Origin: Sarea resinae
Lineage: Eukaryota
Assembly (NCBI GenBank): GCA_026026165.1
Contig: JAPEUD010000062.1
Span: 62,001-126,000, forward strand
Length of the DNA: 64,000 bases
Reading direction: 5' to 3'
Part shown: in pieces, positions 1 to 64,000 of the stretch
Numbering within the stretch: the first letter of the stretch is position 1
Layout: each line of letters opens with the position of its first letter
Translations under genes and position numbers: made by a program
The notes under the pieces: model-generated
Seen by the model: only the letters and a program-made list of their open reading frames with translations
Databases searched by the model: none
Told to the model about the DNA's origin: nothing

Positions 1-1193
1 CACCTTCCAAGCCCAAGCTCTCATCTATAGACCGACGTACTCAAGAAGAGATTGAGCTTGACTCGGCCAAGTATCCTCCTCTCGACCCCGTCACTCAAGA
101 TCGTATCGTCGAAAAATATCGCATTCTCCACGATAGGATGCGCACAGAGGGTCTCTATGACTGTCATTACTCCTCGTATTTTATCGAACTCTGCCGGTAC
201 ACATTCCTCTTCTCGATGTTCGTGCTCTTCATGAAATGGGGTCATTATGCGATCAGTGGATTCTTCCTGGGCTGTTTCTGGCACCAGTTGGTTTTCACAG
301 CCCACGATGCAGGACACATGGGAATCACGCACAATTTCACGGCCGACACGGTAATCGGTGTCCTCGTGGCAGACTTCCTCGGCGGATTGAGTCTGGGATG
401 GTGGAAACGCAATCACAATGTCCACCATATTGTAACCAACTCCCCTGAACACGACCCTGACATCGAACATTTGCCATTCTTTGCGATATCGCACCGCTTC
501 TTTGACTCCCTTCGAAGCACCTACTACGAGCGCATCATGACCTACGACGCTTTTGCCAAGTTCCTGATCAGGTATCAGGACTTTCTCTACTATCCCATCC
601 TCACCTTCGGCCGCTTCAACCTCTACCGTCTCAGCTGGGAATACCTCCTCAAAGGCCAGGGCCCCCGCAAAGGTATCGCTTGGTGGCACCGCTGGTTCGA
701 AATCGCAGGCACTATATTCTTCTGGACCTGGTTTGGCTACGGCGTCGTTTACAAAACCATTCCGACGAACTGGGGTCGCTTCTCCTTCGTCATGATCAGC
801 CACATGGTCACGATGCCCGTGCATGTACAGATCACTCTAAGCCATTTCGCCATGAGCACCGCTGAGCTAGGCGAACACGAGTCCTTTCCGCAGAAAATGC
901 TCCGCACGACCATGGACGTAGATTGTCCGCAATGGCTGGATTTCTTCCACGGCGGGCTGCAATTCCAGGCCATCCACCACTTGTATCCGCGCATGCCGAG
1001 ACATAATCTCCGACCCGCGCAGAAGCTGGTTCAGCAATTCTGCAACGATGTCGATATTCCTTATGCGCTATTTGGGTTCGTGGATGGCAACAAGGAAGTC
1101 ATTGGGAAGCTGGGGGATATTGCTCGCCAGGCGGCCATTTTGGCCAAGTGCCAACGGACCATTGCAGCGAGCGAGGATTATGGCTTGCATTAG
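1..1193 (+). CDS. SLD1: Delta-8 sphingolipid desaturase (cytochrome b5-fusion desaturase family), 5' end outside window
   Basis: The reading frame is open from base 3 to the TAG at 1191-1193. It has three histidine boxes (HDAGH, HNVHH, QAIHH; the Q-substituted third box is typical of delta-8/front-end desaturases) plus the WWK..HN.HH...N....DPDI and FFHGGLQFQ..HHL.P motifs. Confidence 0.9.
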   Translation, partial: PSKPKLSSIDRRTQEEIELDSAKYPPLDPVTQDRIVEKYRILHDRMRTEGLYDCHYSSYFIELCRYTFLFSMFVLFMKWGHYAISGFFLGCFWHQLVFTAHDAGHMGITHNFTADTVIGVLVADFLGGLSLGWWKRNHNVHHIVTNSPEHDPDIEHLPFFAISHRFFDSLRSTYYERIMTYDAFAKFLIRYQDFLYYPILTFGRFNLYRLSWEYLLKGQGPRKGIAWWHRWFEIAGTIFFWTWFGYGVVYKTIPTNWGRFSFVMISHMVTMPVHVQITLSHFAMSTAELGEHESFPQKMLRTTMDVDCPQWLDFFHGGLQFQAIHHLYPRMPRHNLRPAQKLVQQFCNDVDIPYALFGFVDGNKEVIGKLGDIARQAAILAKCQRTIAASEDYGLH

Positions 1194-1745
1194 GCAATGT
1201 CGAGGTCCATCTGGGAGAGGAGGAATTGGGATGTCTGGAGGTAGAGTTTTCAATTCATGACTTTCATTCAGGATTATAGAGGGAGTTGCTATAGGAGTCA
1301 CCTGGGTTCGAAGCGTTGGTGTCTAATATGTAGCGCACTGGGCACCAAATGTATTCGAAATGTTGATTTCGAAGATACGATTTTGCTGGGGATGGAATGA
1401 CTAGAATTCTGTATTTGCCATATGACACTTTGAAAGAGTTCGTCCCATCCTAGGACCCATCGATTACCAGTAGTGACTGTTCAAGCAATGGAATTGTACA
1501 AGATTGTAGAACGTGGGATGGTGCAATGCAAATCTGCTCTGGCACCAAGCTGAAGCCTGGACGGCCAGAAGCGAGCGGGTGCAACATCAACACCGTTAGG
1601 AGTGATATCGTGACATCGTGACAGCTCAATTATAAATCTACCTCGATTATAGATAGACGCGGGGAACGTGATCAACAAGTTTCCCAAAATTTACTTTCTC
1701 TTCTCTCCTCGTATTTCGACGAATTTGATCTAGACTTGATTCTGG

Positions 1746-4717
1746 ATGTCCACCAGCCTTCAGATGGCTACAACAGAGGAATTAGCCCACGAATGGCTCC
1801 GAGTAGATAAGGTATGTCTAGGACGCTTCCGTGGAAATATAATTGCGTACTGACATATCTCAGGATGAGACTACGAGAAAGGAGATCCAGATTTTATTGG
1901 CAGCGGGGAACACGGCTGTGCTGGAAGAGCGTCTACGAAAGAGTACACGATCCTAGAATGGCTTATGGCAATTTCACATGACTGACACCATGAAACAGGA
2001 ATTGCGTTTGGTACAGCTGGTATGCTATCTTAGCTTTTTATCTTGTTTCTCTTCTGCGTCTGTTTGACACCATCAGGACTTCGAGCCCGCATGGAAGCAG
2101 GCTTCTCACGCCTCAATAGCGTGACCATCATCCAGGCTTCCCAGGGACTAGCAGCGTACGTACTCCAGCAGATTCCAGAGGCAGCCACAAGAGGGATTGT
2201 TATTGGCTACGATGGCCGACACAACTCTGAGCGGTTTGCTAAATTGGCTGCGGCGGTATTCGTGGCGAAGGGCATGAAGGTCTGGTGGTATGAAGAGACG
2301 GTCCATACGCCGCTTGTGCCGTTTGGCGTTGTCCGGTTGAGCGCTGCGGCGGGTGTTATGGTGACGGCTAGTCATGTACGTTTTGCGAATGCGATGGAAG
2401 AGATGAACTCAGCTAATAACCACAGAATCCGGCTCAAGATAATGGTATTCAATCTGCTATTATTTGGTAATAGCAATGCTAACGATTCACAGGCTACAAG
2501 GTGTCAGTAGTTTACCTCGACACTATTGCATTTTCTACTAATTTATATCGTAATCTATAGCTACTGGTCAAACGGATGTCAAATCATTCCTCCCCACGAT
2601 GTCGGCATCGCGGCCAGCATCCTCCAGAACCTCGAACCCGTCTCCTGGGATGAGTCTGTTGTCGACCACAACCTCCTCGTGGAAGCCTGCCTAGACACCA
2701 TGTCCTCAGCCTACTACGACCACGTCAATGGCGCCGTGCAAGTCAGCAACGCCGCCACTTCTACAGTCACATCTGCAGCGAATAAGTGGCTCAAGTTCGT
2801 GTACACGCCTATGCATGGTGTAGGATTGCCGTACATGACCGAGGTGGTGAAACGGCTGGGACTTGAGGATTCGATGATCGTCGTCGAAGAGCAGGCGCAC
2901 CCGGATCCAGATTTTCCGACGGTCAAGTTCCCGAACCCAGAAGAAAAAGGGGCGTTGGATCTTGCTGTCGCGACTGCGGAGCGGAATGGCGTGTCTTTTG
3001 TCGTAGCCAGTGATCCGGACGCCGACAGGCTGGCCGTGGCCGAGAAAGTCGAGTAAGCTGTTCCCTTCTGTATCTCATCCGCCGTTTCTGTCATAGCAAG
3101 CCACGTCCGCTGACACCCCTCATCTGCCCGAAAGAGGAAAATGGCACATCTTTACGGGGAACCAACTCGGGGTTCTCCTAGCTTCCTACACGCTCTCGAT
3201 CCTGCTACCGACCTACACCGCCGACCAAATCCACGTGCTGACCTCGGCAGTCTCGACGAGCATGTTGGCAGCCATGGGAGCCAAGGTGGGCTTTCACGTG
3301 CACGAGACGCTGACCGGATTCAAGTGGTTGGGAAACGAGGCCTTGCGTCTGCAAGAGGAGCATTTAAGTTCACATCCAACCGTCTCGAAAGAGCACGAAC
3401 CCGACGCGGTGGAAAAGACAGGAGATAAGAAAGGAGGAAAGAAAGGTGACACTCAAGGCGAGATAGTAGTTCCCTTTGCCTTTGAAGAAGCGCTGGGTTA
3501 CATGTTCCCGGCCACGGGCATCTATGACAAGGACTCGCTCTCATCCGCCGCCTTTTTCCTGTCGGCGCTGGTATACTGGCGTACGCACCCGGTGCCGCAC
3601 TCCCTGCTGCGATACATATCGCATCCCTCTTCTTCGTCTTCGCAGCATGGCCCAACGTCCCCATACGGACACCTACAGTCCCTGTACGCCAAATACGGCT
3701 ACTTTGAGACCCAGAACACGTATCTCGTGTCGCCCGACCCGGAGACGACGACCAAGGTATTTGAGTCTATACGTACGCTCGGTGGCTCGTCTGCTGCCCA
3801 AGCATCGCCGCCGCCTTTGTCCCCGACTTCTTCCCGCCGCCGCAGCATCCTCCGCCTCCCACACCGCACCCATTCATTCCCAGCTGCCACAGGCGCGCCT
3901 CCAGTCTTGGCACCTGAAGGTCAAACGCAACCGCAGCCGCAGCCGCAGACGCAAAGCGCAGTACACAACACCTACCCCACGCATCTCGGCCACCGTCCGA
4001 TCACCCGGACGCGCGACCTAACACACCCATTCGATTCGGCGTCGCCCGCTCCGCGTTTCGAACCTGCCTTACCAACGGATGCGAGCACGCAGATGATTAC
4101 GTGGTGGCTTGGTCCGTGTCCTAGAAGTAGTGGCACGGGGCCAGGAGGAGAAGAGGGGCAGGGCAAAGCAGGGAAGGGAGACAGGGTCGAAGGAGAGGGA
4201 GAAGGCGAAGTCAAGTTCACAGCGCGCGCCTCGGGCACGGAGCCGAAGATTAAACGTATGCATGCTGTCTCTCTTCTTTCACCTTTGAACCTTTATTCCC
4301 GTTCTCTCTCCCTCTGTGTCCTCTCTTTCTCCCTCTTCATCCCTCTAAGTCCTTCACTTCTTTAATCCCGCCTCCTCCCCCTCCCCTCCCTCCTCTCTCT
4401 CTCACACATCTTCTATCCTGCTCCCCTCTCCCCACCACCCTTTTCCTTCTTTCCCAGCTCACACCTACCCACTATCTATCTACCACAACCCATCCCCTCC
4501 CCCTCTCCCCCCTTCCCAAACCTCACCCATCTTCACAAAACCACATAACACTAACCCCCACTCCCCCTCCCTCCTGGTTGAGAGAACAACAGTATACATC
4601 GAATCCCACGCATCGTCCGCCGCGCGCGCCCGCGCCGCCGCCGCCTCCGTGCTCCGAGATGCCCTGCGAGAGTGGTTCACACCCGCGGTGTGGGGACTGA
4701 AAGGAGCGGGCGCTTAG
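1746..4717 (+). CDS. PRM15: Phosphoglucomutase/phosphoribomutase (alpha-D-phosphohexomutase, PGM2/PRM15 type), multi-exon
   Basis: Spliced motifs: RIAFGTAGLR, IVIGYDGRHNS, catalytic TASHNP..DNGYKVYW, YTPMHGVG, FPTVKFPNPEE, metal loop DPDADR, LTGFKW, FAFEEALGY, RASGTEPKIKLYIE. Start is ATG 1746 (or in-frame 1764). Last intron 4256-4592. Stop TAG 4715-4717. Confidence 0.88.
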
Positions 4718-5745
4718 ATTTGAGGTTTATGTTTGTGTTTGTGTTTATGCTTGTGTTGACGTTCAAGTGGGTTGGGTATAAGTGGGTTGATGTCTGGGTT
4801 TGGTTTGTTCGATCTATGGGATTGAATTCGATGGAATGGGATGGGATGGGATGGGATATCGGGGTTCTGTTTCCAGGCGGGGGGAAGAGGGAAGAGGGAG
4901 GAGGGATGAGTTGGTGTGTTGCTGCACGTAGATAGATAGGTAGATAGATATTTAGCCAGACAGACAGACAGACAGATAGACAGATGACGAATAGACCGAT
5001 GATAAATAGAAGAATAGATACCTAAGAAAAGGATAGAAAAGCGTAGAGAGGAGTGAGTGAGTGACTCACGACTCACGACTCACGACTCGCGACTCACGAC
5101 TCGCGACTCACCGTTCAAGCCTCAAGATACCTACCTTCCCTACCTCACCTTTTTTTTTTACCTCAAATAGACCGTCCTCTATCCTCTATCCTCTATCCAT
5201 TTTCAGAGGAGGGAGCGAGTATTTGGATGAGAGAGAAGAACTGAACAGAACAGAACAGAATAGAACAAGGTGATTTGGTCGACGTCTATAGAGCAGTTCG
5301 AGAAAAGAGGGGGAGGGAGGGGGTGCTTCGGGATAGGGGATCGAGTGAGTGAGGAGTGAGGGAGGAAGGGAGGGAGGGAACGAGATAGAGTGCTTTTGGG
5401 ACAGGGGATAGCGTGCTTCTTTGGGGCAAGAGGAGAGTGAAACAGGAGGCAAACGAGATATAGAGAGAGAGAGGGTGGAATAGGTAGGTAGGTAGGTAGG
5501 GTAGTATACACAAGCCGCAACCATCAACAAGATCTCGAGTCGAAAGTCGCAAGTCGGAGAAGATGTAAGAGAGATAAAAAAAACAAGAAATGCTATCAAG
5601 GAAGATTCTCTCTCGTCTCTATTCGGTCCACCCGCTCTTTCCCCTTCCTTTGAGTCGCTTCCATTCCATTCCCTTTCCTGCCTCTATATTCTCACACCAC
5701 GCTTTTACCTATCTGCCTCACTCCTCCATTCATCCATCCAATCAA
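4256..5745. repeat. Microsatellite/low-complexity mosaic: CT-rich intron, (GGGAT)n, (TAGA)n, (CAGA)n, (GACTCAC/GACTCGC)n, (CAGAA)n, (GGTA)n, (GA)n
   Basis: Tandem units are directly visible in the last PGM intron and the PGM-LPD1 convergent gap. Confidence 0.9.
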
Positions 5746-5753
5746 TGACCAAG

Positions 5754-7504
5754 TTAATAATGAATCGCGCTGCCATAAGCCGTCATAGCCGCCTCCTTGA
5801 ACGCCTCCGAAAGCGTAGGATGAGCATGACTGGTCCGGCCAATGTCCTCGGCCGAAGCACCGTACTCAATGGCCAGCGTGCCCTCGGCGATCATCTCGCC
5901 GGCATTGGGGCCGATGATGTGGATGCCGAGCACGCGATCCGTCTCGGCGTCCGTGATGAACTTGACGAATCCCTCCGAGTCGAGATTGGTCTTGGCCCGC
6001 GAGTTGGCCGAGAACGGGAACGAGCCCGTCTTGTACTTGACGCCCGCCGCCTTGAGCTCGGCCTCGTTCTGTCCCACCCACGCCACTTCCGGATGCGTGT
6101 ACATGACCGACGGGATCGCGCCGTAGTTGACGTGGCCGTAGCCCTTCTTCAGGAACTCGACCGCCGCCACGCCCTCTTCTTCCGCCTTGTGCGCGAGCAT
6201 AGGCCCGAATGTCACGTCGCCGATGACACGAATGTGCGGGATCTTAGTGCGGTATTCTTGGTCGATGATGAGACGGCCCTTCTCGTCGGTTTCGAGGCCG
6301 ATGTTCTCGAGGCCGAGACCAGCCGTGTATGGACGACGGCCGATGGCTACGAGGACGACGTCTGCGTCGAGCTGGATTGTTCATCAGCATTAGGGCAATA
6401 GACTCATGAAAAGAGGAATTTACCGTCTCCTCCTTTCCTCCCTTTGCGCTTTCCACGTTGAGCTTCAAGGTTTCGCCGCTGTTGTCACCGCTGGTGACCT
6501 TCGTGTTGAGCTTGAATTTCATGCCCTGCTTTGAGAGCAGCTTCTGAGTTGCCTTGGAGATCTCGGCATCCATACCGGGCCCACCAATCTGGCCCAAGAA
6601 CTCGACGACCGTGACCTCGGATCCTAGTCTCGACCAGACAGACGCCTGATGCACCAATTAGCCGCGAATACCCGACAATCTCATTGGAGTTTCATACCAT
6701 CTCGAGACCGATGATACCGCCACCGATGACTAACATCTTCTTTGGCACCGTCTCCAATGCAATGGCGCCAGTGCTGGTGATGATCTTCTTCTCGTCAATG
6801 GCCAAACCCGGGAAAGGCGTGGCCTCGCTACCCGTCGCGATGAAGAAGTTCTTGGCTCTCAGCGTCCTCTCGCCGCCTTCGGTCAGGTTGACCTTGACTT
6901 CGTGCTCGTTGACAAACGAGCCGGTGCCTTTGACGTACTCGACGCCATTCTTCTTGAACAGAAATTCGATACCCTTGGTCAGGCCGGAGACAGACGTGTC
7001 CTTTGCCTTCATCATCTGCGCGAGGTTGAGCTGGACATCACCGACCTCGATTCCGCGGTTCTTCGTGTCGTGGAGGATTTGGTGGTAGAGCTGTGAGTTG
7101 TTGAGGAGAGATTTGGAGGGAATGCAGCCGACGTTGAGGCATGTGCCGCCGAGCGAGCCGCGCTTCTCGATACACGAGACCTGTGATATCGAAATCAGTA
7201 TGTGACCGAGGCCTTCGCCGCAGTTCCAGGCCACGAACCTTCAAGCCTTCTTGTCCAGCCTTGATAGCTGCGACATATCCGGCCACGCCACCTCCGATGA
7301 TAACAAGATCCTTCTCCTCTGCGGACAATCGTCAGTGACGAAGGCAGAGAGCAGATCCGACATCTACTCACCACCAGACTCAGTCGCGTAACCTCTCGAT
7401 GAGCTGTTGACTAGGTAAAAGGACGAGGGGGCGAAAGTCGAGCCGCCCGAGACCGGTCTCAGGATGGACTTCGAGGTCGCCCGGGGTATTAGATTCCTGA
7501 ACAT
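5754..7504 (-). CDS. LPD1: Mitochondrial dihydrolipoamide dehydrogenase (E3), 5 exons
   Basis: Arg/Ser-rich presequence [13 protein letters not shown]...RGYA, FAD motif [20 protein letters not shown], redox disulfide [17 protein letters not shown] motif [11 protein letters not shown]-terminal [17 protein letters not shown] introns join the ORF fragments. Confidence 0.96.
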
Positions 7505-8164
7505 GGTGGGAGAGCAAAGGAGATCAAGCTGGGAGGTGAGAGACGCCAGGGACGATGGCGGAGAGAATGAGCAAAAGTCAAGCAGAGGGAGAAGGGGAAG
7601 GAGGGCAACAATGACGGCTTGGAGAGCAATGGATGAGGAGGACAGAGAATCTCGAGACGGACAGGACGGAGATGGAGATGGAGGTGGATGGAGAGTTGTG
7701 GTCGGAGGCCGGTACGACGCTACATCGACGGACAGGTAGGTACAGGTATCGCCACGCCTAGATTTGTAGAGGGCAGTACCTCGGGGTACGAGCCACGGCT
7801 AATCACAACGTGGAGGGAACCAAGATGCCTAGCATGGAAGGGACCGAGAAGGGCAGGGACGACGGAACGCAGAGGCGAATTGCGCCGAACGCCTCCGGTC
7901 GACTGCGTACGTCGACCCATTCGCGCCAGACATACAACTATCTCCTGACGCCCCCCTGCGCCCCCCCTCCCCCCCGCCTCTCCTCTCTCTCCGCCACACG
8001 CCATGCTCACGATCATGATCATGATCATGATCATCATGATTATACTGCGGGAGGTGTCCTCGATGAGGCATAGTTCACGGAGCTTCTTATTTCCCCCATT
8101 CTCATCGGGCCTCTTTCACGATAGCACAGCAGTAGTACCGGATCATCCCTCTGCCGCTCCCTTA

Positions 8165-10912
8165 CTACGTAGTAGTCATGGCCGTCTTCCCCAACGCCTC
8201 CCCCGCCACTTTACAACCCCACCGAACCGTCTCCTTGTCGGCCTTGCTGCCAGCAACATCCGTCTTGCTGACGACCTTGCGGAGAAAATACTGGAGTCCA
8301 TTGGCCAGCTGCGGTGTCTCGTCTACCCGTCCAAACACTTCCATGAGTCGCCGCTCGTCTCGCTGCCCCTCGACCTTTTGCTGAGTATAGAGGATGGCGG
8401 TGATGAGCAGTAATTCAACGAACGTGCGAGTCTTGGGTTGCAGGTAGGCGAAATTGAGTGTCTGGGGTGGTGAAGACTGTCAGCAACTTCACTGTAGAGA
8501 TCATGTTGAGATTGCCCACCTTGAGCACGCCGATTGGTAGTCCCCCGTCTGCAATCAATGTCCCAAACATCTTGGCCAGATTGACCGTCTTCCTAAGGCT
8601 CATGGCCGCATCTTCCTCCTCCTCCTCATCCTCATTGGGCGCATCGTCGTCATCGTCGTCTTGTCTCTCCCCCATTCGCTTGAAGAGGTCCCAGAGACTG
8701 AACTGGAACGCCATCTTGAGCTTCCGTTCGGAGCACAGTCTCCTCGCAATCAGGGTATAGTAGGGATTGTAGGTCTGTTCGGAGCCCGCACAATGAGTCA
8801 ACACCTTGGGAATCTCGAGCTCTTGGGTCCGTTTGAGTCGAAGTTTCAGGAGACGCTGATGCGCGTCCCGGTAATCTGACGCTGAGAGGATGGTGACGAA
8901 GATGGCGCGGCGAACATCCGTATTCATTCGCTGTTCTCTCGCCAGCTGAAGCAGGTCAGGAGTGCCGTCGTTGACAACATCCTCGACCCTTCTCCCCTCG
9001 ATTACCTTGCGCGCAGGACTATCTTCTCGACTTTCTTCTTGACGATCATCGGCATTACTCCAGCTGGCACCGACTAACCACCATTTCCCCTTTTTCTCTT
9101 TGTTTCGGATGTCTTTCAGCCCGATTCTCAAAGGCTCGCTTGCTCTGATGGTCCGAGTATTCAGAGATCCCAGCGTCTTCTTCATTCGGACGGTGTGCTC
9201 GGAGGTGACTGCAGATGCCGCAACGCCTGTCTTCATCCGGTTGTTCTTGAGGTTATTGATGGTCTCAATCATAAACTTGGTTCGAACAGATAGATTGGCT
9301 TCCCCAACCTGGCCAATTGTCCGTTGTAGCGTCAAAACGATATCCTTGAGCGCCGAGGGATCATCTTGCCTCAACTGGGGCCCCGAATCTGCCATAATTT
9401 TAGCAAACGTATCATCAAATTCAAAGTATTACATACTGCGAATGATTTTGAGGAGCAATTCAGTGTTCGTCTCAGAGACCTTGCCCAAGAAAAGACGGAT
9501 ATAGTCAAACACCAAGTTGCTCCCCACGACCTGGAAATTGTAGAGCTCCGATAGTAGAGACATTAAATTAGCAGCCTCCTTCCCAGCAGTATCGCCTTCA
9601 AGGTTGTAGTGATTATCAAAGTCTTCAACGATCCTCTGCACGATCTGTGCTCCGAAGTCGGTACCCATGACTTTGTAGACTGCAGCCATGAAGCCCGCGT
9701 GAAGAATTAAGAAAGTGTCCATCAAGCTTGTTTTGTCGCATATCAAGCTAAGCAGCAGATCCACCAGGGTGGACGTTACGTGCTGGCGTGGATTATCCCG
9801 ATAGAGCTTCTCCACGTCGCCAAGTATGGAGATGAGATTTGCCTCGGACAGTCGATTCAGGAGGCCTTGGGCTTGACGGCGAAGACGAGACAATGCTTCA
9901 TTGTCAGAGGAGGGTTGCCCACGAAGGGAAGGGGGAATATATTTCGCGACAGTCGGAGTGCTCGATGGCACAGCCGGAGCGACATAGGGGTTTTCGCGGA
10001 CTCTTTTGGGAAGAGGTTGACTTTCTGAAGTCTCTGAGTCGAAGCCTTCAAAGCTCTGGATCTCCTCGTCTAAGCCGTCTTCTTCATCTTCATCATCCTC
10101 CTCTTCATCTCCTTCATCTGAGAGCATCTCATCATTTAGATCATCAGACTCAGAGTCGCCTTCCATATCATCATCCTCATCACTATCCTCTTCATCTCCA
10201 TTGCTTTGCACTAGACCCCCAGCAATCTTCCGCCGTTTCGCCTCGAGCCACTTCTCATCATCGGACCTCTTCCTCTTTCCCTCCGAAACGGCCTCGTCAT
10301 CGAGCCCCTCAAGCAGATCGCCCAGACCATCCTCCTCAAACGACTTCGGCAGCTTCTTCTTCCCCTTCAGCCCCAATCTCTTCTCCAGCGCCGCAATCTC
10401 CGCATCGTCTTCGGCCAGCCTATCCTTGACCGCCCTCGACACCCGCTGCGCCACAGGAGGAGGCGACGTCTCAGCCTCTCTGACTTTCTTACTGTCTTTT
10501 CGGCGCTCTGGCCGCTTTAAGATCGACTTGAGAGGTTTCTCAGCATCATCCGTCTTGGAGGCCGATCGCGATTTCGGTGGTGGTGGTTCTGGCGATGAGG
10601 GGCCTCGCATCTGATCCTCCGAATCGTCCGATTCCGAGAAATCCTGAGAGACCGCGCTGGTGCGATTCGAGCGCGGATGTCTCCTCTGTGCCTTCTTCTG
10701 TTCCCGCTCCGCCTTACGACGCTCTCTTCGCTGGCCAGGGCCATTATTTCGGGATTTCCCTCGTTTCCCACCACTGGAACCATCTAAAGGAACAAACCTG
10801 ACTTTAGCAATCCAATACCTAATATAATGACATGGATATTCCTACCTTGGCCTCCAAGCTCCTCCAGTAGCTTACTGGGGAGTTTGGTCGTCTTGTGGTC
10901 AGGCCGGCGCAT
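8165..10912 (-). CDS. SGD1: Nucleolar MIF4G + MA3 domain protein (Sgd1/NOM1, 40S biogenesis)
   Basis: Basic/acidic N-terminus (EDDAEIAALEKRLG), KYIPPSLR, MIF4G start GLLNRLSEANL, RTKFMIETINNLKNN, GKWWLVGASW, MA3 domain RMNTDVRRAIF...YNPYY. Start ATG 10912, spliced stop TAG 8165-8167. Confidence 0.88.
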
Positions 10913-11159
10913 TTTGGCTGGCAGAGTGGCTGCTGCAGAGAATAGTCGAGCCGATTTTGTTCTGTCGTTTTGGTAGCGTTCGCGAGCGCTCACCGCCCGC
11001 CGCTACGCTACGCCGCCGCCGCACATCACCGCCATGCGACGACGTATTATCCGTACGACACCAAGAAGATAAATCTTTCCACGGCACATACTACCTACAC
11101 CTACTACAATTCCTTCCTCTCCACTATCATCGGAGGAAAAGAAGAAGAAGAAGAAGAAC

Positions 11160-11751
11160 ATGGTCGAGGGCCATCTCAGCAATGACACCGTAAGCAAGCA
11201 AAGCATTCTCACTTGCACCTCCATCCAGCGATACCCAATACTCATGCAATCCACTTAGTTCTTCGTCCGGCTGTCAGAGCTCTTCGACTCGCGCCGGCAA
11301 AAAGACCACGGCTCGATCTTCCTGACCCAAAAGCGGCGTACGTCTGCCCCGATTCCATGATACCTCCTCGCCGTTCCGTTTCAATCCAGCATGACGACAA
11401 GCCGTGCACAGACTAACAGGCCATACAGTAACCCCGCAAAACCCCTCCCCTTCATCCACAGCCCGCTCATCAGCCAATCAAACCCACGAAGACGCTCTCT
11501 CGGACCTGCATCCCTCGGAACCCCTACCGATCCTCATCCGCGCTACGAATGGCAAGTCAAAGGAGCACCGGAAAGACAAGATCAAGTTGTCCACGGTAGT
11601 CGAACCGGATGCTCTGGAGGCTTTCTTCGCCCGCTATGCCGACGTTTGCAAGTCGGGGATGCAGGCGCTGAAGAAGCGGGACAGGAGTGGCAGGAAAAAG
11701 GCAAAGGCGAAGAAGAGAAAGGGCGGTGGGAACGTAGAAAAGAAAGCTTGA
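11160..11751 (+). CDS. SRP14: Signal recognition particle 14 kDa subunit, 3 exons
   Basis: Spliced protein MVEGHLSNDTFFVRLSELF...GSIFLTQKRL...ILIRATNGKSK...KIKLSTVVEPDALEAFFARYADVCKSGMQALKKRDR with a Lys-rich tail. Confidence 0.9.
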
Positions 11752-12142
11752 ATCAGTCATGGAAAAGAAGGACATTATGAGTTATGAAAGACGAGATGAG
11801 ATCTTGGCCGAGCTTGTTCAGTCATGATTGCTATACATATGCACAGCAAGCATCTATCTACTGATGATATGTCTCTTCACATTGTATCAGATTTCAGCCC
11901 ATGATATCTTCCATTGTTTGGGCCGGAATGGCAAAAGAAGAAATAAGAATTACCACCATTGTCCTTTTACGCCGAAAAACCCCAGCCGCAATCACAGAAC
12001 GACTAGACCCTCACTCTCAAAGTGCCAATTCAACACAACGAGTCCAGGCCTGCCGCGTGATAATAACATCTTGTCATAACATATTAAGAAACCCGCAACC
12101 ATGTCATTAGCCAAGATTCCCAGAACCCCCAACAGCCATCAC

Positions 12143-15100
12143 TCAAGCCCTGCCTGTGATGTAGTCCCGATTCTCCACAGTCACACTCTTCGTCTGTTCA
12201 ATGTCAGTTGGCCAATCATCTCAGGTGATTTTTCAGGCACGAGAGTCTTACCATATGATTTACTTTATACACACCCACAAGCCGAGAGGCAAGCTCAAAC
12301 TAGAGCTAAGTCAGCTACAACATTTCCATTCACGTAGTGGGAGCATTGCTTACCATATTGTTCCTTAAGGAAATGACTATGAATTGCGCATTCTTCGTCC
12401 GCTCCTTGATATAGCTCGCAACGATCGAGACCTGCAAGCATGATACCGTCATTACATGACGACTGTGTATGGCATGATATCAACTTACATTGCGGAAGTC
12501 CAATGCGGCATCAATTTCGTCCATGACGTATAGCGGCGTGGGCTTGTAGTGGTGTAGAGCAAAGACAAGGGCCAAGCTGCTCAACGTCTTCTCGCCGCCA
12601 GAGAGGTTCGAGATATTCTTCCAAGATTTCTTCGGGGGCATAACGCTGAACAAAATCCCCTCGGAGAAAGGATCAAGCGAGTCGACGAGTTCCAATTCAG
12701 CATTGCCTCCCATTGTAATCATTTGATACATCTCCTTCAATCGTAGCGAGATCATACTGAAACCTTCCATGAAACCCTCGAGGCGAAGCTTGCGCAAGTC
12801 GTCGCAGCGTTTCTTCGCTGTGTCTCGGGACGTTATGGCGGTCTGTAGGTCGTTACTCCTGGCGGCGTGCTCCTCTACCCGTCGTCGATATTCGGCCAGC
12901 ACACCAACTTCGATATTTGCATTTTGCGTTCGTTCTTCCAGAAGAGCGATCTCTCCCTTCAGCGTGTCCTTGTCGAGATCCGCAAGCTCATCTTTGGAGT
13001 ATATAGGCAGCTCCTCTGGGCTCTCTTCGTCGCCGAGATCACTGACATACATTAATGCATGTTCAAATGAAACGTGTCGTATACGTACCTGACACTCTGC
13101 AGAGAAAGTTTACTGAGCTTCTCCTGCCAGTAACGGCCCCGCTTCTGGTTCTCCGCCAGAATCTTTTGATTCTCCTCGAGTTTATTCCGCATTTCGATCT
13201 CGACAGCACGGGTTCCATTCAGCTCTGCGGTCTTCTCATCGAGCTCAACCTTAAGAGCTGATAATTCTTCTTTGCTTGATTCCAGAGCCTATTTCCGTGT
13301 CAGCAGACAGAACAGACAAATAATGAGCATCGTCATACCTCCTGTGCCTCCTCAGCTCTCTGCTTGGAGCCAGATGTGCTATCGCTCTGAGCCTTAATTT
13401 CGTCTGCCAACTTCTCTAATTCTTCCGCGACGTTCTCAAGCTCTTCGTCCCCCTCAGAACAAGCTTTCTCGTGTTTTGTCTTCTGCTTTTCGGCCTTGGC
13501 TTTGGCAATCTCTGCAAGTGATAGCTCTTCGCTGAGGGTATCAATCTGCTCCTTCAAACCGTCTACCTTGGCCTTCTGTCCTCGTAGCTTTACACCGCCA
13601 ATCTCCATGATTTTGTCCTGTAATGCCTTGATTTCCTCCTCAACGCCTGTTGTCTCGCTACGCAGCTTACTGACGTCTCGCTCAAGGCCAGAAATTTTCT
13701 TCTCAAGAGCTGCAATTCGACTGTCATCGGTCTTTGATGGCTGCAGCTCGGCCCCTAGCTCTTTCAACCGACGCTGGGCATCTCTGAGGTTACGCTCCGA
13801 GCTCTCAATATCTAGAGCAATTTTTTGAATCTTGGTCTCCATGCGAGGGATTTGATCATTCACATTTTTCAAAGCCACCTCGATCTCTCGCTGCTTCTCC
13901 TGAAAAGACTGGAAAGTCTGCTCCAGAGTATCACGATCTTCCTCCAATTTTGAGACCTGCCCCTGAGATGTCTCAGCTGCAAGCTTTGATGACATGCCGC
14001 CCTTGGCTACCCTGGTTCCACCTCCGCTCATCGTTCCGGACTTGTCAATCAGCTGGCCATCCAATGTAACAACTCTCCAGCGCTTCGCGCCATATGCAAT
14101 GCGATTTGCTTGAACCAAATCCTTCGCAACCAGTGTGTTTTGTAAGACACTGAAGAATGCAGGTCGAAACCTATCATGCTTGGCTTTCACTAGATCGAAC
14201 AACCTTGGGACTTTTTCGGGAGTGTCGATAGCTGAGAGATCTCTTTGTGCCAGTCGGTCAAGAAGAATGAAGTTAGCCCTACCAAGATTATTTTTACGCA
14301 GATAATCAATACACTGCTGGCCAACTTCTACTGAGTCGACGACCAAGTTGTCCAAAGATGGACAAGCTGTCGAGATGGCGACATCGAACTTTTGATCGAT
14401 AGTGCCCAGGTTGCCAAGACGTCCATGAAAGCCATCAATGCGGCCAGACTCCTTTAATCGCATTAGACCAGCGAGGACACTGCCTTGATTCTGCGTGTTT
14501 GCAAGGCTTGCACGAGCTTCATCTGCTTTCTGCCTTGCGCCTGACACCCTCGAGCGCATCTCAGGCTCTTTCTGGGCAAGCTTATTGAGCTCGTTCTGCA
14601 GACGATTGGCTTCGTCCTCCAGGCTTGCTTTCTCAGATTTGCACCCTTCCAGTTCGGTAATCTTGGCTTCCTGTCCTTCATGAATGTTTTTGATCTTTGC
14701 CTTGACTTCCTCCAGAGCAACCGCGCCAGAATTCGACTTCTCGCGCAGAATATCCAGCTCACTTTGAGCCACTGCAATTGCGGACTGCTTTTCGTTGATC
14801 TTATCATTCCATGGCTCTAATGACTTTTGCTTCGTAGCTATCTGATCCGAGAAAGCCTGGGTCTTGCCTTTGAGGCTTTCGCGAATAGTGCCAAGCTCTT
14901 CCTCTTCTGCTCGCATACTCTTTTCTAGAACGGTTATTTCCGACCCATTCCTCTCAATGTCATCGGCAGATTTTTCGATTAAGCTTAAGGCTTCTGAGGT
15001 CGCTAGGCGGCTGCTTTGTATCGATTTCTCGAGTTTCTTTTGCTTTCCAAGTAAGAACTTTCTCTTCTCCTCGAACTTGACGTTTTCCTTGTCCAGCTTG

Positions 15101-16644
15101 GCCATCTCCTTGAGGATGGCTTGGGTTGTCTTTTCAAGATTTTCGTAAGCTTTAGCCCCTTGCTTATACTGCTTCCCTAGTTGGCGAATTTCATCCTCGT
15201 TCCCTTGATGCTTCTCCATCTCGCTATCAAGCTGGGCCTGCATCTGGGCTATAGCTTCTTCGGTGACTTTGATATTATCGCCACATTCATCGATGTAGAC
15301 TTGATAGAGGGCAGATTGTTTCGCAGCTAGCTCATTCTCGTCCCTGATGTATGCTAGGGCCTTGTTCTTCTTGTCTTCCAGATTGCTCTTCTCTTTCTCC
15401 ACGTGCTGGACCCGGCTACTCTTCTCCACGCAGACTTCATTTAGTGTCTCGACTTCGGCAGCAGACTCTTCGATTGGAGTTTTGTATCTTGATGTGCCTA
15501 TTATGTCTTCGAGGTACTCCAGAAGGCCATCGTCATGCTCATTTGCGGCTTTGGGCTTCATCTGCGCAATCGATTCAACCTCACCTTGCAGAATGAGGAA
15601 TCGCTTGTGATCTAGGTCCACCCCGCGCCCCCGCAGCAGAGTCCCAACAGTCGTAAAGTTTGACTCTTGTCCGTTGATGTAATACTTGCTAGAATTGTTC
15701 TTGAAAGCCTTGCGTGAAATGATCAGCGTTGATTCCGGAACGACTTCATGTTTTCCTCCCGGTAAGTCCATAACTTCCTGGAAGTGGACTTGCACCTCAC
15801 AGTGATCCAGATTGGGGAATGCGGCGGAATTATGGATCAAAGCCGATATCTTGCCCTGTCGCATCTTGCTTGCTCGAAAGCCGAACACGAACAACAGAGA
15901 GTCAATGACGTTCGATTTACCCGATCCGTTAGGTCCTACGACGGAAGAGAAGGACGCATGAAATGGTCCGACCTCTTGTCTCCCAGCATAACTCTTGAAG
16001 TTTTCCAGGATGAGATAAGTTATCACCGTTCTCGATTTCGGGCCCGCGGGTTCTTGTGGTGTAGGAATGACCATCGACCTTGACTTCAGCACAATGTCCA
16101 TAGGCTTCTCCAGCGTCGTTTCCAGTGGGACCGGCTTGGCACTTTCTATCTGACTATCTGCTGGATGATTTTGCTCGTTGATGGTGGCGTTGGTAATATC
16201 GGTCAAAGGGGTCGTCTCTTCAGCCGGCTCTGGTGACATGGAGGGTTTTGGTGTTGGCAACGAGGGTGGCGGATCTGACGCGACAGGAGCACGCCCTTTT
16301 CTGCCAGTCGGAGCACTGGTCTTTCTCTTTCGCGGCGAAGACTTCTTCGTGGGCGAAATCGGTTCCGGCGCAACGCTCTCTGCGGGACTGAATATCTGTG
16401 AAGGTTCGATGCTCTCGCCCGTCCTCATTCTCCTACTCCGTGCTCCCGTACGAGGTGTTGTGGGCACATCGGTCGTGCGCTTCGTACTCCGTCGCGGACT
16501 GCGTTTGGGCGCAGGGGTGAACTCTTCTTCACTCTCGTCGGCTTGCTGGACTGACTGCGATTCATCCTCGTCAGAAGATTCGACGATGACTTTCCGGCGA
16601 GTTGCCGCACGACGCGATGGTCTCGTCGGAGAGATCGAAGCCAT
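12143..16644 (-). CDS. SMC4: Condensin ATPase subunit SMC4
   Basis: Walker A VVGPNGSGKSNVID, RFLILQGEVE, long coiled coils, hinge GFHGRLGNLG...VTLDGQLIDKSGTMSGG, signature LSGGEKTLSSLAL, Walker B YVMDEIDAALD. Short 3' exons end ...ENRDYITGRA-TGA at 12143. Confidence 0.96.
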
Positions 16645-17081
16645 CACCGCGACTGTTGAGGCTCTCGGAAGACGGCGTTGGCTCCTCGGCGTTGATAGAT
16701 TGAGTCAGTTGTCGTTTGTGGGTGAGGACAAGAGGTAAACAAGGTACGGGGAAGTGTAAACACAGAAGGGAAATGGGGCGTATCGCAGTGGCGTATCGGC
16801 GCGCCTACGAGGTACGCAGTAGACAGGTCGCGCGCCGACCGTTTCGCCCCGCCAAAGCCCGACCCGGTACTTCGTACCTCGTACTTTATCTGGCAACATT
16901 TGTGTACGAAGTATACCTGACTTCCCCTCGCCGCTCTGACAGTGCAAAGGTCGAAGTACAGACTACTCCGGAGTACACCATCTTGCTCTTGCTCTCCATC
17001 TTCGATTTCTCTCTATGCAGTAGAGTACTGAGGAGCACCTCAGGCCCGCGCCCGACTTCCTCCAGCTGAACGGCTCTGACG

Positions 17082-18193
17082 ATGATCATGAAGGACTTCA
17101 ATGAGTTCGACTACGTCTTCGCATTCGATCCAGACTACACCTACACTTCGGAGACAATCGACAAGATCCTCTCCAATCGTCGCACTCTCGACCGCGAGCT
17201 CTTTCTGGACAAATTACTGAAAGTGCTTCACATCAACCAAGGTGAGAGCTCAACTCGAGGGCGCACGGGAATGTTGGTGGTGGACCATGGGGACTGACTC
17301 TGTCGTCCACAATAGCGCTGAAGCTCTATCCACCTCGGTCCAACCATGATCTTCGCACGCTGCACCATAAGATCATCTCGAGCTCGTCTCCGGACCACCA
17401 CAAGCAATCGTTGCTGTACTACATCTTGAAGGACTGCCGGGCCCCCGAAGATGCCGCTGCCTCATTCTCCGCGAAAACTTTCCTCCCCGAGAAATATGAG
17501 ATCTATATGAAAGGCCTGTGGCATCTGGACCATCTGAAGTTCGACGTAAGCCACACTCATTTCGCACGCTCAGACAGAAGCGTATACTCCCTTCCGGACC
17601 TCCTAGTTGCTGAATGAATGCAGAGCGCTCTAGAGTATCTTGCTCAACCTTCTCTTATTCCCACGTTCCCGGAAGAGATCCTTCAAGCTTTACTTCGTCA
17701 CAGTGTGAAGGGGGACCCAAGCCTTCCGTTAGCTTATTACCATACCGTTTCCCCACCTCTCAACAATGCGAAATTGCTGGAGGATTTCTTCTCGTATCTC
17801 TGCGAGATCGATGTCACCGAGGCGTTCTACTTCTCCCGATCGCAGCCGGCCAACGTCCACGAGCACCTTCTGGGACAGCTCATCTTATCCATCCTCAAAT
17901 CCGATAAACCATCTCGTGCGGACAGAGCTATGCAGCTGATCAACCTCCCGCTCAATAATGAAGAGGAGGACTTTTTCGAGCATTTCCTCCTGGAGGGGAA
18001 GGGAAAGGACGGGCCGGGTGCCAAGGACACGATGATAATGAGAAGAATGATCATGGGTCGCTTTGAGGAGGCGCTCCGAGGAAGCAGTCAATCCTATGGG
18101 AAACGTCTGGATGGGATGGATTGGAATGACATGATAGATGGCATGGAGCATGGATTAGGCCCACGCTATATCGAGTATCCTGTTTTCCCTTGA
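17082..18193 (+). CDS. ELYS-like nuclear pore assembly protein (short fungal form), 3 exons
   Basis: Spliced protein includes KLYPPRSNHDLRTLH...HHKQSLLYYILKD...MKGLWHLDHLKFDSALEYLAQPSLIPTFPEEIL...AFYFSR...LINLPLNNEEE, which resembles the helical ELYS domain as I recall it from fungal homologues. Confidence 0.75.
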
Positions 18194-18728
18194 ACCGATT
18201 TTCTCTGGTTGGAGTTTTCATGAATTTCTTCCTGTGATGAGGCAGTCATGCATCACAAACGGCGCCAATGGGTGGGTTGGCGCATCCTGCTGCTTATCTC
18301 AGTGCAAGTATTTAGAGATTGAAGCGAATATTGGTGACGGACTCTTCCATTGCGATCTCCAAGTCGCCGCTCTGAATGGAGAGCCGGAGGAGGTACTACC
18401 CGTAGTAGAGCTGTGTCCCTCTTTCGGTTAGCGCGCCGCGAAATCCTTACTCCGTACAAAAGATACAACAAAGAGATGGACGGCAGCCCATCCATGGATG
18501 GCTGGCACCCGAGCCATCGCATGCAGCTGTGAGTATCAACGAGCTCCCATAGATCTCAGGGCCATGGCAACATTCTGCGTAATGCCAATCCTAGTAATCG
18601 TTTTGCCATCGGTCTGGCAGAGCTCATGATCGACGACCTCTCTGAAGCTTCGACACTCCATGATATCTTTCCTGTAGACTCTTGGTGGCCATCATCATTC
18701 TCAAACCCTCATCCGGAGGCTCGCCAAG

Positions 18729-20889
18729 ATGGTTGTGTGCAGGTTCTTCCAGCAAGGCAGATGCAGGTTTGGAGGTGAGAATTGATACTGTTGCTGTGTC
18801 CTTGCACCCAGCCGGCATCGCCGTTCGAAGCCGTGACTTGCTGATCTCTCCTCATAGATAATTGCAAATATGAACATCCAAGACCTGCGTCGGGCTTCCA
18901 GAGCGAGAATCGCTTCTCTGTGTTCCAGAGTCCACCCTCTCAGTCCAATCCGATGAGTCCTGCGACACCGACAGACCGAGGATTTGGAGGTCGGTTTTCA
19001 TTCATTATGCGTTTACTATACTCCCTTCTGTGGCTATGACCCTCTAGTCTGTTGGAATATCTGCGATGTTTGCTGCTGTCGTCTCATTAGCTGCTTGATT
19101 ACCCTCTTGTGTTCATCTGACGTTGGGATGTGTCTCAAAAATGCTGCCTTCGAAGCATCTGCCCGCTTTCAGATATGCTCCCTCTCAACGGCACGTAATG
19201 TGCTAACATACAGTTGAACAGGAGGATCTGCTGGCCGATTACCGTACGACTCCCCAGAGCCTTAGTCGACGTCACGCTCTCTACTCACTAACACTGCTAG
19301 ATATCTACTGAGCAAAGACACCATTACTGCCGATCTTACAGGGGAATGTCCCCAGTGGATCCTATCAGCTTATGGTCCGGGAAGAGATGCTCCTGTACAA
19401 CTTTTCGGCGGTTTCCCGCGAGAGCAAAGTTTCGAGGAGATGCGTCTGCATCACTACACTGCAGCGGCGTCTGGCAATGTGGACCAAGCTGTATGGCGTG
19501 TATTTTCATCTCGTCTTTGATATGCTAATGCTCTCCCAGGTGCAAGAAGCCCAAAGCCTGATCAATAATGCACAACAGCAGATTCAAGCCACGTTAAGGG
19601 ATGTTGACGGCGCCATCAAGTTCGTCATGGACGGTATAAATACCCATCCGAATAGACATGACATCTGCTCTGGTAAGCAAAATGTAGAGTCTTCGACCTC
19701 TCAAAGCAACCCCTTTAGTAAACCTGCTGGACAAAATCCGCCCTCTGGCCCGTCAAGTACAGGCTTTGGCCAGCCGTCAGGATCGTCGGCTTTTGGTCAG
19801 CCTTCAAAATTGGGGCAGCAGCCGGCAGCATTCGGACAGCCCTCCGCGTTTGGCCAGCCATCGGCTTTAGGAAAACCCCCAGCTTTCGGTCAACCTTCAG
19901 CATTCGGTCAGCCATCTGCATTGGGCAAACCGTCTGGCTTTGGACAACCATCAGCACATGGCCCTTCCCCGCCAACTCCAATGTCTACTGGTGGTTTTGG
20001 CCAACCGAGTGCTGCATCCGGCGGCTTCGGCCAGCCTTCTACGACGTCAGCAACAGGGGCTTTTGGCCAACCGGCTCCTGCATTTGGCCAACCATCACAG
20101 CCAGGAACTTCCGGCTTCGGTCAGCCGACTCAGACTATGACGTCGGCATTCGGTCGACCATCACAGCCTTCTACTGCACCAGCTTTTGGCCAGCCATCAC
20201 AACCACCTACTACCTCGGCCTTTGGCCAGCCGTCCCAGCCGAGCGCTGTCAATCCCTTTTCGCAATTCTCGAACCCGAACCCAAACAACAACCCCGGCCC
20301 CACATCAGCAATGTCGATGACATCTGGAACAGGCTTCCCTACGCCAGCAACACCGATGAGTACAACGAGTACAACTTCTTTTGGCCAGCCAGCTCAGCCA
20401 GCGCGGTCGAATCCGTTCGGCGCGCCCTCTACAGGAACCGCCCCCCCTCCTCCTTCGCAGACGGTATCTAGTAACCAGAGTACTGCAAACGTGAATCTCG
20501 GGACCTGGCCCAAAGACTCGACGAATAACCCCACGCAATTTCCCGTCGAGATCCACGACCCAGGCGCTCCGGATTCCACACTCAAGCATCCTGACCCGCG
20601 CAGCTATAGCGTGCGCGACCCACAGAACCGGCTGCTGGTCTGGAAGTCGAAGCCGGTTTCGTATGTCGACGGCCAGCCCTGTTACAAGAGGGATGACGAT
20701 GGTTCGTGGGAGCGAATTTGGTTCCCTGATGGACCGCCGGCTTATAATCCAGATACTGAGTCGCCTCAGGAGGATTATAATCAAGAGGTAAAGGACGCGT
20801 ACCTATACTTACGAGAGCACGGCAGCTTCAAAGATGGTATAATGCCGGAAGAACCGCCGCGGCGGGAGTGGTGCAAGTGGGACTTCTGA
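18729..20889 (+). CDS. AMO1: CCCH zinc-finger FG-repeat nucleoporin (Amo1/Nup42/NUPL2)
   Basis: Exon 1 MVVCRFFQQGRCRFG and exon 2 DNCKYEHP form a CCCH finger. It continues with PQWILSAYGPG...EQSFEEMRL, many FGQP(S) repeats, and a C-terminal F..GIMPEEPP motif. The true start is upstream of the ORF-track call. Confidence 0.85.
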
Positions 20890-21193
20890 GTCTGTCGGTC
20901 TTCCGGTGTTACTTATTGATGATCGGAGCCAGGAGAATAGTCGTGTACGAAGTAGAAGCTCATAAAGGCTTTGGTGGTGTTAGAGGCGCGGCACGGATTG
21001 AAATTTCATGATGGTCTTAACAACTAGCATTTTTACGGCGCATAAAGGAAGAGAGGGCTACAGGAAATTGTCACATCGTATCTTGTATAATTTTAGAACG
21101 TGTAAAACATCTTTGCATTTTTATACCGGCGACACCCAAAAAAGAGCATGCTCGGTTGACTGCTACATAGCTTGTAAAACACAAGTTCTCCGT

Positions 21194-21704
21194 CTAAGCA
21201 GCAATGGTGACCTCAACCTCGACACCGGCCTCGATGTTGATGATGATCTGCTTGACGACCTCGGTGGGCGCATTCAAGCTGCACACACACTTCGTCAGCA
21301 CACAATGTTGTCTCAGAATGCCCGAATATAGCACTTACTCAATCAGACGCTTGTGGATTCTCATCTCAAACGTATCCCAGGTCTTGCTACCCTCGCCGCA
21401 AGGGGTCTTGCGGGTGGTGACCTTCAGGCACTTGGTGGGCAGACGGACGGGGCCCTTGATGCGCAGGTCCTTGGACTTGGCGCGTCCGATCAGCTCCTGG
21501 CAGACCTTCTCGAGCGCCTGCACCTTCTTCGAGGTGAGCGTGATGCGGATCTTGTGGATCTTCTGTAGCGTGCACGGGATGATGTCAGTCAATCTGCGGC
21601 CTCTGTTGTCATGGGGTGTCTTCATCGATGGATGAGCGCGCCCGGGGGTAGTAGGAACGAACCGGACCCTCGCCGAAATCCTTCTCGGGCTTTTGGTAAG
21701 ACAT
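21194..21704 (-). CDS. RPS20: 40S ribosomal protein S20 (uS10), 3 coding exons plus a 5'-UTR intron
   Basis: [25 protein letters not shown]...[38 protein letters not shown]|...[16 protein letters not shown]. Confidence 0.96.
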
Positions 21705-22324
21705 CTTTTTGATAGCTATCGATGCGCGGGGATAAGTTAGCCCCTCTCTTTCTCTTGTTATGTGCTCGTTCGAAATGTCGTTCTTCACAGATGAAGGATA
21801 GATGGCGGGCTAGAACGTACTGTCGTGGGGGGGACAATGCCAATCAAGACCTGAACGGCGTGGTTCGGTAAGGTGATGAGAGGCTGTTGAGGGTGACGAA
21901 GGACTGAATTGTCGTCGTTGTCTGTCGTTGCGATAGATAATTCTTCTCTCGAGATCGTCAAATTCAATGTGGGCGTCGCAGTCTTGGCACGTTAGGGTAC
22001 ACGCACAAGCGAGACGCTTTACCGGATGGGGACGCACTGCGCTCTACTTCGAGTAGCTGTGAGACTACGTCATGCGAAACGAGCCTTTGAGGTCGGTGAC
22101 ATGGGGTGTTGACGATATGATTCACACCGAAATATTCTCGGAATGGTCAGGCCTACAGTTGAAGATGCCATGAACGGATAGGAGAAGGCTGGGAGAAAGC
22201 ATTCAGACGAAGTCTGGAACGAGCAAGAGAAGAGACTCTTTAGAGAACCTGGAGAACTTCAGCATCATCATCATCATCATCATCATACTCCACAACATCC
22301 ACAACCTCCACAACCTCCACAGCC

Positions 22325-24601
22325 ATGTCACTACCACCAATCGCGCCGTTTCCGCCCGCCAGTCTACGAAGGACCATCGTCCCAGAAGAGTGGGAAGCAT
22401 GTCTAGACGCCTGGATCCTGCTAACGCAGACTCACCTTCGTCTCTCTCCCAAGGAATTCCACAATGCCTCGTCCCATGACGGAGCACCTTTGGTCATCTT
22501 TCTAAAATCATACATCCACGAAGTCGCCAATGCCCAGCAGCAGTCCCCAATAGAGGCGCATCTCCAGGCGCCGAAAGCCAGAGTGCTAAGACGAGAGTGT
22601 TTTCTCCTCTGTCACAGATGTCTCTTGGAGCATGAGCCGGCCCCTCCGCCGCCTCCTCCACTACTGAACTGCGCCTTTCTTCAGGATCTGAGCGTTATCT
22701 ATGTCCGTAGTCAGAGTCTCCGGTCCCTACTCAGCAGCGTATGGAGCCGGCATCATGAGCTGCTAGAGCCAGAGCTGCAAAGGTTCAAAACATCGCTCAC
22801 GCAGAATCTAGAGTCTTCGAAAGTGACCGATTTAAAGGGGTTAGATGCTCTTCTTTTCGCATCACCAGATATTGCCAGATTCTTTGCCTGGGGCTCTGAT
22901 TTCATCGACGCGCTGCCCATCGCATACAAGCAGGCGTCGTCGTCTCCGGCCCTCAAGAAAGAGCTTGTTGCAGCGGTGTATCTTACATTGGCCTCTCTGA
23001 CCGAGGGCGACAAGCCAAATCTTTCATTGCTGTTTGACCATTTCTGGTCGCTGAAGAAGGCCGCCACCGATAATCAGCGGCCACTGGAGCCGGCTTCGAG
23101 TCTACTTGCCGACCTCCTCACGAATACGCCTCTCCTGCGCAAAGTGGAAGAGCGGTTCGGCGCCTCTGACGCCGCGCGGACCAAAGCCCTCATCGATTCC
23201 GTCCAGGCGTTCCGTGGCTCAGGGGCCACGATGAAGCGACAGCGGGCCCGACGCCTGAAGGTACCATCCAAAGGCAAAGGGCGCGCCACTGACGAGCATG
23301 CGGACCTCAATGGGGAAATCCACATCCATCGAATGAGCCTCGTGACTCAGATCCAGGATCTCTTCCCCGATCTGGGCGCCGGGTTCATCGTCAAATTACT
23401 GGACGAATACAATGACGATATCGAGCAAGTGACTGCGCATCTCCTTGACGATTCACTGCCACCACATCTGCATGACGCTGATCGGAAGGAGGAACTGTAT
23501 GCATTCCCGCCCCTCTCCTCTGTCTCCTTCCTCGGTCACTCTAACCAACCAAATAGAAGCCTTCCCACTCCCTCATCCTCCGCACACCCAGCCCCTGCAA
23601 ATCTAATCCCACACTCCACCCCGCCGCCCTCGAAACAGCTACCTCTACCACCAACCACTACTACTACTACTCTCCCGCCCCGCCGCAACATCCACGACAA
23701 TGACGCCTTCTCCCGCCTCGCGATCTCGTCCTCACAGATCCACATTGGGCCGCGCACGCCGGCCTCGCAAACGGCCGACGCCCTACTATCCTCGCCCCAC
23801 TCGCGGCCAAAAAAGGAAGCCATCCTCTCCGCGCTCGCGGCCTTCGACTCGGACGACGACGAGCGCGACGACACGTACGACGCCTCGGACGTGGGCGGCA
23901 CCGTCGACACCACGGCCGAAGAGCCCCGCGCCCGCCCCGCCGACACCAACACCAACACCAACACCAACACCGACATCGACGCCCTCCTCTACCCGGCCTA
24001 CTCGGCACCCAACGGCGGCGGCGGCGGCGGCGCCCTCTTCGCCCGCTCCACCGACACCCGTCGCGGCCCCGCCCGCGCCGCCCTCCGGCGCGAAACAGGC
24101 CTCACGGACGAGGCCATCGAGGGCTGGGCGCTGATGCTGGCGCGCGACCCGGGCCGGGCGCGGAGATTGCACGCTCGTTTCGCCCTCGGTGGGGGCGCCG
24201 TCATGGCGCAGCAGCCTGAATTGAGGCGGTCCGGGTGGCGCGCGTCGAATAGTGCGTCTGCGACGGACGACGTGGATGACGGCGACGAGGACGAGGACGA
24301 AGACGAGGATGAGGCATCAGGAGGAGGAGCATCAGGAGGAGCAGGGCCAGCAGGGCCCGGCGGCAGAGGCAGAGGGGGCAGTGATTCGCGAGGCCGCGGC
24401 GGACGCGGCGGCCGTGGTGGTGGCGGCGGAAGAGGCAGAGGCCGAGGAGACGTCTCGGGCGCGCCCGGCGGCGAAAAGGAAAAGGAAAAGGGCACGCCGG
24501 CGTCGCGCCAGCGCAAAGAAGCCCACAAGTCGTCGCGCGCGAACCACAACCGTCGCGATCAGCGGGCGCGCAAGATGGCGCGGGGCGGCTTCCCCGGCTG
24601 A
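22325..24601 (+). CDS. CUE3: CUE-domain ribosome quality control trigger subunit (Cue3/Rqt3, ASCC2 homologue)
   Basis: CUE domain SLVTQIQDLFPDLGAGFIVKLLDEY.DDIEQVTAHLLD, RRNIHDND.F, acidic DDDERDDTYD, TDEAIEGWALML, RGG tract, C-terminal RKEAHKSSRANHNRR..RARKM. Probable 60-nt intron at 23497-23556. Confidence 0.85.
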   Translation: MSLPPIAPFPPASLRRTIVPEEWEACLDAWILLTQTHLRLSPKEFHNASSHDGAPLVIFLKSYIHEVANAQQQSPIEAHLQAPKARVLRRECFLLCHRCLLEHEPAPPPPPPLLNCAFLQDLSVIYVRSQSLRSLLSSVWSRHHELLEPELQRFKTSLTQNLESSKVTDLKGLDALLFASPDIARFFAWGSDFIDALPIAYKQASSSPALKKELVAAVYLTLASLTEGDKPNLSLLFDHFWSLKKAATDNQRPLEPASSLLADLLTNTPLLRKVEERFGASDAARTKALIDSVQAFRGSGATMKRQRARRLKVPSKGKGRATDEHADLNGEIHIHRMSLVTQIQDLFPDLGAGFIVKLLDEYNDDIEQVTAHLLDDSLPPHLHDADRKEELYAFPPLSSVSFLGHSNQPNRSLPTPSSSAHPAPANLIPHSTPPPSKQLPLPPTTTTTTLPPRRNIHDNDAFSRLAISSSQIHIGPRTPASQTADALLSSPHSRPKKEAILSALAAFDSDDDERDDTYDASDVGGTVDTTAEEPRARPADTNTNTNTNTDIDALLYPAYSAPNGGGGGGALFARSTDTRRGPARAALRRETGLTDEAIEGWALMLARDPGRARRLHARFALGGGAVMAQQPELRRSGWRASNSASATDDVDDGDEDEDEDEDEASGGGASGGAGPAGPGGRGRGGSDSRGRGGRGGRGGGGGRGRGRGDVSGAPGGEKEKEKGTPASRQRKEAHKSSRANHNRRDQRARKMARGGFPG

Positions 24602-24639
24602 AAGCCAGAGTGGTGGGTGCAATGATGGAGGGAGACATT

Positions 24640-24745
24640 GTGTGTGTGTGTGTGTGTGTGTGATGGGATATGGGATGTGATATCATATGGATCGAGCTTA
24701 AACAAAGCATGGCATATATAGCATGGCATAACATAGCAAGCACCT
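24640..24745. repeat. (TG)n microsatellite and (GCATA/GCATG)n pentamer drift
   Basis: Directly visible in the CUE3-RPT3 convergent gap. Confidence 0.85.
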
Positions 24746-25076
24746 CACCGCCTTCTCTTGCAATGGTGAACCTCTTTCACGACGATATCAGACGTAACGA
24801 CATGGCATGGGATGAGTTGATAGGATACTTGAGGTGATAAGATTGATGAACGTGTTCCTGTTGTGGCTCAAGAGTCTCACCTACCTAACCACCTAGTAAA
24901 ATAGTACAATACAGAGTCCCCCACCCGTACATAGTCCATCCCACACGACCTGGGGGAACAAGCGAAAGAAAACACAGAAGCAGAATCTCGCTATGCTAAT
25001 TACAGATAGAAGGGGTGGGGGGAAACAGTAAAAATGGGAAAAATGTGCCAAAGGTGACAAGAGGCACAAGCCCTCT

Positions 25077-26558
25077 CTAGCGATAAAAGTCGAACTTCTC
25101 GGCCTCGGTGGCGCCCTTGACCTGGCTCGAATAGGCGTCCTCGAGATCGGACTGGATGATGTTATATCTGTTCTTCCGCACAGCGCGCAGACCTGCCTCC
25201 TGCATGATCGCTGCAATGACGGCACCGCTCAACGGATCGTTTCGAATGATCAGGGAATCAAGATCCACCTCGGGCGCAAGCGACATTTTCGACGAGACCG
25301 TCGTGAAGATGAGCCGTCTCTCGCGACGGTCCCGAAGCGAAGGGAACTCGATCTTGCGGTCTAGACGACCAGGGCGGAGCAGTGCCGGGTCGAGGGTATC
25401 CGCTCGGTTTGTGGCCATGATGACCTTGACGTTGGACGATTGATCGAAGCCGTCCATCTGATTGAGGAGCTCGAGGAGGATGCGCTGCACCTCTCTGTCG
25501 GCGCCTGTCTGGGCGTCGAAACGTTTAGTAGCGATGGCGTCAATTTCGTCGATGAAGATGATGGCCGGCGAGTTCTCGCGGGCCATGCGAAAGACGTCGC
25601 GGACCATTCGGGGACCCTCGCCGAGATATTTCTGCACGAATTCGGAGCCGACTACTCGGATAAAGGAAGCAGTTGTACTGTTTGCTACTGCTTTTACAAG
25701 CATGGTCTTTCCTGTACCTGGGGGCCCGTACAGTAGGACGCCGCGTGGTGGGTCGATACCTATAGCAGGATTAGCCCTGGCTCACTATGGCCTTGGGGTA
25801 CGAGGGTGACCGACCAATCTGATGGTAGAGGTCGAAGTGGGTTAGTGGTAGTTCCACGGCTTCCCGAATCTCTTGCTTCTGCATATCCAGACCGCCAACA
25901 TCGGCGTATGTGACATCGGGCTTCTCATCGGCTCCGAGCATGGCAATAGAGGAGTCAGCTTCCGGGGGCAGGATATCGACTAGAGAGTTTGAATGACGGT
26001 GAAGCGCCACGGATGATGACGGCTTTAACTTCTCCCGGTCGAGGGTCGATAATATGCGGACGACATAATTCGAGCCGGTCGAGGACTGTACGATTCCGGT
26101 ACTGATAGAAGGTCAACGGATGATCTGGGGGTTGATGGGCTTCAGAGAGCCTTACTTCTGGTCGATAGCTTCCATAAACTGCCCAATCACGAGGGGCACG
26201 CTTTGAATCCGTTTGATCTCTTCCTGTGCCCGTACGAGCTCTCTCTTCAAGCTCCTGGTAACAAGTGGTGAGCCAGGTGGTGACAGTGATGATATCGTCA
26301 AGCTTACCTCTGCTCATCTTTGATGTACTCCTCTTGCAGGTTGATGAACCTAGCCAAACCATTAGATTATATCCTGACGCGTAGGTTTGCAAGTGCAACT
26401 TACTCAAGCTGCCTCTGGAGCTTCTTCAGCGTTGAGTATTCATCGTCGCCCTCGTTTCCAAGTCCCTCCAGCGAGTCGATATTCGGTATCGATGGGAGCA
26501 GTTGCTTCTTGTGCGGCGCCACTTGGTTGGCCGGGTTCTCGAGTAAGACGTCGCCCAT
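25077..26558 (-). CDS. RPT3: 26S proteasome AAA-ATPase subunit Rpt3 (6B)
   Basis: MGDVLLENP start, [71 protein letters not shown], HbYX-like end FDFYR. Confidence 0.96.
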
Positions 26559-28983
26559 GATGTTGACGGAGGTAGATTTGATTCGAATGAATGTGAGGCG
26601 TAGGGTAGAGGAGGAGAGACTACAGAATATTCAACTTATCGTTGGAATTTCAGAGGAGTAGATTTGAATTGATCTGCACCAGAGGGTATGGTGTAGCACT
26701 GATGACCATCATGATGAAGGTCAAGACAGAGCTCCGCGTACCGCTCGGCATTTGCCGTATCACGTGCCTTGAGCCCTTTCGCCCTTGTGTTGTGAAGAGC
26801 GACGTAGAATCCATCTGTGCGGTACACTGTAGCCACACTGAAGGCATTTACTTGAGCATCATCCTCCATTGATCCTCTGAGTCGCGGACAATTTTGGAAT
26901 TATGGGTACCTATCAAGATCTGTAGGCTTGAGACAAAGGACTTTGCACCTCAGCAGGCGATATCTTCCCTGTGACTAAGGTTGCGTATCAGACTGGCAAT
27001 TGGCGGCTGGTGTGATAGGATTTGACTTTCACTGTTCGCTCAATAAAGAGCCACAGAATAATATCAACATTGAAATATTACCACTTCAAAGCTGCCACAT
27101 TTCAATTTGCAGCCACATCGCCCTCATCTCCCTCATCTTCTCGCTCACGGTATCGAATAACAGATCACCCTAGTAAAGTCAATGCGGGAGCTCAGGTAGA
27201 GACAACAGCTGTCATGCTTGACTAATATCGTCCGTGCTGACGAAGGATCACTCATGAATTGGGACCATTGATTACTGATTCAGCTGACGGGTTTGCTGTT
27301 TTTGAGCGAATCGAACTTCTGATGCTGGACAAAGTACTTGCGCCAATGTTGATTTCTCAGGCAAGGCGTGGTATGGATGCGAATGATCATTTCCTTCTCC
27401 AGTCCCCTTCTCCAGGGCAACATCAAGTCAGCGCGTCTTCGTATGTCGGACTTTCGGCCTCGCGCTTGTAGGAGCTGCGATGGTCCGCACTTCCGCCAAC
27501 GTCGAGCATAAGGCAGCAGACAACCTAGAAGAATGATAAGACGCTCAGGTACCGAGTATCTCTACGTACCAAGTACCTCGATGAACGTCGGCCCTAAGGT
27601 AATTAATTACCTGGCCTCGCTGTCGCTGTACTCTGAAGGTTCCAGATTTGATATCAGATCGGCCGTATGGGGTAGCCCGAGTACCGTCCCTCACCCAGTC
27701 TCTAGCTCCCGAGTCTTCATCTCGAGTCCCTCGAAATGCTCACGACAGAACAGATGGTACAGAGGCCCGTCATTCACAAGAAGAAGAATCTCATGAGTCG
27801 CCTTGGACCCGTACCTACCTGACCTCACGTCTCACAGAGGGCAACTACGCGGGAGTACCTGCTAGGCTCGTGGTACTCGAATACTGTGTACCAAGGGACT
27901 CTGTAGAGCACCGACTTTCATTGTTTGCTTGGGTCTTGAAGGTTGTCCCAGATGACCGACTCACTATTATCTCGTCGTCGCGTGGATGCAGGGTAGATGG
28001 TAAGACGGGGCCGAAGACTTGCATCCATTCATCTGAGTACCTAGTACGAGGTACTCCGTCTAGTAGTAGTACATGTGGTAGTAGTACCACATGCTGTTCC
28101 ACCGCCATCGACCCTGCCGCATCATCATTTGTTTCCCTTTGCTTGCCTTCAGGTTTGCTTGCCCTACTCTCGACCTACTGCGGTACTATCTAGGTTGGTC
28201 CCCGATTGTCCCAGGTTCTTTGCGGCTTGCAAGCGCCATGTGTGCGCCATCTCACCCTTCCTTGTCGCGGCTTGCCTTGTGATTGCAGGATCCGGGCCAC
28301 CAGCACTGCGCTCGGAGTGCACGGGAGAGCAGAAGCATGCTCCTGTTGGTAATGCTGCTTGGTCTGCTGCTTGATTCGTTGCTTGCGGCGTGTCTTGGCT
28401 CTTGCCGTGGTTTGTTTCTTGGTTCGTTTAAGCTTCGCTCCTACATAGTAGTAGGGCAGTGGAGTCCTCGACCTTGTCCCGCTACCCACTCCTCGGACTC
28501 TCGGTCTTAAGAACAAGTCGATGTGCGGAGCCAACCCTGCTCTTTCCCCGATGCGATCTGCAGCCTGCACTCCAGCTAACCTCGACTCTACTATGTACCT
28601 TACACTGTTGCTGAGCAGTGCGGTGCCGTACGTGAAGATGAAGGCATCCATGAGTGACTACCTACCTTGCTGACCTTGCTGACGCCCAGCTGCATCTGCT
28701 CCCCTCTCACCCTTCACGATATCTGTATTCGTATATAAGACCGAGGTAGGTTTCCGCCCTCCACAGCCATTTGCGACCGTCGTCAAAGCATCAGGCATCC
28801 CAGGTGCCACAAGAGTCGAGGCCTGAAACTTTTCTGTCGGGATCACCACATTCCTTGTGCTTGTGCTTTTCTTCCTCTTCTCTGGACGATACATCGACTC
28901 TTGTAAGGTGAAGGTCTTGCCTCTTGCTACGTCTACTTGGGAGGCCCGTTGCCATTCATTCATTGTCACACTCCGCCATCACC

Positions 28984-30658
28984 ATGACTGCCATAACAGA
29001 AGCACCCTCATCGCCATCATCATCATCGAGAAAATCGCTATCAATGGCGGCAGACGAGAAGCTGGCCTCGGCTGATGTTCACCAGCACGGCCATCATGAC
29101 TTTCATGACAACCTTGACCCTCTTAGTCCGGTCAGGTCTCGTACGGAAGCCAACATCATGCCGGAGACCGCCGAGGATCCAGAAGAGGTCGAGAAAGATC
29201 TGGAGAAGGCCGCCGCTCCACCGCATCCAATGCATCCCAGTGCATTTCCGGATGGTGGTCTAGAGGCCTGGTTGGTCGTGATGGGAGCCTTTTGCTGTTT
29301 GTTCTGCAGTTTCGGGTGGATCAACTGTCAGTGCTTTTCCGTGCCCGCTGATGATGATGAAGTTAACGACGAACAGGCATTGGTGTCTTTCAGGAATACT
29401 ACCAGACACATCAGCTAAAGGATTTTTCATCGAGCACAGTTTCATGGATCTCGTCGCTGGAGACCTTCATGATGTTTCTGGGGGTGAGCCAGACTCTCTC
29501 GGCTACGATCAATCAGCAAACTAACCCAATGGATAGGGTCCGATCATTGGCAAATTGTACGATAATTATGGCCCACGATATATCCTGCTGTTCGGCACGT
29601 TCTTTCACGTTTTCGGACTCATGATGACCTCGATATCGACCAAGTACTACCAATTTATTCTCGCTCAAGGATTGTGCAGTCCAATCGGGGCCAGCGCTAT
29701 CTTTTACCCAGGTATGCACCTATATCCATATCCTTGATAGCTTATCCTAACCATCAAATAGCAATGAGTTGCGTCAGTACGTGGTTCTTCAAGAATCGTG
29801 CGCTCGCTTTTGGCATCATGGCCAGCGGATCCAGCCTAGGAGGTGTCATTTTCCCCATCATGGTCGAACATCTTCAATATGAGGTCGGCTTTGGGTGGAC
29901 TATGCGTATTTGCGCGTTCATGATCCTTGGGATGCTGGTTATCGCCAATCTCACGGTCAAATCTCGACTTCCTCCATCCCCGAAGCCCTTGGACATGATG
30001 GAATTTATTCATCCCTTGAAGGAGAGACCGTTCATCTTGGTCGTCGCGGCCAGCTTCCTGTTCTTCTTTGGCATGTTCTTGCCTTTCAATTACATCATCG
30101 TCCAGGGAACAGCCTCCGGCATGTCATCAAGACTGGCAGGGTATCTGCCCGCAATCCTCAATGGAGTCAGGTAAGTCATTCTTTGCATGCTTGCTCTGGA
30201 ATCTCAATGGTCTGCTAAAACCTTCCAGCGTGTTCGGCCGTATCATTCCCGGCTATGTCGCCGACCGCGTCGGCCGCTTCAACGTCATGATCGTTACCTC
30301 CTTCTTCGCGGCCATCCTCGTTCTCGCCCTCTGGATACCTGCCAAAAGTAATGCCCCTATCATCACGTTCGCTGCTCTCTACGGCTTCGCATCTGGCGCC
30401 TTCGTCTCGATGGCCCCTGCCCTCATTGCCCAGATTTCCGACATCCGCAAAATCGGCGTCCGGACAGGCACGATGTTCGCCATCATCTCCATCGCCGCGC
30501 TATGCGGCAATCCAATTGGCGGCGCTCTCATCACCCACGACCATGGCGGCTTCTCAGGCCTGCAGATCTTTTCAGGAGTCACGATGATCTCGGGGGCTGT
30601 GATCTTCGTGTTTGCACGTGTCAGTTTGTCCGGGGTCGTTCTCAAGGCGAAGGTCTAA
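28984..30658 (+). CDS. MFS monocarboxylate-porter family transporter (Mch-like)
   Basis: [92 protein letters not shown]. About 12 hydrophobic segments. Substrate cannot be determined from sequence. Confidence 0.88.
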
Positions 30659-31499
30659 GAGTGGTTGCGTTTCTGCACGAGTTTCCCTGTGGTCGATCAA
30701 GCCTTGTTGTGGGCCAAGCATGTGGAAACAATTGGGCATTTGCTTGATGGGTGGCTAACGGGCGCTGATGGATTGACCTTTGTTGCGGTCATGGATACCC
30801 CATTATAGATAGCATGCATTCCCGAACGACTCTCCACCCCAGCTGAGAGAGGTAGTAGGCAGATCAGACAAAATAATTCAAAGCAGTCTGAGACCAGCCA
30901 TGTCTGTCGAGGTGAAGGTCATCCATCTCGGTCTGCTGTGTAACGTGAGGAGGGGTCTCAGATGATGTTCCTGTCCCCGCGGTTTACCCAGAACCTCGTA
31001 CGAAAGGTCCCTCCCTCCAGTACGAGTAAGGTAGCCAGGGTCGGCAATCAGCTAAGGTACGAATCCCTTCCATGGGTCGGGAGATAGCCAACAAAGGCGT
31101 GCTCCAGCCAAGATACTAGGTAGCTAAGGCAGTAGGAGTAGCATGGAGTCCGTAAGAGGAGTGATACATATGCCGACGGGGGAGCTGGGGAACCATTGGA
31201 GACGAGATGCGAATTAGATGATGCTTTCTCCACCGCAGACCTAGTACCTCCCTACTATGAGTACGACTACGTCCAGGTAGTGTGATGGGGGAGATCATCA
31301 TCGTACGACGAGACCGCGGCCACCTCAGGCAAGTGCGCGGTACCTGAAGGTACCTGGATGGTCTGGGAGGGAGACTTCTCTCACGGGTGATTTGAACGTG
31401 TCTTGGTCCCCGAGGGGAAGGTACAAAGTACCCGACACGGCCCCAAAGTACTGTACCTACTTTACTCCATACGGTCCCTCGGTCTCTCAGTCTCTGCGA

Positions 31500-31800
31500 A
31501 GGCGGAGAGGGAGAGGGAGAGGAGAGAGAGACAACGGAGGAGTATTATGATTGTTATTCGTAGAAGTGATAGTGCGGTAGGTAAGGTAGGTAGTCGTCGT
31601 AGTCTCCAGTGATGATATATCAATGGTCATCATGGCACTGATCTGAAGCTTCCGTCTCTTTCTCTCTCTCTCCCCCTCTCTCTCTCACTTTCTCTACGAC
31701 TGCTTGCTCGACTCCTACTCTCATCCCTCCCATCGTTCCTTCATATATATATTCTCCTGCCTCTTCTTTCTCTCTGTCTCTGTCACGCTCTTCTCTCGAG
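31500..31800. repeat. GA-rich then CT-rich microsatellite tracts upstream of SWI1
   Basis: (GGGAGA)n/(GA)n at about 31504-31531 and (CT)n at about 31653-31800. Confidence 0.8.
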
Positions 31801-32676
31801 AGGGAGACGGCCCGTGTCGAGAATGCATTCATCCTCATCTTCATCGAGAGATTCTCGCCCCAACATGTACCGATACGTGCGTCGACGTCTTCGGTTAGCC
31901 GTAGGCGGGCTGCCTCTGCCTGAGACTAAAATTGCGAACGAGGCTGCTCTACCACCGCCTGCCAGACACAGCCTGCCAGTCCGACCTCCAAGCCTGACAG
32001 AGCGAGCAGCCTTGACATCGATCCTCATAGATCCCGACCGGAGAACGTCCTGCACTACTACCGGTGACCTCGAAAGCCAACCATCCCCATTATTGTTGAC
32101 GCCTTAGGTGAGCCCCATCCCATTCATCCCATTCATTCCATGGCCTTTTTCCGTCGTTTCCCGTTCTCCTCTGTCTTCTGCCTCCTTCCTGCGAAGCGCT
32201 GGATGCCTCTGCGATCCTGTCGGTCGCATTAGTGTCGCCTGTTCTTGCTTCGTGCCTTCCTGGCCCCCCCCCTTCCACCGCCTCCACCACCATTTATCCA
32301 TTCATTCATTACCTGCCTTACCCAGCCCCCATCACGCGTCTGTCTAGTGTGTGCCATCTTCCGATGATCCTTCCCATTGCCGCCGCAGACCTAATCGCGA
32401 CCGCGACTCTCCTCCATCTTGTTTACCCATTGTCGTCATCATTGTCATCGTTGCCATCACTCCCCATCACTCCCATCACTCTCATCATCGATTGCCTCAC
32501 CTCCATTCCTTCACCTCCGTCGCGTCGTCGCGCCGATTCTTCGTGCTGTTGACGTGTTGACGTGTTGACGCGTTGACGGATGATACCAACGTTGATGGCG
32601 AGGCATGCTGCGACTGTGTCAGGCTAACACGTTAAAATTGCCATCTGCAGATGGGCCGTCTCCGGGTCTCACAGAC

Positions 32677-35600
32677 ATGAGCTCGATGAACAATCATGGC
32701 GCTTACAACGTCGCCCAGGATGCGAACATTCCCCCCAATATGGTCGACCCCTCCATGGCTTTCATGCACAATCCGAACGCCTTCGACCTCAATCAATTTC
32801 AGAATCAGCAACTGCCGCCGCGCATGCACAACGGCAGCGCGCGCAATCCGACACCTGCTTTTCACACCCCCGTATATAACGTAAACCCGGTCGTGCCATC
32901 CAAGAGACCCCGTGAGGGTAGCCTGGGAGCATCGCCGCGTCAGACGCCCGGGGGTCTAGCGGTGTCGCGCTCACAGACTCCGCAGCAAATCCCGTTTCCC
33001 GGGTTCCAAGCTGGCCACCATCCCGGCCAGCCGCAATTCCAAGCACCGGCACCATATCAACACCTGCAGCATGGCAGTCCTGCTATCGCGTCACCATCAC
33101 CCGTCATGCAAAACCAGCAGTTCAGACCGCAAGGTGTGCCGCAGAGAGTCCAGACTGCTTCACCGAATGCCTTTTCTCCCGCAGGGCAAAACTTCGGGCC
33201 CCAAATCTCGCCCGCACAGTCTGACCATGGCAGCCGAGTGAACACACCGCAAAACAATAACCCATCGTTCGGGCAGGGCGTACCGTATGGCCCGGGCTAT
33301 AATCAACACTTTACCCCCCCACCGGGCATCACATCTGCGGGTCCTCAAGGCCCCATGGCCCCGCAGCATGCTCCCTCACCACAGAGCCTACAGCAGCAAC
33401 AGCAGCAACAGCAGATGCAACAGCAGCAGGCCACCCAACGAATGTACCAGATGCGCTTGCAGCAACATCAACAACAACTCCAAGCGAGCAACATGGCCGC
33501 GCGCTCCCAGCAGCAGGGCAATTTCCCCCCTATGACTAATCCGGGTGCCCCAGCGCAGAACATCCAAGCCCCGGGCGGAATTCGTCCATTGCAGCCGGTG
33601 ATGCGACAGAACAACCCAGATCAGTTCATGAAGACCTTGGCACAATTCATGCACTCTCGGGGTCTTCCTCTGAATCCCAATCCCATGGTTGGAGATCGTC
33701 CAGTCAGTCTGATGCAATTGTATGCTATCGTACTGAAATACGGAGGATATAAGAAAGTCACTGCTGTCGGGGCTTGGCCTGCGGTAGCTGCCACTGTTGT
33801 CCCTCAAATGCAGTATCCATCTGCGGCGCAAGAACTGAGAGAGATGTACGAGAAGAATCTGGCCATGTATGAAGGCGCTTTTTGGATGCAGCGGCAAAAG
33901 GTCATGGAAATGCAAAATTTACAGCAGGCGCAAGCCGGAGGAATGAATGCGCCGCCCCCACAGATGTCACCGCCGAAACAAATGCCTTCCCAAATTCCAG
34001 ATCAGCAGCAACACCAACGCCAACAACAACAACAACAACAACAACAGCATCAACAGCAGCAGCAACAACAGCAAGCACAACAACAGCAGCAGCAGCAGCA
34101 ACAACAACAGTTCGTACAACCGCAGCAGCGTCCGCAATCACGTCAGCAGACACCAGTGAAGCAAACCACGCCGGCGGCACATAGCGTTCGTCCAATACCA
34201 ATGAATGGATACTCGACCCCACAACAAGCTCCACCACAAGACCGGCAGCAAAACGCGTTTGGACAACACCGGCCAAGTATAGGCCGTCGACCGGATGCAA
34301 CGCCCCCTCAAACTTCTCCGCAATACTTTCCTACGCCTTCTCCTGGCTCCAGTAACAAGCAAGCCGGCCTCACTGATCTGGAATCCCCACAAGGGCAGCA
34401 AATCAGCCAGGTCGCGTCGACACCTCCAGCTCCACCAAGGCTGCAATTGCAATCCAATTTCGAACCCAACGTCCGAGTGCTCGATACTCATGGAGGCATC
34501 GAGGTTCCGATTGCCAATGCCCTTGGTGCTGAACTTGTGCACCACAAACCCATCGCCCCGACGTTCATCGAGTTGGGCGTTGTTGATATCCACGCATTGA
34601 CGATGAGCCTTCGATCGTGTATTCACGCTGAGGTACGGCTCGCTCTCGACACGTTAGCCACCATCACTGTCGAGCCACGTCTTGAGCTGTTGCTTGAGAG
34701 ATGTGGAGACCTTGTCGATACTCTAGTGGAATGCGCTGAAGCTCAAGTTGACGTGCTTGTTGAGCACGCGGAAGAAACGTCCGATGATATACTAGTCAGC
34801 TCCTATGAGGATGTTGTTCGTGGTTGTCGTGCGGAGGTCGAATCACTTCAGGATGTCCCCGAGTTTGGCACCTTGGATTACGAGCTTGACCGGTCAGTGG
34901 AACGGTTGATCTGTATTACAACGATACTTCGAAATCTCTCGTTCTACGAGTCAAATCATGCTCTATTGGCGGATGCTGCCGTGATCAAATTTCTCTCGAA
35001 TGCGATACGGCACCTAGGGACGAGACATATGCTTCTGAGGACGTACCAGAACACTCTTGATTTCATGAAGGACATTATACTGTTCTTCTCGAACCTTGCA
35101 CAGTCGATCGAATTGCCCGGAAAGGAGGAGGCACTGACTTTACTGCATTTCCTTCTCGCATTTGCACCGTGTCCACCTCCCACGAATTCGGACTCAGAAG
35201 ACGTCACATTTAGTCCTTACCAGCCGCTGATTCATCGCTACCTACCTCCGGCAGTTGATAGCCTTGCTAAGCTACTTGCCAGAGACGATCCGAATCGCAC
35301 GTACTTCAAAGCGATCTTTGCAGCAGACAGTACATCATCGCCATCGTTTGAGCTTCTGTCTCGCACCTTTGCTTTGGCTATTGCCCCCGTGCCGGAGCAC
35401 TCCCGAGGCAATCCAATCCCCTTAGTTGAAGCTCGCAAACCCTATCTTGTTCAGGGCATGCTTGCGGCCGAGATTCTTACAGGTCTAGTCCCTGGCCCAG
35501 AGCACGGATTAGCAAGGTCCTGGCTCTCGTCTCAAGACGGATTTGCCCTCAGCCTTCTTCGCTTGGTATGCCTGCTGAGCACGGATCGAAATCCTCCAGT

Positions 35601-35847
35601 GACTCCAAGACATCCGTCGACTGGGCGCATGGATCAAGAGCATCAGGCTTATCAAACCATCACTCATCGCGGGATGGCTGTTCTTCGCCGCTTGGCAGAG
35701 AAGGCTCAGAACGCCGACGAGTCTTCTGCTACACTTCCCGTCGGGGTCTTGCCGAAAAAGGAGAGTTTACTTGGGGCATTGTTGACTCGTAACATCGATA
35801 TTAGCATAGTACGGCAACTCTGCGCTTATGCGGGCCTAGATGGCTGA
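32677..35847 (+). CDS. SWI1: SWI/SNF ARID-domain subunit Swi1/Sol1 with poly-Q tracts
   Basis: Q/P-rich N-terminus, ARID domain (FMKTLAQFMHSRGLPL...VSLMQLYAIVLKYGGYKKVT...WPAVA...LREMYEKNLAMYE), and a C-terminal armadillo-like region starting VDIHALTMSLRSCIHAEVRLALDTL, with ILRNLSF. Start placed at ATG 32677, after the acceptor at 32650. Confidence 0.85.
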   Translation: MSSMNNHGAYNVAQDANIPPNMVDPSMAFMHNPNAFDLNQFQNQQLPPRMHNGSARNPTPAFHTPVYNVNPVVPSKRPREGSLGASPRQTPGGLAVSRSQTPQQIPFPGFQAGHHPGQPQFQAPAPYQHLQHGSPAIASPSPVMQNQQFRPQGVPQRVQTASPNAFSPAGQNFGPQISPAQSDHGSRVNTPQNNNPSFGQGVPYGPGYNQHFTPPPGITSAGPQGPMAPQHAPSPQSLQQQQQQQQMQQQQATQRMYQMRLQQHQQQLQASNMAARSQQQGNFPPMTNPGAPAQNIQAPGGIRPLQPVMRQNNPDQFMKTLAQFMHSRGLPLNPNPMVGDRPVSLMQLYAIVLKYGGYKKVTAVGAWPAVAATVVPQMQYPSAAQELREMYEKNLAMYEGAFWMQRQKVMEMQNLQQAQAGGMNAPPPQMSPPKQMPSQIPDQQQHQRQQQQQQQQQHQQQQQQQQAQQQQQQQQQQQFVQPQQRPQSRQQTPVKQTTPAAHSVRPIPMNGYSTPQQAPPQDRQQNAFGQHRPSIGRRPDATPPQTSPQYFPTPSPGSSNKQAGLTDLESPQGQQISQVASTPPAPPRLQLQSNFEPNVRVLDTHGGIEVPIANALGAELVHHKPIAPTFIELGVVDIHALTMSLRSCIHAEVRLALDTLATITVEPRLELLLERCGDLVDTLVECAEAQVDVLVEHAEETSDDILVSSYEDVVRGCRAEVESLQDVPEFGTLDYELDRSVERLICITTILRNLSFYESNHALLADAAVIKFLSNAIRHLGTRHMLLRTYQNTLDFMKDIILFFSNLAQSIELPGKEEALTLLHFLLAFAPCPPPTNSDSEDVTFSPYQPLIHRYLPPAVDSLAKLLARDDPNRTYFKAIFAADSTSSPSFELLSRTFALAIAPVPEHSRGNPIPLVEARKPYLVQGMLAAEILTGLVPGPEHGLARSWLSSQDGFALSLLRLVCLLSTDRNPPVTPRHPSTGRMDQEHQAYQTITHRGMAVLRRLAEKAQNADESSATLPVGVLPKKESLLGALLTRNIDISIVRQLCAYAGLDG

Positions 35848-36065
35848 GCTTGGTGTTTGACGGAGTTTGGCAAGGGGGGTGGGGGGGTTTCAGATCGGTG
35901 ACGAGTTCTACATGTCTTTGTTCATTTTCAATGTGTTTCGGAGATTCTCAAGCGTGTCGCTAGCTGTACACTTGCTCTTCTGACAAGAAGAGTGTCATCA
36001 TAACTTTCGAGGAAGAGGTCCATTGACATGGATACCTATTGTACATTATGTTGTTTGGTAGAAGA

Positions 36066-36066
<1 letters not shown>

Positions 36067-36097
<31 letters not shown>
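36067..36097. repeat. (TA)n microsatellite
   Basis: About 14 TA units between the convergent SWI1 and IMG2 3' ends. Confidence 0.9.
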
Positions 36098-36099
<2 letters not shown>

Positions 36100-36177
36100 T
36101 TGCATACTCCACAAATGAGCTCTGGCTCAACGCGCTTAGAAGAGGTTGCGAACGGATTCGTCAAGGAGACTTTGGGA

Positions 36178-36754
36178 CTAGAAGTGCTTTTGCTCGAGGA
36201 ACTTGGTGACCTCTGGCTTCCGCCATCCCTATCAAAACGTCAATTAGAACACAATCAATGCGCGATCAAAGAGTTGCTGCTGACTTTGATAATGATGTGT
36301 CTCGTCAATTGGTTGATCGCGATATCCTTGTCCTCGACCGCCAGAGCTTTCTGCAGCTCGTTCCGCAGCACTTTGATATCGCCATCGATCTTCCGTAGCT
36401 TGGTTTGATGGAGATTGCCGCCGCGCTTTGCCATGTGGTAGATCGGTAGTTGCTTCGAGGGGGTGCGGTGGACAAAGTAAGGTTGGCTTGTTGATGATAC
36501 AGGGCTGGGCTGTGGCGGAGACTGTGGTGAGGAGACGGTTGCTTGGACTTTTACTGGATCGAGGATGATGATCGTCAGTATGAGAGTCCCTAGGTAGAGA
36601 CAAAGTCTTGATGAGGGTAGAGGGTCGAGTCTGCATGCGTACCTGAATTGCATAAATGCGCAGAGGTCGATATTCTCATGAACTGGAAGAGAGTTGAGGC
36701 CCGGGGAGGACCGAGGGGTCGTAGGAAAGGCATCGAGACTTGGGAGAGGGCCAT
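36178..36754 (-). CDS. IMG2: Mitochondrial large ribosomal subunit protein mL49 (Img2), 3 exons
   Basis: Presequence MALSQVSMPFLRPL, then PYFVHRTPSKQLPIY...GGNLHQTKLRKIDGDI...INQLTRHIIIK|GWRKPEVTKFLEQKHF-TAG. Confidence 0.87.
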
Positions 36755-37145
36755 GGCAGTTGCGTGCACTTGGATCAAGAGTGAACTGAGGCCGCTGTAG
36801 CGGTGTCGAGTAAACCAGCAGCGGCGGCAGCGGCGATAATAGCGTTGAGTGAGCGAACTCACGTAGATTGATGGTGATGCTGTCAGTAGTAGGTAGTAGC
36901 TGAAGTAGTAGTGGTGATGAGGGTCTGAATTGAGGATTCGCGGCTGCGGCTATGATTTCGTCGCCAATTCGCTAGCGCGAAGCCCTTGAAAAGTCGCCCA
37001 CAATCACCATCGGGACTTTTGGGTACGTCGTGAAATCTGCGAGTAGACAAGGGCAACTGATAACTTCATCTGGTCTCGACCTCCCCGCCCCACCTTCACC
37101 TCTCTCTCTGCTCAACAAACGGCTCACCATTCGAGGGTTGCAATC

Positions 37146-38688
37146 ATGGCCGACAATACTCCCACCTCCGCCGATGCGCTGCTCAACGGTGCCAGCGCAC
37201 AGGCCCAGAAGTCGCCCGAAGAAATCGCGAAGGAGAATGATCTCATGCCCAAGTTGATTCCCCACCTCGACAGGCATCTTATCTTCCCTCTCCTCGAGTT
37301 TGCGGCTGGCCAGGAATTGGATTCCGCCGAGGAGATTACCAAGGCGAAATATGAGCTGTTGAAGGCGACGAACATGACCGACTACGTGGCCAACCTATGG
37401 CAGGAGATCAACGACGCCGATGAAATCCCCGAAGAGTTCGTCAAGAAGAGGGAGGAGGTCTTGCAGACTCTTCAGAAATACGACGACGACAGCAGCAAGC
37501 TCACAGGTCTGCTGGAGGACGAGGAGGTCGTTGGTGCCTTGAGAAGCGACAAGATTGCCAACTTGAACTACCTCAAGGAGCAGCATGGCGTTACCATTGA
37601 GATGGTCAACGTCCTGTATGATTTTGGAAGATTCCAATATAGCTGCGGCAACTACCAGGCTGCGGCTGAGCTGCTCTATCAGTTCCGAGTTCTGGTAAGT
37701 ATCCTGGTTCTTACGGAGCAGAGGGCGCAATATCTCTAACGTGGTGTCTTTGTAGTCCACCGACAACGACAAGGTTGCCTCCGCTACCTGGGGAAAGCTG
37801 GCATCCGAGATTCTCACGACAAACTGGGAGTCTGCTATGAGTGAGATCCAAAAGGTCAAGGAGCTCATCGACACCAAACTCTTCAGCAACCCTCTCGGTC
37901 AACTTCAACACCGCACTTGGCTCATCCACTGGTCTCTTTTCCCCTTCTTCAATTATGAACCCGCTCGCGACACTCTTTGCGAGCTCTTCTTCTCGGCGCC
38001 GTACATCAACACCATCCAGACCAGCTGCCCATGGATTCTACGATACTTGGCCGCCGCCGTCATCACAAATCGCGGCCGAACCCGGAACACTGGACAATAT
38101 CAGAAGCAACTCAAGGATTTGATTCGCGTAGTCAGACAAGAGGACTATGAATACAGCGACCCGGTCACCGAATTCATCAAGGCTCTCTACATCGACTTCG
38201 ACTTTGAAGAGGCCCAAAAGAAGCTAGGAGAGGCCGAGGAGATCCTTCGCAGCGACTTCTTCTCAATCGCGGCATCTGATGCGTTTGTCGATTCTGCGCG
38301 ACACTTGATCTCGGAGTCATACTGCAAGATTCACCAGCGGATAGATATTAAGTGAGCATGCTTCCTCGCAGCCGAAGCGCCCTTGGCTAGGATCGCTAAC
38401 GTAGTGTTAGGGACCTTTCGAATCGATTAGGCCTCAGTGAGGACGAAGGTGAGAAGTGGATCGTCAATCTGATCCGGGATACGAGAGTGGATGCGAAGAT
38501 CGACTACAAGGAGGGCACGGTCCTGATGAACCACCCGCCGCAATCGGTCTATCAACAAGTCATTGAGCGGACAAAAGGTGGATTTTTCCGAACTCAAGTC
38601 CTGAGGTAAGCAGACTCCCCGTCTCTCTAGCTCCTGGGATGAATGGCTGATGGGACGGAACCGCTTTAGTGCTGCTGTGGGGAAATAA
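37146..38688 (+). CDS. INT6: Translation initiation factor eIF3 subunit e (Int6), PCI domain
   Basis: [112 protein letters not shown]. Last micro-exon ends TAA 38686-38688. Confidence 0.95.
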
Positions 38689-39999
38689 TGGGGAAACATG
38701 TTTTCTTTCATACTGGCGTACTGGTTTCAAACGATGTCGAGCATGAGACGGAATGAATGCAAAAGGAAATGTCTGATTCTAGCTAGCATCGTAGATGAGA
38801 AAAGCACAGAAGAGGTTTCCTGGGACTTGCAGACATTGTCTGTTCTGTTCTGATCTGATCATGAATTAGATGAGAGGCTCGCTCTCTCTCCGCCGACCTG
38901 GAAGGCAAGGTGATGATATGAGTGTGTTCGGGTTGGCTATTGCCTGCTGCCTATGTACTGCCCGCTGCCTACACCGGGCCATGCACTACACTCCATGCTG
39001 CATGCGCGAGTCATCAATGGCCGTACGAGGGACTCTCGCCATGTCGCCCGTAGCCGCGTGTCGCTTCATCAGTCGCGCAGGGGCGGCATGGGTGCAGAGA
39101 CGGCAAGGGGCCGAGTCGGGCGGGATCTTTGGGGAATATGGAAGATTCATGGATTGATGATGCATTCTCATCGGGAAGTGCAGCCACTCCAGCCACTCCA
39201 GCTACTCCAGCTACTCCAGCTACGCAGTACTCCACACCTGCTATAGGTGCCCAGGTCTCATGCAATGATACGCAATGATATTACAACATAGACTGTCGTG
39301 CCATCTTCGTCCAAGCCTCTCTCTCTCTCTTGCCCTCTCCTGAGTGGTACTTCGTCCTCGACAGATATCCGAATCGTCTTAGGGTTATGAAGCGAATGAG
39401 GAGCGTCGGGACTCGTCTGAGGCGATAAGTCAACGATACGGCAAGATAGCTGTACTCATGTGTGGGGACTATCACGATCAATACAGAGTCCGAGGTCACC
39501 GCCAGGTACTTGGGGCCGTCTTTCCAGCCCTGATCGGGGCCTGCCGGAACCTGCCAGATACTCGGTCGCTTCGTACTCTCGACCCCAGGGAGCGACACGA
39601 TAGAGCATGATGGCGACCTCTTCCGTGCCTGTGTCTGTGTTGGTGCTTGTGCTCGACGACCGTCACCTACGCAGTATGACATTTTCCTGACCCCCAACCT
39701 ACAGCGTGCTACTAACCCACATCCACATCCACATCCATATCCTATTCACGCTTCCTCTCTCTTTCTCTTCTTCTCACCTCCCCAGTCCTCTCGTCGACAC
39801 AGACCATGCGGCAGCCGAGTCATTGCTACTTTTCAAGGCTATGATGTATCAGTTGCAGCCTTATCGCACCTGATCCTAGCCTTCGTCACAAGCCAAGGTA
39901 GCCTCCAGGCTCTCCAACATCCCATAGCGCCTCAAATCTTTGCTCGAATCCGAGCCTCACCTTTGCCACACCTCGTCACCACCGATCGCAATCCTCGAC

Positions 40000-42900
40000 A
40001 TGTCTGGACAGGAGAATCTCAAGAAGGTCGTCGCCCAGAAGATGACGAGGAGACGGGCTGGATCTCTCAGGGATTCGGATATCCCGGAGAGATTCAAGGA
40101 CGGCAACGATGCGCAGGACGATGTCACGGCGCCCAAGGGCAAGATGGCGCCCTACATGAACCAGTCGCTGTTCTCGATGATTGCTGCAGCTGGCTCGAGA
40201 GCCGACTTCCATTCTCGCTTTGACGACGACGACTCGAGCGAGAGCGACGACGAACCCGAGGTCGATGGAGCAGCAGCGGAGAAGATGGCGGAGGACCCGA
40301 AAGTGCAGCGTTCTCTTTCCTCGAGAAAAGGGAAACACCGCCGCCTCCTATCGGATCGCAAGATCTTGAAGTCGATTCCTTTACTCGGCCGCAAGAGCGA
40401 GAAAGGAATTCCAGAGGCCGGCGAAAGCAGTCGGCCGACGACCTCGGAAGATAATATATCCCCGAGCGAGGTCGACGAAGCTACGTCAGCACGAATCGCC
40501 CCAGTGATGAGCCGGAAGCTCGAGGCAGAAGCCCAACTGCATTCCGGTCATCTGGGGCCTGAGCTTCACAAGCACAAAGATGACGTTATAGTCGGCACGT
40601 TGAAGGGCAGTGCGTCTACTCCCTTGGACGTACGTTTGATGGAAATATTCGAACTCGAGGCGCCGGAGACGGTCATTTCAGGTACGTTTGGAAATTCCCA
40701 TACTGCGGCACGGGCTGACCGGTGTAGAATATCCATGCTGGTTGCTGCAAAGCGTCCTTCTCCAGGGCTACATGTACATTACGCAGAAGCACATATGCTT
40801 TTACGCCTACCTGCCGAAGAAATCTGTAAGCCAAAACATCTGCCTAGCTGACGCTTCCTATTCCTAACATGCTCAGAACGTTGTGGTCAAATCGGGCTAT
40901 CTATCGAAACGTGGACGCCAAAACCCCAAGTATCATCGGTATTGGTTTACCTTGAAGGGAGACGTTCTATCATACTATACCAATCCTTCAGATCTATACT
41001 TCCCTAGTGGTCACGTCGATCTACGGTATGGAATTTCCGCCGAGCTCCGGGACAAGAATAAAGATACGACGGGCTTCACCGTCACCACCGACCAACGCAC
41101 CTATCACTTTAGAGCTGATAGCCCCGTGAGCGCCAAGGAATGGGTGAAGAACTTACAGAAAGTCATCTTCCGAACACATAACGAGGGGGACAGTGTAAAG
41201 ATCGCGCTCCCGACCGCAAATGTTATAGACATAGAGGACAGTCCGGTCATCGATTTCGCGGAAACTCTCAAGATTCGAGTAATCGAGAGCGATGAGACAT
41301 ACGCCATAGATGAGGTATGGTACATCTCCTTCCATTCTTGACATTCAGATTCTGACCGTAAACAGTACTTCTTCTCTTTCTTCAGCTTCGGTAAGGATGC
41401 GTTGAATGTCCTCCGTATCATGGTCGACGATACACCAGCACAAAAGCTCCAAGCGGATCTCCTATCTCGTTCGCCTGATCGTGAGAACCCGAGGAGTCCG
41501 AAAAGCCCGAGGAGTCTGCGAGAAGCGTCTCCTCGAACTAGAGATTTCAAAACACCCCCCCGAAGTCCTTTCGAAGCTCCCTCGACACCTCTTCTGAGCA
41601 GCGTTCGTGCAACGTTGGCGCCCCAGCGTCCAACAAGCAGCGGCATGTCAAGCCCCAGAGCTAGTGGGGATTTTGGGCATCCTAGCTTTGACACCACTCG
41701 TCGAAGTACGGAGCATGGGCGAAGTCGCGGTCGTGGTCGAAGCTTTAGCAATCCTGTTCGAAGGAGCGCCAGCACGGGTAGACACAGTCTTAGTCGAGAG
41801 GGCAAACCTGCAGAAAAGCCTGAAACGAAGCCTCATGGCTCCGTCGATTCATACGTTCACCCATCAGAACAAGGCACGGACTCCTCCATGGTTGCAGAGA
41901 CGAGCGATGGTACACTAGGATCAGCCAGCCAGATCCTCAATCGAAGTGATGTTTTCCACTCGCCCACCATAACCACCCATCAGCACTCTTCGCAAAACAA
42001 GAACGAAACCTCAAGATCCTCTCATGATTCCGATAGGTCACTCAAAGGTGCTGAGATACGGATACAGCCTCCCTCCCGTGCACCGACCCAACAAGAGCTC
42101 AAGCCTTCGAAGATCCAGAAACGGGACGCCAGCGACGAATCGGACGATGACGATGCGAGCGATGCCCAGACGAGCAGATTGAAGGCCGCAGGTTCTGGAG
42201 CGACGATTCAGGATATCGTCCGAGCTGGGTCGTATCCCTTACAGCGGGCAGCTGGTCTTGCCGGATATTTCAAAGACCACTCGAAACGAATGAGCAATCT
42301 TTTGGCGACGGAGTCCATGGGCTATATTGAGAAAGTGTCCGGAATGTGGGCTGGTGGCCGAAAACATTATGGAGAGGCCGAGGGGATGATCCCCGATGAT
42401 CAGCTTGAAGACTTGGACGATGAGGCGGAAGACGGTGCTGGAGCTGGCGATCGGTTCCGAGCATATTTCGCGCTGCCCCCGTCTGAAAAGCTGCAGGCTA
42501 CGTACTTCGGATATCTACATCGAGTGTTACCTCTTTATGGCAAGGTTTACATCAGCAATCGCAAGTTTTGTTTTCGAAGCCTCTTACCTGGCACTCGAAC
42601 AAAGGTGGAGGCAATGGATCACTTGGTATGAATGTTTTGCTAACATCTCCTAGCTCATCTTACCACTGAAGGATATTGAGAACGTCGACAAAGAGAAGGG
42701 ATTTCGATTTGGCTACTCTGGCCTTGTAATCGTCATCCGTGGTCATGAGGAGTTGTTCTTCGAATTCAGCCAGAGTGATACGCGTGATGATTGTGCCATT
42801 ACGTTACTGCAGAACCTTGAGTCGGTGCGGTACCTGCAAGAATCCGGTCTTCTGAGTCGAGAGGAGAAGGATGATGCAGACACTGCGAAAGCTGAGCATC

Positions 42901-44714
42901 AGATGTTGCAAGAGGCAAGGCAAGATGGCGACAACGCTCACGACATCAAATTGCCCGAGACTGCCACCGAATCCGGTACGCTTCACTGCCACTTTTTTCT
43001 GGTATAGTATCTGCTAACCTATCTTTAGGGACCTCCTCTGATGTACCGCCCATTCTCTTTGACGATCCGCGAGCCTCTATCATCAACTTCAAGCCCACAG
43101 AATCATTACGATTCACCTGCCTCACAATCGGTTCCCGAGGAGATGTTCAACCGTATATAGCTCTATGTAAAGGGCTAATCGCCGAAGGCCATCAAGCAAA
43201 GATAGCAACACATGCCGAATTTGGGTCTTGGGTCAAGTCACACGGCATTGAATTCGCGCCAGTCGATGGAGACCCAGCAGAACTCATGAGGATATGTGTG
43301 GAGAATGGCATGTTCACATATTCTTTCCTCAGGGAAGCCTCACTGAAGGTAAGAACTACTCCTCGTCATTGAGTTTTCGATAGCTAACATGTCGACTTAA
43401 CAGTTTCGCGGCTGGATCGACCAATTACTCCACTCATCCTGGAAAGCTTGCCAGGGATCGGATGTTCTGATAGAAAGCCCCAGTGCCATGGCAGGAATTC
43501 ATATCGCGGAAGCGCTAGGGATACCATACTTCCGTGCATTTACGATGCCCTGGACGCGAACACGAGCATATCCGCACGCTTTTGCTGTTCCGGAGCACAA
43601 GATGGGTGGTGCCTACAATTATATCACCTATGTAATGTTCGACAACGTCTTCTGGAAAGCGATTGCGGGCCAAGTCAACAGGTGGAGAAAGAAAGAACTC
43701 GGGCTACAGAGCACCAATCTGGATAAGATGCAGCCGAACAAGGTTCCATTCCTGTACAACTTCAGTCCACATGTCGTCGTGCCGCCGCTTGACTACAGCG
43801 ACTGGATTCGCGTGACGGGATATTGGTTTCTGGACGAAGCAACAGGCTGGGAACCGCCGAAAGAGCTCACAGACTTCATCCAGAAGGCTCGCGACGATAA
43901 CAAGAAGATCGTCTACATTGGCTTCGGCTCCATCGTCGTGTCAGATCCAGCTGCATTGACGAAGACGGTCATCGACTCGGTCATGAAAGCAGATGTCCGC
44001 TGCATCCTCTCGAAGGGCTGGTCGGACCGTCTTGGCAATAAGGAAGCCACCGCCCCGGAATTGCCGCTTCCGAAAGAGATCCTGCAGATCAAGTCTGCGC
44101 CACACGACTGGCTCTTCAGGCAAATCGATGCCGCCGCTCACCACGGTGGCGCAGGAACCACGGGCGCCAGTCTTCGCGCCGGCTTACCCACGATCATCAA
44201 GCCTTTCTTTGGCGACCAGTACTTCTTCGGCTCAAGGGTCGAGGACCTGGGCGTGGGCATTTGCATGAAGAGGTTAAATGTCAGCGTCTTCTCACGCGCG
44301 TTGTGGGAGTCGACGCATTCGGAGCGGATGATCGTTAAGGCGAATGTGCTGGGCGAGCAAATCCGGAATGTACGTTTTATCTTTTGTGAGAAGTTGAGCG
44401 CATGCGCTAATTGATCTCTATAGGAAAATGGCGTCGACACGGCCATCCAGGCCATGTACAGGGATATGGAATACGCGCGAACGCTGATCAAGAAGCGGAT
44501 CGGAGGTGGTGGTAAAGCCAACGCTAGAGATGACGGCGCCGCCACCAACACCGTGGATCCGACGTTTGATGACTCCGAGGAGAGCTGGACGTTTGTCGGC
44601 GAGAGCAGTGACCCTGATCTGTCGATTTCGAAGAGGATCGAGAGAGCCGAGAGCGGTTTAGGTCGAGGTGGTGGGGGTGCAAGGGATGTGGAGAGGAAGG
44701 TTGTCGAGGCCTGA
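40000..44714 (+). CDS. ATG26: Sterol 3-beta-glucosyltransferase (Atg26/Ugt51; GRAM-PH-GRAM-GT1)
   Basis: [19 protein letters not shown] ([19 protein letters not shown]), PH (KSGYLSKRG...[13 protein letters not shown]), second GRAM ([13 protein letters not shown]...[10 protein letters not shown]), GT domain [62 protein letters not shown]. Start codon is approximate. Confidence 0.94.
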
Positions 44715-44719
44715 GCTTT

Positions 44720-45223
44720 TATTGTTTCATTTCTCTGCTCTGCCCTGCTATTAATCTTTCAATACCACTTATACGTGCGTTGTCTGTTGTTGGATTGGGA
44801 GTCGGCGTCGGCGTCGGCGTCAGCAGAAGGTAGGGGGGGGGAGGGGAGAGACGTTTTGATCGAGGAAGACGATGAGCAAACGAACGGAGTTGATGAACGT
44901 TGGCGTTTGTTGAATCGAACCGAATAGAGGCGAATTGAAGCCACTTGAATCGAGACTTCTTTTGATGGTTTCAGAGTCTTTTGCCGATTTGCTTGGTTTG
45001 CGGTGTATTTAATTTGTGTTGATGTTGACATTGAGGTGCTGGGATAGGGATAGGGATAGGCATAGGCATAGGGCAATCTGGAGTCGAGTCGAATCGAATC
45101 AAATCAAATCAAATCGAACTGAATTGAATTGAACCGAACCGAAACGAACTGATAATGACGAGGTTGATTTATGATTACGCTATTGGCCATGTGAAGGAGT
45201 AGTGGTAGTGGTAGTGATGGTAG

Positions 45224-45257
<34 letters not shown>

Positions 45258-45797
45258 AGTCAAGAGTAGAGAGAGGGTTCTAATCTAAGTACTATGATCT
45301 AGACTCTAGACTCTAGGCTCTGGGCTCTAGGCTCTGGGCTCTAGTCTCTAGAGTCTGGGCCTTGCTTAATTGCTTAATTGCATGACTACTCAACTACTCA
45401 ACCGCTCAACCGCACAACTGTCTCAGTGCATGCCTACTTCATTCACACCTCTAATCACCTCCACCTCTCATCACCCCCATCACCCCCATAACCCCTATAA
45501 CCCCTACCACCTCTATAACTAGCCTTCATCACCTCTCAGCTACCTCAGTCAGCCAATTCAATTCAATTCAATTCAATCCAATCCAATCCACTCAACCCCT
45601 CTCTCTCCCCCCTTCTCCCCCCCTTCCCCGCCCCGTGACGGCACTCTCTAGTAGGAATCTTTGAAAAAAGCTTTGACTCGGGGATACAGATGTGATATAG
45701 ATATCCCTCGATCGACCTCTTTCTCTGTTCGCTTGTGTCTTCTCTCTTGTCTCTTGTGTCTCTGGTATTCTTGTACTTGGTCTGTGATCGGTAGTGA

Positions 45798-45833
<36 letters not shown>

Positions 45834-46290
45834 GACCGAGATTTTAGATGGGATGGGATAGGATAGGATGAAAGGTAGGTAGGTAGGTAAGTCGGGCTCC
45901 GTATGCCTTCAAGGAGTCGTCTGTCTGTCTGTAGGACCAGTGCCAAGCCAATCCAAGCCAAGCCAAGCCAAGCCAAGGCAAATCAAATCAACGGTAAAGA
46001 AAAGGACGAGGAAGAGGGAGTAATCGATTGAATGAGAGATTTCCTTTTTTTTATTCTTGCTTTCCAGATTACAAGAGCGTACGCAGCAGCCGTCTGGCTC
46101 TATTTGGAAGTCGAGAAAACATCCTATCCGGCCGGTAGACACCCCGCCTCCCTCCCATCCGTCCTTCGTTCGCCCCATTGATTGCCAGACCAGAAGAAGA
46201 AAAAACAATTCAAGTAGGTGGATTGATAGCTCGGCCACAAGAACCCACCAGCATCGCAATAGGCGCAGCAGTAACAGCGGTGACAGCCAA
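44720..46290. repeat. Microsatellite mosaic: (GGCGTC)n, (GGGATA/GGCATA)n, drifting pentamers, (GAT)n, (CTCTAGG)n, (ATTCA)n, (TAG)n, (GCCAA)n
   Basis: Directly visible in the ATG26-RSC1 convergent gap. Confidence 0.9.
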
Positions 46291-46295
46291 CGTAG

Positions 46296-49200
46296 TTAAT
46301 TACCACCACCACCGCCGCCAAAGAAGTTAGGAAGTCGAGGATCGACGTCATCGAGAAAGACGTCGGGGTCCTTGAGCGAGATATGCTCCCTCTCCCTCAA
46401 CCGACGCGCATTTTCCTCCCTCTCCACCTTCTTGAGTCGAGCCTTCTCCTGCTCTCGCGCCACCCAGGCCCCATTGAGCGCCTTGGCCTCCTCCCACCGC
46501 TCGCCATAGTCGAGCTTGAACTGGTCGTCGATGTTCTTCTGCATCTGCACGAGGAAGAGCTGTATCCGCGCCGCCTGCAGGTCCGCCTGAGCCTGCGAGA
46601 GCTGCTCGTCCGTCATGCGTGGAGTACTCTGGCCGACGGCAGCACCGGGAAAAGATCCAGCCGTGTAGGCTGCCAGACGCCGGCGTTTGATCTCATCCGC
46701 CACACGCTCCGTCTGATCGTCCACGGCGTCTTTGGCGGCTGCCATTTGCGGGTCCTGCGAGCGTTCTTCCTCTCGGAGAGACTGTTCCTCGGCACGACGA
46801 CGCTTCTGTCCCTCGAGCCGCGCGCGCATCCTCCGCCCTTTCTCTGCAAGATAGCCCGGCGAATGGCCCAGAGCCATGCCTTCCTTGACCGGTTTAAGCA
46901 CATCGAGTGGAGGCTTGTCGGAAAAGAGGACGTGCCCATGCTCATCTTGATGGAACTGGTTGCGAATGTCCTCTGGGATCGCTTGGTTTGCCGCATCGCT
47001 GAGATGATACATCTCGACCGGCTTAGGAGGGTTGTATGGATTGCCAGCCGGCACGTTTGTTCGAGAGCCTGACTGGTGGCTATGGCTTTGATGTGCACTC
47101 GACACATGCGCCGGGTGAGAAGATTGCTGAGTCTGCGCTAGAGACGCATGGGAAGCCTGGGGCGTGAATGGTGAGCCTCGAGCGTTGAAGCCGGCTTGAT
47201 AGCTGGTAGGTGCAGGAGAAGCGGATTGGTGCTGAGAATACCGGCGAGGATGATGATCGTATGAGATTGGTGCCTGGCTGCCCTGGCCCTGAGTGGAATT
47301 GACCGCAGCTGGAGTCCCAGCTTCGTCCATGTTCACGTCACCGTCGGCGTCAGTGCGGAATCTGCCAGGAGACTGGTCTGGCATGTTTGACACTTGTCGT
47401 GCGGATTGTGGTGGGGCCTGTGGAGGTGGCGATGGCGTTGGTTCAGGTGGAGGTGATTCCTGAGAGTGTGTGTTAGCAAAAAAGAGGAAGAGCAAGAAAT
47501 ATGCGAAAGCAGGCTGCTCACGTTCGCTTCACGTGGTCTCCTATGCACGGCACCGACGATAGGCGGTGCATTCTCTACACCCCATGTTGGCTCTGGAAGC
47601 TCGTCCGATTCCTTGGCGTTCTCCTTCAACAAGTGCTTGATCGGTGACGGGACCTTTTTCATCTTTCTTGGCGCCTCAAAGAGATCCATCTCATAGTCCT
47701 TCTCCCGAACCTCGTCAGGTAGACAACTTGCCCACGTCTTGATCTTGTTGAGCTTCTTGTTTTCCTCGTTGTAGCGTGCTTCACAGACATAAACCTCCTT
47801 GTCGGGAGGGAAGCCCCGCGGTCGACCCTTGTTGAATCGAGTGAAGAACATCACATAGCACTTGTCTACCAACTCGTCGACATGGTGATCACGGTACTGA
47901 CCTGTTTTGACAACTTCGTTCTCAAAGAAGTGGCGTTCGAAGCGATGAACCGTCTGCTCAGGGCGATAGTACCAGCAGGCATTCACCCACTTCTGGCCCT
48001 CCGCATCCTGCCATGTGCGATATATCTGAGCAACAATAGGCTTTGAGATGTCATTAGGGTTTTGAATATGGACCCAATCCCCTATCGCTCGTCAATATCC
48101 CATGAATTTCGTGTAAGCAGTCATTACTTACCAACTTTCCACAGTTCACCATTATGAAGGATATATTCAAGAGGGAGTCTTCCATCCTCTTGCATAAATT
48201 CGCTGTCAGGCTTCTTCTTCTCTTGCTCAGCCAGTCGACGAGCTTCGAGCTGCTGGAATCAGCATGCTGTGTGCGGTCTTGTATACGACAGTCTTACCTG
48301 GAGCTCAACGGCATCTTTGTAGATCAGACTCTCATCTTCGTTGTACATCTTTGCATTCTCGAACATGATCTCCATGTCTTTCATGAAATGGTCGACGGAC
48401 TGGTACTTCTTTCTTTTCAGTTTTCTCTGGAGTGAAATTCATCATTAGCAATTCTGCGGCATGGCTCATCAAAGAAAGGTGAACATTGTGCCATTGTCAC
48501 TCGTGCTCACCTTGAGGATATCGATAGCTAGGGGTGTTTTGATCTCCTGAAAGTATTCCGGCATAGCGGCCTTATCAGGCAGTTTTTCAAAGTGGCTGAC
48601 CATGAGCTGACCGTCTGAGCTCTTGAGCTTTCGAATGCCCTTCATGATCGATTTGATCCTGGCCTCCATTGGAGTGTCTACTCGTGGGGGTCGACCTCGT
48701 TTCTTCCTCGCGTCGGCATCGGCGGCTTTCTGGGCACCGTCATCTTTGGCTTCGCGCTTTGCACTAGTCGCTCCTGAACGACCACCCCGACGCCGCTTCC
48801 GTCGTGCGCTCTCCTCTTCAGACTCATCCTCATCCTCCTCATCATCTTCGTCCTCGTCCTCTTCGTCTTCGTCAGGTGCTCGAGGAGTGGCTGGTGGGAT
48901 GTCACCGAGGTCTGGAAGAGAAGCGGCTTCTTCAGTCAAGATCCCTTGATCCACCATCTTCTTGAGCTCTGCCTCGATTGCGCCCTGGAATTTCGATCAA
49001 GATCAGCACACGACGGTCAAACAGCATCGGGCGAACCGCACCTTGATGATAAGAGCATCCTGGTAGACCAAAGCTTCAGGGCGATTGTACAGTTGCGCAT
49101 TGTGGGGTATCTAGCGCGGTGTTAATGTGACGCGTTAGGACGTGGGCAATCGGATGAGCATTCTACTGACCAGAGCGAAATCCCTCACAAAATCAGCGAT

Positions 49201-49609
49201 GTTCTTGTACTGCTTGAAATTAATCTTCGCCTGTTTCAGCTGTCAATACGCATCCAAAATCCAAGACTCTTCTCACGGCGTCTGTTACCTTGATGGTGCT
49301 CAAGGCCATGGGCTCCTGGATGACATCGTAATAGTCTGGTGTTATGCGCTTGTTGACCTTCCTCTGGAAATGCTTCGAGGGATCATGTTCGCCGCTGGGA
49401 TCAATGTCAGCAAGCCGGCCGGATATCTTCCACGAGACTGGTCGAGTAACTTACTTTTCCGTGCGAAACTCATAGATGGCATTTAGCATGGTCTGCATAG
49501 CCTGCCATTGCTCATCCGTCACATTGGAGTCTTGTACCTTGGCAGCTGCACCCTCTGTCTCCTCTGGCGCAGGAGTCGGACTCCCGGCGTTGGCTGGCCC
49601 TGGAGTCAT
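46296..49609 (-). CDS. RSC1: RSC chromatin-remodelling subunit Rsc1/Rsc2 (two bromodomains + BAH)
   Basis: Bromodomain 1 (FQRKVNKRITPDYYDVIQEPMALSTIK...HNAQLYNR), AT-hook RKKRGRPPR, bromodomain 2 (FEKLPDKAAMPEYFQEIKTPLAIDI...MFENAKMYN), BAH (NACWYYRPEQTVHR...FFENEVVKTGQY...VYVCEARYNE). Confidence 0.9.
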
Positions 49610-50441
49610 GATTGGACCCGATCGACGCGCCCGTCTGAGGAGAACCGGAGCGTGAAGTCTCGCGCAAGTGGATAGGAATATCGAGACTTCAGATCTCAAT
49701 TGACCTGAGCGGTCGTGCGCAACAGTGAGAGGGGGGGGGGCATGAAATGAGGAAGGATGGTCTTGTTCTCGAGGTTCAAACAGTACAGAGAAGTAGTAGT
49801 CCTGAGCTTCGCGATGCGAATCTGTGATGAGAGCTAGAGCAGACCGAGCGAGGCACATCAAGGCAAGCAGGCAAGCAGGCAAGCATCGAGGTATCTGTGA
49901 CAGGTAGGTTCCCAGTACTTGTCCCTCACGCGAGATCGCCGGCGGATCGAAGTAGTCACTACGAACGCGTACAGAGTCTTGGCAGGTCTCTTCTCGCACG
50001 ACACCTGGGCAAGCTTCAGTACTCATACTCCGGAGTATACAGTGGAGTGGCATCTTTACAGGACTGTCCCTCATCTCTGCCGCATGCCCTACTGAAGAAA
50101 TCATATAGCACCGCCTGAAGACTGTAATAACGAGAATTGCCCGTGGTTCTTTCCGTTCCAGCACAACGAGAGACGAACAGGAGGCCAGCAGATAGCGCCA
50201 TGACCCTGGTAGCGAGCACTGGGCAGCTCCCCCCTCGACCCCCGCCGGCTGCCATCTTCGGTCGTCATGGGTGAACCATTAGTACTCGTGCCTCCAGTGC
50301 GCAACCTACTCTGTAAATTGTTGGCCTGTCGACTCAAAAGCGTCCTCCCCACCTGTATAGAAGTTCTCCTGATCTCCCGACTGTCCATAGAGTGAGTAGT
50401 GTCTAGCTGGATACTCAGAAGAACCCCCCCGTGCATACAAT

Positions 50442-51509
50442 ATGCGGTTACGGCTGCGGGATCCCACAGGGTCTTCCACATTGTCTCTCGCCGAGTCCGC
50501 AACCGTGGCGGAGCTCCACAACCAGATCACATCCAAGACGTCAATACCGTCGTTCGACCTCAAGTATGGTTATCCTCCGAAACCCCTCTTGCTTGAGGAC
50601 TACGGCCCCGCCACGCGATTATCTGATCTACAAGTGAAGCTCGACGGAGAGCAACTCATCGTGAGCGCTCGTGGAGATGCAGCAACCCCACGTCCGTCGC
50701 AAGCACAACAACAGCCGGCCAAGTCCTCATCAACTTCATCATTCTCCTTCGCTGGCGCCCCCGCTGGAGAATCAATAGCGCCATCCTCCTCGTCGTCGTC
50801 GTCGGCGACCAGACCACTCTCCCTCTCGCGCAAGCAAACTCCATCCCTCGAATCCGATCCTCCGGAGCTCCCAGTCCCTACCCATGGCGGTACCCTAACA
50901 CTTCGAATAATGCCCGACGACAACTCCTGCATGTTCCGCGCCTTCGGCAGCGCCATGCTCGGCTCCCTAGACAGCATGCACGAGCTCCGGTCTCTGATCG
51001 CACAGACGATCCAAGAGCAGCCGGATGTCTACACGCGCGCGATCCTCGAACAAGCCCCCGACGACTACTGCGCCTGGATCCAGACGCCGGATGCCTGGGG
51101 CGGCGGCATCGAGCTCAGCATCCTGAGCGCCCACTTCGACATCGAGATATGCAGCATCGACGTCCAGACGCTGCGCGTCGACCGCTTCAACGAGGGGAGA
51201 CCGACCCGCTGCATCCTCGTGTACTCGGGCATCCACTACGACACCATTGCGCTGTCGCCCTCGGATCCGCCCTACTCGCACGCTTACGCGCCGCCGGAAT
51301 TCGACACCAAGGTCTTCGATGCCGCCGACCAGATCATCCTCGACCAGGCCGTGGAGGTCTGCAGAGTGCTGCAGGGACGGCACTACTTTACGGACACGGC
51401 AGCCTTCACGATCAAATGCAACACGTGTGGCGGGCAATTCAAAGGAGAGAAGGGCGCCACGGAGCATGCGAAGCAGACGGGTCACTACGATTTCGGAGAG
51501 GCCGAGTAG
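50442..51509 (+). CDS. OTU1: Ubiquitin thioesterase Otu1/YOD1 (UBX-like, OTU, C2H2 finger), intronless
   Basis: MRLRLR...LKYGYPPKPL UBL; catalytic MPDDNSCMF; WGGGIEL; YSGIHYD; C-terminal C..C...HAKQTGH zinc finger. Confidence 0.93.
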   Translation: MRLRLRDPTGSSTLSLAESATVAELHNQITSKTSIPSFDLKYGYPPKPLLLEDYGPATRLSDLQVKLDGEQLIVSARGDAATPRPSQAQQQPAKSSSTSSFSFAGAPAGESIAPSSSSSSSATRPLSLSRKQTPSLESDPPELPVPTHGGTLTLRIMPDDNSCMFRAFGSAMLGSLDSMHELRSLIAQTIQEQPDVYTRAILEQAPDDYCAWIQTPDAWGGGIELSILSAHFDIEICSIDVQTLRVDRFNEGRPTRCILVYSGIHYDTIALSPSDPPYSHAYAPPEFDTKVFDAADQIILDQAVEVCRVLQGRHYFTDTAAFTIKCNTCGGQFKGEKGATEHAKQTGHYDFGEAE

Positions 51510-51843
51510 AGAGAAATTATCTCTAGGTTATAGAGATATCGAGCGACCGAACCACACCAGCAGGATGTTTCAGGATAGGACACATAGCGGGATTCGCTGT
51601 CGGCCAGGCCTCAATAAACATATGAGATATTTCTCTTCATCTTCCATACCGAAAACCTACTGAGTAGACAGTCTACCTGCCTTCCAATTATTATTGTCCT
51701 CTGCCTACCTTAAGTCGGGCAGTATACGCAAATGACGTACGTCCTCGCAATTCAACATCAAGGTACCTTGTAGCGACGGGAGGTAAGGTATGTGTAAAGT
51801 ACCTAGCTGGAGAGTCACCCACCAACAGAGGTGTGGTCCCGAA

Positions 51844-51875
51844 TATAAACCAAGTGCTTGCGCTAGTTCAGTTGG
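51844..51875 (+). promoter_or_regulatory. TATA box (TATAAA) and A-box-like TAGTTCAGTTGG upstream of/overlapping U5 5' end
   Basis: TATAAA at 51844-51849. TAGTTCAGTTGG at 51864-51875 matches the tRNA A-box consensus TRGYNNARYNGG. Confidence 0.55.
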
Positions 51876-52006
51876 AGTGGCTCGGATATCATAAGAACTC
51901 GCCTCTTGCCTTTTACCAGAAGCGACCTGAATCCGGCCGAAGTACTCCACTATTACAAATCTTTGGAACCCACATTATTCTTACCTTATATGGTAATAAT
52001 ATTTTT
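51872..52006 (+). ncRNA. U5 spliceosomal snRNA
   Basis: Invariant loop 1 GCCTTTTAC (51908-51916) closed by TCGCCTCT/AGAAGCGA. Outer stems CGGAT/ATCCG and TGGAGT/ACTCCA. Sm-like site AATCTTTGG (51958-51966). 3' hairpin ATTATT..TTACC/GGTAA.TAAT. Ends are approximate. Confidence 0.88.
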
Positions 52007-52027
52007 GGATGGGCGAGAGGCGTGTTC

Positions 52028-52065
52028 GTTCGATCCACGAACTTCTCTTTATTTCTTTTTTTTTT
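52028..52065 (+). promoter_or_regulatory. B-box-like GTTCGATCC followed by T10 (Pol III-type terminator)
   Basis: GTTCGATCC at 52028-52036 lies in the hairpin GTTCGT/ACGAAC. The T10 run is at 52056-52065. Confidence 0.5.
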
Positions 52066-52652
52066 ATTGTTTTGTCTGCACAGGACAAACATACTTCTAG
52101 AGGAGGAGGGGTTCTCAATGGTTAATGTGGCTTGCCAAGTGTTGAAGGCTTCCTTCTCCCGAGGGCACGTCGACGGTTTTGTGACCAAGTGCGAGATATA
52201 CCACCACTACCACCACCGCCGAGTAGACAAGACACAGGAGATACAAAAATGATCTACGGGTTTTAGAGCCGCGGCCGCGTCTAGTTTGAGCGTCAACGCC
52301 AACTGAACGTGAACTATAGAGTATCTTTTGTTTCCTTCGCAAAGCTACGTATGCTACACGTATGTGAAATAATAAAGGTAAAGAACAAAAAAAGAGGAAT
52401 GAATATGCTGAAATATGTTTGAGATAGATGAACAGCAGAAATGGAAACAGATGGTCGGGCATGTATGCGTTGCTGTGTTTCGCTGCACTGTGCTGTGCTT
52501 TGCGTCCGTGAATCGTAGCTCATTGAAAACGTATGCCGATAACACCAAAGGTCATATACAAGAAAAACCGCAAAAGGGGCGTCCAAGCCCTCTGCTCGCA
52601 GGTTCTAAGGTGAATTACCCTCAGCTGTTCGAGACCACTGCGCTGATGGCTA

Positions 52653-53589
52653 CTAGTTCAGCATTCCCCAATGCTGCTCGGCATCGAAAGCTCCCGGCTG
52701 CTTCCAGTCGTCATCAAAGGCGTTGAACAGCACGAGACTGGACGAGAAGTTCTCCCTCAGCGAATCGATAGCTGCCTGCTGGTTCTCAACGGACGGGATT
52801 GCGGCTCCGTTTGTCTGTCCTTCCTTCGGCCATCCGCTCTCCGTAATGACGGTATGCTTACGATTGCAGGCCAAGCTGACCTGCTGCGCCTGGCTGAGGA
52901 CATACGCGCCGGCCTCGGAAGCAGAGACATCCGACGCAAAGAAGGCGTGGCAGTTCGCGGCCGCGTAATCTGACGCGAGACAGAGCTCGGGGTTGTTGAT
53001 GAGCGCGTCGAAGGTGTCGACTGTGACGACGGGACCGGCGTAGCCTGCTGCGCGTAGGATGGCACGGGCCGTGTTGACGGCATTGACGACATCCGCGGAG
53101 CTAGCGGTGCCAGCATTTACAAGTTCGTTTCCGATGCCAATCGTGTCAACGGTGCTCCACGAGCCCGAGCAGGCGGAGATGATGGTATTGAGTTCCGACT
53201 CAAGCTGAGTGATGTCGTAGACGCCGGTGAAGAGCTTCATGTCTTTGGCTTGGCTTGCAGCGAGCACGTTCGATACTTGGTCACAATCTGTGCCATAGAT
53301 ACGGACAGAGCTGTAGCCCGTTATTTGCTCAAAGTCAGCCGTGACCTGGTCTTGAGATTTGCAGCTCCCGTCAGAGTTGTAAGGCGAGTAAGTGATGCCG
53401 TAGCCGGATTGCATCTCGGCGCCAGTTGCACTGCGGGGTTGATGATGGTGGTGGTGATGCTCTGCGCGTGCTTGTAAGAGATTGCTTCCAGCCAAGGAGA
53501 TATATTTGACCCTGCTTACTGTGGGGCTGCGCTGCGGCCATCTGCAATAAGCCAAGAATGCCCATAGCGGCGAAGAGACCAGTCTTCAT
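52653..53589 (-). CDS. Secreted GH17 beta-1,3-glucanase/glucanosyltransferase (Scw4/Scw11/BtgE-like), 2 exons
   Basis: Signal peptide MKTGLFAAMGILGLLQMAAAQP, GITYSPYNSDGSCKS...VRIYGTDCDQ, acid/base IGIGNELVN, AANCHAFF, nucleophile VITESGWP. No GPI tail. Confidence 0.88.
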
Positions 53590-55284
53590 GTTGATGATTC
53601 GGAGGAAGCTCTACACGTCTTCTAATGGGACGATGAGATGAATGAGTGACTGTTCCCGGCCAGCGGTACTCGAATGAACGAGCGGCTGGGATGCAAGAGC
53701 TAGATCCTGGTCCAGGTCGAGGTGCCGAAAATGAGGGCGGTCTCTGGTAGAAGTAGGAAAACAAATACGTGGCAATCCGGACTTGAGAGTCACGGTTAAA
53801 GTACACCTTTGTTGACCGGCAGTTGCGCGTCGCAACGATAGTGTGGGTTGCTAGTGAGATGGCAGGTATGTGGACGAGAAACGAAGGTGGATGTCAGATC
53901 TTTCTAGTAAAGGAATGTTTGAAAGTAGGTGACGGAGATGAAAAGAGCGTGAATAGACAGCGGGAAGCTGGGGGGTTTCGGGTGAGGTGAGGGGCGCGTT
54001 GTTGTTTTTATAAGGAATGAACCGAAAGCCTGTCCGAAGATGGCGAATCAAAAGTAAACAGCCAGAAGAGGAAGCCACATTCTGACAATTTCAAATGAAC
54101 TCCACATGCCGCATCGTCCCAGGGATTAAGCCTCTTACCACGGTGAAGTCAAAATCCTCATCATAACGATATGCGTCGTTGGGTCAAATGCTTCCCTGTT
54201 ATCCACTCTGGCGCAGAGGCACGGGGTGTGGAGAGAGGTAAGTCAGTGAAGTCAGTGAAGTCAGTGAATCATGAAGAGTGCGTGACTTGGCTTGCTGCCA
54301 TTCGTGCTCGAGGGGCCCAAGACCAGCATGAGGGTCGATGGTGGTACAACATGAAGAAAGAAGGATCCATTGCATCTGCATCTGCATCTGCATCCACGGA
54401 CCGCGCATACCTAGTCGGACTAGGCTCCGTACACGTTTCCCCTTGGTGCTTCTGTGGCTTTTCGCTCGCACGTCGCCCAATCATGATGATGAAGGCCATG
54501 AGGAAACCAATCAAGAAGATCATGTATGAAGATCTTCAGACGGACCGGCAAGAGCACGACATGCAAGCGATTAAAGATACCTGGGTGGTAAGGCAGGCGG
54601 CCATCCAGCCGGGATCTAGACCTAGGGGTACAAGATCATGGACGTCTGGATATCACCCCCGAAAGTAAAGAATACTCTGCAGCAGTCCAGTTGTTGCTAC
54701 TCACCGCTCCTTGCGTCACTGGAGGAAGACGAAAGAAAAGGTCAAGGAGAGGACTGAAGAAAGAATCAACATCAGGGAGGTGCGCGGTGGACTGTGTCCT
54801 GCTGTCCTGCCCAGCATACTCCCAGCGTGGCTGCCGTCTCCGCCTCTCTGTTCTCGTGTGAGAGAGGGGCGCAATTGAGCCGAGATATCGATGAGATCGA
54901 AGCCAGCTGGCCACGTCGGCAGGCTTAGGTTGTCAGGGACCGGCCCAACTACATATTAGATAGATAACCGACCACCTCCAGCTCAGTCGCATCCACTGAA
55001 AAGGTCGGTACCTCGTACGTTGTGCGGGAAAAGCATCGCTGCATTAAATCTACTCTGCATCACGGCAACGAGGATGCATGGATGGATCAATTGATTGATG
55101 GCATTTACTTCAGGTGCATGAGTTGCATCAGCTGCTTCCGTACTTCGCACAGGACGTCCGAGACTGCATCCTTATTAAACATTAATTTCGTATTTACCGA
55201 TGCCCGCCCCGCAACCAATTCTACGTCTTATCCCAAGGCTCTACCCAATATACAAACGAGCATGCCATAGGCAAGAAACTTTTC

Positions 55285-57023
55285 TTACTTCCGCTTGCTT
55301 ACGACTTTCGTGATTGCATGTCTGATGATAACGCCTGCCTTCTCTATCTCCTTCCGAGAGAGCCCGATGGTGACACAGACTTTGAGGGCGGGCTCGGGTT
55401 GCCAACCCTGCTCCTGAGGGGAAGCATTCAGAGCCGGAGGCATGCTCTTGAGGCGAGTGATAAGGACGCCGTTGGCGAGAGTCTGCCGCGAGATTTAGTT
55501 AAGCCTCGAAGCGGGACACGATTGACAATTTTACCTCGTCGACGATATCCTGCAGCAGGAATTCCTGATCCTGGGTACTAAGCCTTTTGGATGCCACAGT
55601 CTCTGGCTTTAACACCAGTAGCAGGATAGGATTCTCAGCAGAGCTGATGCAGTGAACCCAATCGCTTCTGGGATCTAGCTGTGCTCTCAGAGCTTTGATG
55701 TTCTCTCGCAGCTGGACCAAGAGATCTGGATTTGTTTGCAAGAGGTTTACCGTCTCGCTAGCCGTCGTTGCAAGCATAGCGGGGAGAGCGGCCGAATAAG
55801 TGTATGCGGAGGCTGAAATGCGCTGATGTTCCACAATCTCCTCGCTACCAGCGCAGAACCCTCCTCCAGCACAGAGCGGCCCTGCTAGAGATCCAACAAC
55901 CATGTCAACCTCTGTTGCGTCAACGTTTTGTTGCTCCGTGACTCCTCGTCCAGTCCTCCCTAAAACGCCGAACGACCAGGTTTCGTCCAAGATTAGTCGG
56001 AACTTGTATCGCAATTTGAGTTCGATCTACCAGAGGACCTGTAAGTAAGCCATATATTTGAGGTCTGCGGGATCATACAATCTTCGGCAAATTGACAGTA
56101 TCTCCAACATTCTCGAACAAACCCTCTGTGACTATGAATCTTCTTGTCAATGGTTTCTTGGCTTGCTCCTTGGTGACTTTCTCAAGCACCCTCTGCAAGT
56201 CCTCCATGTCATTATGCTCGTACCATCTTACCATACTTCGAGAGATTTGGAGGCCCTTACGGACAGCATAGTTGACAGCTTTATCAGCGACGATGATATC
56301 CCCTCTCTTCGAGAAGGCAGGAATAACACTAGAGATGGTCGAAAAGGCTTGAGCGTAGACGATGCACGCCGGAGATCCTAGATGCGCGGCAATGTCCGCT
56401 TCCACCTTCATGTGAACATCCTGAGTACCGTAGAAGCCTGGAGGACCGCAAGGTCCCACGCCATAGGTCCGAAGTGTTTGGATCGCCTTCTCCTTCACAG
56501 TCTCATTCGCAACAAAGTTGTAAAAGTTATATGACGCAAGATTTGTAACTGTTCGTCCATTTGAGAGTTTAGATTTCGGTCCGGTTGGCCTGCAAAGTCG
56601 TCAATGCCAGAAAGTCAGTCAGATGTCTTGGCCACGAACCCTACGATGACAGGCCGCTTTTCATTCTCGGCCTCTTCAAGAGCGCTCTGTGGGGCCACTA
56701 AGGGATCAGGAGTCCAGTCTTCCACGAGGTCATCAATTTCCTTTCTTGGAGTTAGCATGTCGAACTTCGAGGAGACGCCAGCCCTTACGCACCTCATCAG
56801 ACAACGGAACGTAATTGTGCTTCTGTGTCGAGTATTTCGAGGAGAGTAGATATTGGACGGCGAAGAGGAAAAGAAAGAACTCGACGGCAGATCGGACAGG
56901 GTCATTTTGGTAGCTCGACTTCACGTATCGCAGGAAGATGGCAGAGCCAGGGACGCGTTGAAATTGAGCTGACAGGTCACCTAAGAACTCCTGAAGCTGG
57001 CGGTTGGCATCTTGCAGGTCCAT
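55285..57023 (-). CDS. LCB1: Serine palmitoyltransferase subunit 1
   Basis: RYVKSSYQNDPVRS...TM, EIDDLVEDWTPDPLV, NLASYNFY, YGVGPCGPPGFYGTQDVH, IPAFSKRGD, YEHNDMEDL, LILDETWSFGVLG.TGRG, GSLAGPLCAGGGFC, YSAALPA. Spliced stop TAA at 55285. Confidence 0.94.
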
Positions 57024-58036
57024 CTTGCGACGGAGGCACTGTTGAATGATTGATTGAGACTATGAGGTTAACCGGTGCGTACTGCGTAAGAGAAGGGAGG
57101 ACCAGTAGTGGCATCGTTGATGTCGAAATATGGCTGGGCAGTTCAACCTAAGGTACTACTGTAGTAGTCCCCTGTGCTACACGCTAAACACTTACGGTAG
57201 GTACTACGTACAAGGAGAGGTAAAGTAGCGAGGCAGTCGCCGACTTGAATACCCAAGTATAAGTTACTTGTAGAGGACAAAAAGGAGTACTGACTATAAG
57301 TACTTCGTATGAGGTCGTACATGGGCCGCATCCAAGTCGCGTGGCAAGGTACCCAGCACCGACTACTGCTGTGGCATGCGTACTCAGTACCTTCGTACAA
57401 ACTACGGTCCCTACTGGGTATTTGCGGCCGAGGGTATTGCTCCCGACTGAGTCGCGACCGAATTACAGTTGGAGGGTATCTACCCCTGCCGACCTTGGAA
57501 TTTAGTACATCAGGTAGCGAGTACTTCGCCGCACAGTAAGTCTAATTTCATACGAATCACGCTACCTGTAAATGGAGATTGAGTACCTAGCAGTCTTGTT
57601 CAGTCATCAAAATGCTTTATGTTTATTCGTTTAGGCCGCTGTGGCTACGCAGATGCAGAGCGAGAAAAGAAGCGAATGGAAAGGAAGCCATATGATGTCC
57701 ATTACCGATGCCAACGAAAGACAGGGGCTGCCTATCACCTCTCATAACCTCATAGGACGTGAGGAAGTGCAAGGTTGTGCGAGCGAAAGCCTTCGGTCCG
57801 GCAGATGAGATTGATGCAACCAACAATATCTATTCCATGTACGCAACAGTAGAACCAGGAAAAAAGAGAGTACAGAAGAAACCCGCGGAAGGAGACAATC
57901 ATTAATAGGTCCACCAGCAACTACCAAATGGCAGAAGCACCCCCATGCTCCAAATGTTGTACAGTGCAGAGACGGAGGGCGACTCTTCATTGCCCCATAA
58001 ATCAACATGATCAATCTAGACGTACCGCACCAGACT

Positions 58037-61000
58037 TTAGAAGAGCCTGGCACCACCAGTAGAGGCAGCCGACGACGCAGCAGCAGTGCCGGAAGCAGCA
58101 CCAGTACCTGAAGCAGCAGCACCAGATTTCTGACCGAAATTGTGAAGAGCACTGCCTGTGATCTGGCTGGTGGTGTCGTTGTGATTTTGACCGGTGGGTT
58201 GAAGAAGATCTGCCGGAATACTTGGCAAGCTCTTGAGGAAGTGGCTCGCGACAATAGGGCCAGCAATCAAGACCACAAACAAGACAAGCAGAGAGAAGTA
58301 TAGTATCGCGTAGCGAATAACTCTTCTCTTGCGCAACTTGGACTGCTTTAGTGAATAGATAGGAGGCCGAATTTGACGACTGTACGTTGATTAGCAATCT
58401 ATACTTCACCAGAAGTAGGAGTGGAACGTACCTGGGTCGGAGCCAGAAGAGCATCACAGAATGCAACTTGTCAATGTATGGAACGCAAAGGACTGGCAAC
58501 ATGAAGAAAAGTAGGGTGTGACCAAGAACAAAGTCAGCTGCAAACAAGCCGAGCTCCGTGATTTTGCAGAGGAATTCACGACCCGGCTGCGATAACGAAT
58601 GCCAACCCATAGAATACCATTTGCCTGTCCACCAAGCAATATTGGAAGTATCTGCCTTGAATTCCCTTGTAAGACACAGACCAATGATGAGCTTGTAGAT
58701 GAATCGTTGGATAGCCGTGACGGCAATCATTCCGAGAAGCGCCTTCGTAAATGACCAGCCTTCGAGGAAGAACATGACCTCAAAGAAGACAATGAGCATG
58801 ATCACAGCAATGGCGTGCGCTATAGCGGCGAGAACGGCACCGAACTTCTTGCAACACATGCTGAGCAGAGGACCCATGCAACAAGCCAAACCGAAAAAGC
58901 CGCCAGCAACCCCGGCATTGACTGCAATAGGCGCGAAGGCGACCAGAGCAACACGAATCAAAGCGTTCTTCGGCGTGGGCTGAACGCCACCATTGTTCTT
59001 GGCTATGACACCGGTCTGAGAGTTGATGAACAGATAAGGAATCAATGTGACAGCCACGAGGACGATTGGACCGACGATTTGGCTGAAGAACATCTTGGTG
59101 AATTTCGCACGAGGAACGTCGCCGGACAGCTTCTGGGAAGGATCGCCAAGCTCTTTGCGTTTATACCCAGTGATTCGGGTTCGCGAAAGACGACAGAAGG
59201 CAATCCAGGAAGAAGCGTGAGATCGAGAGTTGCCACGGGACAGCCATCTCAAGAAGTCGCGGTAATCGATGAAGAAATCGTTCCAAGAGAACTGATGAGG
59301 GTTGAAAATATACGGTGCGATACAGAGAGCCAGTAGTGTGACCCAGAAGTATAGCAGCCAAACACCCCAGATGGTCATCGTGGCGAACAGCAGCATCATC
59401 AATGATCGTGCTCCTAGGTAGATCGACGGTCCTGCGAAGCGGGAGTAAAGCACGCCAAAGGGGATCCGAGCAGTCGCGAATCCACGTCCAGTTCCAATAT
59501 ACCGTGCACCTCCGAAGGAAAGGTCATTGTGAATCGCGTTCGCATAGATCTGGCAGACGAAGACCTCGAAAAGTGGAGATAGAGACGAGAAATGCTTCGC
59601 TAGTCGAGTTGCAGCACGCCAGAAGCCTCGCTCAGTTAGCTCCTGTACAACGAGTGGAACGAAAGATATGAAAAAGACGATGAAGATGGAGAGTGTGCAA
59701 CGCTCAACCCAATCCATGATCGGCCGAAGATTCGCACATCCAGTGGGGTGATGAGGATCGGTGATCGGCGTATTCCTATTGTAATGGCACAAGATAGTCT
59801 CATGTTTAAGAGCACCAAGATTGATGAGACATAACATGAACATCTGGACGGACAGGATAATGAACAAATTGTTGATATGGAATCCCGGATGCGCATAGTA
59901 GAAAGACAAGAACCGATCCAGAGGAAGCTGGGTACCCAGATAGTAATACTCTCGGGAGAGCATTTGTTCGCCCATGCCTGTGCCGATCTTTGTGGTGAAG
60001 TTGAGAATGGAGCCAAATCCAAGATCACGACCTTTACCGCACTGGTAATATTCGCAATGCTTGATGCGGCCGCCACGAAGAAGAGCGTTCATGCCAGCGT
60101 AGATATCCTCGTTCAGATGAAGACCCTTCTGAGCTTTAGAAACTCCACCACGGGTAGTCATAAAGATACCGTTCAAGAAATCAGGATGACCGTAATGAAG
60201 CTTGCCACCGATCTGAGCCAAAGTACGGGCAAACATAGTGCCGAAGGTCTGTTCCTTTCCAGCAGCCACATCACCAAGAATGCCAATGTTCTCGGAGAAA
60301 ATATACTCACGAGCTCCGAGAATTGCCACAGGATTAAACTTCGGCGACGGAAGACCCGGAGTGTATGGAGAAACATTGTCCGTGGTCATCTCTTCAAATT
60401 CAGCTAGAACGCTTCGAATTTTCAGACATTCTTCAAGATAGTTGTCTTGGTTCGCATCGATGAGCTGAATGTATTCACCACGGTAGAAGATGATAGCGTG
60501 ATTTTGATTGTCAGATTTTCCATCCCCAAGGATAGGGTTGCCGGAGAGCTGAACGCGGAACTTCGGACGGCGCATATTATTCTCCAAAAGTTCGGAATGC
60601 CCATCAATGAGAGCAGAGTAGATTCGAGGCTCCTCTCCCTCTTCGGCGGGAGGCTCTTCATCCAAATACGCAATTTGGAGGTCAGGATAGGCTCGAAGAA
60701 GGAATTCCGTATTCTCTCGTTCCTCCGCCTTGAATTTGGCGTAACGTTGCATAGACACCACGATCTTGAACTTTCTCCGAGCCATGCGCTCAAGTTCGCG
60801 TTCAAGCTTATCGGAATTGCCACCAAACATTTGGACGACTTCGGGGTTTTCGACGCGGTAGAGGAGCTTGATCGCCCTGCTGTAATTCATAAATCCGGAG
60901 ATTGTACGGTACAATGTCTGAGATCGAAGAGAAGCCCAAATTCGCGTACGAAGAGTGTACTCGGGAGCAGCCGACTTGAAACCGATGCAGTAGAATGGAA

Positions 61001-64000
61001 GGTCGTCAATTTTGCTCTTTGCAGTATCTTTTTCGTTCTTTTCGTAGTCGCCGTTGAATTGAGAAGTCTCATCGGCCAGAATTTTGGTGTCCTTCACAAA
61101 ACAGTCCCATTCATGTGGGTGCAGCTGCTTGAGATACTCCAGGAGAGTAACCCTAGAATAGGGTTCATCCTCTCGAATAATCTCACGAAGAGAAAGTAAA
61201 ATCTTCTCGCCGTAGTGCGGAATCATAACAGTAAAGGTTGGCATGTTGTCGACTGGGACTGGTTCGGGGATCGGGGTCGAGAGAGACTGGGCGAAAAAGG
61301 AAATACGACGCTCAGCCTCGCTGTGAGCTGGGAAAAATTCGGTCTTGAACGAGTGATCTTCCTGGGAGACGAAAAAAGTTGGTGCCCGAAGTGTTCTCTT
61401 TCCTTCCTGTTCTGATGGAACCTGGTGATACAGCAGCTTTTGAACGTGGTCAATGGCCAACAAGTGCTCCCTATACATTGAGATAACAACGGCGTTCCAG
61501 ATCTGCGAGATCAGTACCTTTGGTTTATACTTGATCTCCATGTCCGTTGTCGCAAGAATCTTAGAGTAGATACGCTTCGGAAGTCGAGAGAATATATTCC
61601 TCCACGGAGTCCAAATTGACACTCCAAGGTAGAAGGAGCGTGCTACCGAGAAAACGCAATTACAGATGATATACCACAAGTACGTGTCAAGGAAGAAGAG
61701 AACCAAGTCAGTGACGAACATCAGTCCTAGCAAAATCTTCGGTTGAATCTTGCAAAGCTTGTCCTTGATAATCTTATCTCCTTGACAATTGTGGATAACC
61801 ATGGTCGAGAGGATTCGAATCGGGTCTCGGAAAGACAGTGTGAGGAAGACGTACGATTCGCTCAGCTTCGCCCCAAACACCAGAATCCAAAGGCCGAATG
61901 ACATCCACATGTCGTTGCCCTTGAGGCGCGGATAGCTTGCGGTGAAGGTTTGGCTTGCAACATATTGACGGTTGTTGCGCGTAAGATAGCTCCCAAACAG
62001 TCCACCAATTGGCATGACGGAGAAGAATATGAATGTCACCACCGCAATCAAGAATTGCACAATACCCAGGGTCAGTGCAATCTTGTTGTGCTGGTTAACT
62101 CCGAAGATGTAGACCGATGGAGCAAGGTTCAGGATAAAGACTCCAATCAGGAAGAAGAGCCGTTTCGTCAAGTGTTGAGCACCTGCCCAATTCCTCGGCA
62201 CGTAAAGCCATTCCGCGAAGGTGGCAATGATCATGATGAATGATGCGACAGTACCACCAAGAGCAACAGCAGACCAGTGTGCAGCATGAGTGGGTTGATT
62301 GTTCAGCTGTTGCTGATAATTTTTCATGTAGAGAGTTGGCGAGTTGTGAGCAGTATAGAACCAGAACATGGTGATGTGGATGATCCAGACACGATTGAAA
62401 TTAATAATCATGTGGAACCATGATCGAGTCTCCCGATATGTCTTGAAAAACACCTTGTTCCAGTTCACATCCTTGAGCTTAGTGTACCGTTCTGCAGGCG
62501 GAATATCCACCAATCTTGACTTATCCTCCATAACGATTCGTTCAATTCCTTCAGGGTACCAGAATAGCTGGTTCATGTCATCGTATCCGACGACTTGGTT
62601 ATGGTCCCTCTCTCGGCGAACATATTTGCCCTCCGAGATCTCGTAGCATTGATCTCGGCAGTAATTGTAGAGAGGAGTGATAACCTCGTTCAGATATGTG
62701 CATTCCTCAGCCGGCTCCACACGATTCTGGCACTCAGGCGTCTGAAGATAATCGTGGGCGCACTTGAAAATGAAGCAGAGTAGCTCAGGCATGAATCGGA
62801 CTTGATTGGCTTCGCCCCAGCAGAGCAGGAACAAAGCCAATTGTCTAGCGCGATCGTGCTGAGACATGCGATTCATTCTGGTCTTCCATCGATACTCAGC
62901 TGCCTCCAAACTGTTGTCTCCTTCGTAAGACTCGAGAGTTTGTTCCTCGTTTTCCGGATTCTGTTGAGCGGCCTTTTTGGCTGCCTTGCGAGCCTTTCGA
63001 GTCCGACGGTTTGCCTTCCCGAGTTTAATGCTGGAGAAACCAACGGAGTCGTCCAAATCAAGGTGGGCGGCGAAATACCATCGGCGATAGTTGGCATTTT
63101 CGCCGCCAATGTAGTCAGCATGCAGAGAAAGCAGTGCCTGATTTGGTGTCATGCGTGATGCACGAGAATCCAAGAGCGTCATCAAGTGGTCATACATGTT
63201 TCTCATGCTATCTCTCTGGAAACCGAATTTGGCAGTAAGATCCAGGAATATGTCCTCAATCTCTTCCTTCGATATCGGAATCTGTGCCTCGGAAGTCCAC
63301 GCTGGGTAAGGCTCCTTCGAACGCTGTCCTGCGGGCAACGCGTTGCTATAGTCCATTCCGTAGATTGGCGTTGACGCACCCGATGATCGATTTCCACCAT
63401 ATGACATCTGAGAAGACGGCGGTCGGTAACCACGCCCTCCTGCGTTGCCTTCGTTATAGCTGTTGTAGCGTTCATCTCCTCGGCCATAATAATCCATTTC
63501 CGCGGCACGGGCCATATCAGACCTCATAGTGAAATCGCTGAATGTCTCGGAGTCCTCTTCCGAATCGTGACCGCGGCGTCGACCCTTGCCACTAGTGTCT
63601 GTTAACGTTTGTTACCACGTGCTTGACTTGTACGGCTTACCCGTTCCCGGCTTGGTTGTAAGGCGTTTGCTGCCCAGCAGCTGGAGCATCTTGATCATAG
63701 TACTGATTGTCGTAGTACTCATCTTGATAGCCTTGTTGGGGACCGTCGTAATAGCCTCCATTCTGATGGTATGGATTATTGGCATCCGCATTGTAATAGC
63801 CGCTGTTTCTGTTAGCGATTTGAAAGATGTTTCGGCTTGAAACTTACGATTCATCATAGTAGCCATCGCCACCTTGCTGATGTTGCTGATATTCCTGGCC
63901 TTGGTCATAGTATCCCTGGGCACGATCATCCTGATAGTATGAATCCGTTTCTTGGCCAGGATGGCCATAGGCTTCGTCGTGATACCCCCCTTCGGGATGA
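58037..64000 (-). CDS. FKS1: 1,3-beta-glucan synthase catalytic subunit, start codon just outside window
   Basis: Y/Q/D-rich N-terminal exons, then a long exon with [100 protein letters not shown]. Last intron about 58380-58431. Ends RPPIYSLKQ...GGARLF-TAA. Confidence 0.97.

What the first reader, a model, noticed from the sequence alone, without database searches (positions are those of the whole stretch)
51844..52065. U5 snRNA gene with a complete RNA polymerase III promoter/terminator architecture
Seen: U5 (loop 1 GCCTTTTAC) is preceded by TATAAA (51844) and a perfect tRNA-type A box TAGTTCAGTTGG (51864-51875). It is followed by T5 (52002-52006), a B-box core GTTCGATCC (52028-52036) and T10 (52056-52065). 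The Sm site reads AATCTTTGG, so the usual U-run is broken by a C and no run longer than T4 occurs in the snRNA body. Known: Sm-class snRNAs (U1/U2/U4/U5) are Pol II products in model yeasts and animals. TATA + A box + downstream B box + oligo-T is the layout of yeast U6 (SNR6), and trypanosomes transcribe U-snRNAs with Pol III. Inference: this lineage may make U5 with Pol III, perhaps as a leader/trailer-bearing precursor, and the C in the Sm site would avoid premature Pol III termination. That would raise the question of how its 5' cap is formed. I do not know whether this has been reported for filamentous fungi.
Basis: partly seen in the sequence, partly recalled or inferred. Interest (0 to 1): 0.75.

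Follow-up and report, generated by a model that had tools for sequence, protein, structure and literature searches.

The report
U5 snRNA gene, Pol III-like flanks
This is a genuine gene for the U5 splicing RNA of an ascomycete fungus; its tail signals (a hairpin, runs of T, a tRNA-promoter-like word) recur in related fungi and resemble RNA polymerase III genes, but sequence alone cannot show which polymerase reads it.

Summary

I compared the window with 34 non-redundant environmental U5 loci.
- Conserved: an A/T-rich TATA box about 30 nt upstream, a body with no T5, an Sm site that never has T at the interrupted position (0 of 45), and a hairpin followed by T5, mostly T5G. That T-run lies 21-44 nt after the Sm site in 33 of 33 loci.
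- Further T-runs follow on the sense strand: 95 T-runs against 2 A-runs.
- A B-box-like word, GTTCRANNC, lies within 100 nt after the Sm site in 22 of 35 loci. Background is 0.02 per 101 nt.
- The "perfect A box" occurs only in the window (1 of 35). It straddles the predicted start site and is best read as chance.

Coding-strand T-tracts are a published Pol II termination signal at mammalian snRNA genes, so the T-runs do not identify the polymerase.

My reading is a Pol II U5 gene with a hairpin/T-tract terminator (about 0.5). A TATA/B-box Pol III gene is a live rival (about 0.25). I could not obtain fungal U1, U2 or U4 loci, and there are no occupancy or cap data.

The parts
51815..51828 (+). 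TCACCCACCAACAG, a possible upstream promoter word 16-29 nt before the TATA
   Evidence: Read. Similar CACCCAC..CAAC words lie about 20 nt upstream of the TATA in L010, L022, L028 and L031. Only 6 of 35 loci match a loose pattern, and I did not test this further.
51844..51849 (+). TATA box (TATAAA), 27 nt before the Rfam 5' end
   Evidence: TATAWA lies at the same distance from the loop word (-68..-51) in 20 of 35 loci, against 17 of 1,666 background 18-nt windows. In 30 of 35 loci there are at least 7 pure A/T bases at that place.
51864..51875 (+). A-box-like word TAGTTCAGTTGG, judged a chance match that overlaps the U5 5' end and stem I
   Evidence: Present in 1 of 35 loci (the window only); background is 0.022 per 71 nt. 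It straddles the Rfam 5' end at 51871. The relaxed pattern occurs 32 times in the window.
51871..51994 (+). U5 snRNA by the Rfam model; the true ends are not mapped
   Evidence: RF00020, 53 bits, gathering score 40, model positions 1-117.
51908..51916 (+). Invariant loop 1, GCCTTTTAC, holding the only T4 of the body
   Evidence: One T4 at this place is the only T4 in 34 of 35 loci.
51958..51966 (+). Sm site AATCTTTGG, with its U-run broken by C
   Evidence: Across the window plus 44 loci the word is AATCTTTGG in 40, ATTCTTTGG in 4 and AATATTTGG in 1. None has T there, although the search pattern allowed any base.
51976..52001 (+). A/U-rich 3' hairpin that ends directly before the T5
   Evidence: RNAfold MFE -5.5 kcal/mol for 51967-52001. 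A hairpin directly before the first T-run is predicted in all 33 loci folded.
52002..52007 (+). T5 followed by G: the primary termination or 3'-end signal
   Evidence: The first T-run of 5 or more lies 21-44 nt after the Sm site in 33 of 33 loci. The base after it is G in 28, A in 4 and C in 1.
52027..52037 (+). B-box-like word CGTTCGATCCA, lying in the loop and arms of a small hairpin (52024-52042)
   Evidence: It scores 17 of 19 on a recalled B-box consensus; the chance of such a best hit in 101 nt is 0.046. The region does not fold better than shuffles (z -0.59). L005 has AGTTCGATCCC at the same distance (+63).
52056..52065 (+). T10, a back-up T-tract
   Evidence: Relatives carry 95 T-runs of 5 or more on the sense strand against 2 A-runs in the 150 nt downstream.

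Best explanation
This is a genuine, independently transcribed U5 spliceosomal snRNA gene of an ascomycete, lying in the roughly 760-bp gap between two convergent protein genes.

Shown:
- The unit has a TATA box 27 nt before the RNA start.
- The body holds no T-run longer than the invariant T4 of loop 1.
- The Sm site has its U-run broken by C.
- An A/U-rich 3' hairpin is followed at once by T5G, then a T10.
- The hairpin plus T5G, the further sense-strand T-runs and the non-T Sm position are conserved in all comparable environmental U5 loci. They are therefore functional 3'-end signals and not chance.

Inferred, about 50%:
- RNA polymerase II transcribes the gene, as in every fungus where snRNA transcription has been studied (recalled knowledge).
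- It stops by DNA-directed termination at the hairpin and T-tract, leaving a U-tailed precursor that is trimmed back to the Sm core.
- The Sm site avoids T5 because a stem-loop followed by T5 would mimic the terminator.
- The A-box-like word is a chance by-product of U5 stem I.
- The B-box-like word in the window may be chance, or a TFIIIC or RNA-level element. Its counterpart in relatives is real but unexplained.
For: - U5 identity: Rfam, 53 bits.
- Intergenic position: RNA contigs of a metatranscriptome run cover 51302-51656 and 52416-52700 but not the U5, with ORFs at 50400-51509 (+) and 52653-53585 (-).
- Conservation in 35 non-redundant loci (the window plus 34; 30 of the 34 reach the Rfam U5 cut-off): first T5 at +21..+44 in 33 of 33; no T5 in any body; TATAWA at the fixed distance in 20 of 35.
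- Strand bias: T-runs of 5 or more downstream number 95 on the sense strand against 2 A-runs, while upstream the counts are 12 against 9.
- G follows 61 of the 95 T-runs, although G is the rarest base there.
- A hairpin is predicted directly before the T-run in all 33 loci folded.
- Published basis for Pol II: mammalian Pol II terminates at coding-strand T-tracts at snRNA genes, independently of Integrator cleavage (PMC11610936, abstract and passages). Yeast and calf Pol II terminate spontaneously at T-tracts, and earlier work cited there found termination at some T-tract terminators only with an upstream hairpin (PMC7615648, passages).
- Yeast La binds Pol II snRNA precursors that end in UUU-OH (PMC1904278, introduction).
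- A. fumigatus U5 is 99 nt as cDNA and about 100 nt on northern blots (PMC2377427, passages). This fits trimming of a 3' trailer.
- A box: 1 of 35 loci.
Against: - A B-box-like word has no role in a plain Pol II model, yet it is strongly enriched just after the Sm site: GTTCRANNC in 22 of 35 loci against 0.021 expected per 101 nt, and GGTTCRANNC in 18 of 35 against 0.008.
- The word is kept in three different hairpin registers. It is the centre of a palindromic hairpin in 13 of 24 loci and lies outside that hairpin in 11 of 24. This points to a constraint on the word itself.
- A TATA at -30, a T5-free body, a T5 followed by a purine and back-up T-runs are also exactly what a Pol III gene looks like.
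- TATA-driven Pol III units without A or B boxes exist in Neurospora (PMC3547838, passages).
- No data on the cap, polymerase occupancy or transcript ends were available. The one RNA run laid does not cover the U5.
Confidence: 0.5

Rival explanations
1. U5 in this fungus, and in the many relatives that share the layout, is transcribed by RNA polymerase III from an SNR6-like or fission-yeast-like promoter. The TATA box places TFIIIB. A B-box bound by TFIIIC, lying in the 3' trailer or just beyond the terminator, supports assembly in chromatin. T5G terminates, with back-up T-runs behind it. The Sm site and the whole body avoid T5 so that the polymerase does not stop early. The U-tailed trailer, promoter word included, is trimmed off.
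For: - One idea explains all the conserved features: TATA at -30 (20 of 35 loci), no T5 in the body (35 of 35), 0 of 45 Sm sites with T, including one with A in place of C (L040), first T5 in 33 of 33, 95 T-runs against 2 A-runs, and G after the T-run.
- The B-like word is enriched about 30-fold and is kept whatever the local hairpin.
- L027 matches the consensus in 19 of 19 weighted positions, and L005 has the word after the T-run at +63, as the window does at +60.
- If mature U5 is about 100 nt as in A. fumigatus, the word lies in a discarded trailer. From recall, yeast RPR1 and snR52 likewise carry their boxes in a discarded leader.
- Neurospora has TATA-dependent Pol III units with poly-T terminators.
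Against: - No A box is conserved (1 of 35). The window's own A-like word is placed wrongly for a TATA-directed start.
- The B-like word is absent or weak in several of the non-group-A lineages, grouped with the window by eye: L013, L018 and L024 have none, and L003 and L015 score 15 of 19. In the window the word is at chance level on its own (p 0.046).
- In 13 of 24 loci the word is part of an RNA hairpin with compensatory changes, so part of its conservation is structural.
- The first T-run is a minimal T5 in 27 of 33 loci, and the invariant loop holds a T4.
- T-tracts also stop Pol II at snRNA genes.
- The prior is low: from recall, Sm-class snRNAs are Pol II products in all fungi, animals and plants studied. 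A Pol III U5 would also lack the m7G cap needed for trimethylation.
- My searches found no report of it.
Confidence: 0.25
2. Pol II transcribes U5, but the B-box-like word is a real TFIIIC site with no Pol III attached, like the 'extra TFIIIC' sites of yeasts. It would act as a boundary or roadblock that confines this very active small gene between two convergent genes.
For: - The word is enriched and kept independently of hairpin register.
- In the window and in L005 it lies about 20 nt beyond a T5, where a bound factor could stop polymerases that read through.
- The gene sits in a tight gap between convergent genes.
- TFIIIC-only sites and roadblock termination are known from budding and fission yeast (recalled, not checked here).
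Against: - In most relatives the word lies 13-24 nt upstream of the T-run, inside the transcribed trailer (counted by eye). That is the wrong side for a roadblock.
- It is missing in several lineages.
- There are no binding data.
Confidence: 0.1
3. The GGTTCRA word works at the RNA level. A small T-arm-like hairpin in the 3' trailer would be a recognition signal for a processing or chaperone factor that makes the mature 3' end, and its likeness to a B box would be incidental.
For: - In 13 of 24 loci the word is the centre of a 6-bp hairpin with compensatory pair changes: G-C to A-T at pairs 2 and 3, with pairs 5 and 6 varying freely.
- The distance from the word to the T-run is fixed at 14 nt in most loci with the commonest U5 body, although the letters between vary (counted by eye).
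Against: - In 11 of 24 loci the same word lies outside that hairpin.
- In the window and L005 it lies beyond the T5, so it may not be transcribed.
- I know of no factor that recognises such a hairpin on snRNA precursors.
Confidence: 0.1

Closest known systems
U5 spliceosomal snRNA (Rfam RF00020)
   Same: It matches the full covariance model at 53 bits. It has the invariant loop 1 GCCUUUUAC, a long 5' stem-loop, a single-stranded Sm site and a 3' hairpin.
   Different: The Sm word is AAUCUUUGG where the Rfam consensus has AAUUUUUGG. All 44 environmental relatives found also lack U at that position.
Yeast U6 gene SNR6 (Pol III: TATA at -30, weak intragenic A box, T-run terminator, B box downstream of the terminator; layout recalled, not checked here)
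   Same: TATA about 27-30 nt upstream, a body free of T5, a T-run at the 3' end, and in the window and L005 a B-box-like word shortly after the terminator.
   Different: The A-like word starts 7 nt before the start site, not about 20 nt after it, and it is not conserved. In most relatives the B-like word lies before the T-run. U5 is an Sm-class RNA. Polymerase occupancy is unknown.
T-tract (DNA-directed) termination of Pol II at mammalian snRNA genes (Davidson et al. 2024, PMC11610936) and in yeast (Han et al. 2023, PMC7615648)
   Same: Coding-strand T-tracts just downstream of a short, highly transcribed snRNA unit, with several in a row.
   Different: Here the first tract is a minimal T5 placed directly after a hairpin and followed by G. 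There is no Integrator 3' box, and fungi lack Integrator (recalled). The human snRNA bodies themselves hold T5-T6 Sm sites (recalled).
Trypanosomatid U-snRNA genes (Pol III, dependent on A and B boxes of a divergent upstream tRNA-like gene; recalled)
   Same: This is the precedent for Sm-class snRNAs made by Pol III with tRNA-type boxes outside the mature RNA.
   Different: No upstream tRNA or tRNA-like gene is present. ARAGORN finds none in the window or in the 34 loci. The box-like word is downstream, in the same orientation.
Neurospora milR-1 (TATA-dependent Pol III unit without A or B boxes, poly-T terminator; PMC3547838)
   Same: It is from a filamentous ascomycete and has a TATA plus a T-run as its only recognisable signals.
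   Different: milR-1 is a lineage-specific small-RNA precursor shown by inhibitor and ChIP to be a Pol III product. Nothing of that kind exists for U5.

Membership tests
U5 spliceosomal snRNA (RF00020) | Covariance-model score at or above the curated gathering score | tested here: met
   53.0 bits against 40, full length 1-117.
U5 spliceosomal snRNA (RF00020) | Invariant loop 1 GCCUUUUAC on top of stem I | tested here: met
   51908-51916, aligned to the loop of the model.
U5 spliceosomal snRNA (RF00020) | Sm-binding site between stem-loop I and a 3' hairpin | tested here: met
   AAUCUUUGG at 51958-51966 is aligned to the model's AAUUUUUGG. The 3' hairpin is at 51976-52001. The variant word is shared by 40 of 45 loci.
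Pol III gene with tRNA-type or SNR6-type promoter | A box inside the transcribed region, about +8 to +25 from the start (recalled definition) | tested here: not met
   The word at 51864-51875 starts 7 nt upstream of the Rfam 5' end and 20 nt after the TATA. It occurs in 1 of 35 loci.
Pol III gene with tRNA-type or SNR6-type promoter | B box (GGTTCGANNCC) within or downstream of the gene | tested here: inconclusive
   The window has CGTTCGATCCA at +60 after the Sm site, scoring 17 of 19 with p 0.046 per 101 nt, at chance frequency in the window. In relatives the word is present in 22 of 35 loci against a background of 0.021, but absent in L013, L018 and L024. Binding was not tested.
Pol III gene with tRNA-type or SNR6-type promoter | Oligo-T terminator at the 3' end and no such run inside | tested here: met
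   T5 at 52002-52006 and T10 at 52056-52065, with no T5 in the body. The same holds in 33 of 33 relatives. This feature is not specific: Pol II snRNA genes also end at T-tracts.
Pol III gene with tRNA-type or SNR6-type promoter | Occupancy by Pol III, TFIIIB and TFIIIC; transcript with a 5' triphosphate and a 3' oligo-U | not testable with these tools
   No ChIP data or raw RNA reads over the gene were available. The RNA run laid does not cover it.
Pol II Sm-class snRNA gene | m7G cap hypermethylated to trimethylguanosine; Pol II occupancy | not testable with these tools
   No data were available. The A. fumigatus paper gives U5 sizes only (99 and 100 nt) and nothing on caps.
Pol II Sm-class snRNA gene | Same flank design in the U1, U2 and U4 genes of the same genome | not tested
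   No genome is held for the window or for the metagenome contigs. The U2 scans returned no loci identifiable as fungal.

The most novel reading that the evidence does not exclude
In a broad set of ascomycete fungi, U5 would have switched from RNA polymerase II to RNA polymerase III, whether alone among the Sm-class spliceosomal RNAs or together with them. It would use a TATA box, a TFIIIC-type B box hidden in a discarded 3' trailer or just behind the terminator, and a T5G terminator. The C in the Sm site would be the scar of that switch. This would be the first Pol III-made Sm-class snRNA outside the trypanosomatids, and it would mean these fungi build a U5 snRNP without the usual m7G/trimethylguanosine cap pathway.
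Probability: 0.25. Interest if true: 0.85.

Novelty: new variant of a known kind. Interest (0 to 1): 0.5.

Why it matters
Which polymerase makes an snRNA decides its cap, its 3' end, its chaperones and its assembly route. Outside the trypanosomatids, Sm-class snRNAs are treated as Pol II products.

The comparison shows that many fungal U5 genes share a tight 3' module: a hairpin, T5G, more T-runs and a tRNA-promoter-like word. They also share an Sm site that never carries a full U-run. I found no paper describing this, though my searches were limited.

Two outcomes are possible. Either Pol II uses a compact, bacterial-style terminator at fungal snRNA genes, or U5 has moved to Pol III. Standard tools in Neurospora or Aspergillus can tell them apart: Pol III inhibitor, ChIP and anti-cap immunoprecipitation.

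Tried and rejected
- **Sequencing runs.** One search gave 4 runs. When laid, the RNA metatranscriptome run covers only the flanks and not the U5. Two DNA runs of other organisms match only 31-33-nt pieces, one of them a 32-nt stretch of the U5 loop region. All are contigs, so they give no ends or levels and no evidence either way.
- **U2 as a Pol II comparison.** A 23-nt U2 motif gave 0 hits in viral contigs and 86 stretches in prokaryote genome contigs. The 25 I printed look like animal or protist host contamination of MAGs and not fungi, so I dropped them.
- **Earlier findings of this scan.** Six look-ups returned nothing that bears on this.
- **tRNA origin of the boxes.** ARAGORN finds no tRNA in the window or in 34 loci. 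I rejected the idea of a tRNA, tRNA remnant or linked tRNA-like gene.
- **Hairpin around the window's B-like word.** It exists, but the region folds no better than shuffles (z -0.59).
- **Literature.** Four searches for U5 plus Pol III, TFIIIC, fungi or trimethylguanosine and one for the Sm word found nothing relevant. Xue et al. 2000 and Maraia & Intine 2002 are not held. The A. fumigatus supplement with the U5 structure is a PDF I could not read. It may show the true 3' end.
- **Taxonomy of the environmental loci.** Their 500-nt flanks hold no usable coding sequence. That they are fungal is inferred from U5 similarity only.

Full report
**1. What is in the window**

- TATAAA at 51844-51849
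- TAGTTCAGTTGG at 51864-51875
- loop 1 GCCTTTTAC at 51908-51916
- AATCTTTGG at 51958-51966
- T5 at 52002-52006
- GTTCGATCC at 52028-52036
- T10 at 52056-52065

Rfam's U5 model (RF00020) matches 51871-51994 on the + strand. The score is 53.0 bits against a gathering score of 40, over the full model. It is the only Rfam family found in the 64 kb. ARAGORN finds no tRNA.

The gene lies in a low-GC gap (0.44-0.46) between two convergent ORFs, 50400-51509 (+) and 52653-53585 (-). Contigs of a wood-decay metatranscriptome run cover 51302-51656 and 52416-52700 at 95-99% identity, but not the U5 itself. A 1,123-aa SMC protein of the window is nearest to a cluster whose known members are mostly Ascomycota. 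"Ascomycete" is therefore reasonable. I did not narrow it further.

**2. Chance within the window**

The two box words are common. GTTCRANNC occurs 18 times on both strands against 18.27 expected. TRGYNNANNNGG occurs 32 times against 22.92 expected. Finding one of each near a gene that a reader is inspecting is weak evidence, so the question had to go to relatives.

**3. Relatives**

The pattern was CTTGCCTTTTACCAGAAG, a gap of 20-50 nt, then AWTNTTTGG. It leaves the interrupted Sm position free.
- It returned 44 loci. By shared 12-mers these collapse to 34 non-redundant loci, or 35 with the window.
- Rfam calls U5 at or above its cut-off in 30 of the 34. The four misses are L007, which is cut at the Sm site, and L009, L020 and L038, which share one divergent U5 type.
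- By eye the 35 fall into roughly eleven U5 body types. I built no tree, so counts of loci are not counts of independent events.
- The sample is limited to lineages that share the loop-flank word and an Sm site of that shape.
- That the contigs are fungal is inferred from U5 similarity alone. Their flanks hold no usable coding sequence.

**4. What is conserved**

(a) A TATAWA box lies 51-68 nt before the loop word, about 30 nt before the Rfam 5' ends. It is there in 20 of 35 loci, against 17 of 1,666 background windows. In 30 of 35 there are at least 7 pure A/T bases at that place.

(b) The body has a single T4, the invariant loop, in 34 of 35 loci, and no T5 in any.

(c) The Sm word is AATCTTTGG in 40, ATTCTTTGG in 4 and AATATTTGG in 1 of 45 loci. 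None has T at the free position.

(d) In all 33 loci with downstream sequence, the first run of 5 or more T lies 21-44 nt after the Sm site. A predicted hairpin stands directly before it. The run is exactly T5 in 27 of 33. The base after it is G in 28, A in 4 and C in 1.

(e) More T-runs follow. In the 150 nt downstream there are 95 sense-strand runs of 5 or more T against 2 runs of A (4,937 nt). Upstream the counts are 12 and 9. G follows 61 of the 95, although G is the rarest base there.

(f) A B-box-like word is strongly enriched in the 100 nt after the Sm site. GTTCRANNC is present in 22 of 35 loci and GGTTCRANNC in 18 of 35. The backgrounds are 0.021 and 0.008 per 101 nt in the rest of the same loci, on both strands.

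The window fits (a) to (e) exactly. Its 3' hairpin is at 51976-52001 (-5.5 kcal/mol), followed by T5G and later by T10.

**5. What is not conserved**

An A-box-like word (TRGYNNA, 2-3 N, GG) near the 5' end occurs in 1 of 35 loci, and that one is the window.

Its position also argues against function:
- It starts 20 nt after the first T of the TATA and 7 nt before the Rfam 5' end.
- In relatives the TATA sits 29-32 nt before the Rfam 5' end, which predicts a start at about 51870-51875 here.
- A conventional A box lies downstream of the start (recalled).
- Its 3' half, GTTGG, is the start of U5 stem I.

I read it as a chance match.

**6. The B-like word in detail**

In most relatives the word lies before the T-run, inside the trailer hairpin.
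- In 13 of 24 loci with a TTCRA word it is the centre of a 6-bp palindromic hairpin with compensatory changes. G-C becomes A-T at pairs 2 and 3, and the outer pairs vary freely. An RNA hairpin is therefore under selection.
- In the other 11 the same word is kept while the predicted hairpin is built differently. In some the GGG is the 3' arm of an upstream hairpin. In L025 the word spans loop and arm.
- The trailer between the Sm site and the word has diverged completely. This points to a constraint on the word itself.
- Scoring against a recalled B-box consensus: L027 gets 19 of 19, many loci 18, the window 17 at +60 (p 0.046 for a best hit in 101 nt), and L005 18 at +63.
- L003 and L015 get only 15. 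L013, L018 and L024 have nothing.

The window-type arrangement, with the word about 20 nt after a T5, therefore recurs once, in L005. It is missing in L005's nearest U5 relatives. For the window alone the word may still be chance.

**7. Which polymerase**

A TATA at -30, a T5-free body, T5 followed by a purine, back-up T-runs and a B box are how a Pol III gene looks. Neurospora has TATA-dependent Pol III units without A or B boxes (PMC3547838, passages).

Several points weaken that inference:
- Mammalian Pol II terminates directly at coding-strand T-tracts at snRNA genes, independently of Integrator cleavage (PMC11610936, abstract and passages).
- Purified yeast and calf Pol II terminate at T-tracts. 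Earlier work cited there found that some T-tract terminators stop Pol II only with an upstream hairpin (PMC7615648, passages).
- Yeast La binds Pol II snRNA precursors that end in UUU-OH (PMC1904278, introduction).

The T-runs therefore do not discriminate. Neither does the C in the Sm site. In a lineage whose terminator is "hairpin plus T5", a T5 a few bases after stem-loop I would mimic the terminator for either polymerase. The same Sm word also occurs in two non-fungal U2 genes picked up as contaminants (L058, L121).

A. fumigatus U5 is 99 nt as cDNA and about 100 nt on northern blots (PMC2377427, passages). If that U5 is built like the commonest type here, the hairpin and T-run lie in a trailer that is trimmed off. 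This fits both models.

The one feature that Pol II does not explain is the B-like word. Against it stand the low prior for a polymerase switch, the absence of an A box, and the absence of the word in several lineages. I put Pol II with a hairpin/T-tract terminator at about 0.5 and Pol III at about 0.25. The remainder falls to a TFIIIC-only site or an RNA-level signal.

**8. Is it known?**

I found no paper linking U5 to Pol III or TFIIIC in fungi. The searches were on full text of the held library, and for trimethylguanosine and Aspergillus. The library lacks most subscription journals, so this is not proof of absence. The conserved 3' module of fungal U5 genes is, as far as these searches go, undescribed.

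**9. What I could not do**

No fungal genome is held, and the U2 scans returned nothing identifiable as fungal.
- No raw RNA reads cover the gene.
- The A. fumigatus supplementary figure with the U5 structure could not be read.

**Verdict**

The U5 call is certain. The "complete Pol III architecture" is half right. The terminator-like module, the T5-free body and, in many relatives, a B-box-like word are conserved and real. The A box is chance. The polymerase remains open, and standard experiments can settle it.

Noticed in passing
window 51815-51828: TCACCCACCAACAG lies 16-29 nt upstream of the TATA. Similar CACCCAC..CAAC words sit about 20 nt upstream of the TATA in L010, L022, L028 and L031, so this may be an upstream snRNA promoter element. 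Only 6 of 35 loci match a loose pattern.
   Followed up: partly
L010, L016, L019, L022, L023, L025, L028 (about 65-80 nt upstream of the U5 5' end): By eye, a shared CTCGCT(T) block upstream of the TATA in loci with the commonest U5 body type. It could be a second promoter element.
   Followed up: no
L045-L124 (prokaryote genome contigs): A U2 snRNA motif hits 86 stretches in MAGs labelled as bacteria. These include tandem arrays with a period of about 1.4 kb on contigs of a 'Hormoscilla' MAG, and arrays in sponge- or fish-associated MAGs. This is eukaryotic host DNA binned into bacterial genomes.
   Followed up: partly
L058 and L121 (U2 genes on contigs of a MAG labelled Dehalococcoidia): These non-fungal U2 genes carry the same C-interrupted Sm word, AATCTTTGG, so the variant is not peculiar to fungal U5.
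   Followed up: no
33 U5 loci, 150 nt downstream of the Sm site: Runs of 5 or more T are followed by G in 61 of 95 cases, often as TTTTTGC repeated two or three times (for example L010, L025), although G is the rarest base there. The repeated unit looks like a motif in its own right, not just a T-run.
   Followed up: partly
window 51894-51925 versus run X3 (organism B): A DNA contig of another organism from the same study matches only 32 nt of the U5 loop region (2 differences) and runs on into unlike sequence on both sides. This shows how fast the outer stems of U5 diverge.
   Followed up: no
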